This document shows positions 1 through 64,000 of a stretch of DNA of 64,000 bases, piece after piece. Source of the DNA: Macrostomum hystrix (taxonomy: Eukaryota; Animalia; Platyhelminthes); the NCBI GenBank assembly GCA_950097015.1, contig CATNEN010000001.1:5828001-5892000 (forward strand), given 5' to 3'. The notes below the pieces were generated by a model. That model searched no databases. It was not told where the DNA came from and saw only the letters and a program-made list of their open reading frames with translations. The position numbers were made by a program, and so were the translations under genes. The stretch's first letter is position 1, and every line of letters begins with the position of its first letter.

Positions 1-350
1 GATTGCATAGTTTGGACAGGATTGCACAGTTTGGACAGGATTGCATAGTTTGGACAGGATTGCATAGTTTGGACAGGATTGCACAGTTTGGACAGGATTG
101 CACAGTTTGGACAGGATTGCACAGTTTGGACAGGATTGCATAGTTTGGACAGGATTGCATAGTTTGAACAGGCATAGTTTGGACAGGATTGCACAGTTTG
201 GACAGGATTGCACAGTTTGGACAGGATTGCACAGTTTGGACAGGATTGTACAGTTTGGACAGGATTGCATAGTTTGGACAGGATTGCACAGTTTGGACAG
301 GATTGCATAGTTTGGACAGGATTGCACAGTTTGGACAGGATTACACAGTT
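1..350. repeat. 19-bp minisatellite (GATTGCAYAGTTTGGACAG), runs off the window start
   Basis: About 18 visible tandem copies with period 19. ORF 98..310 is a repeat artefact. Confidence 0.97.
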
Positions 351-471
351 GCCCTAAGAAAGTGACTCCGTCAGGACGAGCATAAAATGCAAAGCAGGCA
401 GCTGCTAAGTCTGCTCCCACAAAAGCTTCAGCGACAACTCGGAAGATAAGATAAGATTAAAAACATTCGCA

Positions 472-1760
472 ATGTGTCACAAGGCAGCTGTTGTTCTCCT
501 GATTTTTTGCTAAATCACTTCGATCAGCGGCTCTAGTCGAAATTTCGAACTCGTTGCCAACGAAAGCTTCACGATTGACAGCTCGGCAAGCACCAGCGTG
601 TTCAACGAGTTCGATGTCCGCTCTGAGGGCGACTGTCTGATGAGGTGCCATTAGAGACAGAGAGGCTGCGCTCCCGCCATCACGAATGAGACCAGACGCC
701 TCTGTCACCTGGCTGTGATCAACAATGAGTCAGCGGGTCGGCCGGGTCCCGCGGGCAGTCACGTGACCAGACAGCTGGGTGGTTCGGTAATGATCTGGAA
801 GGCGGATGACTTCGATCTGCAGCTTCGAAGTCGCGCTTCAAATATTTTCGATCTTCGTAGTGAGTACTAAATTAAATAACAAGTAATCAACTTTATCAAA
901 GGAAATTTTAAGTAAAAACTATCGAATATTTACATTAGATAGCAGCACTGGCAGGCTTGTAGTCGTCCAGAACGTCACCGTCAATGCCACCGGCTGCTAT
1001 TACATCGCAGCCTTCGGAGCTGCGGGAGGACGAAGCGTCCAAGCTACCACCAGTGCCGTCCGCCCTGGCAGAGGCGCCTCTGCTGCTGGAACATTTAGAC
1101 TCGTCTATGGCACCCAACTTGACATTGTGGTCGGACATGCGGGTGGCAACTCGACCTGTTTTTTCGGCGCTGGCGGAGGTGGCGGCAGCTTCGTGTACGT
1201 CAAAGACGGCTCCGGCAGCACTCAGCTGCTCGTAGCAGCCGGGGCGGCGGAGGAAGCCCCCACGCTTTTAGCGGTGAGTCGGGAAATGAAATTCAAACTA
1301 TTACTTTGATTTAGCCACGCAGTTTAATCTGCAGTGCTAGTAAACCCAACCTAGGCATGGACGGTTCCGACTCTGATAGCGGCACTGACTCTAATCCGAA
1401 AAGCAGCTCCTACACGGGCCGCGCGGCGGCGTTGGAGGGCAGCCGGGCCTTGTATCTGCAATGCGTCAGTCAATTGACTACTCATGTGGTGGCCCCGGTG
1501 CCGGCTGGAACAGCTCGATTGTGCCCTGTAACTACTCCGACTTCGAAGGTCCCGGGCTGAGCCGCATCGACGGCTGGCTCGGCGGTGCACGCAATGCCTC
1601 CTGCAGCATGGGTGAAGGCGGCTTCGGCGGAGGCGGCGGCTGCTGCACTTATCCCCTTTGGGGTGCCAGCGGCGGCGGTGGCGGCGGCGGCTGTGTCACC
1701 ATCGCGGGAGCCAACTTGGAGCTGCACGGGCGGGTTCTGCTGGGCTTTACTGGAGCATAG
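472..1760 (+). pseudogene. Pseudogene of a secreted PAN/Apple-like plus ALK/LTK-type glycine-rich domain protein
   Basis: Exon 1 (472-859) reads MCHKAAVVLLIFC*ITS...VRSEGDCLMRCH*RQRGCAPAITNETRRLCHL, a signal-peptide-like start plus PAN-like Cys spacing, with in-frame stops TAA 511-513 and TAG 652-654. A GT-AG intron at 860-938 joins in frame to exon 2 (939-~1273): VQNVTVNATGCYYIAAFGAAGG..PGRGASAAGTFRL..LDIVVGHAGG..GAGGGGGSFV..LLVAAG. After an intron at ~1274-1354, exon 3 reads GGPGAGW..GWLGG..GEGGFGGGGG..GGGGGG to a stop at 1760. Single-base frameshifts occur near 1240 and 1420. Confidence 0.75.
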
Positions 1761-2399
1761 TGCAATTAAGGCCTCATAGCAACAGTTACTGGCCAAGAGG
1801 AAAGACGATGTGATAGAGTGCTTGGCCTTTGCACTTGACCTTGACCTAGAAATAACTAAAATTTGGAATATGAAATGCACGGTTTGAGACTTAATCTCTA
1901 ACTCGGAAATAGCTTGCCAAAAAGTATCTTATCTGGCGTCAACTCTAGTGTCGATCGTATAAATAGCAAAAAACATTTCTGAAGCAGCGGCTAAAATGAA
2001 GTTGCATGATTTTAATACCGTACAACTCGATATATTTAGAAACTTACTACTCGTATTGAGTCATATAATATTCTTCATGATTAAAATAAACAAATGGTTT
2101 GTATCTGCTTATTTCAATTTCTAAAACCCATTTCTTATCGGCATCAAGAGCGGATTTCGTCTTTGCAGGTCCATAAATGATCAGTTTGCCATCATCAGTT
2201 GTTTGGTCGACGTCTGCAAGACCCACCAACGAGCTCCGTCCATCGTATCGTGTTTTTTATTTTAAAGGCGTTTGACTTGGTCTTCAGGCTTAGTAATCGC
2301 ATGACTGCTATCTTCCCAGCGTTCCCTGCACTCATTTAAGTGGTGATTTTACAGCGAAATAAAGATATAGCGATCGTAAACGTCCAGTAGAGCGAACGG

Positions 2400-2525
2400 C
2401 AGAGGAATTCAGCATAAGCTCCGGTGTTTTCAAGGGCGCTTCACTGGACCCTCTGCTCTTTATCCTGGTGGTGCCCTACGTACTGGTTCTGTCCCGAAGT
2501 GATGACGTCGCTCTCATGTACGACG
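2400..2525 (+). mobile_element. Degenerate non-LTR retrotransposon (RTE-like) reverse transcriptase fragment
   Basis: Translates to EEFSISSGVFKGASLDPLLFILVVPYVL..SDDVALM, resembling the LINE RT motifs GVxQGxxLxPxLF and YADD. Confidence 0.5.
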
Positions 2526-4734
2526 ACGCGACATTGTGCGATTCTTAATGTCGCGACATTGTCACGACCTCATGGCTGATTATCCTGCCTTTTCAATATT
2601 TTGCGTGGAGGCTAGTTCCAAACGAAAGAATCACAAAAGAATTTTGATTGTGAGAACTTTGCGACTAACCTCTATTTTTTTCGGGTGAAATTTCCGAGTT
2701 CAAACTAAGAATAGCTCGCGTTGACGTCCTGTTTCTCATGAGGGTACGTGATCTGAGATCGAAAAATATCTGTGTAAAAACTCACGCTCAAAAATGAACA
2801 TTTGGAGCAAGTTTGATAATGGTATTCATTTCTCAAACCCTTAGTCTGGGAAAAAATGCGAGTATATATAAGTTCACGTCGCGCAAGAATAATAATAATA
2901 ATAATAATAGTTACGCCCCACGCCGACCACGAAAAGTGGCGAAGAGGGGGAGCGTCAAATCGCGCGCTTCAGTGCCAGGTCTCTGATGTGCTTCACGCCT
3001 GCCGCCTGGCTGGGTGCTCGGGCGTCTTCAAAAAGTCGGTCAATTATAGCGGGCTGATCGTCCCTGGCCGCGCCTGCGCGGTCCCTGCGAGGTCCACAGC
3101 ATGACATCCTGCAGCGGCTCTGGGCAGTAGGCTTCGGCGCGGATGACATGCCCGGCCAGCCGCAGGCGCCGCTGACTCAGCAGGACAGAAGGCCGCGTTA
3201 GGCGCGCACGCTGGTAGAGGGACTCGGTTGTCTCGCTGCCAGGGCCGCGGCGGGCACCGAAAGCGGCGCGAACTGGAGAAATCTTATGATAATTCCGAGG
3301 TTTCTATCCATTATGCCTTTTGTCCGTTGGTCTATATTTATAGGGCGGTTGTTCACTGCAAGCATGGGGCTGGATAGAATGAAAATAACTAAATTTCATC
3401 AGCAGGTTCAGTTTGACAACTGCGACTTCATGACAGATGTAAGTCTATAATACAATGAGCTAGGTTACAAATTTTATACTTCTTCCTCTTACGTTTCAGA
3501 CAGCCAACGCCACGAGTCTGCCATCTAGCTGCGGTCTTCATTTGCACCACAAGTCAAGCAACAGCGTTCTCTGGTGCTCAACTTATCAACCGTCGCGAGT
3601 TGTTTTCGAACGCCGCTCGAAGGTGTTCTGGGTTCGAATGAAAGTCAGGAGGCAGTCTTATTTCAGAGAAACGTGTGAGCTTATAACTGCTCGGTGTCGG
3701 TTTATTTATCGAGTGACCAATCGAAAGTTCAAGAAAGCTTTAGTTCTAGAAGTTTCCGGAAAGCGTAAATAAATTATAGTTCGATATTTGCACTACTCTA
3801 CTATAATAGCGGCAGTGCAAGGAAAAACGCAAGTTAGTCAATACTACACAACTTTTCGTAAACAGATCAGTTATCCAAAGGTTCTCAACGTCTAGCTACC
3901 TCTCCGACGCTGAGCGAATCGTTGTCGTCAGAGTCACAGCTCAGGCGGGCCAGTGGCAGGTGTATATATTTCGTCATCATTGTGATCGCTTTAGGTATCG
4001 ACGTATATCTGTCATCGCCAGTAATTTATTGTTTTTTCAACAAATTTAAGAACTTAAAGAAGAAATCAATGTCTATCGGAGAATCACTTCAAATTTTAAG
4101 AGTAAGCTCATCGCTTTCCTAGAAATAGAGTTTGTTTTTTAGAGACATAAATATTCTTAGTAACACAACCGAATTCTTTGAAACACAATTCCTTTTCACA
4201 AAATACAGTTGTGAAAAAACTTAAGAAGCACCACTGCTTCCCTTTAAAGCGCCACTTATTTCAGTTTTAATTCGCAAGCTGTGGATGAATCAGTGAAGCG
4301 ATGGACTGAATCCATTGTTGGCTAGCCATTGTGACTGAGTTAGTTTTATTCTTTTGAGTCTAATGCTATTTTCATTAGAACTAGTCTATTGTGGCGATGT
4401 TTCATTCCATTTTCTAATGCCAACGAGTTCAAGCGATTTTTTAAAGGTGCAAAATTTTACACTCCAATAATATAGTTTAGTCAAGTATTCTGTGACTAAA
4501 GTATTAATGTCATTGCTATCCGACAGGACTAATTTGTTAGTCTTTTTTTAATTTGGTGATAGTGAAGCCCGGTAGCAAAATTTGATGGTGATATGAACTA
4601 GAAAACTAAAAAAAAAGAATTTTTTTTGATAAAATATGATTTACCACGTTATCGTAATAACCTTATTTTGTTTCTTATTTAAATAAACAATAACTTGACC
4701 ACAGAGGTACAGCTGATGTTAACAATGTGATGTG

Positions 4735-5360
4735 GAGCGTCAGGAGAGGCATTGGGTGTCAGGAGAGGTATTGGGTGTCAGGAGAAGCACTGGGTGTCAG
4801 GAGAAGCACTGGGTGTCAGGAGAAGCATTGGGTGTCAGAAGATGCATTGGGTGTCAGGGAAGGTATTGGTTGTCAGGAGAAGCACTGGGTGTCAGGAGAT
4901 GCACAGGGCGTCAGGAAAGGCATTGGGTGTCAGGAGAGGCATTGGGTGTCAGGAGAGGCACTGGATGTCAGGAGAGGCACTGGATGTCAGGAGAAGCATT
5001 GGGTGTCAGGAAAAAGCATTGGATGTCAGCTAATGCATTGGGTGTCAGGAGAGGCACTGGGTGTCAGGAGAAGCATTGGGTGTCAGGAAAGGCATTGGGT
5101 GTCAGGGAAGGTATTGGTTGTCAGGAGAAGCACTGGGTGTCAGGAGATGCACAGGGCGTCAGGAAAGGCATTGGGTGTCAGGAGAGGCATTGGGTGTCAG
5201 GAGAGGCACTGGATGTCAGGAGAAGCATTGGGTGTCAGGAAAAAGCATTGGATGTCAGCTACTGCATTGGGTGTCAGGAGAGGCACTGGGTGTCAGGAGA
5301 AGCATTGGGTGTCAGGAAAGGCATTGGGTGTCAGGAAAAAGCATTGGATGTCAGCTAATG
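4735..5360. repeat. 19-bp minisatellite (GTCAGGAGARGCAYTGGGT)
   Basis: About 32 tandem copies. The overlapping ORFs 4727..5495 are repeat artefacts. Confidence 0.95.
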
Positions 5361-5749
5361 CTAAAGCTGTTACAAATATATGATCAACATTTTAAAAGTC
5401 TAGTCTCCAAATTCAAGAAACAATTTAGTATTAAAATGATATTCATTAGCAAGACTTGCTACAAACAAAGCATTGTCTTGGAGCGGAATGACTAAAGATA
5501 GTCACATATTTATTGTCTGAGCCAAACAGTATAAAAATCACACTGGTGCGAACGACAGACACATAATATGGGCCTACATAAGTAAATTATAATAAAAAAT
5601 TTGATAAAGTTTCAGGCAAATACACTAAGTTATAAACAACTACTTTAATGACAATTCTAAAATAAGAGATAAGAAAGCGATAAAACTTATTACCATGGTT
5701 TTATACGAGCCGTAATTACAGCAAGTTATTAATATTATTAAAATAATCT

Positions 5750-6718
5750 GCAGTTATCCCCAAACACAATCCAATCCACCAGTTTATCAGCAGTTATCCC
5801 CAACTACACAATCCAATCCACCAGTTTATCAGCAGTTATCCCCAACTACACAATCCAATCCACCAGTTTATCAGCAGTTATCCCCAACTACACAATCCAA
5901 TCCACCAGTTTATCAGCAGTTATCCCAGCTACACAATCCAATCCACCAGTTTATCAGCAGTTATCCCCAACTACACAATCCAATCCACCAGTTTATCAGC
6001 AGTTATCCCAGCTACACAATCCAATCCACCAGTTTATCAGCAGTTATCCCCAACTACACAATCCAATCCACCAGTTTATCAGCAGTTATCCCCAGCTACA
6101 CAATCCAATCCACCAGTTTAGCAGCAGTTATCCCCAACAACACAATCCAATCCACCAGTTTATCAGCAGTTATCCCAGCTACACAATCCAATCCACCAGT
6201 TTATCAGCAGTTATCCCCAACTACACAATCCAATCCACCAGTTTATCAGCAGTTATCCCCAACTAAACAATCCAATCCACCAGTTTATCAGCAGTTATCC
6301 CCAACTAAACAATCCAATCCACCAGTTTATCAGCAGTTATCCCCAACTACACAATCCAATCCACCAGTTTATCAGCAGTTATCCCCAACTACACAATCCA
6401 ATCCACCAGTTTATCAGCAGTTATCCCAGCTACACAATCCAATCCACCAGTTTATCAGCAGTTATCCCCAACTACGCAATCCAATCCACCAGTTTATCAG
6501 CAGTTATCCCCAACTACGCAATCCAATCCACCAGTTTATCAGCAGTTATCCCCAACTACACAATCCAATCCACCAGTTTATCAGCAGTTATCCCCAGCTA
6601 CACAATCCAATCCACCAGTTTATCAGCAGTTACCCCCAACTACACAATCCAATCCACCAGTTTATCAGCAGTTATCCCCAACTACACAATCCAATCCACC
6701 AGTTTATCAGCAGTTATC
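5750..6718. repeat. 42-bp minisatellite (CAGCAGTTATCCCCAACTACACAATCCAATCCACCAGTTTAT)
   Basis: About 23 near-identical tandem copies downstream of the ARL8 stop codon. Confidence 0.97.
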
Positions 6719-7059
6719 TTCAATGTATAAGGAAAAATCGAACGGTCGTATTTAAAAACAGAATAATTTTATTTGTATTGCGCAAAACGAGACTCTGGAT
6801 AAAAAAGAATAAAATAGTACAAAAGGATAGATCAGAAAATCCTATTAGGGTCAAATTCATTTTTTTTGGAATCGCAACTAATGAAGAAAAACAAAAGAAC
6901 ATATAAGTTTGCTTTTTTGGGAAAGAACAAAAATGTTACAATAATTTAGTGTCAATAGAAAATCACAACTTTTTAACACTAGTAACAACACCGGAATAAT
7001 GAAAAGTGAGTTATGAACCAGTGCAGCCTTATTATGAATTAATATTCATTCAGTCGTGA

Positions 7060-10000
7060 TTAATTTCCAGAGCTTGTCGAATTACTTGACTTGCTGTGCT
7101 GTATTAGCCACTGCAGCGTGATGTCTGAAAAGTAGAACCTTTTTATAATATATCGTAACAACTTGCATAACTGCTTAACAGCGTCATAAGTGAACCGAAC
7201 TGTGTAAACTGTGAGATGTAGGTAGAGTGGAAAGTAGTCTGTGAGATGTAGGTAGAGTGGGGAGTAGTCTGTGAGATGTAGGTAGAGTGGGGAGTAGTCT
7301 GTGAGATGTAGGCAGAGTGGGGAGTAGTCTGTGAGATGCAGGCAGAGTGGGGAGTAGTCTGTGAGATGCAGGCAGAGTGGGGAGTAGTCTGTGAGATGTA
7401 GGCAGAGTGGGGAGTAGTCTGTGAGATGTAGGCAGAGTGGGGAGGAGTCTGTGAGATGTAGGCAGAGTGGGGAGGAGTCTGTGAGATGTAGGCAGAGTGG
7501 GGAGGAGTCTGTGAGATGTAGGCAGAGTGGGGAGGAGTCTGTGAGATGTAGGCAGAGTGGGGAGGAGTCTGTGAGATGTAGGCAGAGTGGGGAGGAGTCT
7601 GTGAGATGTAGGCAGAGTGGGAAGCAGTCTGTGAGATGTAGGCAGAGTGGGGGAGTAGTCTGAGAGATGTAGGCAGAGTGGGGAGCAGTCTGTGAGATGC
7701 AGGTAGAGAGGAAAGGAGTCTGTGAGATGTAGGCAGAGTGGGGAGTAGTCTGTGAGATGTAGGCAGAATGGGGAGGAGTCTGTGAGATGTAGGCAGAATG
7801 GGGAGGAGTCTGTGAGATGTAGGCAGAATGGGGAGGAGTCTGTGAGATGTAGGCAGAGTGGGAAGCAGTCTGTGAGATGTAGGCAGAGTGGGGAGTAGTC
7901 TGTGAGATGTAGGCAGAATGGGGAGGAGTCTGTGAGATGTAGGCAGAGTGGGAAGCAGTCTGTGAGATGTAGGCAGAGTGGGGAGTAGTCTGTGAGATGT
8001 AGGCAGAGTAGGGAGTAGTCTGTGAGATGTAGGCAGAGTGGGGAGTAGTCTGTGAGATGTAGGCAGAGTGGGGAGTAGTCTGTGAGATGTAGGCAGAGTA
8101 GAGAGTAGTCTGTGAGATGTAGGCAGAGTGGGGAGTAGTCTGTGAGATGTAGGCAGAGTGGGGAGTAGTCTGTGAGATGTAGGCAGAGTAGGGAGCAGTC
8201 TGTGAGATGCAGGCAGAGTGGGGAGCAGTCTGAAAGACAGGTAGAGTTGATAAACTCGTGAGATGCAGGTTAGGTGAAGTCAAGTAAAGCTTTTTACTAA
8301 GTCATGAACTCACCAATGTTCTCTTTTTCCTTGCAGCTAATCGAGTAGCAGCACACCTCCCGATCGGTGATATTGCCCAGGCTAAGCCTGTCAATCAATT
8401 CTCGTTCATCCAATGCCGAGTCTAAATCTCTTTTGTTGCCCAGAACTAGCACAGGAATGCCTTGCAGTTGCGGCTTGTCTAACAAATGGTGCAACTCATT
8501 CCTGGCTGCTTCAATTTTGTCACGATCTGCAGCATCCACCATGTAGACAATGGCATTGACTCCGCGACAGTAGCGCTCCCACATGCTGCGAAATCTGGGC
8601 TGGCCACCAATGTCCCATAATTTGATGGTCACACTGCCTTTAGTGATCTTGCGCATGTTGAAACCAACCGTTGGGATCATGTCCTCTGTGAACTGGCCAG
8701 ACTGTGGTAGATAAAATAGGATATTGGTAACAAGCTGGGAGATTGTCCATGGTAGCAAAAGTGAAAAAGATATTTTTAGAAGAAAAAGATTTTTTTCCAA
8801 ATGCACAGCTATTCAATTTTATTATTTTTTACCTGGATTTTTTTCACAATCCGCATGTGTTTTTTTTACATTTCAGGGATCACAACTTATGTAAAGAAGC
8901 AATAGTGTATAAACCAGGCTTATTTGATTCATTAGGCCTAGGCAAAATGAATTGAATAGCTGACCTACTTTCCTGTCTTGAACTCCAAACTAACCAAGCT
9001 ACTCCTTCAGCTTTATGTATTTTTCATTTAAATAATTTCACACCAAAGTGGATAAAGGATCCTTTTTGACTTTGAAGAACAGTACTGAAATGTTAAATAG
9101 CATAATCATAGTAAACCCCCTACCCTTAATTAACAATGATTTACTGTATGTATTTCTGCCATTCAAAAGATCATAAAGAAAGCTGATTTAGGCCTACATG
9201 TGATTTAACAAGCAACTGGTTTCATTTGACAGGTAATTTGATTACACACATTGACAACTTTTTGTATTATAATATTCTAATCTGATATTTGATTGTTTGA
9301 TAATAACAAAACAAAAAGAAATAGAGTGATTTATTTTAAACTGTAAGTTTGAAATATGATTTTAAACACACTTTTCCCTCTCGTGTATCTTCCTTATGGT
9401 TTTATGGGCACCATAACAAATTTCATGGATTGTAAACTAAAGGAATGCCAATGCACGCAACTGATTGTAGGCCTACCAATATGCACATGCCACCTATGTG
9501 ACTAAAGTATAGCTGGGGATAATGAAGCATCTTCAATAAGTTTTTTAACAATTTTTGTTAATAAAAATGTTACAAAAACACTGTTAGCCTAGCAGTGTAA
9601 AATCAAAGGGTTACAATTACTTAGGTGGCAAATCACTTTGGCAACAAGTCAATTCGGCAAATTGCTTTAGTGATAAGTTTTGATCACATAGGTGACAAAA
9701 TGATCAATTGTTGACCATTTAATTACAGGCGATAATTGTACTTTAAAATGAGTATGAAAGTACCATCTGCATCAGGCCACCTAATTCAAGCTCTGGGCAG
9801 AGCACAAACAAGGTGAACAGTCAAAATGTTCACTCCTAGAGGCTTGTAGGTAGTCATCTTCATGGACCTTATTTCTAACTCTAACTAGCGTGATCTAACA
9901 ACGTCTAACACACTAGCATGATCTGAAACTTTGTGCATGATCAACTCTAAGGCCTATACAAATAGTTTTAATATAAACCTTTTAACATTAAAAAATGAAA

Positions 10001-10283
10001 TATTTTATCAACTTTGTTTTATGATCAAGTTGGGTATAAGTATTGCCTGCAATTAATTGTTGTCTAAGTGATGAAAACTTGTCGCCAAAGTCAATTTCCT
10101 AAAATGACTGTCGCCGAAGTGACTTGTTGCCAAAGTGATCGGTACCCAAATCAAACTTACAGCAATAACATTTACAAATGTAGTTTTTCCTGAATTCTGC
10201 AATCCAACAAGGGTAAGTTCCATCTCTTCTTTCCAGAACAAGCTTTTTATCCAATCCAAAATCCTTTGAACAAATGCAAACAT
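7060..10283 (-). CDS. ARL8: ADP-ribosylation factor-like protein 8 (lysosomal small GTPase), 191 aa, 3 exons
   Basis: Exons are 10283-10161 ([41 protein letters not shown]), 8701-8314 ([56 protein letters not shown]) and 7124-7060 ([13 protein letters not shown]..stop). All introns are GT-AG with consistent phases. The G1, G3 and G4 motifs and the Arl8 signature are present. Confidence 0.97.
7210..8235. repeat. 30-bp minisatellite filling ARL8 intron 2
   Basis: About 34 copies of GTCTGTGAGATGTAGGCAGAGTGGGGAGTA. ORF 7060..8283 is mostly this repeat. Confidence 0.97.
9608..10147. mobile_element. Non-autonomous DNA transposon (MITE) with 8-bp TSD in ARL8 intron 1
   Basis: Termini are GGG...CCC. 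AAATCAAA is duplicated at 9600-9607 and 10148-10155. Imperfect long inverted repeats are built from ~15-bp subunits: ATCACTTTGGCAACAAGTCA at 9632 and its reverse complement at ~10120-10139. Confidence 0.75.
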
Positions 10284-11343
10284 TGTTAAATTAATGCACT
10301 GTCAGTCGATGAAATTTGCGATTGAAATGCAGATCAAGGAAATTGTTTTTAGAAAATCGATAAAGGGCGAATAAGGTGAATTCAATTCTTAAAATCTAGG
10401 TGAACCCAGAATACTTGTCTTGTATTTAGATCAACCTGCTAAAAAGTTTCCGAGCTAAAATAGTAAAATATGTTGTCGGTGTAAGCTGTTTAATAAGTAC
10501 TTAACAAGCAAAGTTATCTTGATACTTTCCAGCTGCTTCTAGGAAAGAGTTACACTCGATAAAAGTTAAAAACCAGCTGATTTACTGAATTTCCGGATTT
10601 ATTGCGTGGTTACTGCATTTTATGATTAATTATAGGTTTGTAAAATCGTTCTTTATTCAATGTTTTGTAAACACTCGATTTTTAGACAGAGTAGACTATC
10701 TCAGAAACACGACTACTAATTTTTTAAAGCGTCTTGACCTGTGAGCAAATTATCAGTTCGTTAAGGGGCTAATGGAACGTTAAAAAACAAAACGAACGTG
10801 CTAATAAAAAACATGATAGTGCTGAGGTTAGCGATTTTTTTTCTGTCAATAATAACACACTTAAGTAGTTATACACTTTTATTTTTACTTAATGAGTTCA
10901 TTTTGCTATATCCGTATTTTAAATGAAATATTTAAATTTGGGTAATTTTTCTTGTTATATATGTTCTCAATCCTTTCATTATTCAGAGCCCACAGCCTCC
11001 ACTTTAGTAAAAAAGAAAACTTTTCAACTTCTTCACGGTAAAATCTAAATTTTAATACACAATCATTTTTTCGGCCTTTCGATTGAAACTTTTGCGTCAG
11101 CTCTTATGCTTGACAAGAGCTTTGTCTTTCTAGACACTGCAGCTGAGCTGGTCTATGGGTAATTAGCAAGACCTAATTTAGCGTCAGTGAGTGACAGTGA
11201 CATTGGGCTTTGTCTAATGTGACTTTTGCAACGGGCCTTGTAATTTTTTAAATCTAAATTAGGCCTACCTTCTAAATCTGAAAGGTCTGCTTTAGCAGAT
11301 TAAAGCCTAATTACCACGTGGATCTTAAGTCCTTCAAACGATA
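10284..11343. promoter_or_regulatory. Probable shared/bidirectional promoter region between ARL8 (-) and the ZDHHC gene (+)
   Basis: The divergent start codons are only ~1.06 kb apart. Inferred from geometry only; no specific motif was identified. Confidence 0.45.
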
Positions 11344-14300
11344 ATGTGTGCATGCAATTGCTCATCTAAAGCTATACCAGCAGTTGTTGCTTGGTCAATT
11401 TTGATAGTGTTTACTACACTATACTTTGTTTTTGTGTAAGTCAGTTTTATATGTGCTCTTTTTCTTGTAAATTACTTTTAGTAGCTTCGGAATACAAATA
11501 GTTTTTACTAAAAAATATTTTTTACTAGGCCTAAATAACATTTTTGTGAGAGGCCTATCATAATTTTTGTATTTAGTAAGGCTTTGCAAGTGTAGCCAGT
11601 CATTTTGGCTATTATCATTTTCAGCCATTACCATTCAGCCTGAATACAAGATGTGGTCTATAAAAAATGAGTTCAGGCTATTTTTTTTAAATTAGTGGGA
11701 GGTAAAATATTAATGTTTAAAATGATATTGTGATATATTATATTGCAAAACTTCTGGTTAAGATTTTGATTTTGGAGAACTTGTGTGTATGGCAGATATT
11801 TAACCAGTGTTTTAAGCACATATATGACATAAATTAACCTATAACTCTTTATGTTTTAATGTAATAGAAACTTTACATCTACTTAATTTAACAAAGTATC
11901 TGTTCATTTAACAAAACTGAGGGTAAATAATAATATATTATGAATTAACATATATTTAGTTTTATCTATTAAGGTCTATTAATTAAAGATAGACCTATTC
12001 AAAAAAGTCTCATGTATTTAATTAAGTAAGCTAGCTATATATAGGCCTACTCAGTTTCAAAATTTTGAATGGCTTTATATTTAATTATTTTTGTATTATT
12101 TTTTTGTTGTATTTTGTTCTTATCATCAAATTCATATTTAGTAAATCAAAGGCTAAAAAGACTTAACTACTTTAATATAAAAAACTCTGTGATGGACTGC
12201 AAAGTAAGAAAAAAATAAACTGTGCACTAATAGGTTTTGCATTCTAAATTAAAAATGCTAAATTCACTAAAAATAGTTGAAAAAGTTTGTGTTCCTAACA
12301 AAAACGAAAGTTCTTTGATCATCTAAAGTTTTATTGTCCTATTCAATACTTTGCCTGTCTTTTAGGAGAATTTTTCCTTAAGCAGAATTTATTATGTGTA
12401 GATAAAATAAACTATGTGCTGTTAAGTATTTGTAATTGTGTCAATTTTCCCTTATCATTCTGAAGCCATAATACATAAAATTATACCCTGATCAAGTGTG
12501 ATGCCACATTTGAAGTCTAACCCCCAATTGGCTACTTCTGAAATATTCTTCCCTCCACAATAACTAAGAAGAAAGGAAGGTTAGTTGCATATGCCTTAGT
12601 GTGCAGTCAATGAGATTTGAGCCATTGGCAAAGTTATTCTACATGGCTTCTATATAAAGCAGTTCAATTATTATCTGTCCTTTCTGAACTAGGTATTTTA
12701 TTCCCAACCAGAGAGCATACCTGTATTGTTATAATGCTCAGACTGACAAGAAAATTCAATTTTCATATTAGGTTTCAACAGATTCTTCCTTATTTCTTAT
12801 AATAAAGACAAAAAATTATTTAGATTAAAAAAATCTTGAGTTTGTACTATCTTTGAACGAAAAATCTAGAATTCCCTATTACTTGTGCCCAAAAATAAGC
12901 CCTATAGTATGTATTGTTAAGATAACAACATTGGAGTTTCAAAGAAAATTTCTATGTTTATGCTTTGTGTTTTGAGCACTTTAAGCTATTTTTTCAGCTA
13001 AAAAAATATAGATGAAGATCAACTGTAATGTAATCAATAAATTCTAAGCTTTGGTGGATTAAATTTATTCAGTTGTAAACTTAAGCTTCTAGTTTACAAC
13101 AAAACTTCCTATGTTTTTTTGTGATTGATGTTCATTTTCATAACTGATCAGTGACAAGTACTGATAAATATTTTTATACCATGTGATTTACAACCTACAC
13201 AGGTCACCATACCTGGCTCGCGAAGTAACTTTAGTCATCCCTATCCTGCAAGGCATTGCTGCATTCTTTGTTGTGGCCAATTTTGGTCGGGCCACATTCC
13301 TTGATCCCGGCACTTATCCGCAGGCGTTGCGCAATGAATCCGATGATGATGACGCCAAGGGTACTCTGTTTAAGAATGTAGAAATTCGTGGCTGCCAGTC
13401 TAAAATCAAATGGTGCTCCACTTGTCGGTTCTATCGCCCGCCAAGGTAATAACATGCGAAAATGTTTGACTTGATGAGTAGATTAAGATTTTAAGGTGCC
13501 TGTTGGGTGAGACGATTGGGATTTTAAGGTGCATGTTGGGTGAGAGGATTGGGATTTCAAAGTACATGTTGGGTGAGAGGATTGGGATTTTAAGGTGCAT
13601 GTTGGGTGAGAGGATTGGGATTTAAAGGTGAATGTGGATTGAGAGGATTGGAATTTTAAAGTGCATGATGGGTGAGGGGATTCTGATTTTAAAGTGCATG
13701 TTGGGTGAGAGGATTCTGATTTTAAAGTGCATGTTGGGTGAGGGGATTCTGATTTTAAAGTGCATGTTGGGTGAGGGGATTCTGATTTTAAAGTGCATGT
13801 TGGGTGAGAGGATTCTGATTTTAAAGTGCATGTTGGGTGAGAGGATTCTGATTTTAAAGTGCATGTTGGGTGAGAGGATTGGGATTTCAAAGTACATGTT
13901 GGGTGAGAGGATTGGGATTTTAAGGTGCATGTTGGGTGAGAGGATTGGGATTTAAAGGTGAATGTGGATTGAGAGGATTGGAATTTTAAAGTGCATGATG
14001 GGTGAGGGGATTCTGATTTTAAAGTGCATGTTGGGTGAGAGGATTCTGATTTTAAAGTGCATGTTGGGTGAGGGGATTCTGATTTTAAAGTGCATGTTGG
14101 GTGAGGGGATTCTGATTTTAAAGTGCATGTTGGGTGAGAGGATTCTGATTTTAAAGTGCATGTTGGGTGAGAGGATTTGGATTTCAAAGTGCATGTTGGG
14201 TGAGGGGATTCTAATTTTAAAGTGCATGTTGGGTGAGGGGATTCTGATTTTAAAGTGCATGTTGAGTGAGAGGATTGGGATTTTAAGGTGAATGTGGGGT

Positions 14301-17300
14301 GAGAGGATTTGGATTTCAAAGTGCATGTTGGGTGAGGGGATTCTGATTTTAATGTGCCTGTTGGATGATAGGATTGGGATTTTAAGGTGCCTGTTGGGTG
14401 AGAGGATTGGGATTTTAAAGTGCATGTTGGGTGAGAGGATTCTGATTTTAAAGTGCATGTTGGGTGAGGGGATTCTGATTTTAAAGTGCATGTTGGGTGA
14501 GAGGATTGGGATTTTAAGGTGCATGTTGGGTGAGAGGATTGGGATTTCAAAGTACATGTTGGGTGAGAGGATTCTGATTTTAAAGTGCATGTTGGGTGAG
14601 AGGATTGGGATTTAAAGGTGAATGTGGATTGAGAGGATTGGAATTTTAAAGTGCATGTTGGGTGAGAGGATTCTAATTTTAAAGTGCATGTTGGGTGAGA
14701 GGATTATGATTTTAAAGTGTATGTTGGGTGAGGGGATTCTGATTTTAAAGTGCATGATGGGTGAGGGGATTCTGATTTTAAAGTGCATGTTGGGTGAGAG
14801 GATTCTGATTTTAATGTGCATGTTGGGTGAGGGGATTCTGATTTTAAAGTGCATGTTGGGTGAGGGGATTCTAATTTTAATGTGCATGTTGGGTGAGGGG
14901 ATTCTGATTTTAAAGTGCATGTTGAGTGAGAGGATTGGGATTTTAAGGTGAATGTGGGGTGAGAGGATTGGGATTTCAAAGTGCATGTTGGGTGAGAGGA
15001 TTGGGATTTTAATGTGCCTGTTGGGTGAGAGGATTGGGATTTTAAGGTGCCTGTTGGGTGAGAGGATTGGGATTTTAAAGTGCATGTTGGGTGAGAGGAT
15101 TGGGATTTTAAGGTGAATGTGGGGTGAGAGGATTGGGATTTTAAGGTGAATGTGGGGTGAGAGGATTGGGATTTTAAGGTGAATGTGGGGTGAGAGGATT
15201 GGGATTTTAAGGTGAATGTGGGGTGAGAGGATTGGGATTTTAAGGTGAATGTGGGGTGAGAGGATTGGGATTTTAAGGTGAATGTGGGGTGAGAGGATTG
15301 GGATTTTAAGGCGAATGTGGGGTGAGAGGATTGGGATTTTAAAGTGCTTGTCGGGTAGAGGACTAGGATTTTAAACAGTCGAATTGAAGATGAAGAAAGG
15401 GATTTTAAGTTATCAATAGGAATAAAAGAATCGATATTTTTTATTTTGATTTTGATTTTAAACTGCCGTGTGGAATTTAAAGCGTTTGTAGGCATAAAAG
15501 CTTAAAATTTAAGTTAGACTTGATTTTAGAATACAGAAGAAAACGTGCACGAAAGAATAAATACTTTTTAATTATGAAATATCTTGCTATAGGTCTAGGA
15601 CAAAAATTTATAGATTTGCATTTATTATCCTCAAATCCAGGTGTTCTCACTGCTCGGCATGCGATCGATGCATTGACACCTTCGATCATCACTGCCCTTG
15701 GGTAAACAACTGCATCGGCCGACGCAATTATCGAGCCTTCTTTTTCTTCCTGGCATCGCTAACTGTGCACATTGTGTCGGTCTTGTCTGCTAGCATCTAT
15801 TTCGTTGTCATGCATAGCGAGGATCTGCGTCAAGTTGGCCCGATTGTTGGCATAGTGATCGTCTGCGTTGCCGGCTTACTTGTATTTCCCATCGCTGGAC
15901 TTACAGGATTTCATATCTACCTTATCAGCAAGGGTGTCACCACAAATGAACAGGTGCGTAGTGTTAAAGTAAAACAGGTTTCTCTGTGTTCAGTGTCTAA
16001 CAGGTTTCTCTGTGTTCAGTGTCTAACAGGTTTCTCTGTGTTCAGTGTCTAACAGGTTTCTCTGTGTTCAATGTCTAACATGTTTCTCTGTGTTCAGTGT
16101 CTAACATGTTTCTCTGTGTTCAGTGTCTAACAGGTTTCTCTGTGTTTAGTGTCTAACAGGTTTCTCTGTGTTCAGTGTCTAACAGGTTTCTTTGTGTTCA
16201 GTGTCTAACAGGTTTCTACGTATCCTGTGTCTAACAGGTTTCTCTGTGGTCAGTGTCTAACACGATTCTCTGTGTTCAGTGTCTAACATGTTTCTCTGTG
16301 TTCAGTGTCTAACATGTTTCTCTGTGTTTAGTGTCTAACAGGTTTCTCTGTGTTCAGTGTCTAACAGGTTTCTTTGTGTTCAGTGTCTAACAGGTTTCTA
16401 CGTATCCTGTGTCTAACAGGTTTCTCTGTGGTCAGTGTCTAACACGATTCTCTGTGTTCAGTGTCTAACATGTTTCTCTGTGTTCAGTGTCTAACATGTT
16501 TCTCTGTGTTCAGTGTCTAACAGGTTTCTACGTATCCTGTGTCTAACAGGTTTCTACGTATCCTGTGTCTAACAGGTTTCTACGTATCCTGTGTCTAACA
16601 TGTTTCTTTGTGTTCAGTGTCTAACAGGTTTCTACGTATCCTGTGTCTAACAGGTTTCTCTGTGGTCAGTGTCTAACACGATTCTCTGTGTTCAGTGTCT
16701 AACATGTTTCTCTGTGTTCAGTGTCTAACATGTTTCTCTGTGTTCAGTATCTGATATTCATTGCTTTACAGAAATATAACTACTTAAAGTTACTAAATGA
16801 AAGTAAACAGTCAGTTTTAAGCCCAGTTAAGCGTACATTGGAGCATTGGGACGCTTAACATGGGCTCAACAGTTAAACACGCGCTGCGCAAATTAAATTA
16901 TCGCTTTTCGCTGAAGTTTAAATTAGCTAGTTAAGATTATTAGTAAGGCGATAAGGTTGCGATATATATACAGTACTCAAAATTCTATATATTATATGCA
17001 GAAAAAAGAATTTATATGCACTTTTTTACGTTTCAAAATGCAGTCGCAGTGGATTATAAAATTTGTTGACAAAGTATTAAAATACTTTTAAGTGACACAA
17101 ACCTTCTTTAAGGCCAGATAAAATTTTTTTTCTCAAAGCTTCTCGTGTTGTATACTAATATCTCAGATATTGAGTTCACTCATCCGGATTCTCAGATTGA
17201 GTCTGTCACTCATCCAGATTCTCAGATTGAGTCTGTCACTCATCCAGATCCTCAGATTGAGTCTGTCACTCATCCAGATCCTCAGATTGAGTCTGTCACT

Positions 17301-20300
17301 CATCCAGATCCTCAGATTGAGTCTGTCACTCATCCAGATCCTCAGATTGAGTCTGTCACTCTCCCAGTTCTTCAGATTGAGTGTGTCACTCTCCCAGTTC
17401 TTCAGATTGAGTCTGTCACTCTCCCAGTTCTTTAGATTGAGTCTGTCACACTTCTAGCTCTTTAGATTGAGTCTGTCACACTTCCAGCTCTTTAGATTGA
17501 GTCTGTCACACTTCCAGCTCTTTATATTGAGTCTGTCTCACTTCTAGTTCTTTAGAGTGAGTCTGTCACTCTCCCAGTTCTTTAGAGTGATTCTGTCACT
17601 CTCCCAGTTCTTTCGAGTGAGTCTGTCACTCTCCCAGTTCTTTAGAGTGAGTCTGTCACTCTCCCAGACGCTTACCTCTGCCTACAACCAACCAACGAAC
17701 CAATTGCAGGTGACTCACAAATACGCAGTTGAGAATCCTTTCGACCTTGGCTGTGCTCAGAACTGTGTTGACACCCTATGCGGCTCACAGTTTCCCTATC
17801 CAGTGCGTCCCTTCACGAAGAGACCAGTTGACATTGCTGGCACCGAGACTAGTGTGTCGGGAAAGAAGATTCCAGAGAATCGTGCCAGTTTGCTACGGTA
17901 TCAGGTAAAGTTTGTTTGTATGTATGTGTGTGTGTGTGTTTAAGATACCAGAACTTTAACAATGTGCTTTGATATGTGTTTATTAATATGTTTGGGTTTG
18001 CCTATTATCAATTTCATGTAGATTTGTTTATAACTTGTTATTTATATGGATATAAACATTATATATTCATATATTTGGGAGCTAGCTGTTGTAGCCTAGT
18101 GGTTAGACTCCACTGGAGTCTATAACTGACTCGACTGGAACAATTTGTGTCCATTAGCTAGTAACTTTTTACTTATACCTTTTTGCTATCTTTGCCAAGT
18201 TTACCAAAACTGCAATCAATTTTGCCCACGGAGAGAATTTACTTGTATATTTCTAATCTTGGCTCAGCCTGCCCATTCATTGCCATAGTTTGAACCATAG
18301 ACAAATCCTTGAAACTGCATTCAATTTTGCCAAAACTGCGATCAAGTTTGCCGGAAACTAATTTATTTGAGAACGAATAACTAAAACTAACAGGGAATGA
18401 GCTGACACACTGCATGCACAATTAATTCGATGAGTTATAAAAATCAATGACTAAGTTGATATACGAGTAAATAGAGTCGTCTGGTGCTTGCCATTCAATC
18501 AAAGATGTCGATTAGCTGCAGACACCTCTGAATGTACGTTTAAGTATGATTCACCCACTGAATGCACTTCTGTTGGGTGATGACGCTCATTGAGGCATCC
18601 AGCTCACGCTTGAGCACTGACAGATTTTTACAGCGATGCTGTTCCATCGTGGCATTCGCTGCCAGTGCCAAATTTCTGTCAGCGACTTCCCGTTGGATGG
18701 CAGTCGTTTGAATTCTCAGCTTTAAAGCTGCCTTCAGTGCTGATCCTGCTCTCTCGGCTGGGTTGATGAAGGGTGAATATGGCGGCAGAAAGCGACCGTT
18801 CGACATCACAGGAACGTTGAGATGGGCCCTTGCTCCGTCAAACAGAACTACAAAATCTCCCTCGACCAACTGATCGATCTCTGACAAAAATCCGGCGAAG
18901 TGCTCGTTGCGAAATCCTGTCTGAGATTGTTCTTCATTTGTTGCAAGGCTGCTGTTGGATTACTTTGGACATAGCTACATATTCTCTCCACCATAGCATC
19001 GCTGAGTGACTTCCGTTTGGCACCTCCGCGAGGAAGAGGATCAATGCGACCACTTGCAATAAATCGCCCAACGATATAGGTCACGGTTCTTCGTGCGATG
19101 CCCAAAAGTCTACCGAAATCTTGCCAGTCCTCTCCGTTCTGAAATGCTGTTGAATTAAGCGCTGCCGGTCCTTCGTAGAAATCTTGCCAGTCCTCTCCGT
19201 TCTGAAATGCTTGAATTAAGCGCTGCCGGTCCTTCGTAGAAATCTTGCCAGTCCATCTCCGTTCTGAAATGCTTGAATTAAGCGCTGCCGGTCCTTCGTA
19301 GAAATCTTGCCAGTCCATCTCCGTTCTGAAATGCTTGAATTAAGCGCTGCCGGTCCTTCGTAGAAATCTTGCCAGTCCATCTCCGTTCTGAAATGCTTGA
19401 ATTAAGCGCTGCCGGTCCTTCGTAGAAATCTTGCCAGTCCATCTCCGTTCTGAAATGCTTGAATTAAGCGCTGCCGGTCCTTCGTAGAAATCTTGTTATA
19501 AGATCCGCGCTGAGCCATTCTTGCGCAGCTATGTTTGTCTGCGGTGCTTTGCTATGGGCAAACTTGATCGCAGTTTTGGCAAACTAGATTGCAAAAAGGT
19601 ATAATAATTGCTTCAGATCATTTTAGCTGTTAAATCGGTGCCAGCATTAGCTGGGTTAATTGAGGGTGAGTGTGGCGTCCCCCCTGTCCATGGACTAAAG
19701 AGCCAAACGCAGCCTTGAGATGCGCTACGCAATATGTAGCTGCGGCTGTGCGTTCGGCTGCACATTTAGCCTAATTGGGGACAGGTGTAATTAGTTATTA
19801 TTATTTTTAATTAATTACTTAATTATTATGATATGTATATTTTAAGGTTTTGTTTTAGGATTTGTTTATACATTTTTTAGTTTTTTTTTCATAGACTTTA
19901 GATCTCCTGATTTAGGGTGTTTAGATCAGTTAATTCAGGGTGTTTATATCAGTTTATTCAGGGCGTTTAGATCGGTTTATTCAGGGTGTTTAGATCGGTT
20001 TATTCAGGGTGTTTAGATCGGTTTATTCAGGGTGTTTAGATCAGTTAATTCATGGTGTTTAGATCAGTTAATTCGGGGTGTTTAGATCAGTTAATTCAGG
20101 GTGTTTAGATCAGTTTATTCAGGGTGTTTAGATCAGTTAATTCAGGGTGTTTAGATCAGTTAATTCAGGGTGTTTAGATCAGTTTATTCAGGGTGTTTAG
20201 ATCAGTTAATTCAGGGTGTTTAGATCAGTTTATTCAGGGTGTTTAGATCAGTTAATTCAGGGTGTTTAGATCAGTTAATTCAGGGTGTTTAGATCAGTTA

Positions 20301-23300
20301 ATTCAGGGTGTTTAGATCAGTTTATTCAGGGTGTTTAGATCAGTTTATTCAGGGTGTTTAGATCAGTTTATTCAGGGTGTTTAGATAAGTTAATTCAGGG
20401 CGTTTAGATCGGTTTATTCCGGGTGTTTAGATCGGTTTATTCCGGGTGTTTAGATCGGTTTATTCCGGGTGTTTAGATCGGTTTATTCCGGGTGTTTAGA
20501 TCAGTTTATTCAGGGTGTTTAGATAAGTTAATTCAGGGCGTTTAGATCGGTTTATTCCGGGTGTTTAGATCGGTTTATTCCGGGTGTTTAGATCAGTTTT
20601 TTCCGGTTGTTTAGATCGGTTTATTCAGGGTGTTTAGATCAGTTAATTCAGGGTGTTTATATCAGTTTATTCAGGGCGTTTAGATCGGTTTATTCAGGGT
20701 GTTTAGATCGGTTTATTCAGGGTGTTTAGATCGGTTTATTCAGGGTGTTTAGATCGGTTTATTCAGGGTGTTTAGATCTGTTTATTCAGGGTGTTTAGAT
20801 CAGTTAATTCAGGGTGTTTATATCAGTTTATTCAGGGCGTTTAGATCGGTTTATTCAGGGTGTTTAGATCGGTTTATTCCGGGTGTTTAGATCAGTTAAT
20901 TCAGGGTGTTTAGATCAGTTAATTCAGGGTGTTTAGATCAGTTTATTCAGGGTGTTTAGATCAGTTTATTCAGGGTGTTTAGATCAGTTTATTCAGGGTG
21001 TTTAGATAAGTTAATTCAGGGCGTTTAGATCGGTTTATTCCGGGTGTTTAGATCGGTTTATTCCGGGTGTTTAGATCGGTTTATTCAGGGTGTTTAGATC
21101 AGTTTTTTCCGGTTGTTTAGATCGGTTTATTCAGGGTGTTTAGATCAGTTAATTCAGGGTGTTTATATCAGTTTATTCAGGGCGTTTAGATCGGTTTATT
21201 CAGGGTGTTTAGATCGGTTTATTCAGGGTGTTTAGATCGGTTTATTCAGGGTGTTTAGATCGGTTTATTCAGGGTGTTTAGATCGGTTTATTCAGGGTGT
21301 TTAGATCTGTTTATTCAGGGTGTTTAGATCAGTTAATTCAGGGTGTTTATATCAGTTTATTCAGGGCGTTTAGATCGGTTTATTCAGGGTGTTTAGATCG
21401 GTTTATTCCGGGTGTTTAGATCGGTTTATTCAGGGTGTTTAGATCGGTTTATTCAGGGCGTTTAGATCGGTTTATTCAGGGTGTTTAGATCGGTTTATTC
21501 CGGGTGTTTAGATCGGTTTATTCAGGGTGTTTAGATCAGTTTGTTCCGGTTGTTTAGATCGGCTTATTCCGGGTGTTTAGATCGGTTTATTCATGGCGCT
21601 TAGATCAGTTTGTTCCGGTAGTTTAGATGTTTTTTTTCAAGATGTTTGAGTCTGTTTAATCAGGGACAGGGAGATTAGGTAATTTTATTTGTTGTTTCTA
21701 GAAGTGTTTTAATGTTTATTTAGCTTATTCAGTCCTGTCCTCCCAGTGTGAGAAATCCTCATTAAGAATTGTACGAGGGGTGTTTCAAAAGTAACGAGAA
21801 TTTAGTCATAACTTTTTAATGGATAAACTTTTTAACTTGAAATTTTTACCCTGTAATTTTGCAAATATGGACAGCACACAGCTTCAGTTGCAACCCTGTC
21901 GGTCTACATGCACCAGTGAAATCTCACATTGAAGTCCAGACCTCGAGATTAAAAATTACGATTTTTGTCTGTGGTCTATATACCTGAGAACTTGCTTAGA
22001 ACTTGAAAACTGCTAATGATGCTGCTGATGCACTCAGCTGCTTCTGATACTGTCTCCGGTGTCTGCTGTTTATGGGCAAAGTTGCCTAGGAATTTTTGTT
22101 TTTTATGCTGCATGGGGCTGCTCAAAATTTCAAATGCTTGACTGAAAAGTGCTTTCAAGTGAGACTATGGAACGACCGAAAAATCATTCAGAAATTTGAT
22201 CGAAGGAAGGACAAAGGCATTTTATTGCTGTTCTGGTTCAACTTGGAAAGAAGCCATGCGATATCGCTCGGGACCTGAACCTGGCATTTGGAGATCAGGC
22301 ACTATCGCAAGCGCGGGTTCCCTAGTCCAAGGTCTGACGTTAGAAGCACGTTAGAAAAACGTTACAGGACGAACGAATTTCCGTTAGGTTTACGTTAGAC
22401 TTTAACGTTAGTCTTTCCGTTAGTTCGGTCGTTAGACTAATGTTAGTTTTCCGTTAGAATTTTAACGTTACTTTATTCCACAATAACTGACTATAACCTA
22501 ACGGTTTTTTCCGTGCTGATTTTATACTATATATTTTTCATAACGCACCGTTGCCAATGCAACAAAAGTATTAATTGGAGCAAGAATAAGACAGTGAACC
22601 AAAATCATGCAATTAAACTGACCAAATAAATATTTTCAAATGTGTAATTCCACTAAGTTGTCCAATAAAGTGTGACAATTACTTTAAACATTGCAATATA
22701 TTTAGCTATTTAAATAGATACGGTAATAAAAAAATACTTCTAATAGAAACAGTGTAAGTTTCCTCAACCCACCGCCACTCGAATCTACTTCCCAGTTTTA
22801 CTCGAATGTAAAAATGTCTCCATTTTTTGGGTGTTGCGACTATCAATCTTTCCTTGAATTCACCGCCTCTCATCTTTGTTGAGTTTACCTGCACTCTTGT
22901 CCCTCTGTCAGCTTACTTCTCCATATGGCTGTCTCCTCGCATTCTCTCTTATTTTTCTGATTGGCTGCGGGGCCAGCCACCTCTTATCTCCTCGTTCCTC
23001 CTGGCCAACTATACATTTAATACATACAACAATACATAAGCTCAGTTTTTTATTCTTATTTTCTCGACACATAACACATAAAAGACCTACATCAAGTAAT
23101 ACAAAAGATGGCAAACTAATGGGCGTCGTTGTGCCGCAAAAAGGGGGCGTTAAGTATAAGGCTCTCAAATATTATTAGGGGCGACAAGTATGAGGGCCCT
23201 TATGTAACAAGGACAGTGGTTTGGTTAGCATTTCGGGGCGGCGCCCCCTAAATTCGGTCTTGGTTGCGCTGTCATTGTGGGAAGTAACGACCCCAGAAAA

Positions 23301-26300
23301 AATGTGAGCAAATAAATGAAAAAGCGAATAGAACTGGAACAAAAAATACAGAAAAAATTATTAGGATGTTGATGGCATAAAAATCAAAGCATGATAATTA
23401 AGTCAACTATGTTTAAGGAAAAAATTGGGCCTACTCTGCGGCATTAGCACTGTCTTTTTTTGCGAACGGGGCTTTTTTCAACCAACGCTGAACTGCATCG
23501 ATAACAGCTTCTCGACTCGCATCAGGTTGACTTAAACGAGTCAGTTTGAGAATGTAGTCAAAGGTTTTTGGAAATTCATCTCTTAGTGAAGCTTTTTCCG
23601 AAGCCCGATTTGTCCCAGCCCAATTCAGAACCTTTGCCACATTGACTGAAATGGTTGTCTTACATGCCATGTACGTGGCAGATCGCACATCTGAACCACC
23701 GATCCGACCGATTGAATTCAGAACGACATTTTCATTTTCATTTAGGTGCTCTTCGAACAATTTTAGATCACCAATTGTTCCAATTGGTAAATGGCAAGGA
23801 AGTTGCTGAAGCACGTTTGCAGAACTTATCTGCTGTTTTGAAATGAGATTGCGAAGCATTTGATTGTTTTCTCTAACCAAGACAAACGTCGCACAAAGAA
23901 GACGGAGGTGACTAGGACCAGTTGTTGCGTCTCTGTTTGCTCCACGTTCTGCCAATAGCTCAGTGGCAATAGATTCAAAGGCCTCATTGCTGATGCCGAA
24001 ATCAGCATTCCTGGCTGCGGAATTTCTGGCGCTTGCACCTCTTGGCGTTAATGTCACGTCTAGAGAGTCTAAGAGCTTCGGTTGAGTTGAAGCAGTAGCC
24101 ACGGTTGTTGCAACGTTGCTAGGCGTCACCCCCGCAGCAGCCACGGTTGTCGCAACGTTGCTAGGCGTCACCCCCGCAGCAGCCACGGTTGTCGCAACGT
24201 TGCTAGGCGTCAACCCCGCAGCAGCCACGGTTGTCGCAACGTTGCTAGGCGTCAACCCCGCAGCAGCCACGGTTGTCGCAACGTTGCTAGGCGTCAACCC
24301 CGCAGCAGCCACGGTTGTCGCAACGTTGCTAGGCGTCACCCCCGCAGCAGCCACGGTTGTCGCAACGTTGCTAGGCGTCACCGCAGCAGCCGACTTGGGT
24401 GTCGTAGTCGCGTCCATGAAAGTGGCAGCTGCAGATCCCAGTGGCAGACTCTGATTGTAAGCGGTCATTACTCTTACATAAAGAGGTGGCGGCACTGGAT
24501 CATCGTCATCACTAGTCTGTTCATATCTTGAGATGCTCGTGTCACTGCTTCTTTTATTCGCAGGATGTTTGTCGATTAACCTGGATTCTGCATTTGATAA
24601 GCACGGGAAAATAATTTCAAGTCAATACATTAGGAAAAATGCATTATAGTATATCCACCTGAAAACATACCTTCAGGACGTCTTCTTTTCCTAGCCAATT
24701 CATGATCTGAGTCGCTGCAAGAGAGACTTGAAAATTGGTACTTCTTTTCCTTATCGACAGCAGTCGCATATTCATCTGAAGTTAAACGAATTGTTTAAAC
24801 ACTTTAAACGATAGCTAAAAAATTGTTTCTTGAAAATAAAAGCAAAGTTACACTTACTACTTCGAAATACGATTTTGAATTCATGATATTCGTCCCAGTT
24901 AGCCATTGGGCTCTTAGAATACATTTTCCGATGGTCATCACTGGCAGGTGGGAAGTAAACTGTGTTAGAATTGGAATCAAGCCAGGTGCTAGGAATTACA
25001 GCAATGGTTCCTTCAGCAAAGCTAACAACAAGCCAATTTTTCTCCATGTGAATCTGGAAAGTCAAGGCGAAGAGGAATGATAACATATCCTTTCTTTACA
25101 GGAAAACCGCAAGCCTTGTCCAATATGCAATCATCAGTGACATCGAATGGTGCTCCAAAACAGCCATCTTTGACAAAAAATATTCCTACAGCTGAACTTT
25201 TTATTGGATAGGAATAAAAATCTTCTTTCTGTGTAAATTCCATCACCTTGAACTTAGCAGGCAAAACTTCAGTAACAAGACAGACTTGAAGAGTCCTTGT
25301 GATAATAAAACAATCTCTGCTGTTAACTCTTATTGTACTCTTGTGAGATGGTACGGCAAGCTCAGCCCTGGACCTTTTTGTCATCAAATATTCACCAGTC
25401 CGATTTCTCAGTTGAGCAATCACTTGATTACCACTGCATAGTCTGTTCTTTAGAATCTGCAAAAAACTTTCAAATCGAAAAGCAGAAAATGCATCTACTG
25501 CACCAAATTTTTCACAGTCATTTGGCAAATGAATCAGAGAATGAACTATGTTTGAGACAAATCCACGTCCATACAATCCAGATGACTTTGTAACAAATTC
25601 TTTTAGCAGATTGGTTGCAGCAACAACATTTACACTTAGCATTGCAGATTTACCACAAAGAAGATGCATTGCAATGTGAAAGTATAGAAAATGAGGATAA
25701 ATGTCCTTTGGAATACTAGCATCATTTAAAACAATGATTCCATAATAGAGAATAAATGATCGGAATTCAGCTCCTTTCCAATAGCAAAGCTCATTAAGCC
25801 CTCGTGGCTTTCGGCAAAATTCTGATGGGACATGTGATTTTAATGAAACTAAATTGGCAGATAAAGTCTTAATAGCCTGACTTGGCATTCGGACCTTGTA
25901 TGGGCCCTCTTTTATCCAGAAATACATCATCCTTCTCATAACACCAAGATATGCCACATGAAGAACATCAAGTGGAAATGATGCAACCATGTCAATTGAA
26001 TTTAATTCAAGAAATGGTGATAATCCATTGGCTTCATTATGGTGATCCTCATCAATTTGCAGTCGAAATTCAAGATCAGTTCGTAGATCAGCATTAACTT
26101 CATCAAAGACAATGCAACTTCTTTCCTCACATCGAGTACCTTCTACTTTACATTTGTCACAACTATGATAACCAGTTGGATACTTAGTGCACTTCAATAA
26201 GCACCTAGCTGGTGCATCACAAATTATTGCCTTTGTTAAAATTGCATAATGATGACCACAATAATCAAATCCACTTGAAATTAGATGATTCAATTCTTTA

Positions 26301-29300
26301 ATCAGTTCAGAACACAGTTGTTTGGGATTTGGCTTATCTCTTGAATAATAGAACTGGATGACAAAAGGTTCAGATTGTAATTCAGGAACAAAACCAAGAA
26401 TAGGCCAGCACTGGTAGCCAGAACTTTTGAAAAAACTGATTCCATCAATATTTAGGAATAGAGTCAACTGATTAGATTTGGTATGTATGCTTGATAAAGA
26501 ATTATCTATTATAGATTCAATTGCAGACTGTACACCAACATAATAGATATCTTTAGAACAGTAATATGACTTTGCATTAGTGCTATGAGCCAACAATGTT
26601 GATGCTGTCAATGGAAGATCCAAATTTGGAAAATGTTTAGCATGTAGATGCAGTAAAGACGTAATATGTACTTGACTCACTTTGGCTTCAACAACCCATG
26701 CAGCCAAGTCATCTTTGAAGCTACTTTGGACTTTGTCATAAGACTCTGACCTTTCTGATAAGTCTGATAAAAATTCTTTTGTAATGTCTACAAAATGTTG
26801 TAGCAATGTGTCTTCATGTTCAAAATGGTCAACATCAGAAGTATCTTCCACCTCAATAAGGTGAAGACCATTATTAGAAAACTCTTCTAAGACAAAGTTG
26901 CTCAAAATCTTGTCAATGTCAATATCAATATCTGACAAACAAATGCCACTAGATGATTCATCTTGAAGTGGGTATAAATAGTAAATTTGTTGAGACAATG
27001 AATTTTCTATATGTTTCTCTTGGTCTTTTATTTTAGCTTCAATTTCATTAATACTTCGCTTTAGTTGCCTTTGGTTCATTTACATCTGGAATTCAAAATT
27101 AGTCAATTGTTTTAAATCAATCTTACAATGTCTATCACATTGAAAAAATATTATGATGATTGTACTAAGGTGCCAACTGTTAGGCCTAAGTTAAATTTAT
27201 TTAGTAATATGAATAAGCTACATATAAAAAGTTGCTTTAGATATAAATAATAGATAGAAAATAATACTAACATAATAGATATTAACATACTATATAGACA
27301 CTGGCTACAATAGGGCAAACAGTTATTTAGACAAAATAATTATTTCAACAGATTTTATTTCATTGCCTAAAACAAAAATAACATTTTATAAAATTATGTT
27401 ATAAAATAACATTTACATTTACAAATAACGATAACATAAACATTTTTCTTAAACTATCTGTCTATATTTTTAGTTTTTGTAGCTGAATATCTAGATTATA
27501 GAATATAATAGAATATTCCGCTAGTTCAATAAGGATTTAATTTAAAATTTCATTGACGGCCATCTTGATTTTTGTATTATAAGAAAATTCATATTTCTTT
27601 TGCAACTTTTTTTATTTCTGCCTAAATCTCCAAATTAAAATAATAACTAAATTATTATCTATTAAGTTATTAGACTAAAAATTGATTTTACAGTTTGGAA
27701 TTATTGTTAATTTTTAGTTACCGCATTAACGTTACATAAAAATCTTATAAATAACGAGAAGCAAACGTTAGTCCTAACGTTAGCATGGACTAGGGTTTAT
27801 GCTCACTGCAAGGCGTTCCGCGATGGTGCTACAGGATGTGGTGACGCGCCGAGGTCAGGTCGCCCCCGCACGTCAACGGATGACAACAGCAAACAAATTG
27901 TCCGTGATTACCTCTGCGCCAATCCTTCTGCCACATTGCGTGAAGTTGAGCAGGTCTGTAGCATCTCCATTGCTTCTGTGAGCCGCATCCTCAAGGAGAT
28001 AAACTGGTCGAGAGTCTGTGCCAAGTGGGTGCCGCGTGAGTTGACCCTGGACCACAAAAGAAAGCGAATTCACTGTGCAACGGAGAACTTGCAGTTGTGG
28101 CAGCAACTTGGTGATCAGGAGTTTAAACGACTTCTCATCAGTATGGATGAGACACCACTGCCAATGTTTAATCCACTGACTAAGCAGCTGTCCATGCAGT
28201 GGGGGCCCAGGGGCCGTCAGCCACACACAAAGCCAATGAATTCGGCATGGACACGCAACATCATGTGCACCGTGTGGTTTGACGCCTGTGGGGTTCTGAT
28301 GGTCGACTACCTGCCAGACAAGGCCACCATCAATGCTGCATACGTGCAAGATCAAGTTGCTCGTCTGCGTGAAGTCATCCTCCAGAAGCGACGCATCATG
28401 CGCGCCAGGCCCTTCATCTTGTGGGACAACGCTCGCCCTCACGTCGCCGCGGCCACCACATGGAAAGTGGAAGAGCTCGGCTTTCGGCTGCTTAATCATC
28501 CAACTTATTCACCAGACCTCGCCATTGCTGACTTTCACTTGTTTGGAGTAATGAAGAAGCCCATGCGAGGTCGCGTCTTCACCAGTCGACAGGAAGTCAT
28601 TGCGGCGGCCAACGAATCTCTCCATGCGCTGCCTGCGAGTTTTTGGGGGGAGGGAATCGACAAACTGCTGCATCGCTATGAGAAGTGTATCCAGCTCAAT
28701 GGCAGCTTTGTGGAACGTGCTGAAATCGCTGAAGAAATGGACGAAGGCGCTGATTTTTGACACAACAAACACGTTCACCTGTTCACTCTTTTCCACAGAC
28801 AAAAATCGTAATTTTTAATCTCGAGGTCTGGACTTCAATGTGAGATTTCACTGGTGCATGTAGACCGACAGGGTTGCAACTGAAGCTGTGTGCTGTCCAT
28901 ATTTGCAAAATTACAGGGTAAAAATTTCAAGTTAAAAAGTTTATCCATTAAAAAGTTATGACTAAATTCTCGTTATTTTTGAAACACCCCTCGTATATTA
29001 TAAAACTAAATTTGCTAAACAAATCGAGACAAATTGAGTACAAATGTTTTTCAATGTCCCTATCAGGTTGACGCCGAAGGTGACAAAGTGAACTACGAAC
29101 AGTACGACAGTCGAGCCGGAGCTCAAACAGGCCCTGTGTCGCCAGATGGACTGAGACAACCGCAGCCGCAACAGTTGGCGCCTAGCAATGGGTCTGTTAG
29201 ATCGCCTCGACCTAGACCGGTTAGTCATTTATTAACTTATTGTCTATCTGTTTGTCTTTATCTGTCAATAAATGTGTCTGTTTGTCTTGGTTCCTTGTAT

Positions 29301-31675
29301 TTGTTATCTTCAAGCATGCGTCTTTCTGTTATATGCTCTTGTGCCTACAAGACAATATTAAGCTCTGCATTCACTCAAAATATTGATTGTATTAATGTAC
29401 TGAGTGTGCTTGCTTGCTTAATGGGGTCACCCAGTGGTTATAGAGCCTCAAAGTAACTTAGAGATCCGGTGCTCGAAGCTTAATTTCCTATCGCTTTAGT
29501 TCATCGCTTCCTGGACTGTACACAGAGTTATCCCAATATGACCTGAACTGTACAGAGTTATCCCAATATGCCCTGGACTGTACACAGTTATCCGAATATG
29601 CCCTGGACTGTACACAGTTATCCGAATATGCCCTGGACTGTACACAGTTATCCGAATATGCCCTGGACTGTACACAGTTATCCGAATATGCCCTGGACTG
29701 TACACAGTTATCCCAATATGCCCTGGACTGTACACAATTATCCCAATATGCCCTGGACTGTACACAGAGTTATCCCAATATGCCCTGGACTGTGCACAGT
29801 TATCCCAATATGCCCTGGACTGTGCACAGTTATCCCAATATGCCCTGGACTGTACACAGAGTTATCCCAATATGACCTGAACTGTACAGAGTTATCCCAA
29901 TATGCCCTGGACTGTACACAGTTATCCGAATATGCCCTGGACTGTACACAATTATCCCAATATGCCCTGGACTGTACACAGAGTTATCCCAATATGCCCT
30001 GGACTGTGCACAGTTATCCCAATATGCCCTGGACTGTGCACAGTTATCCGAATATGCCCTGGACTGTACACAGTTATCCGAATATGCCCTGGACTGTACA
30101 CAGTTATCCGAATATGCCCTGGACTGTACACAGTTATCCCAATATGCCCTGGACTGTACACAATTATCCCAATATGCCCTGGACTGTACACAGAGTTATC
30201 CCAATATGCCCTGGACTGTGCACAGTTATCCCAATATGCCCTGGACTGTGCACAGTTATCCCAATATGCCCTGGACTGTACACAGAGTTATCCCAATATG
30301 ACCTGAACTGTACACAGTTATCCGAATATGCCCTGGACTGTACACAGTTATCCGAATATGCCCTGGACTGTACACAGTTATCCCAAAATTCCCCCGGACT
30401 GTACACAATTATCCCAATATGCCCTGGACTGTACACAGAGTTATCCCAATATGCCCTGGACTGTGCACAGTTATCCCAATATGCCCTGGACTGTGCACAG
30501 TTATCCCAATATGCCCTGGACTGTACACAGAGTTATCCCAATATGCCCTGGACTATACACAGAGTTATCCCAATATGACCTGAACTGTACACAGTTATCC
30601 GAATATGACCTGGACTGTACAGAGTTATTCCAATATGCCCTGGACTGTACACAGTTATCCCAATATGCCCTGGACTGTACACAATTATCCCAATATGCCC
30701 TGGACTGTACACAGAGTTATCCCAATATGCCCTGGACTGTGCACAGTTATCCCAATATGCCCTGGACTGTGCACAGTTATCCCAATATGCCCTGGACTGT
30801 ACACAGAGTTATCCCAATATGACCTGAACTGTACAGAGTTATCCCAATATGCCCTGGACTGTACACAGTTATCCGAATATGCCCTGGACTGTACACAATT
30901 ATCCCAATATGCCCTGGACTGTACACAGAGTTATCCCAATATGCCCTGGACTGTGCACAGTTATCCCAATATGCCCTGGACTGTGCACAGTTATCCGAAT
31001 ATGCCCTGGACTGTACACAGTTATCCGAATATGCCCTGGACTGTACACAGTTATCCGAATATGCCCTGGACTGTACACAGTTATCCCAATATGACCTGCA
31101 CTGTACACAGAGTAATCCTACTGAAATCCTCACCGCAGGCGATCATTGGCAGTCCAGATCCAGCTGGTCAAGAGCCCCTGCTGTCGCAGCCACCGTTTCA
31201 TTTACGTCGCCAGCAGCAGCAGCAGCCGCAGCAGCAGCAGCCGCAGCAGCAGCAGCAGCAGCACAACTCGGCGGTGTCGCCAAATTTACCAGACACAATC
31301 ACAGATCTGTTCGATTCGGCACCGCAGACTCCCCAGCATCAGCAGCAGCCAGATGCGATCATTAGGCAGTCTCTACCGCCGCCGCAGTCAATGCCACCGC
31401 CTGCTAGACGACTGGCACAACATCCGCACTATCAGCAGCAGCTGCGGTCCAGAATGCCACACGGCTATGGTAATTACCAGTCGCAGGGCAATCACTATAG
31501 CATTGGAATGGCGCCAAGGGCTAGCATGGAGACACTGAGCAGTAGGCCGGGCAGTATGGCATTCGGTAATAACTCAGGCCCAGTATCCCAGGCGCCTCCG
31601 ATGACGGCACTGCAAATGTCGCCATATTTCAACGAAGATGACGACGCTATTGAAAGGCGGGTTTTGTCCTTCTGA
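11344..31675 (+). CDS. DHHC palmitoyltransferase, ZDHHC5/8 family, ~510 aa, 6 exons
   Basis: Exons are 11344-11435, 13203-13445 ([25 protein letters not shown]), 15641-15953 ([50 protein letters not shown]), 17710-17904 ([18 protein letters not shown]), 29067-29219 and 31139-31675 (Q/P-rich tail). Introns are GT-AG and the exons sum to 1533 nt in frame. The DPG, DHHC-CRD and TTxE motifs match ZDHHC5/8. The last two exons rest on splice signals and frame only. Confidence 0.92.
13485..15375. repeat. 33-bp minisatellite with ~330-bp higher-order blocks in ZDHHC intron 2
   Basis: Unit TTTTAAAGTGCATGTTGGGTGAGAGGATTCTGA, about 57 copies. The variant TTTAAAGGTGAATGTGGATT recurs at 13621, 13951 and 14611. 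Confidence 0.97.
15972..16750. repeat. 26-bp minisatellite starting ~20 nt after the ZDHHC exon 3 donor
   Basis: About 30 copies of AACAGGTTTCTCTGTGTTCAGTGTCT. Confidence 0.96.
17162..17668. repeat. 30-bp minisatellite ending ~40 nt before ZDHHC exon 4
   Basis: About 17 copies of CTCAGATTGAGTCTGTCACTCATCCAGATC. The unit sequence changes gradually along the array. Confidence 0.93.
18176..19601 (-). mobile_element. Defective Tc1/IS630-like (DDE_3) DNA transposon
   Basis: TA is present on both sides (18174-75 and 19602-03). The imperfect ~55-bp TIRs read TACCTTTTTGC..CCAAAACTGCRATCAA.TTTGCCCA. Minus-strand fragments include an HTH region (..[21 protein letters not shown]) and a DDE region ([20 protein letters not shown]). 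The element has an internal deletion, a frameshift and a 62-bp tandem expansion. Confidence 0.85.
19115..19496. repeat. 61-63-bp tandem repeat inside the Tc1-like transposase 5' end
   Basis: About 6 copies, bounded by the direct repeat GAAATCTTG. Confidence 0.93.
19915..21630. repeat. 23-bp minisatellite (TCAGGGTGTTTAGATCRGTTWAT) in ZDHHC intron 4
   Basis: About 74 tandem copies, with larger duplicated blocks. Confidence 0.97.
23431..25047 (-). CDS. EnSpm accessory ORF2 (DUF4806-like C-terminus), ~483 aa, 3 exons
   Basis: Exons are 25047-24858 ([23 protein letters not shown]), 24775-24671 (contains the NLS-like RKRRRP) and 24587-23431. Introns are GT-AG and the exons total 1452 nt in frame. 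The C-terminal [27 protein letters not shown] pattern is typical of second ORFs of animal CACTA elements; the domain name is recalled, not searched. Confidence 0.72.
24095..24390. repeat. 42-bp coding minisatellite in EnSpm ORF2 ([15 protein letters not shown] x ~7)
   Basis: In-frame tandem repeat visible in both the DNA and the protein. Confidence 0.93.
25022..27079 (-). CDS. CACTA/EnSpm-type transposase, 685 aa
   Basis: Uninterrupted ORF with the animal EnSpm motifs [61 protein letters not shown] and SAFRFES. Confidence 0.9.
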   Translation of the reverse strand: MNQRQLKRSINEIEAKIKDQEKHIENSLSQQIYYLYPLQDESSSGICLSDIDIDIDKILSNFVLEEFSNNGLHLIEVEDTSDVDHFEHEDTLLQHFVDITKEFLSDLSERSESYDKVQSSFKDDLAAWVVEAKVSQVHITSLLHLHAKHFPNLDLPLTASTLLAHSTNAKSYYCSKDIYYVGVQSAIESIIDNSLSSIHTKSNQLTLFLNIDGISFFKSSGYQCWPILGFVPELQSEPFVIQFYYSRDKPNPKQLCSELIKELNHLISSGFDYCGHHYAILTKAIICDAPARCLLKCTKYPTGYHSCDKCKVEGTRCEERSCIVFDEVNADLRTDLEFRLQIDEDHHNEANGLSPFLELNSIDMVASFPLDVLHVAYLGVMRRMMYFWIKEGPYKVRMPSQAIKTLSANLVSLKSHVPSEFCRKPRGLNELCYWKGAEFRSFILYYGIIVLNDASIPKDIYPHFLYFHIAMHLLCGKSAMLSVNVVAATNLLKEFVTKSSGLYGRGFVSNIVHSLIHLPNDCEKFGAVDAFSAFRFESFLQILKNRLCSGNQVIAQLRNRTGEYLMTKRSRAELAVPSHKSTIRVNSRDCFIITRTLQVCLVTEVLPAKFKVMEFTQKEDFYSYPIKSSAVGIFFVKDGCFGAPFDVTDDCILDKACGFPVKKGYVIIPLRLDFPDSHGEKLACC
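29510..31115. repeat. 30/32-bp minisatellite in ZDHHC intron 5
   Basis: Unit TATCCCAATATGCCCTGGACTGTACACAGT, about 52 copies, ending ~25 nt before the exon 6 acceptor. Confidence 0.97.
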
Positions 31676-34600
31676 GACCAGATAAGCTCGACTAATTATA
31701 GGTTTTTATAAATCAGTTTTTGCGTGCTAAGATTTATGAGATAGTTGCCACCCCCCTGTTTCATTTTTTATCTTTGTTTTTTTAACTTGAGCGTCGATAA
31801 AAAAACGTTAACTAATTACTTGTCCGATAAATATATAATTACCATGTACGAGCTAGCTTCTTGAAAGTACCATTTTATTTCATTTGCTAGGCAATTTCTA
31901 TTGTTTCATCGTTGAGTTTCGTCCTAATTAAAACCTTTTCTATTTGCTACTTACTCATTTTCGTATCATATTTTTTGCATGTATTTAAGCGACATAATCG
32001 GCTGATACTACTGGCGCAGTTGCAATGGTTATGACTGTTATATAAGTAGTATGCGAAGAGTTATAGTTTTGATATCAAATTGGCGTTGTCATTGTTGATA
32101 ATTTAATGTAGTTTGATTGTTTCGCAATTCATTTTGTAGGCCAAATTACTGTTTTAAATAAAAAAAGCTTCCATTTTAACAAAAACCTTGTTAGTAGTAT
32201 GTTGAGACAGTTTTTTACTTTTTTTCTTTTATTAGCTCTTTGTTATTGGACGTTTAATTAAGATTTTTGTTTTCTAAATACGTTTTTTAAGATTTTTTCC
32301 TTTCTAAAAACTCTAAACCTCTACCTAAGCATATGTCTAGCATGTTACAGGTAAATAGACGAATTCTAACAGGTTACAAGTATTTAGTATGTGTGGAACA
32401 GATATAGATTAAATTTCACATAAATATGTAATCTAGTGTATTTACGTATACTACTGCAAGTAGACTAAATGTAGCACGCCGAATAAAATTTTGATTTTCG
32501 TTAATTTTTGGTGCTTCTTAATATTTTCATTATTTACCTTTTTTAGCTGATGTCATTTATTTTTATCAGTCATTTAACAATATTTAAAATCACACCCAGT
32601 TGCTTTTCATGATAGCGCTCAGAATTTCCATTCCACAACCAACTTAAAATCGTAAATCGAAAATGTGCCGCGAACATTTGTCATCTAGGGAATTTTGACA
32701 GGTTTTAATAAGCATAAAACGCGCATTATATGCTACTCACCGCTTTGTCTGCAGTAGTAGTATGAGTTTATTTATGGTTATTTATTTTGACTTATTTATT
32801 TTTCTAATGCCACATTTCAGCCTTCTCTTTCTAAGCTCAAGCTTTCTTTGTGTTGCTTTTTTATTTTGAAAAGTAAAATAATGTAGACGCCACTCTATAT
32901 ACCTGTCAGTTTGTTGCACTGTGAATTAAATAAATGGTCGGATAATACTGAAATGGATTCACACGCGCGCAAAATTAAATAAACATGCAAGTTTGTGATC
33001 CAAGGTTCTGTTCATAGTGAGTATTTATAAACATTATCAGAAATCTAAATTAGTTGTTTATCAGTTTATAACAAAAGCAGCGATGCGGGGAGAGACGCTT
33101 ATCGAAATCAGACTTGTCAGTGGTTCAACTGCTGATAGACTATGATTAGTAGGATATCATCTGTATCTAACAGGTGAAGCACCGACTGTCTGTTATGAAG
33201 ATTTTTTCGAATTCAAATCAAAAATGTAAATATGGTTTCTATAGGGAATCGGGCCAATGTCACGTATCGACCCTTACCTGTCTCAGTTGGCTGCAGACCA
33301 TCGGTGGATTTCTAGATTTTTTTATTCCTTTTTTTTGTTTCTCTGGGTTTTCGAAAATGAAAATTGGCATATCAAAAGCAACAGGTTTGACTAATTTATA
33401 TAATGCGCCCATAGGGAAACACAAGCAGATGCGGAGGCAAAGGTAGGGGGTGCAGACCGATGGAGAGGCAGATTTTCGCGCTCGTTTTGGTCTTTTATTT
33501 CCTGACAAACCAGAGCAAGAAAGGAAACGAGAGGACAGGAAAGTATCGGGTGGGGGTTGAGGTTCGGAGGGGCAGGGATTCGAGCTGCCTTCACCTGTAC
33601 AGTGCTTAGTTGAGCATAGCGAAAATGGAGCATTGCTAATCAATACGAAATTGAACACACGGCAATCTGGTACAGGGAAATTCATCTGCTCAGCCTCTCA
33701 ATCTGTTTGTTGAGCTGATTAAACCCGATCTGCATACCGATACAAGGGACTTGAATATATGATTCGCACTCTGATTAATTGCTTCCGATGAGAGAAAACA
33801 AAAGTGTCTGATTCGTCATTAATACGAGTGCCTACCTGATCAACTACTAACAAGAGAAGAGAATCGTCTTGACGAGTTTCAAACTGGCAACTGCATTTCT
33901 CTGTGGATTGATAAACTAGGAAGCCAAGCGTGTTGAATTTAGCGACAATGACTGACGCAGCAGCAGCAGCGGGCAGTCCTAAAATATATTAATTTGTCAC
34001 ATCTTGCACACAATGGCATGCAGAGCTCCGAGTGGCTGTTTCATTTCACTTACATTTTCTCTCTTTATGCATTCATGCAGCTTGTATGTACGAGTATTTT
34101 CACTTTCTCTTTACAAACGAGTATAAACTATATTATTTGAGAACATGCTCAACCTCGTGCTCAACCACACAAGAGCTGTGCTACGAGTATGTGTGCGGTC
34201 AAATTACTATAGGACTAGAAATGCATAATTGATTGTATTAAAATGCGAGCCAGAAAGGGTGTGTTAAAACCATTGCTGAGTTTATAGTAATTGTATGCAC
34301 TGATTTCTAAGAATTATATACACAATCAATGATTTGTGGCTAACCTTTACAGCATTTCCTTTACCTGCATTGTCAACGCAAATATTTCACAACAGATGGT
34401 AGCTGGAATTACCGTCACTTCAAGACCTTTTCCTGGACAATGTCGAACTCAATATCCGTTAGACACTAGCTAGGTTTCTGCGTTCTGTTCCTGTACCCCA
34501 ATATAGCAGCAGCTGTGTAACAACTCGGCACTTTCGCCATCAGAGCTCTGTGTCAGTTTTCACACGAATTTGTGTGGCCAGGGTATTTCCGCTTGTTGGG

Positions 34601-34744
34601 TAATACATCCCTGACTTCTCACCTCACTACCCCACTCCTAACAAACTCACTTCACTCCTATCTACCCCATTCTTACTTCAATCCAGCTATCTACTCGATT
34701 TCTCACAATTAAACTCACTCCTCCCTAATCTACTTCATTTCTTC

Positions 34745-35330
34745 CTAATCTACCCCACTTCTGCCTAAACCAACCCCCACTTCTACCTAATGTACCCCCA
34801 CTTCTCCCGAATCTACCCCGCTTCTCCCTAATCTACCCCCACTCCTGCCTAATCTACCCCCACTTCTCCCTAATCTACCCCCACTTCTACCTAATCTACC
34901 CCCACTTCTCCCTAATCTACCCCCACTTCTACCTAATCTACCCCCACTTCTCCCTAATCTACCCCCACTTCTCCCTAATCTACCCCCACTTCTACCTAAT
35001 CTACCCCCACTTCTACCTAATCTACCCCCACTTCTACCTAATCTACCCCCACTTCTCCCTAATCTACCCCCACTTCTACCTAATCTACCCCCACTTCTCC
35101 CTAATCTACCCCCACTTCTACCTAATCTACCCCCACTTTTACCTAATCTACCCCCCCCCACTTCTACCTAATCTACCCCACTTCTACCTAATCTATCCCC
35201 ACTTCTCCCTAATCTACCCCCACTTTTACCTAATCTACCCCCCACTTCTACCTAATCTACCCCCACTTCTCCCTAATCTACCCCACTTCTCCCTAATCTA
35301 CGTCACTTCTACCTAATCTACCCCCACTTC
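34745..35330. repeat. 21-bp C-rich minisatellite (CTAATCTACCCCCACTTCTAC)
   Basis: About 27 copies, with degenerate copies upstream from ~34620. Confidence 0.95.
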
Positions 35331-35544
35331 TCCCACTAGTGCAACGAGTGTTTGCACTATTGCTAATTCGACTAGAGCAGTGCATGAATTTTTGGTGTTA
35401 GTTTAGCCATTAGCCAGTTTATAGTTTCAATATTCAGTATGTTGCACACGGGCAGTTGCATAGGTTAGTGCTGCGGTTAATGATAGAGAAAGATGAGATG
35501 ATCGAACAACAGTTATGGGGATAAAAAAGACAGTTTTAGGGTGA

Positions 35545-35950
35545 GAAAGACAGGTGAGGGGAGAGAAGAACAGGCAGGTGAGGGGAGAGAAGACAGGCAG
35601 GTGAGGGGAGAGAAGAACAGGCAGGTGAGGGGAGAGAAGAACAGGCAGGTGAGGGGAGAGAAGAACAGGCAGGTGAGGGGAGAGAAGACAGGCAGGTGAG
35701 GGGAGAGAAGAACAGGCAGGTGAGGGGAGAGAAGAACAGGCAGGTGAGGGGAGAGAAGAACAGGCAGGTGAGGGGAGAGAAGAACAGGCAGGTGAGGGGA
35801 GAGAAGAACAGGCAGGTGAGGGGAGAGAAGAACAGGCAGGTGAGGGGAGAGAAGACAGGCAGGTGAGGGGAGAGAAGAACAGGCAGGTGAGGGGAGAGAA
35901 GAACAGGCAGACCTGAGGGGAGAGAAGAACAGGCAGGTGAGGGGAGAGAA
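35545..35950. repeat. 24-bp purine-rich minisatellite (CAGGCAGGTGAGGGGAGAGAAGAA)
   Basis: About 17 copies. Confidence 0.95.
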
Positions 35951-36867
35951 CAGCCCTGAGACTAGGCGCATATGGAACTGGTCAAACATTTAGTTGGGTA
36001 ACAGGAGGTAACAACTATAGTTAGAGAATGAGTGCCGCAATCCTAACCCATTATTGTTCCACCCCATGATTTTCTCATCAGCGGCTTTAATCTTCCTAAT
36101 TTGCCTTCAGTCCTCGTTTCTCTCTCTCTCTTTATCTTTTTCGCTCACTTTCCTCTCTGTAGTAGAGGCCTGCTTTGGGCCAGGCTAATGTGCAGCTCAC
36201 ACACTGCTCAGCCCACATGCTGGGCGTGGCCAACAGGTTAGACCGGGTCCTATACGGACGGAGGCTGAGGGGATTACAGAAGACACTCCGAGTGAGTATA
36301 GATGGGAGGAGTCGACCAGGTGCGCACCTTATTGGTCGGACGCACTACATGGTTTGGGTATGAACTATGAGATATGTCGCACCCGTGCTCAAAGCTTTAG
36401 CGTGAGGTAGAAACTCGCCTTTGAATAATCAGATGCCACGCCCCGCAAAACACGCATAGCTGAACATCTACTTAGCTCTGAGATTTGCTATTTGATCAGT
36501 TGGTATTTCAATTCGAAGGTTTTCATCATGTCTTCTTCCTTTAAACTCGATAGCGTAGAGTTGCATTCTCAAATTCATGAGCAACTCTAAATTTGTGACG
36601 TCATGTCGGGAAAAGCGATGACGTAAATCAATCATGTAGGAAGAAAACAATTGTTTTCCTTCTTGGCAGGTAACATTTTTTAGCAATAATTAATCTTAGA
36701 TTCTATGGAGAAAGTGTAGAAGGTGTAGGTGTAGGTGCAGAGGAACACAACTGCTTGCCTAAATTGGACAGAAAGTGCAATTTGAATCTTAAATTTTCCG
36801 ATTGTCTTTGAAAATCCTAGCTCGTATATATCGATGTTTTTTGTTCATCGAAGAATTTTTAAGGGAG

Positions 36868-37195
36868 TGAGTAGCAGAGCGGTTAACGCGTTGGCCTTTC
36901 GCACCAAGGTCCCTGAGCTCGATTCCGCGGCGAGGCCACATTCATTTTGGGCGCAGTCGCGGAGAGAAGGCTTGGGGGCTTGTCGTGCAATTTACGCCCT
37001 TGAGGGCCAACCTCCGAGGCACAGTGAAATGTACACTGCCTGACGATGAGAATGTCAAGGTAGGTGTACACACCTGTGTGAGCGTGTGCCTGCCTACAGT
37101 ATCTGTGTGAGAGTGTGCTCAGGAGTCAGCAGAATGGGTAGAATTGCCTCATCGCTGTCACTGAATGATACGGCAGCGCCGAAATCTAATTATTA
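36868..37195 (+). mobile_element. tRNA-derived SINE family A copy
   Basis: The head GCGGTTAACGCGTTGGCCTTTCGCACCAAGGTCCCTGAGCTCGATTCC has A/B-box-like motifs. The body GCTTGTCGTGCAATT.ACGCCCTTGAGGGCCAACCTCC..GTACACTGCCTGACGATGAGAA is shared with five other copies in the window. Confidence 0.8.
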
Positions 37196-37604
37196 CGATC
37201 GTTATTAACTTTCTTTAACGAAATAACCTGAGCAAATCTGAGCACCACAAAAAATGCGCAAATTTTATGTTTTTAGGTATCTCCTGTTTTTTAAGTTACC
37301 ACGAGTCAGCGACTTTACAACAAGGGCTTCTTAATTGCAGGACAAAGTATGCTCGGTTGAGAGCAAATTTAGGGTGTGGTCAAAGCGACGATGAATCCGT
37401 CCTTTCGACTCAACCTCTTCCCGACAAACTGTATGCTTTGTACTAGATCCTAAAAATCCCACACGGCAAAATCCTCGGTGAAGTAATTTAGGAGATGAAC
37501 CATTGTAGGCTGCCTGGCTGTGCCACAGAGCTTGTACACAAGTACTAGCAGAGTTCGGATTGAGGAAGGCAAAGATAGCTTCCATTTTATAAAGATCTAG
37601 TCCT

Positions 37605-37639
37605 TAACCCTAACCCTAACCCTAACCCTAACCCTAACC
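37605..37639. repeat. Short interstitial telomeric repeat (TAACCC)5.8
   Basis: Five perfect TAACCC units plus TAACC. Confidence 0.85.
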
Positions 37640-40057
37640 AAGCTTCATGTGATAAATATCGAACTAAAAATCTCAGCACTACAAAAAAATTAGGAAAATC
37701 TGTGTAACTTTATTACGAGCTATTACTGAATTTATTATTATCGAGACTTTGTTAGTTAGGTTGTTTCTAGCCATGAAACGACGACTTTGAAAGGAATATG
37801 ACATCGCAATTAAAAAGTAAATGATTAACAAAGTCAAATGTGTTTCTTTAATGTTGCAGTTTAGATTTATAAATACGTCAATCCGTATTTATGTCTGTAT
37901 TTTGTAACACAGTGAACTGTAGGAAAGTACATTGAATACTTAAAAAATACATTAATACAGATAAATATATCCAGAATAATGTTTATATAAATCTTTTGCG
38001 CAATAATGAAAAAATATGTGCTTGTGACATGAGGGAAAGCTTTTCACGCAAATGGCTGTCATAACTTGGATCAACTCACTGAAAGCCGAAGCCAAATGTA
38101 CAATCAGATTTCAAGTTACTACTCACCAGTAAAAAGTTAAGGTATAAGTAGCTTATTATTAATTGTCTGAAATCTCAATGTCTTAACTTAGAATCAAGGT
38201 AAAAGATTGCGCAAATTTATAAAAATATTTTTTGTACAAATGAACTCCAGACAAAGCATGTGCTGTACACACTACTGATCATGGCTAAAGTAGTATATGG
38301 TTGGAAAAACATTTTTGAACAAGCGTATTGCAGAAAAAACACGAAAAATACTCGATGTTTAGCAAGAAAGCAAACAAGATATAATAATAATCAATTAATA
38401 TTTGCAGCTAAATATTTGAAAAAAACGATGCAACAATGACAGTTCTTCAAATAAGCTACTAAAAGTAGCGTATTGAATTCAAATGATAAAAAAGCAGTCA
38501 GTAATATTATTCATTTATGCTTAGTTTGTTTTCGCCTTCTGAAAAATTTACTTCAAAATTAGCGAAGTAGTGTATTGGGATTAATGCGATCAACAACGTA
38601 TACTATCAGAACAATCGCGAATTTATAAAAAAACATTTATTGTTACTGCCCTAACTCACCTAAAGTAACTCACTAAAAATGACGAGTTTAATCACCAAAG
38701 CGATAAGCAGTTTGCACTGTTCAGTAAGACAAAGTTTTTACAAACTAACGATAAACACGAAAAACATAATTCTAAATAGCGAATTCTAAATAAATAAAGT
38801 ACGGGAATGAGCATGCCATTGCGTGCAGTTTTCGATATAATCTTATTGCTTTTTGAAGTCCTCAACTATCGAACAGGAAGTAAATGCTATTCACTTCTAC
38901 GCTATTCATAGTAAATAGACTTGTCATGTTTTTTTATTAACGAAAACTTTTTCTAACTGCGACATTGAAAGTGTAAAACTATAGTACATTCACAAACAAT
39001 CTTATTATAAATACAAATAACATAGCAAGTTAATTTTTACAACATAAAAGCAAATATACATTTTATATTGCACTAATTGAAGGTTTTAGCGAAAATACAA
39101 AGTTTATATAACGATATATGAAGACAATTTAGAACAGTATGGAGATTACTATGAATTTGATTAACAATAGTCTAGGAATAAGCAGGACACCAGCATTTTT
39201 ATTTCGTTGTCTATTTTTATTTGAATTAATGTAAAAAATTGAAGCTTTTAGATCAGACCAATGACTGAACCAATGAAATAAACTTTACCAATTATTTATG
39301 CAAGCCAAATTAGTGGCAGAATATAACTTTTTATAAACGCCATTTTCAAGAATGCGGAAAAATACATAGAAACAATAAAGAATATTATTAAAGCTTATTT
39401 AAAAAAGGAATGTCAACGAGAATAGAATATTTTAATTTTAGTCCCATTTTACTCGTCATTCACGATTTTTATCAGAGTATCTATATATAGAAGATTGTAC
39501 TATATATAGATACTATATATTGTACTATATATAGATATATAGAAGTCAATAATGTACTATAGTATATAGTACATTATTTCAAAATGAAAAACCTACAGTA
39601 AATTTAAAGCGTTCGTTATGAAAATCCTTTATAAAATTATTATTATAAATTGCATTTTTTATTTTTAAGTTTGATGGATAAATAGGTAATAATTCCCTAA
39701 CTTATAAATAGACGATACTTGAAAAAAATTTTAAACAAACATTTTAACTCGCTATATTACGCAATACAGCTAAATAAAACACTGAAATAAATGTTGCCAT
39801 ATCTTTAATCACACTCTTGCATACAATCGGAGTCAATTTACACGTCATGCGCTATAATAATGAAGTATGTAAAAACATAAAAAACTAAAAAACAGCAGTT
39901 AAAAAGTTAGTTAAGGAAAACCGAATTTATTTATAAATAATACGCAGATTTAGATAATCCAATTTTGTGAGTCGGTACCACTTGGAGTTGGAAGCTATAG
40001 AAATACTAGTTTGGAATTTTCAAACGGATTTTACATCAGACGGCAAAGCCTCAGTGC

Positions 40058-43000
40058 TCAAACCACAGTCGACGGCTTGGCCGCCAGCTTGCTCTCCAGG
40101 TAGTTGAGATCCAGAAGAGCGATCTCCTGCGGTGTGTGTTGGTGTTGCGCGGTTGGTTTATTGACCAGACATTGTGGAAGCTTTTTCAGTTGAGTCATAA
40201 CTGTGCGACATGTTGAGTCATGTTTATTATGTTTGAACTAATAAACCCAAGATGTTATTATTATTATAATTGGCTAAATCAATATAATAGCAGACAATAC
40301 TTTAAATTTAGAGTTTGGGATGAGAAAAATGCACTTTTGACCATGAGGTCGGGAGTTCGAATTCAATTTCGAATTGGTTGGGGGTAAAAGTTTAGGTGGG
40401 TGTGATGGCTTTTACAGTCGAAGTTCCGAGTAGCTGCAGCTGTGTCAATGACTGTACAATTTTATCCATCTTCGGTGGTAGAAATTTGTGATTTCGAAGG
40501 ATAATGACATATCAAAATGTACATAGGCGATTAAGCTTATGTAAAAAGTTATTATTGATATTGTCGAAGGTGTTAGAGATTACTGAGATAGCAAATATCA
40601 TTTGATCAGTAAAAAACATTTAAAAAAATAATTAAATAATATAACAAATAAAAATGATGATAAAAAATGACATTGCTACAGAGTAGCTTGCATGTAATTT
40701 TAAACTGCAGAAAAATATCTACGTAATTTAACTTGTACATGTAGCTTTTATGCATTCCTAAACTTATTAAGTGAAACCCAGGTCTGCTGGAAACTATTTT
40801 TAGCCTAATTTCATATTAAAAGCATTTAGTAATAGCAAACGAGGAAACGAGTTCAGATTGCGTTGCAAATACTATTTGATATTGAGTCCAAATAGTGCAA
40901 TTGAGTCCAGATTACCTGACGACATTAATGGCAAAGATTTGATAGCTGTCTAAATAATTTAGTCATATTTAGTCTAGGAAAGATTGAAAAACATGACATT
41001 AGCATGTATTAGCTGATTAGAAGCACATTTAGTAAAAAAAGCTGTTTTGTGAGCGCATTAAGGTGCGAAATTACATTTTTAAGTTTGTGTTACGTGCTGC
41101 TATTTTGGATTTTTTGTTTGTAAACAATCAGAAAATTTAACCCTAGTAGATTGGTTTACAATTTATACTATTCAATTCGTGTCTGTCAATGTACACATAT
41201 CTCTAGACAATACCGGCGCACGATTGTACACAGAGCTTCAACGATATTGTATGTAACCTGTACACACGAGTTCAACAGTACTGATTTATATTGCAAACAC
41301 AAATCTAACAATAAGGCATGTACTTTAAACATATGACCACTGAACACACTTTTGCGAATAGGCAAAGAATGGATGTAGAACTACATTATTCAAAATTGAA
41401 CAGACTCATATTTAGTTACTCGTAAATGGTGTATTCGACTGTTTTTGAGATTTGATATTTAAGAGAAAAGTCCCAAAATTAAGATGACGACTTCATGAAA
41501 CGCTGTTCGACGTATACGACATATAACGTTGTATAACGTTTTAACGTGTTAGATTCGTCTAGACTAATATTAGACTCTGTTTAGTTACAGATAAATAATA
41601 TAAGTGTAATGCCAGCCCAGTCAAGTCACAGGTGCATAACCAGCCAGCTAGTAGTTAAAACACATTTTGCTGTTAAAAAGTGCTCATTGATCTGTTATTA
41701 TTGTTTAAGGCAAAGTTAATTATCAATCGAATCATGATGTTATTGATTATAAAGAAACTGCCTTAATTCTGTGTACTGATTGTTAGCAGCGTTAAGCAAA
41801 CGTGTACAAACCAACGACTTGTTCTGGCCCATTAGAAGTAGAGCAAAGACCATAGCTTCGCATGCTAGCCAAGAAGGCGAGGTAATGCATCGTATTTTTC
41901 TCCTCGGAAGAGAGCTCAACAACTTGCTGCAAAATCACAATGTTGTAGCGACAAATGGTTTACTATTATGACTACTTTAATCTAGTAATACTAGTATTAG
42001 TAGTACACTCGTACGAGTACGTTAAAGCGTTAGTAGGAAAAGTTGATAATTAGCATCGATTTAAAATCGATACAATTTATAAAAAGCATACTAGTCAAAC
42101 AAAAACGGGATAACATAAGTAGCATGCTACTAAGAAAATGACTACAATAATTAAAATAATACGCAGGTGAGGTTTCTATGAACAAGTTTTAATGTAGATA
42201 TAATATGATATTAAATTTCAAGTAATGAAAAGACAATTATCAGTCAATATATTTAATCCAGACTTTCATTTTCATGACTATTTGAATGTTAATATTACAC
42301 TGGTGCGATAGTGCATGCCCTACATTCGGTCTAGTTTGGACTTTGCTGTGTAGGGGGTCTGGTGGCCCGAGTGGTGGGTTAGCGCATGTGCAATCGATTT
42401 ATTGTACATTCCGGCTCAAGCTGGGTAAGAGAGACAAGGCGAGTGTTATATCGATCGAAAGCCCTGCCCGCTTGAGTGGTAAAGAGATAAGGAATGTAAA
42501 CTCTGCTCCGTATTCTATGGTACAGCTAACTACGAACTATAATTAGGACAAGCTTTATCGACTTATCGATCGGTCTAAGAAGTGGTTCTAACTTCGGAGT
42601 CAGGAAATAAATATTCAGTTCCGTTAGTGCATTCTAAACAAAACTAAATATTTCCTTTAATAATCTGATACACATCGATATTAAGTAAATGCAAAAGTTC
42701 TCCACGTTGTTAGTAATAGGTAAACTAAAATAACAAAGACTACGAAGCAACGCAAAAGTGAAGAAAAAGCAAGCTGGAACAAAAGATGACATTTTTTCTA
42801 TTTTTCTGATTACCGCAAATATTTTTCTGTTGTATACCCACAGGCCGCAGAAAGTAACGTTTTTTTGCATAAAAAATTAACTAATAGTAATTACGCACAA
42901 AAATAATTAACTAAGAAATTTGACTCAAATATTTTGAAAACACACGCACACCCACACATAAGGATTGAGGCAAATATGAACATATACAGGTTTTTTACTA

Positions 43001-46000
43001 TCGAAAAAGGTTACAATGGGTTTAAAATGTGGGTGTCCATACTACTTGTTCAGAGACACATCTACCGTTATCGATAAACAGTGTTGGTACAGGAAATTTA
43101 ACAATATCACCCACAAGAAAACAACAATCAGATCGGTTGGGATTCACTTACCTCTTCCAAGGCGCGAGTAACCCGGCCGACTTGCTCGGCGTGTTCCCGT
43201 TCTAGAGCTTCTCTGGCGTTGCTCTGCCTATTCACCAGCCGCCTTCGTTCCTCAATGAACTTCTTCGTGTTGTTTTCGTTAACTTCGCGAACTCGTCGAT
43301 CGCGTTCGGCTTTGTTGCGTATGGACTTGTCGTTCAGCACAGCGCGGCTGGACTCCATGCTGTGCTTAGTCTGTTGGGCTCTCAAATCTTTATTTTCTCT
43401 ATCGTGCTGTACTGTCATGTCCTTGCGCTGGGCTGCCTGCAGCTCCAGGGTGACGCGAGTGGATAGATCGCGATGTGCCTCCAGTTGGTTGCGCCGGAGC
43501 TCGTGCGCCTCACGAGCATGCTGCTGCGTCAGGACCGTCCACTGCTCAGTGTGCTGAGCAACCAGGGCACACATCTGGCGGAGAGGACGATAGAGACAAG
43601 ATTTTCGTAAAAAGTATAACAGAAGAGTAACGAAATTTTCTCTTAAGAAGCTTCGAACTACATCACACAACACGCTTCGAACTACATTAAACAAGACGCT
43701 TCGAAGTTCATCACACAAGACGCTTCGAACTACATTAGACAAGACGCTTCGAACTACATCACACAAGACGCTTCGAACTACATTAAACAAGACGCTTCGA
43801 ACTACATTAAACAAGACGCTTCGAACTTCATCACACAAGACGCTTTGAACTACATTAAACAAGACGCTTCGAACTACATCACACAAGACGCTTCGAACTA
43901 CATTAAACAAGACGCTTCGAACTACATTAAACAAGACGCTTCGAACTACATTAAAGAAGACGCTTCGAACTTCATCACACAAGACGCTTTGAACTACATT
44001 AAACAAGACGCTTCGAACTTCATCACACAAGACGCTTCGAACTACATTAAAGAAGACGCTTCGAACTACATTAAACAAGACGCTTCGAACTACATTAAAC
44101 AAGACGCTTCGAACTACATCACACAAGACACTTCGAACTTCATCACACAAGACGCTTTGAACTACATTAAACAAGACGCTTCGAACTTCATCACACAAGA
44201 CGCTTCGAACTTCATCACACAAGACGCTTCGAACTTCATCACACAAGACGCTTCGAACTACATCACACAAGACGCTTCGAACTACATCACACAAGACGCT
44301 TCGAACTTCATCACACAAGACGCTTCGAACTACATTAAACAAGACGCTTCGAACTTCATCACACAAGACGCTTCGAACTACATCACACAAGACGCTTCGA
44401 ACTTCATCACACAAGACACTTCGAAATTCATCGCTTAACTACGTCACATATGAAGTTTTAAAACCCTCTACATATTTAATAAGTATAATTAAAATTAAGA
44501 TAGGCCTATCTTTTGTTTATCTTTAAATAAGAAACATACCTCTTCATTCTGGGCATCTCTTAGCTCCTTTGCCTGTCCATCGGAATTTCCGTTTTCTCTA
44601 AAGAAATTAAGAGGTTTTAACTTCGTTAGACTTTAAGCAGCAAAAAACGGCAAAGCGCGACTTAAACGCCATGCATTTGTAGAAAAGGTAATAGTGCAGC
44701 CATTTTTGTAAACTTTTTTTACAGGCGCTCATAAGGTCGAGTTAAATCACATCATAAATTACAGGTATTCTATTTTTTTAAACGCTTATAATAAAAATAT
44801 GTTACAATCTTTGAACTCTACGTAGATGAAATCTAATAAATGAACCTAAGCATAAAAGCTAGCTAACTGTATCTACGAGTAGCTTAAAGCATCACTATAT
44901 GCCCACACACGACTTAAAGGCTTGTTTGAGAAATGCAATCGCGACGCGGGTTTAAAGTTGGCGAGGACGCGGCAGTAAAACAAGGCTAGACTAGAAAAAT
45001 AAGCCATAAATTAGCAGCAGAATTTTTCAAATCCTAGCGCTGCGATGAATCAGTGTGCTTCTATTTTGATAAGTAGTGCGATATGTTCGAGTAAAAAAAA
45101 CTATTCATCTACGATCGCAAGCATGAGAAAGCAGAGAGTGAGCACTGTGACTGGCCAAGCGCATTATAATAACGTTTTCTAAACATAGAGTCTTCAATGA
45201 TAAACCCACAAAACAATTTTTCTCCTAACATTTAGACTTAAAAACTGGTTCTAACCTTCAATAGCAAGAGCTAAAAGCACTAAAAATCATAGTAAAATAC
45301 CCACCAACTAATTAACAAACCAGCCAGACCATAGAAAACACCCACCCACCCCAAATCCAGCCAGACCATAGAAAACACCCACCCACCCCAAATCCAGCCA
45401 GACCATAGAAAACACCCACCCCCTCCAATCCAGCCAGACCATAGAAAACACCCACCCACCCCAAATCCAACCAGACCATAGAAAATACCCACCCACCCCC
45501 AAATCCAGCCAGACCATAGAAAACACCCACCCACCCCAAATCCAGCCAGACCATAGAAAACACCCACCCACCCCAAATCCAACCAGACCATAGAAAATAC
45601 CCACCCACCCCCAAATCCAGCCAGACCATAGAAAACACCCACCCACCCCCAAATCCAGCCAGACCATAGAAAACACCCACCCACCCCAAATCCAGCCAGA
45701 CCATAGAAAACACCCACCCCAAATCCAGCCAGACCATAGAAAACCCCCACCCCCACCAATCCAGCCAGACCATAGAAAACACCCACCCACCCCAAATCCA
45801 ACCAGACCATAGAAAATACCCACCCACCCACCAATCCAGCCAGACCATAGAAAGCACCCACCCCCTCCAATCCAGCCAGACCATAGAAAACACCCACCCA
45901 CCCCTGATATAGCTAGAAAATCTAAAATAAAGCAAAAAACATTAAGAGAGAAAATGAAGTTCGCGGAAAGACGCTCGCTAAATTCCTAAGAGAGTGACAG

Positions 46001-49000
46001 ATGACAGACAGCCAGGCACAAAGCCACGCATATTGAAGCCATCTCACTCTGTAAAAGAGAAAGAAATTAAAGCGAAAGAGCGCGCAAGCAGCTGTCTACG
46101 CGATAGAAGAGACAAGAAGAACAGTGAAATTTTAAACACAAGATCGGACCGGATTGAACCAGGCGGACTGAGGGGCGTTACTGCTGCTGCTGCTGCTGCT
46201 GCAGCGGTTGATGAAGCACAGCTAAACAGGCTGGCACAGCCAACAGACACTCCTGCATCTGCATTAAAATCTACATCTGCACGATCTGCTCCTGATGCTG
46301 CGGCTGATGCTGATGCTGAGGAATTGCTGCAATATATTTATCCGACTGTAATTTAATCGACAAGCATGGAAATATTTTGTGCAGTGTAATTAAACTAAAA
46401 AGTAGACAACACGACTAATATTTGTAGTAAAAACTGATGTCTACAATCATAGTTTAGAATTAGATTATATCAGCAATAATAACACGACACAACAGCTTAA
46501 AATTAAAGGTAATTTATTAATAAACGGTATGCGCCTAAACAACAATGCGGCTATTTAAAAGCTAACTAATGAAAATGATATATTCTATGTAGACTACTAT
46601 GACAACTGTAGCATGTTAGTAGTAACATGATAAACAGTTTTTGGTTGAAAAATAGTACAATAATATAAAACAATAGCGGCCACTCACGATCGGGTTTTGC
46701 CCTTCTTAGACAGCGCAGCCAGTGCCTTGGCGTGCTGGTTTGCCAAACGTTCGCTTTCTGCCGTCTGGGATTTCAGCATCGCTTGCAGCTCCTTCTCCTG
46801 ACGCTTCAGTACCAGATCCAATTCTTTGGTCTGCTTTTTGATTAGCTTCTGAAACTGCTTATCCTGCCTAATAGCCTCTAAAGTGATTGGCTCCAGCCAG
46901 GATTCTTCGCGACCGACTCCGCCGCCAAGAATGCCGCTCGATCCAGGCGGCATCGAGTTCGGTCGATTCGACGACGAGACGCCACCGACGCCGCCGCCGA
47001 TGTCGCCACCGGCGCCTCCGCCGCTGCCACCACCGGCCGTAGACTGATTTTTGTTGTTCTTATTCTTACGGCCGGCAGTGATTGGCACATCAGCGATTTC
47101 GGAGGTCTCTGTTGAAGAGGGGTTGAAGTCTCGAGAATTCAGGCTCTAGACAATAAGAAATTTAATCAAAAGATCTTAGGATGAGAAATTCAAGGCAAGA
47201 AATTTAGGCAAGAAATACGGAGGTAAGTGGAAAAGCGGTTATCGCGTTTGGCTCTCGCACCAAGGTCCCTGAGCGTCGAGGCCTCATTCGATTCGGGCGC
47301 AGCAGAGAGAGAGAAGGCTTGGGGGCTTGTCGTGCAATTAACGCCCTGGAGGGCCCAACCTGTGTACACTGCCTGACGATGAGAAAGTCAGGGCACATGT
47401 ACACATGTACATTCTCTATCTCTATCTATTTGCAGGGGGGGCCGGGGCACATGTCGCACAAGCGACGGAGCGGCACGCCCCCAGACCGGCGAACTAGGCG
47501 CTTTTGCGCCCATCGCGCCGCCTCCCCTGAGCAGGCACCACACACAGCAGCACAGACCAGCCGGGGAGGGCAGGAGGCACCCAGAATAGGCAGCAGTGTC
47601 CCCCACCCCAGCCCCACACGCACATAGCAGACCAAGCCAGGGCGGAAGGCTGATAAGAAATCAGTCCTCAGGGGGGCGGGTGATGAGTGTACACTTATCC
47701 AATCGCGCTGACGGAAGTCCAGAAAGCGCGCGGCGGTGTACACCCGCCCTCCAGCTACCCCCAAGGTCTCACGCCCCAGCGCCAACGCACACAACTCACA
47801 CAACGCAGAACAGGCACACAGAAGGTAGGAGCGAAGCTATTATTTTAAGCTTTGATTGCACGAAATATGGTGCACCTCCGCCGGTCGCTACTGTCCAAAC
47901 CCCCCAACAAGTCCCGAAATTAATCGTGACTTGAAGGGTGAATCGAACTAGCGTCATTTGGAGTGCGAGGCAGCGACGTTAGCCACTGACCCACTCGCCC
48001 CCTCCACATGTACATTAGTATTATTATTAATGTAATAAAGAACCTAAAAACTGAAGATTCATTCTACTATCTTCATGTGGCAGTGGATTGCTGCAACAAA
48101 GACATAAAACTGTCCGCTCACCAATGCCCATATCCTTCATCTGGCGCTCCCGTTTCTCAGCCTTAGACAGGAAAGCTCGCGGATCGCTAAGCGCGTCAAC
48201 GAAGTCGGCCAGACCCTCCGGCACGTAGGTTTTTAAATCGATGCGACAGAAAATGGTCGGCAGCGACAGGGGGAAATTTCCCTCAGTTCTCAGACTGATG
48301 TGTCTGTAACCGGCGCACAATCCGTCCAATGGTAGAATTCGCTGGCCAATGAGTTTGCCAGTCTCTTCATAGACACCGATACGAATGACAGCCAGATCTG
48401 GTAGGACAATCTTTCTGAACACGAACGGCTCCTCATTGTACACCGGATTGAGTCCGTTGCCAGGCACTATCCTTGTGCGGAACTCTCGCCTGATGGTGTC
48501 AGTGGGCAAGCCGTACATGTCCACCTCGACGTAGGTGCCGACCTTCCTATCGGACAAGAACTGGCCGGAGAGAATCTGTACCGAGCAGCTGGCGGCGATG
48601 ACGCCGTCAACCGGACTCTCCGAGAACGGATCGAAATGTCGATCAGCTCGACGCATGAAGTCCGGCTTCAATAGGTAACTGGGAATTTAATAAATGGGAT
48701 AATTACGACAGGAATGTAATAACAGTGCAAATCTATTTTATCTTGACGTTTTTTACCAAGTCCATTTTCTAGTTAACAGGTCTTGAACCACTTAGATATG
48801 TGCCAAACGCTCTTTCACTAGTGGCGCCTAATGATTAGGGCGTCGGACTCGAAAATTGAAGGTCGGGGGTTCGATTACCGATTGCTTTAGCAAGAACAAT
48901 TTGCGTCCGTTAGCAAGACACGTAACTCTGAATTGCTTCAGTTCACCTATCTGGGGGCAATTGAGGGTCTGTGTGACATCACCCCACGGAGTCCACGGAC

Positions 49001-52000
49001 TGAACAGCCGTACGCAGCCTTCAGATGCGCCGCACAATAGCTGCGGCTGTGCTGTCGGCTGCACATCTGGCTCTATTGGGGCGCTTTGGTACACTTTGGG
49101 GGCTTGTCGTGCAATTCACGCCCTTGAGGGCCAACCTCCAAGGCACAGTGAGAGTATGCACTGCCTGACAATTAGAAAGTCAGGGCAGACGTACACACCC
49201 TGAGTGCGTGTGTGCTCGGGAGTCAGCGAGATAGGCAGAATTGCCTCCTCGCTGTCTGCAGGTCTAGTGACAACTATTGTGCGATTGCCTGCAGCCCTCC
49301 TGCAATAATTATTATTTTTAATATTATAGGCGACTTTCTTTGAAAAACTCCCGAAAGCCACTCACCCGCAATTTCCATTGTACTCAAACTTGCCCTGATT
49401 GAGTTGCATAGCCAAATCGGGCGTCTGAAAGTTAAGCGCCACCATCTGGCAGCCGGCGTTCCAAAAGATTTGCGGCATAAAATTGCTGGAGTCGACCCGG
49501 TTGCCGCGCGGATAAATGCGGCTCATCTGGCGCTTGTTGTAGCTAGATTTTTGTGCAAGTTTTCATTCAGCTTGGTTAAGGAAAACTGCTTGTTTAGAAG
49601 CTTCGGTGGCTACTTATAGTAGAGTTGGCAGGATTTTATTGAAATGATTTTATTGCGCAAGATTCCATTGGCTATTATTAACTAATTGATTAAAAGGCAT
49701 AGGAAAACAACACAGCATATTCAATTGTTTAGCATTTAAAAACTAAAAACCAGGCAACTACGGATAGTTAGGATTAAGCACTAGCAAGGTAACGCAAGAA
49801 AAAAACTGAAAAAAGGATACGCCACGAAATCTGTGACCGATTTCTTGATGTAGCCAAGAGCGACACTTTCGTTGTAGGAAGACATGTGAAAGTGCTTGTT
49901 AACTTCTACAATTTTGTTTTTTATGATTTTTTATTCATACTTTTGTAAAAGTTTCAAACTTACTTTGCGACACAAAACTATTTACACATACAAAGATTAT
50001 TAGATTTCTTTTGTTTTTAACTTTAGTTTGTGTGGCATATTCTTTGCAAAAATACCAATCTAGGTCTAGCATCTACGATGACAACACAGCACAGTTACTA
50101 AAGGAAAATGAAAGGTAAATATGCATACGCGCTTTGTAGATTTGCAAAAAGAAGAATAGAATTCAGCGGCATCCTTTGAAGACAAGAATTCAGCGGCATC
50201 CTTTGAAGATAAGAATTCAGCGGGATCCTTTGTAGACAAGAATTCAGCGGCATCCTTTGAAGATAAGAATTCAGCGGCATCCTTTGAAGACAAGAATTCA
50301 GCGGCATCCTTTGAAGATAAGAATTCAGCGGCATCCTTTGAAGATAAGAATTCAGCGGCATCCTTTGAAGATAAGAATTCAGCGGCATCCTTTGAAGACA
50401 AGAATTCAGCGGCATCCTTTGAAGATAAGAATTCAGCGGGATCCTTTGTAGACAAGAATTCAGCGGCATCCTTTGAAGACAAGAATTCAGCGGCATCCTT
50501 TGAAGACAAGAATTCAGCGGCATACTTTGAAGACAAGAATTCAGCGGCATCCTTTGAAGACAAGAATTCAGCGGCATCCTTTGAAGATAAGAATTCAGCG
50601 GCATCCTTTGAAGACAAGAATTCAGCGGCATCCTTTGAAGATAAGAATTCAGCGGCATCCTTTGAAGATAAGAATTCAGCGGCATCCTTTGAAGATAAGA
50701 AGTCAGCGGCATCCTTTGAAGATGAGAAGCGAGCCGTATCTATTGAATATTAGAAATAAGCGGCATCCTTTGAAGACGAGAAGTGAGAATAAAAAGGGTC
50801 GAAATGTTTAGTAGCAGCTTTTGTTATACAGCAGATAGACAGCAGGTAAACATAATAACTGAAACAATGCGATGAGTACATGCCTAACTTTGAAGCACAT
50901 GCTTAATGCCACCGCATCTCATCGCGAGTACTGTTTAATAAATTGATCTTTACTGTTTAAAATCTACTAATGCTTTAACGATTTCTCGATACCAAAATGA
51001 ATTGATACTAAACACAGGAGTAACACAGCCCAGCGCTCATGCACTTTTCTAGATGGGATAACAACAGGGAAAAGAGGAAATCATAGCCAAGTATCCACTA
51101 AATGAAGAGAAAAAATAGGAAGGAGGGTGATTGACACTGGTGTACAACAGTTATCGATGTGCTTAATAACAAAGTCAATAGCTGGTAAATGAAAGGATAC
51201 TTTACAAATTCAATGGCCTCATTTCTTAGATAGCCAAGACCCACAGTCTCAGAGTAAGAGGACATGTGGTGATGGATGTTCTCCTCTGGAAGTGGCGCAT
51301 ATTTTAAAGAAAAACTAAATGATAGTTAATAAATTAACAAACCCAATATAATAATGACAAGATTTGAAGTTTAAGTAAAGCAATTTTATTTAGCTCAACA
51401 AAAAAGCATTACCGTCGGCAATATCAAAGCCTTGAAATTTCACAGGCTGGGCATAGTTGACCATGGCCGATAGTACTGGATGAATATTGGTGGTGGCGCC
51501 GGTGTAGTGGTACTGGGCTAGCAGGCCCTGCTCTTCCTCGGCGCTTAAAGTACCCTGCGAAAGAAGAAACATTAAGTGATTAGCTATCCTGATATTAAAA
51601 TGAAAATGCATTCCAGGAATGAACGCTATGAATGACGAAACTGAGATGACATCTAACCAATTCAGGGGGGTGAGTGGCTGTGCGATCTAACGCGTTTGCC
51701 TCTCACGAAAGTCCATGAGCTCGATTCCGCGGCGTGCAATTTACGCCTTCGAGGGCCAACCTCCAAGGCGCACTGAGAGTGTACACTGCCTGACGATGAG
51801 AAAGTCAGGGCAGATCTACAAAACCTGAGTGCGTGTGTGCTTAGGAATGAGCGAAATGGACAGATAACTAAGAGACAATGTACCTTCGGCTTGGCTAGGG
51901 GTGCCTCGTCGACTCCAACGTCGACATTGACAGCGGCTGCCGCGGCGGCAGCAATAGGCCCCGGAGTAGCAGGCTGTTGTCCATTGTAGTTGCTATTGTT

Positions 52001-55000
52001 ATTCACGTTGCTAGTAGCCGCAGAAGCAGCAGGCGAGCCACCAGCAGCATTGCTAGTCACGGTGCCAGTTGAAGTTTGAGAAGCCGTGGGAGCCAACGGC
52101 AGTTTTGCAGCCCCAGCTGTTGACGTTCGATCTAAAGAAGCGTCGACCTCGCCTTCAGGATGAGGATCTGTGTCCGTTGAGCCGGTGGGTACGGTGGGAT
52201 CCAGGTCGCTAAGAGGTCCGGCTTCGCCATCCACCACAACCTGAGGATCCTCGGTGACTTCAACTTCGTCTGCAACAATCTGGCCTTTGAGGAAGAGTTC
52301 CAGTTGGCCTGAAAGTCGGGGAGATTAACGATAAGTGATGATGTACTTTAAGAGACTTAAAGAGACTACAGACCGTTGGTTTCTAAGAAATTAAATTTCA
52401 TGACCCATGCTCAAAAGTACTCAAACCAGTTGGCGATAAGAAAATCTAAACCGGAATGTCGAAAAATATTAGTATGTTTGTATTTTCTAAGAAATGGAAT
52501 TAAGAGGGCCCAAATCTCAGCCAATTATGCTTCAGAAAGGAGGTGTTGCTGCCTCTCCCCAGTCCATGGACTGAACAGCTGTACATAGCATTTGGAAGTG
52601 CCCGCAATAGCTGCGACAGTGGCAGTGGCTGTACAACTGGCCTCACTGGGTAACGAGTCATTTCTAAGAAAGTTAGAATTAAGAAGTTAAAACGGTCTGA
52701 TTTTTTAGAAACAAAGCGCAAAAAGTGTAAAATGTACTCACGTTTCTCAACCTCGGGCTTGAGTCGCTTATTTTTAATGAGTATCTTGTACTTGAGTTTC
52801 TCAGGCGGCGGAAGAGGAACGCCGGGTTCCAACTGTTTAAAAAACATATATTGACAAGTGTTTTTTTCTCACTAGTTACCACCTTTTTCTGTTACAGTCT
52901 GATGAATAAGAGAACTTCTAAAAGTGCACTACTTGACTCGGAATTGTCTGAGGCTAGTAAAAGTAAATGAATATCAGATAAAATTCGAACAAACCGGATA
53001 TTTTTCCAACGGCTTGCTGAGCAGATAGTCTCCAAGAATATCTTCGCAATACTTGGCCAGCTTGTACTGCTGCGATTTCCTGGGGAGTGTTTTCGGCGCG
53101 AGGAACAGGAAATTTGGCTTCTGTGCCAGACTTTACCTTGCATACTAATATAGTATAGGGATCTGAGAGTGGTTACTTGCAATATGGGGATCTGAGAGAC
53201 TGCCTAGCAACAATCTGAGGATCTGAGAGACTGCCTAGCAACAATCTGATGATCTAAGAGACAGCCTAGCAACAATCTGAGGATCTAAGAGACTGCCTAG
53301 CAACAATCTGAGGATCTGAGAATCTGCCTAGCAACAATCTGAGGATCTGAGAATCTGCCTAGCAACAATCTGAGGATCTGAGAATCTGCCTAGCAACAAT
53401 CTGAGGATCTGAGAATCTGCCTAGCAACAATCTGAGGATCTGAGAATCTGCCTAGCAACAATCTGAGGATCTGAGAATCTGCCTAGCAACAATCTGAGGA
53501 TCTGAGAGACAGCCTAGCAACAAAGGGTCTGGGAGTGTGGATACCTACATTCCTACATACAATCAGTTAAGTAAAATATAGTTTCAGGCAAAGTGACTTA
53601 CGAGCAATGATTTTCGAATGACAAAATCACTGGCCAAGCCGAGGTGACAAACGCAGTGTCTCGAATAGCGTAGATAACCTCCTGCAGTTTGTTGGAAAAT
53701 ATTGAAAATTAGCGTGCATGTCCTCTAATGCTACTGAGTCAGTAGAAATACAGAATTATTACATATATTTTGCCTATTATATAATATTAGTGACGCAATG
53801 TATAGTTTCTCAACTAAAATAGGAATCCCCTGATTACCTTGAAGGAGATGTCGGTGCACATAGCTTTGCCGTGAGTGATGATGGGTTCCTGATCTGGATC
53901 TTTGCCATCCCAGCAGTCCAACTCGATGCATCTACACCCGGCCAGCAGCACTTGCCGGTACATTTCTACGGAGCTTTTTCCGCCAAACTGTCTGCCAATC
54001 AAATAGGTGTTATGCGAACTGTTGATGTAGTAATGCGACAAAGGCTGATCCATGTCGTGATGAATCTCCAGTTTGTCTAGGAACACAGGCGCATTGTCAT
54101 CAGACATCAGGTAGCGATAGAAACACGCGATGCTTATCTGGCCTGAATTCGAGTTAAGTTGTGAAAAGTTTAATAAGGATTGCGAACTGTTACGCGATCC
54201 AACGACACGGTTAGTTACTGATCTTGAGATGATCTAGAGACACAGTTCCTAATAATAATAATTGCAGGAGGGCTGCAGGCAATGGCACATTATTTGGTGA
54301 CACTAGACCCGCAGCCAGCGAGGAGGCAATTCTGCCCATTTCGCTGACTCCTGAGCACACACGCACACAGATACCGTACGCAGGCACACGCTCACACAGG
54401 TGTGTACATCTGCTCCGGACTTTCTCATCGTCAGGCAGTGTACAATCTTACTCTACATTGGAGGTTGGCCCTCAAGGGCGTAAATTGCACGACAAGCCTC
54501 CAAGCCTTCTATCCGCGGCTGCGCCAAAAATTCTGCGCGCCACGCCGCGGAATCGAACTCAGGGACCATGGTGCGAGAGGCAATCGCGTTAACCGATCTG
54601 CCAATCAGTCTCTTAGAGACACGGTAATCTGATCTAGAGATACTGGAATTGATAATGCTATGATCTAGAAATGCTGTTAAAAATTATTATGACAAAATAC
54701 TCACGACTCTCTCTATTATCCTCATTAGGCTCATACTGTTTGAGTATGTTTTCAATTGTGAGTTTATTAGCAAATGGATAAAGAATCTCGTTGAGTCGTG
54801 GGTCTCTCTGCGTGACATTGAGAAACTCGATCATCTTCTCCTGGCTAATGACGCTGGTATTGTCAGTGCTCAGCTCATTGAACAGGTCCTCGATGTCCTG
54901 CCTGGGGCAGATGCGGTGATACAGCTCGTAAAACTTGTCGAATGTGAATGTAGCCGGAATGATTTCGTCATTCTGCAATGGGGATTAGAGATTTGCTTCG

Positions 55001-58000
55001 AATTGACACCGATGATTGAGGATATATGTGATGTGTTGGGTCATTGAACAATAGGGATTAAAGAGGGAACAATGGGACTATTAGGGAATCTTGGAAATGA
55101 TGGATTATTTGGAAATGAAGGAAAATGGGATTGTTGGGTAATCTAAGAAACTAGTGATTATTATTTAATCTAGGAAAATAGGGATCATTTGGGAATATAG
55201 GAAAATATGAATTATTGGGGAATCTTGTAAAGAAGGGATTATTAAGGGAATCTAGGAAATAATGGATTATTAGGGAATCTAGGAAATGATGGATTATTTA
55301 CGGAATCTAGGAAATGATGGATTATTAGGGAATCTAGGAAATGATGGATTATTAGGGAATCTAGGAAATAATGGATTATTAGGGAATCTAGGAAATAATG
55401 GATTATTAGGGAATCTAGGAAATAATGGATTATTAGGGAATCTAGGAAATAATGGATTATTAGGGAATCTAGGAAATAATGGATTATTAGGGAATCTAGG
55501 AAATAATGGATTATTAGGGAATCTAGGAAATAATGGATTATTAGGGAATCTAGGAAATAATGGATTATTAGGGAATCTAGGAAATAATGGATTATTAGGG
55601 AATCTAGGAAATAATGGATTATTAGGGAATCTAGGAAATAATGGATTATTAGGGAATCTAGGAAATAATGGATATTTAAGGGAATCTAGGAAATAATGGA
55701 TTATTAGGGAATCTAGGAAATAATGGATTATTAGGGAATCTAGGAAATAATGGATATTTAAGGGAATCTAGGAAATGGTGGACTATTAGGGAATCTAGGA
55801 AATAATGGATTATTAGGGAATCTAGGAAATGATGGATTATTAAGGAATCTAGGAAATGATGGATTATTTAAGGAATCTAGGAAATGATGGATTATTAGGG
55901 AATCTAGGAAATAATGGATATTTAAGGGAATCTAGGAAATGGTGGACTATTAGGGAATCTAGGAAATGATGGATTATTAAGGAATCTAGGAAATGATGGA
56001 TTATTTAAGGAATCTAGGAAATGATGGATTTTTTCGGAATCTAGGAATGATGGATTATTAACGGAATCTAAGAAATGATGGATTATTAAGCAATCTAGGA
56101 AATGATGGATTATTTACGGAATCTAGGAAATGATGGATTATTTACGGAATCTAGGAAATGATGGATTATTAGGGAATCTAGGAAATGATGGATTATTAAG
56201 GAATCTAGGAAATGATGGATTATTTACGGAATCTAGGAAATGATGGATTATCCATCTAAGAAATGATGGATTATTAAGGAATCTAAGAAATGAGAGATTA
56301 TTGGGAAATATAGGAAAATGAAGATTTTTGGGGAATCTAGAAAAATGGGGATTATTGGGGCATCTAGGAACTAAGGATTATTGGGTTGGAAATCCCATCC
56401 GAAATAATTGGGTAATCTAGAAATTCGAATTATTGAGGAATCTAGAAAACAAGGGATTATTAGAGAATCTAGGATAAATATGGGTCTATTTCGGAACATA
56501 GGAAAATTATAAAATTACTAGGAAATCTAGGCGAAATATGTCATATTTTTGGAACTTAAAAGCAATGGGATTACTACGAGTAACGACATTTCAAATTTTA
56601 ATAAAAAACAACATTTATTATCTTACCTTCCCAGACGGCAGGCCCAAATCTTTCAAAGTTTGAAAAATAATCTTCTCAGTCTTGCCAGATGCGAAAGTTT
56701 TACTAATCACTCGAACAGGAATGCAATTGTTGGCATTGACTGAGAAACAGAGCTTCATCCAGCTGAAATTCAACATTTAATAGCTATGTTTGGATGAAAA
56801 AAATAAATTTGTACAAGTTTAGCACAAAACATTTGAGGAACGGGCCCAGGCAGACAGGCGCACAACTCACTGTTTTCGAAGCTGAGTCATGGGGCAAACA
56901 TTACTAGCCTTTGTGTTGTGAGTCAGCGGTCGCAGATCCTGAATCCAGGCCTGAATTGATGAGAATAATTGCAAAAAATATAATTTGAATTGTTAATTGC
57001 TGAAATGGTAAAATTGTAATAATTTTATCATAGAAAACATAAACTTAAAAATCTAAAAAAATATTGGTCTAGATTTTCTGACACAACAGGGGTGAGAAAT
57101 GAGTTTGAGTCGAGTGTAAATTAGACAGGGTAGAAATGGTAGACATGGTAAGTCAGGAAGACAGGGTAGATATGGGAGACATGGTAAGTCAGGAAGACAG
57201 GGTAGATATGGGAGACATGGTAAGTCAGGAAGACAGGGTAGACTAGGTAGATATGGTAGACAGGGTAGATAGGGTAGACAAGGTAGATAGGGTAGACAGG
57301 GTAGATAGGGTAGACAAGGTAGATAGGGTAGACAGGGTAGATAGGGTAGACACGGTAGATATGGTAGACAGGGTTGATATGGTAGACAAGGTAGATAGGG
57401 TAGACAGGGTAGATAGGGTAGACACGGTAGATATGGTAGACATGGTAAGTCAGGAAGACAGGGTAGATATGGGAGACATGGTTGATATGGTAGACAGGGT
57501 TGATATGGTAGACAAGGTAGATAGGGTAGACAGGGTAGATAGGGTAGACACGGTAGATATGGTAGACAGGGTTGATATGGTAGACAGGGTTGATATGGTA
57601 GAAAGGGTAGAAATGGTAGATAGGGTAGACAGGGTAGACAGGGAAGATAGGGTAGACAAGGTAGATAGGGTAGACAGGGTAGATAGGGAAGACAAGGTAG
57701 ATAGGGTAGACAGGGTAGATAGGGTAGACACGGTAGATATGGTAGACAGGGTTGATATGGTAGACAAGGTAGATAGGGTAGACAGGGTAGATGGGGTAGA
57801 CACGGTAGATATGGTAGACATGGTAAGTCAGGAAGACAGGGTAGATATGGGAGACATGGTAAGTCAGGAAGACAGGGTAGACTTGGTAGATATGGTAGAC
57901 AGGGAAGATAGGGTAGACAAGGTAGATAGGGTAGACAGGGTAGATAGGGTAGACAAGGTAGATAGGGTAGACAGGGTAGATAGGGTAGACACGGTAGATA

Positions 58001-60804
58001 TGGTAGACAGGGTTGATATGGTAGACAAGGTAGATAGGGTAGACAGGGTAGATAGGGTAGACACGGTAGATATGGTAGACAGGGTTGATATGGTAGACAA
58101 GGTAGATAGGGTAGACAGGGTAGATAGGGTAGACACGGTAGATATGGTAGACAGGGTTGATATGGTAGAAAGGGTAGAAATGGTAGATAGGGTAGACAGG
58201 GTAGATAGGGTAGACAGCGTAGATATGGTAGATATGGTAGACAGAATAGACTTTTAGATATGGTAGACAGGGTTGATATGGTAGAAAGGGTAGAAAGGGT
58301 AGAGAGGGTAGACATGGTAGACGGGGTAGATATGGTAGACAGGGTAGATATAGTAGATACGGTTTATCAGGTAGACGGGGTAGACGGTGTAGAAAAGAAG
58401 ACAGATAAGACAGGGAAAAGGTAGGTATAGCAGGCGGGATCAAAGTGAATGGAGAACTGAGACTGAGAGACAAGCACAGTTGAGACAGAACAGGCACTAG
58501 ATATCGCCTCGTCTCATTTGACGGCTAGTTAAAAAGCGAGCAAAAAACACACAATTTTAAAGAAAAAAAGTTTTGCTCGACATTGTAAAAGCCGGGACTC
58601 AAAGTCGGTGAGCACGCTTAGCAATCAGGATTCGGTCAGGGAGGATGGGGGTTGGTTGGGGATTCGAACGGAGGGGAGGAAGAGACTAGAAGTTAGTAAG
58701 ATTCTCTAATTTCACGCTTCAATAGCAAAACCGTGGCTAGCTTGACCTCGACTGCAAGTTGAATTCAGATTAAGCATTAACCCGCTTTGCCGTGTTACAT
58801 AATTTTATAACATCAATAGTACATTTTTTAGAACACTTCATCCAGTAATATAGGAGAGACTAGAGATGTGAATTTTCTTCAACTTATAAATCAATTTGAT
58901 TCAACTCAGGGATCTTTACTTTAAAACCACCATTGTAAAACCACCACCATTCCAGTCACTTAACTTTCCAGTCACTTAACTTTCCAGTCACTTAACTTTC
59001 CAGTCACTTAACTTTCCAGTCAATTCACTTTCCAGTCAATTCACTTTCCAGTCACTTAACTTTCCAGTCAATTCACTTTCCAGTCAATTCACTTTCCAGT
59101 CACTTAACTTTCCAGTCACTTAACTTTCCAGTCACTTAACTTTCCAGTCAATTCACTTTCCAGTCAATTCACTTTCCAGTCACTTAACTTTCCAGTCAAT
59201 TCACTTTCCAGTCACTTAACTTTCCAGTCAATTCACTTTCCAGTCAATTCACTTTCCAGTCACTTAACTTTCCAGTCACTTAACTTTCCAGTCACTTAAC
59301 TTTCCAGTCAATTCACTTTCCAGTCACTTAACTTTCCAGTCACTTAACTTTCCAGTCAATTCACTTTCCAGTCAATTCACTTTCCAGTCAATTCACTTTC
59401 CAGTCACTTAACTTTCCAGTCAATTCACTTTCCAGTCAATTCACTTTCCAGTCACTTAACTTTCCTGTCACTTAACTTTCCAGTCACTTAACTTTCCAGT
59501 CACTTAACTTTCCAGTCAATTCACTTTCCAGTCACTTAACTTTCCTGTCACTTAACTTTCCAGTCACTTAACTTTCCAGTCACTTAACTTTCCAGTCAAT
59601 TCACTTTCCAGTCAATTCACTTTCCAGTCACTTAACTTTCCAGTCAATTCACTTTCCAGTCAATTCACTTTCCAGTCACTTAACTTTCCAGTCACTTAAC
59701 TTTCCAGTCACTTAACTTTCCAGTCAATTCACTTTCCAGTCAATTCACTTTCCAGTCACTTAACTTTCCAGTCAATTCACTTTCCAGTCACTTAACTTTC
59801 CAGTCAATTCACTTTCCAGTCAATTCACTTTCCAGTCACTTAACTTTCCAGTCACTTAACTTTCCAGTCACTTAACTTTCCAGTCAATTCACTTTCCAGT
59901 CACTTAACTTTCCAGTCACTTAACTTTCCAGTCAATTCACTTTCCAGTCAATTCACTTTCCAGTCAATTCACTTTCCAGTCACTTAACTTTCCAGTCACT
60001 TAACTTTCCAGTCAATTCACTTTCCAGTCACTTAACTTTCCAGTCACTTAACTTTCCAGTCAATTCACTTTCCAGTCACTTAACTTTCCAGTCAATTCAC
60101 TTTCCAGTCACTTAACTTTCCAGTCACTTAACTTTCCAGTCAATTCACTTTCCAGTCACTTAACATCCCATCTATTTCATGAATGAATTTGCAGCTTATA
60201 ATGGGATTCAGATCAAGGTAAAAATAACTAACGAACCATCATGGACCTACCCTAATCCGAATGGGAATACGTTTTTTATAAGGATTATACTCGCATTACC
60301 TAATCAATCTAATTTAGTTCTCTTTGATCTAGAGTGAAATGAAAATGTCTAGTAGGGGTTAAAATAAGAACATCATTCAATCCAAATCTCAATTAATCAA
60401 TTTAAAATAAATCTGACAAGACATAGCAACAGGAAAGAAAGGAACAATATATAAACTGAATCACACTATCAATCTTTTTCAGTACTAATTTCAGCCTTAT
60501 CAGTTTGACATAGTCAGTGGTAAGAATTTGTTAATTCTAATTTAGTTAACAAATCGACAGTTATAGTTGGCATGGAATCTCTACAGCTGTTGAAAAACTC
60601 ACGAATACACAAAAAATAAATCTAGCGGAAAAAATGGACAAAAAATTATTCGCGGCAATCACTTACCATGGCCGTTTTCTCATCCTGAGCCACCATATGA
60701 GTGTAGACAATATTAACCAGATCTGTGCCAGAACAGATGGTTACTACCCGGTTGTCAAGGGCGCCAGTACCGCGCTCCGATAAATTGTTGATGATTTTGT
60801 CCTC
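40058..60804 (-). CDS. PLCB4: Phosphoinositide phospholipase C beta-4/norpA-like, 5'-partial (~1180 codons in window)
   Basis: Exons are 60804-60667, 56950-56871, 56762-56627, 54972-54705, 54142-53838 ([23 protein letters not shown] box), 53681-53602, 53079-52995, 52832-52742, 52308-51884 (X-Y linker), 51554-51413, [51285-51201 or 49905-49821], 49542-49366 ([35 protein letters not shown] box), 48678-48122 (C2), 47108-46688, 44597-44540, 43574-43152 (coiled-coil CTD) and 40126-40058 (..KPSTVV*). All phases are consistent. No N-terminal exons were found in the window. Confidence 0.95.
43650..44425. repeat. 24-bp minisatellite filling a PLC intron
   Basis: About 32 copies of AAGACGCTTCGAACTWCATYAMAC. 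Confidence 0.97.
45320..45905. repeat. ~37-bp minisatellite in a PLC intron
   Basis: About 16 copies of CCAGCCAGACCATAGAAAACACCCACCCACCCCAAAT. Confidence 0.95.
47225..47405 (+). mobile_element. SINE family A, partial copy
   Basis: GCGGTTATCGCGTTTGGCTCTCGCACCAAGGTCCCTGAGC..GCTTGTCGTGCAATTAACGCCC..GTACACTGCCTGACGATGAGAAAGTCAGGGCA. Confidence 0.75.
48820..49320 (+). mobile_element. Composite SINE: family B (tRNA-like head, CORE-like centre) joined to the 3' half of family A
   Basis: Head GTGGCGCCTAATGATTAGGGCGTCGGACTCGAAAATTGAAGGTCGGGGGTTCGATTACC, then GCAAGACACGTAACTCTGAATTGCTTCAGTTCACCTATCTG. The family A body runs from ~49095 to an AAT/TAT-rich tail. Confidence 0.7.
49574..49585 (-). other. 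U12-type (minor spliceosome) branch point TTTTCCTTAACC
   Basis: Consensus U12 branch site ~33 nt upstream of the AG at 49544-49543, with no polypyrimidine tract in between. Confidence 0.9.
49821..49905 (-). CDS. PLC-beta mutually exclusive exon B (85 nt), followed by a U12-type donor
   Basis: Encodes (E)[27 protein letters not shown](A). Acceptor AATTGTAG; donor GTATCCTTTT. Same length and phases as exon A. Confidence 0.85.
50160..50780. repeat. 27-bp minisatellite between the two mutually exclusive PLC exons
   Basis: About 21 copies of AAGAATTCAGCGGCATCCTTTGAAGAY, plus a degenerate copy at ~50760. Confidence 0.97.
51201..51285 (-). CDS. PLC-beta mutually exclusive exon A (85 nt), followed by a U12-type donor
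   Basis: Encodes (E)[27 protein letters not shown](N). Acceptor CCACTTCCAG; donor GTATCCTTTC. Confidence 0.9.
51670..51865 (+). mobile_element. SINE family A, internally deleted copy
   Basis: AACGCGTTTGCCTCTCACGAAAGTCCATGAGCTCGATTCCGCGGCG..GAGGGCCAACCTCC..GTACACTGCCTGACGATGAGAAAGTCAGGGCAG. Confidence 0.75.
53190..53522. repeat. 31-bp minisatellite in a PLC intron
   Basis: About 10 copies of GAGGATCTGAGAATCTGCCTAGCAACAATCT. Confidence 0.95.
54250..54600 (-). mobile_element. SINE family A, full-length copy in reverse orientation
   Basis: Reverse complement of the 60992-61320 and 36868-37195 copies, including the (AAT)n tail at ~54250. Confidence 0.8.
55245..56290. repeat. 27-bp minisatellite (GGGAATCTAGGAAATAATGGATTATTA) with degenerate flanks ~55050-56530
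   Basis: About 39 core copies in the PLC intron 54973-56626. Confidence 0.96.
57122..58390. repeat. 9-bp-based minisatellite (AGGGTAGAY/ATGGTAGAC) with higher-order blocks
   Basis: More than 130 degenerate 9-mers. The ORFs here are low-complexity artefacts. Confidence 0.95.
58950..60165. repeat. 16-bp two-variant minisatellite (CCAGTCA-CTTAA-CTTT / CCAGTCA-ATTCA-CTTT)
   Basis: About 75 copies of two interspersed unit types. Confidence 0.97.
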
Positions 60805-60991
60805 CTGTGTGGATGCAGATTGTTTGGGAGAGTGAGTAGATAGAAGTCACGTGACTGTATAATATTAAAGTGATTTAGTTTTTCATTATTGTTGCGATAG
60901 ACAGATACCATACTCAGCGAGTGACACAGCCGCAGCTATTGCACGACGCATCTAAAGACTGTGTAAAACTGCTCAGTCCATGGACTGAGAG

Positions 60992-61320
60992 GCAGAGTGG
61001 TTAATGCATTTGCTTCTCACACTAAGGACATTGAGCTTGATTCCGCGGCGAGGCCACATTCATTTGGGGCGCAGCCGCGGAGAGAAGGCTTGGAGGCTTG
61101 TCGTGCAACTAACGCCCTTGAGGGCCAACCTCCAAGGCACAGTGAAGTGTACACTGCCTGACGATGAGAAATTCAGGGCAGATGTGCACACCTGTGTGTG
61201 CGTGCGTGCTCAGGAGTCAGCGAAATGGGCGAAATTGCCTCCTCGCTGGTTGCGGATCTAGTATCACCAACTGATGTGTCATTGCCCGCAGCCCTCCTAC
61301 TATTATTATTACTATTATTA
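60992..61320 (+). mobile_element. SINE family A, full-length copy
   Basis: GCAGAGTGGTTAATGCATTTGCTTCTCACACTAAGGACATTGAGCTTGATTCCGCGGCGAGGCC head, shared body and a (TAT)n tail. Flanked by reverse fragments of family B. Confidence 0.8.
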
Positions 61321-63134
61321 GCCACAGGCTGTGTACAGCTGTTTAGTCCATAGACTGGCGAGAAATAAGTGTCTTCATAAAGACTTAAGAGCAAGTGTCT
61401 TCTAGTTTGATGCATTGTCTACAATTAAATATATATGATTGTATGACCATAATATCAGACAAGCTAGTCGGCTAGTCGAATGAAATTTTCGTTATGAACT
61501 CGCGGCTTAACTCTAAGCTGGATCACAGTCAGTTGGTTCGGTGGATTATTAAGCTTGCGGACTGGAGCAAGGTGAAAATGACACCGCTGCACAGAGAAGA
61601 TTAAACAGCCCCATAAGGCCAAGTCCCATATTTCTCCGCTTCTACTTCTTTAATCCCCTCGACACTGGGGAGCGGAGGATTTAGGGATTAATTGGGCACC
61701 GATGCTTCTAAAATCCTCTTTGTGCTTCTAAAATTTCTTTAGAACTGTGTAGATGTGTAGACAGTGTAGGTAAATGCTAAGAATTTCGCTAAATTTTTCT
61801 TCTAGGAAATTTTGTTGGAACTTTGACGCAGTGAGTGCAAAGTAAAATGAGACAAGCATTAGGAGAACATGATCCACAAACCCATGGAATAGCATTATTT
61901 GTACTTTTTAGCCCAGTAGCCCTGTGGCTTGAGCATCGGACTTCTGACCAGTAGGTCGGGAGTTTGAACCTCAGCGCGAGGGAATAAATTTGTGTAAGTC
62001 CATGGACTGAACAATTGCACACAGCAACAGGGCTAGGAATCCATATTATCTGTTCTCTTTTGATTGACAATAGATGATTAAAGCAAATCCTTCTCGCTCC
62101 TTAATGGGTCCCAAACAAGTCGAGGATCACATTCCACTCGCTTCGGTTCGAAATAAGCGTAAAAATATAAGCTCAAAGATTGATTTTAGCTTTGCGTCAA
62201 CTAAATATAGACGCTTTATTGCAAAGAATTTTTTTTAATCATATTAAAGGCAGCACTTTCCGTTTTCCAATAATAAGAGGACTGACAAATAGGCTTTTAC
62301 ACTCAATGCTCAATGCTTTTTGTTCACAACTTAAAAAATAACTGCTCATTTTCAACCCTTATTCTATCTACTATAATAGTATAAACATGGGCTGCCATAC
62401 TATCGCGGCCTCTCCACATTTCACCCCCATGGGAGACAGATTCCGAGTGGCTCGATCGAGTCAAGCCCCCTCGTCTAACACGCCGCCCTGTACCCATTGA
62501 GCAGTCTCTAACTACCATAAGGCGAAATGAGACACCGGGTTGAGTGGGCGGGTAAGGGAGGAATGCTTTTACTCTAGAAACTGTGCTCACTTCTCGTACT
62601 AGAAATCCGCCACACTGCGATGAATTCGACTACTCCCGTTAGTCGAAGCTAAGGATTCGTTTCCCTCCATTTGAGGGAAACGAATGGATTAAGGCTGCGG
62701 GGAGAAAGAAAAAATACGTCGAGAATACAAGAAGGTGGTGCAAAGCATGCCACCCACTTTTCCTCCCTCCCCTGTACCGCTTTTCAAGCCGGACACTTTC
62801 CCAGATCGTATTACTCTCACTCTCGATTAGGAAGTGAGAATAGGGCACATAGGATTACAACGGCGTCTAAGAAATCCTAGAAATCCTACGGAGAAGCGCA
62901 AAGACGTGACACTCTTTAGGTTTTGGTCACAGAATGGCGATCCATTTGTTGGCTTCCTCTCATTATAAGCAAACGTTGACAAAGTAGGCAAGGTGAAATT
63001 TCAATATAGGCACTCTGAAAATATTCAGAAAAACAACAGTTTTTACACTGATATCGACTATTTGTCTGTGGCATAACTCAACTGATCCTGAGTGCATTTC
63101 AGGAATCCAAAATCTGTTTTAATAATTACATCGG

Positions 63135-64000
63135 CTTTTGTCTATGGCATCATTGAACTGAAGCTGGGTGCAATTCAAGAATACACAATCTGTCTTTTAT
63201 GCTGACATCAGTTGTTGTCTATGGCATTACTCATCTGAAGCTGTGTGCAATTCAAGAATACACAATCTGTCTTTTATGTTGACATCAGTTGTTGTCTATG
63301 GCATTACTGATCTGAAGCTGTGTGCAATTCAAGAATACACAATCTGTCTTTTATGCTGACACCAGTTGATGTCTATGGCATTACTCATCTGAAGCTGTGT
63401 GCAATTCAAGAATACACAATCTGTCTTTTATGTTGACATCAGTTGTTGTCTATGGCATTACTGATCTGAAGCTGTGTGCAATTCAAGAATACACAATCTG
63501 TCTTTTATGCTGACATCAGTTGTTGTCTATGGCATTACTCATCTGAAGCTGTGTGCAATTCAAGAATACACAATCTGTCTTTTATGCTGACATCAGTTGT
63601 TGTCTATGGCATTACTGATCTGAAGCTGTGTGCAATTCAAGAATACACAATCTGTCTTTTATGCTGACATCAGTTGTTGTCTATGGCATTACTCATCTGA
63701 AGCTGTGTGCAATTCAAGAATACACAATCTGTCTTTTATGTTGACATCAGTTGTTGTCTATGGCATTACTGATCTGAAGCTGTGTGCAATTCAAGAATAC
63801 ACAATCTGTCTTTTATGCTGACACCAGTTGATGTCTATGGCATTACTCATCTGAAGCTGTGTGCAATTCAAGAATACACAATCTGTCTTTTATGCTGACA
63901 TCAGTTGTTGTCTATGGCATTACTGATCTGAAGCTGTGTGCAATTCAAGAATACACAATCTGTCTTTTATGCTGACATCAGTTGTTGTCTATGGCATTAC
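63135..64000. repeat. 77-bp satellite with a 154-bp dimeric higher-order unit, runs off the window end
   Basis: Units alternate ..ACTCATCTG.. and ..ACTGATCTG... Identical ORFs occur 154 bp apart, and degenerate copies start from ~63020. Confidence 0.96.

Follow-up and report, generated by a model that had tools for sequence, protein, structure and literature searches.

A U12-type splice donor does not pair with a U2-type acceptor. The incompatibility of U2 and U12 sites, and the JNK hybrid intron in which both kinds meet, have been described (PMC1874599, PMC3584512). Exons 6a and 6b of vertebrate JNK (MAPK8/9/10) are embedded in the order U2 intron, first alternative exon, hybrid intron (U12 5' splice site, U2-type 3' end), second alternative exon, U12 intron (Letunic 2002; Chang 2007, PMC1874599). 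Alternative splicing with U12 introns has been described as almost absent, and the incompatibility route rests largely on JNK and a few human clusters (PMC3584512, PMC5740500). Five human mutually exclusive clusters with U2/U12 incompatibility have been reported (Hatje et al. 2017, PMC5740500), such clusters amount to 0.79% of human clusters, and PLCB has 0 occurrences in the text of that paper (PMC5740500). In the phospholipase C family, 60% of the human PLC genes are minor-intron genes (PMC6865273). Our search for literature linking norpA or PLCB4 to U12, minor introns or mutually exclusive exons found nothing relevant.

This work describes two alternative exons, A and B, in a PLCB4/norpA-class phospholipase C-beta gene of a Macrostomum flatworm, which are surrounded by introns in the same order as JNK exons 6a and 6b. 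They probably form a tandem-duplicated, mutually exclusive pair in which U2/U12 incompatibility would allow only two productive mRNAs, upstream exon-A-downstream exon or upstream exon-B-downstream exon. We further compare this block with that of other animals and weigh three other explanations of its layout.

The host gene and its alternative exons

The gene lies on the minus strand of the window, i.e. the whole 64-kb stretch of DNA analysed here. It contains the X and Y catalytic boxes, a C2 domain and the PLC-beta C-terminal region, and its best matches are PLCB4 proteins. An exon-by-exon tblastn of PLCB4 proteins, run locally on the stretch with positions 49510-49545 masked, covered it from the PH region through to the C-terminal domain. 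In a protein search, the C2 exon matched PLCB4-named proteins at 77-81% identity, and M. lignano proteins are 97% identical to the gene. The protein searches returned no Macrostomum transcript-derived fragments. Four small sequencing runs from one study hold 0.39-0.45 of the sampled words of the stretch; this is close to its estimated exon fraction and hints that these runs are RNA.

The constitutive upstream Y-box exon (51413..51554, minus strand, as are all features below) encodes GTLSAEEEQ...FQGFDIAD. It was delimited by translation, tblastn to PLCB4 proteins and its acceptor tttcgcag, and it ends on a G that opens a split codon. It is followed by a U2-type intron of 127 nt (51286..51412) with donor GTAATG and a T-rich acceptor (...tttagtttttctttaaaatatgcgccacttccag), in which neither a U12 donor nor a U12 branch motif was found. 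Exon A (51201..51285, 85 nt) encodes (E)[27 residues](N) and is bounded by the acceptor ...cacttccag and the donor GTATCCTTTC. Exon B (49821..49905, 85 nt) encodes (E)[27 residues](A), with acceptor ...aaaattgtag and donor GTATCCTTTT, and occurs once in the genome. Both assignments rest on translation and on the clades to which the exons belong (flatworm A-type and B-type, respectively). The constitutive downstream Y-box exon (49366..49542) was identified by translation and by a match to PF00387 at the corresponding genome position.

Exons A and B are neighbouring homologues, equal in length and phase, that code for one and the same stretch of the protein. Both begin in phase 1, both end leaving 2 nt, and the HMSSY..E..LGY core is kept in both. 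Since 85 is not a multiple of three (85 mod 3 = 1), inclusion of both exons, or of neither, shifts the frame. A phmmer search of the 27-residue exons against the PDB gave no match, the queries being too short, and with a natural truncated model (P0263) as query the block falls on residues 513-563 in squid PLC21 (3QR0).

On re-reading the sequence, all coordinates and letters of the initial annotation held, as did its description of two paralogous 85-nt Y-box exons of the same phase, their translations, the frameshift on double inclusion or double skipping and the ordinary GTAATG donor of the upstream exon. Its norpA/insect framing was wrong, as this is a flatworm gene, but was not essential to the claim.

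Splice signals and the predicted exon choice

Both alternative exons are followed by GTATCCTTT, a 5' splice site of the U12 type, at 51192..51200 for exon A and at 49812..49820 for exon B. Both donors carry /GTATCCTT and score 9/9. The 9-mer occurs exactly twice in the 64 kb (both strands; 0.61 copies expected by chance), each time at the end of one of these two exons, in agreement with the minor-intron donors noted initially. The donor of exon B opens a U12-type intron of 278 nt (49543..49820); from the donor of exon A to the same acceptor, the intron measures 1658 nt. The remaining introns of the gene have GTAAGT, GTGAGT or GTATGT donors and pyrimidine-rich acceptors.

A single branch site, TTCCTTAAC, precedes the common downstream exon and is a perfect 9/9 match. 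It lies within a match to the U12 branch-site consensus TTTTCCTTAACC (49574..49585), with the branch A at 49576. The motif TCCTTAAC at 49575-49582 is one of three matches in the window, from which the chance of a match within 60 nt of the acceptor was computed as approximately 0.001. The sequence ahead of the acceptor at 49543 is A-rich (...gaatgaaaacttgcacaaaaatctag) and, unlike eight other acceptors of the gene, has no pyrimidine tract. No U12 branch motif was found in the last 60-70 nt ahead of exon A or exon B. Both the consensus branch point at a tractless acceptor and the missing branch sites ahead of A and B had been recognized in the initial annotation. Two caveats had been missed: the acceptor of exon B is A-rich, which makes it a weak U2-type site and not a textbook example, and the branch A sits 33 nt from the 3' splice site, against 8-18 nt in the same intron of other taxa. 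A weak motif, CTTGCAC, stands closer, at 11 nt from this acceptor of the downstream exon. The optimum for U12 introns is 11-13 nt (PMC3584512). In a prospero paralog of this genome, GTATCCTTT is combined with TTTCCTTAAC located 22-25 nt ahead of the acceptor, and long branch-to-acceptor distances may be usual in this genome.

The interval between A and B (49906..51200, 1295 nt) combines a U12-type donor with a weak, A-rich 3' end. This supports its earlier designation as a hybrid U12-donor/U2-acceptor intron. The intron before it is U2-type and the one after it U12-type, and this layout matches that of four metagenome loci (L040, L078, L034 and L053, see below). It is predicted not to be spliced on its own. 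The intron contains a minisatellite of 23 units of 27 nt (50151..50776), each of which carries AAGGATGC on the sense strand; this motif matches the U12 5' splice site as its complement, one of the pairs being G-U. The energy of the minisatellite/donor duplex beats that of shuffled sequences (p 0.004-0.013), the gene's other donors pair about equally, and the equivalent introns of the four metagenome loci show no enrichment of the anti-5'-splice-site motif. A role for the minisatellite as a conserved selector pairing with the U12 donors was rejected; it is not part of the conserved mechanism.

The genome was searched for minor spliceosomal RNAs. U12 (85.7 bits), U11 (70.4) and U6atac (47.5) all score above the Rfam cut-offs and have intact branch-site and 5'-splice-site pairing boxes. 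U4atac was not found at the default threshold; a plausible candidate at 35.6 bits, below the Rfam threshold, carries CAGGGGAG and CCGUC, complementary to the U6atac of this genome. These genes support the earlier suggestion that the organism keeps a minor spliceosome, and we infer that it removes the introns downstream of A and B in this animal.

The pair would have arisen by duplication of the exon that immediately precedes an ancient U12-type intron, including the exon's U2-type acceptor and U12-type donor. In this model, the upstream U2 donor would pair only with the acceptor of A or that of B. For the U12 donor of either exon, the sole partner would be the one U12 branch site and acceptor ahead of the downstream exon. 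An A-to-B junction would require a U12 donor and a U2 acceptor, and skipping both a U2 donor and a U12 acceptor; either would be spliceosome-incompatible and would also shift the frame, so that the two mRNAs with a single alternative exon would be the only productive ones. We infer that incompatibility is what enforces the choice. The regulated step would then presumably be competition between the U2 acceptors or between the two U12 donors.

Distribution of the exon types

In trees of the block, the flatworm A-type exons form a clade (support 96/96-97) and the B types of flatworms, molluscs, the annelid Chaetopterus and the brachiopod Lingula form another (96/89), these trees being built on only 27-29 columns. 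Exon B of the window has the longest branch. The exon pair is older and more widespread than initially assumed.

One-or-other use of A-type and B-type exons is annotated in relatives. Equal-length isoforms that differ only in the A/B block are annotated in the liver fluke Opisthorchis felineus (under one locus tag), two oysters and the clam Ruditapes. In the pair of the tapeworm Mesocestoides, the block is swapped and the proteins otherwise show two small indels and one substitution next to the larger of these indels. The pair of the tapeworm Schistocephalus differs in the block and also elsewhere. In one H. microstoma model, both exons are present, separated by about 26 codons. In the M. lignano model A0A1I8JPU8, the upstream exon runs directly into a B-type exon, which departs from exon B at 2/23 residues.

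Gene models of fishes, an annelid, a limpet, a tapeworm and a fluke that read through the end of this exon terminate in ...FVKYP (corresponding to AA|GTATCC). Approximately 78 metagenome contigs contain this exon followed by GTATCCTT. Judged from these sequences, the U12 donor at this position is ancestral. The read-through models and metagenome contigs together also suggest U12 donors on both exons in the named flatworms and oysters.

Tandem arrays were also found among the metagenome loci. The bivalve-like L053 has two tandem exons in the same wiring, L040 and L078 have three, and L034 shows the same hybrid-intron layout. The three-exon array is on contigs JAAUXT010097852, JAAUXW010366940 and JAAUYG010031263. 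In all four loci, the acceptors are pyrimidine-rich and each exon has GTATCCTT behind it. Their upstream donors are of U2 type (GTAAGT, GTGGGT), and the common acceptor is preceded, at 8 nt, by one U12 branch site. Four exons of this set were picked up solely through a protein motif, and these too have GTATCCTT. Locus L020, with an amniote-type PLCB4 block that may be human contamination, was excluded after the first listing.

We tentatively propose, at somewhat below even chances, that the PLCB4 Y-box cluster is an ancient array of exclusive exons, dating back at least to the flatworm/mollusc/annelid/brachiopod ancestor and independently re-expanded elsewhere, in which each exon would have its own U12 donor and all would have one common U12 acceptor.

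Alternative explanations

The exons could be true alternatives while the U12 donors are inherited baggage, exclusivity being due mainly to frameshift, nonsense-mediated decay and ordinary splicing regulators. The exon length of 85 nt, not a multiple of three, agrees with this, and frameshift and nonsense-mediated decay alone could enforce exclusivity. The genome's own paralogs also show that this intron can turn U2-type: five other PLC-beta genes have U2-type introns at this position. The one paralog that lost exon B, with a U2-type intron at this position, weighs against the explanation, as it lost the U12 signals too. A perfect GTATCCTT is moreover kept on all alternative exons of all lineages observed, among them a three-exon array that is apparently independent. 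Finally, since U12 donors and U2 acceptors do not pair, the incompatibility applies regardless of whether it was selected for. We consider this explanation unlikely.

It is more improbable still that the major spliceosome removes both introns, with GTATCC serving as a weak donor of U2 type and the distant TTCCTTAAC left unused. The 33-nt distance of the branch motif from the acceptor, the sub-threshold score of U4atac and the U2-type introns in the five other PLC-beta genes would fit such splicing. It is opposed by two 9/9 donors, a 9/9 branch motif and an acceptor without pyrimidine tract, by the presence of U11, U12 and U6atac with intact pairing boxes, and by the prospero paralog, in which the same donor is paired with TTTCCTTAAC at 22-25 nt from the acceptor.

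That exon B is an unused relic in this genome, with only A spliced in, has very little probability: its A-rich acceptor without pyrimidine tract and its long branch in the block trees would suit a relic, but its frame is open, its HMSS motif intact and its donor perfect, the M. lignano model uses a B-type exon that differs at 2/23 residues, and B-type exons are retained across flatworms and molluscs.

Significance and comparison with known systems

If the mutually exclusive reading and its proposed antiquity are true, no other natural exon choice that the major and minor spliceosomes jointly enforce would be as old or as widespread. The array would also provide a concrete selective reason for keeping this U12 intron, and hence the minor spliceosome, in these animals. 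RNAi and transgenesis exist for Macrostomum lignano, which would make it a tractable test system for the switch. The pair suggests a function for two variants of the helix adjoining the substrate-binding HMSS motif of PLC-beta. The far-off U12 branch sites would be a lineage-specific peculiarity that bears on how the minor spliceosome measures distance.

Within the PLC family, fishes, annelids, molluscs, bryozoan-like hosts and flatworms have a U12-type intron after this exon. Lineages with a single exon have it as a constitutive, ordinary U12 intron, whereas here it is common to two donors. The Drosophila prospero and Urp twintrons likewise have alternative U2-type and U12-type signals within one gene region, but these are nested introns at a common exon junction, whereas here the exons are duplicated and each has its own U12 donor. 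The five human clusters with U2/U12 incompatibility belong to the same mechanism class.

The closest likeness is to JNK exons 6a and 6b, with which the PLC-beta pair has in common both the order of introns and an origin by tandem exon duplication beside an old U12 intron. In JNK2, 6b is the default owing to an unusually long, conserved pyrimidine tract in the hybrid intron, whereas the tract ahead of exon B is A-rich. The PLC-beta pair further differs in lying in the Y box of PLC-beta, in occurring in flatworms, molluscs and other invertebrates rather than in vertebrates, in an exon length that also shifts the frame, and in arrays that reach three exons in one metagenome host. We regard it as a genuine, newly recognized case of the rare JNK-type U2/U12-incompatibility class. 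It would add a second gene family with JNK-type wiring, kept across phyla and with up to three exons, and suggests that any duplication of the exon upstream of a U12 intron readily creates this arrangement, which then persists.

Exon layout and splice signals of the PLC-beta gene

Exon-by-exon matches to PLCB4-class proteins place a PLCB4/norpA-class PLC-beta gene on the minus strand of the window, from about 60800 to 43100. Its C2 exon shares 97% identity with Macrostomum lignano UniProt entries and 77-81% identity with PLCB4-named proteins of annelids, spiders and vertebrates. These identities mark the source as a Macrostomum flatworm rather than an insect. Within this gene, the initial annotation had described two alternative Y-box exons, A and B, that encode versions of the same protein segment (hereafter the block). 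Reading the minus strand over 49400-51600 bore out all its coordinates for the A/B region. The constitutive upstream exon (51554-51413, minus strand) ends in ...GATATTGCCGACG, is followed by the reported GTAATG donor and is separated from exon A (85 nt, 51285-51201, minus strand) by a 127-nt intron whose acceptor is T-rich. Exon B (85 nt, 49905-49821, minus strand) lies beyond a 1295-nt A-to-B interval, the hybrid intron, and the constitutive downstream exon starts at 49542 (minus strand), 278 nt past exon B. The two exons align over their full length, the nine bases 3' of each are identical, and both have the same phases, as had been stated: the first two bases complete a codon and the last two open the next. 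In four small sequencing runs from one study, 0.39-0.45 of the sampled words of the stretch were present, which is about the exon share by estimate.

The U12 donor GTATCCTTT reported at both exon ends is indeed there, and these are its sole two copies on either strand of the 64-kb window. The U12 branch motif TCCTTAAC (inside TTTTCCTTAACC) was likewise recovered at 49575-49582, and an A-rich stretch runs from it as far as the acceptor. In eight other introns of the gene the donors are GTAAGT, GTGAGT or GTATGT and the acceptors are pyrimidine-rich, so that the A/B signals stand out within their own gene. The acceptor of exon B is A-rich and therefore a weak U2-type site.

From the branch adenosine to the acceptor the window has 33 nt, an outlier against the 8-18 nt seen at the PLCB4 intron of other taxa; the reported optimum is 11-13 nt (PMC3584512). 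A weak CTTGCAC motif 11 nt from this acceptor may be the real branch site. U12 branch motifs lie unusually far from the acceptor in this genome, at 33 nt in PLC-beta (window 49543-49585) and 22-25 nt in prospero; in the prospero paralog, on contig 8, GTATCCTTT is paired with TTTCCTTAAC 22-25 nt before candidate acceptors.

Proposed splicing scheme

On established knowledge, mixed U2/U12 splice-site pairs are not spliced (PMC1874599, PMC3584512). From the sequence, the most likely basis of the A/B choice is a scheme of allowed pairings, in which the upstream U2 donor could join the acceptor of either exon, and each exon's U12 donor could join the single U12 acceptor. The product with A alone between the constitutive exons would arise when B is taken out within a 1658-nt U12 intron, and the product with B alone when A is taken out within a 1507-nt U2 intron. 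A-to-B joining or double skipping would require a mixed pair and would hence not be spliced; each also breaks the frame with 85-nt exons, as the initial annotation had pointed out. Control may be exerted where the good acceptor of A competes with the weak one of B, or where the two identical U12 donors compete for the single branch site.

Conservation and age of the two block versions

Across flatworms the block occurs in two sharply distinct versions, an A type, SETVALGLMKNEAIEFVN, and a B type, NE.VALGLIK..C..FV. Annotated isoforms of equal length that differ solely within the block were found in Opisthorchis felineus (one locus tag), two oysters and Ruditapes. In Mesocestoides corti the block is swapped between two entries, which otherwise differ only in two small indels and in one substitution next to the larger of these, and in Schistocephalus it is swapped between two entries with further differences elsewhere. 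In M. lignano, model A0A1I8JPU8 has a B-type exon immediately after the upstream exon, with the junction after FDIAE. Just one version of the block was found in a starfish (16 isoforms), in amphioxus and in spiders.

In maximum-likelihood trees of the block, which comprise 27-29 residue columns, all flatworm A exons, including that of the window, form one clade (support 96/96-97), and all B exons form another (96/89), made up of cestodes, trematodes, the window, oysters, clams, a limpet, Chaetopterus and Lingula. These short alignments are suggestive of a B exon that predates the split of flatworms, molluscs, annelids and brachiopods.

Gene models that read into the unspliced intron continue as ...FVKYP(F/L/S), that is AA/GTATCC, in five fishes, an annelid, a limpet, Hymenolepis microstoma and Opisthorchis viverrini. 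Judging from these models, the U12 donor at the end of the block exon is ancestral. One H. microstoma model (P0298) contains A, about 26 codons and then B, all in a single frame, and so has the same exon order as the window with a very short interval. In a Fasciolopsis model (P0329) the downstream exon is preceded by 11 additional codons, FLNSNTHAQTS; inferred from the codons, these are consistent with TTYCTNAAY...AG and with a branch-site motif that lies about 24 nt upstream. Both models look like annotation footprints of U12 signals.

Exon arrays in metagenome contigs

Metagenome contigs were scanned with the degenerate pattern M-S-S-[FY]-x-E-x-x-[GA]-L-G, followed by 32 bases and GTATCC. 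The scan reported 87 matching stretches; in the 80 loci listed, 82 matches were counted. About 78 of the 82 matches listed are true PLCB4 exons, and nearly all run on as GTATCCTT, only GTATCC having been demanded. One locus with an amniote-type block (L020, Ga0065711_1041474), possibly human contamination, was excluded after the first listing. Most PLCB4 exons among the matches listed belong to host DNA of symbiosis metagenomes and stand as one exon between flanking exons; in these single-exon loci a branch-site-like motif precedes the shared acceptor by 8-18 nt.

Four contigs among the matches listed carry arrays: L053, from a bivalve-like host, with an A type of 91 nt and then a B type; L040:1-5498 (JAAUXT010097852) and L078:1-5209 (JAAUXW010366940), from an animal host, each with three tandem exons; and L034:1-2383 (JAAUYG010031263), listed with this host, with two. 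On all four contigs the acceptor of each array exon (85 nt save the A type of L053) is pyrimidine-rich and lacks a U12 branch motif, and GTATCCTT follows the exon. Upstream donors, where seen (L053, L040), are GTAAGT and GTGGGT, and where the downstream exon lies within the contig (L034, L040), TTCCTTAAC or GTCCTTGAC is located 8 nt before the shared acceptor. Four array exons that fall outside the search pattern and were found by protein motif alone also bear GTATCCTT, which provides an unbiased check of the donor. The three-exon array falls outside the spiralian B clade in the block tree and is therefore probably an independent expansion.

Paralogs and minor spliceosome RNAs in the Macrostomum genome

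Exon B occurs once in this genome, and the two-exon copy is the sole PLC-beta paralog retaining U12 signals. A paralog on contig 7 (L009, 7731800-7732800) has an A-like exon only, with a 105-nt U2-type intron (GTACGC ... ccgccccactccgcccag, C-rich CAG end), and in four PLCB1-like paralogs the equivalent position is occupied by a GTGAGA intron. In the contig 7 paralog, ATATCCTTG lies 11 nt downstream of the donor, possibly as the remnant of a U12 signal.

The Rfam search for minor spliceosomal RNAs suggested in the initial annotation recovered U12 (85.7 bits), U6atac (47.5) and U11 (70.4) from this genome, with the GAGTAAGGAAAAT branch-site box, the U11 5' end AAAAAGGG and the U6atac AAGGAGAGA box intact. 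U4atac was not found in this genome at the default Rfam threshold. A full-length candidate on the minus strand of contig 34 (L010:1501-1646) scores 35.6 bits, below the cut-off; its CAGGGGAG and CCGUC are complementary (8+5 bases) to CUCCCCUG and GACGG of the same genome's U6atac, and it has an Sm-like site near the 3' end and a k-turn-like stem-loop.

Repeats and neighboring sequences

The hybrid intron contains a minisatellite (27 nt x 23, 50151-50776) that is absent from the rest of the 220-Mb genome. Read on the sense strand, its units carry AAGGATGC, a complement of the U12 donor in which one pair is G-U, in 19 copies versus 0.9 expected. This pairing exceeds shuffled controls. A role in a conserved mechanism was rejected and the minisatellite is treated as a lineage-specific curiosity, because other donors of the gene pair about equally well and the equivalent introns of the four metagenome arrays (L040, L078, L034, L053) show no enrichment of the motif.

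Tandem repeats are unusually abundant in the window, with long coding-like minisatellite arrays, repetitive open frames on the minus strand, at about 7060-8300, 13400-15500, 55150-56400 and 57050-58520. By eye, minus-strand open frames at about 8300-8812 and 10056-10301 resemble a small Arf-like GTPase, a neighbor gene.

Comparison with known systems

PLC genes are rich in minor introns (PMC6865273). No PLCB4 or norpA exon pair of the U2/U12-incompatible kind was found described in the literature; public protein sets already contain annotations of the A- and B-type PLCB4 isoforms as such. Judged by the sequence comparisons, the PLCB4 pair is real, conserved and older than originally supposed. 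The mechanism is an already known one of a rare kind and, for this animal, a prediction. In human, a genome-wide search found just five such clusters (PMC5740500), and the PLCB4 pair adds a gene to this class. The window gene has the same hybrid-intron layout as the vertebrate precedent, JNK exons 6a/6b (PMC1874599).
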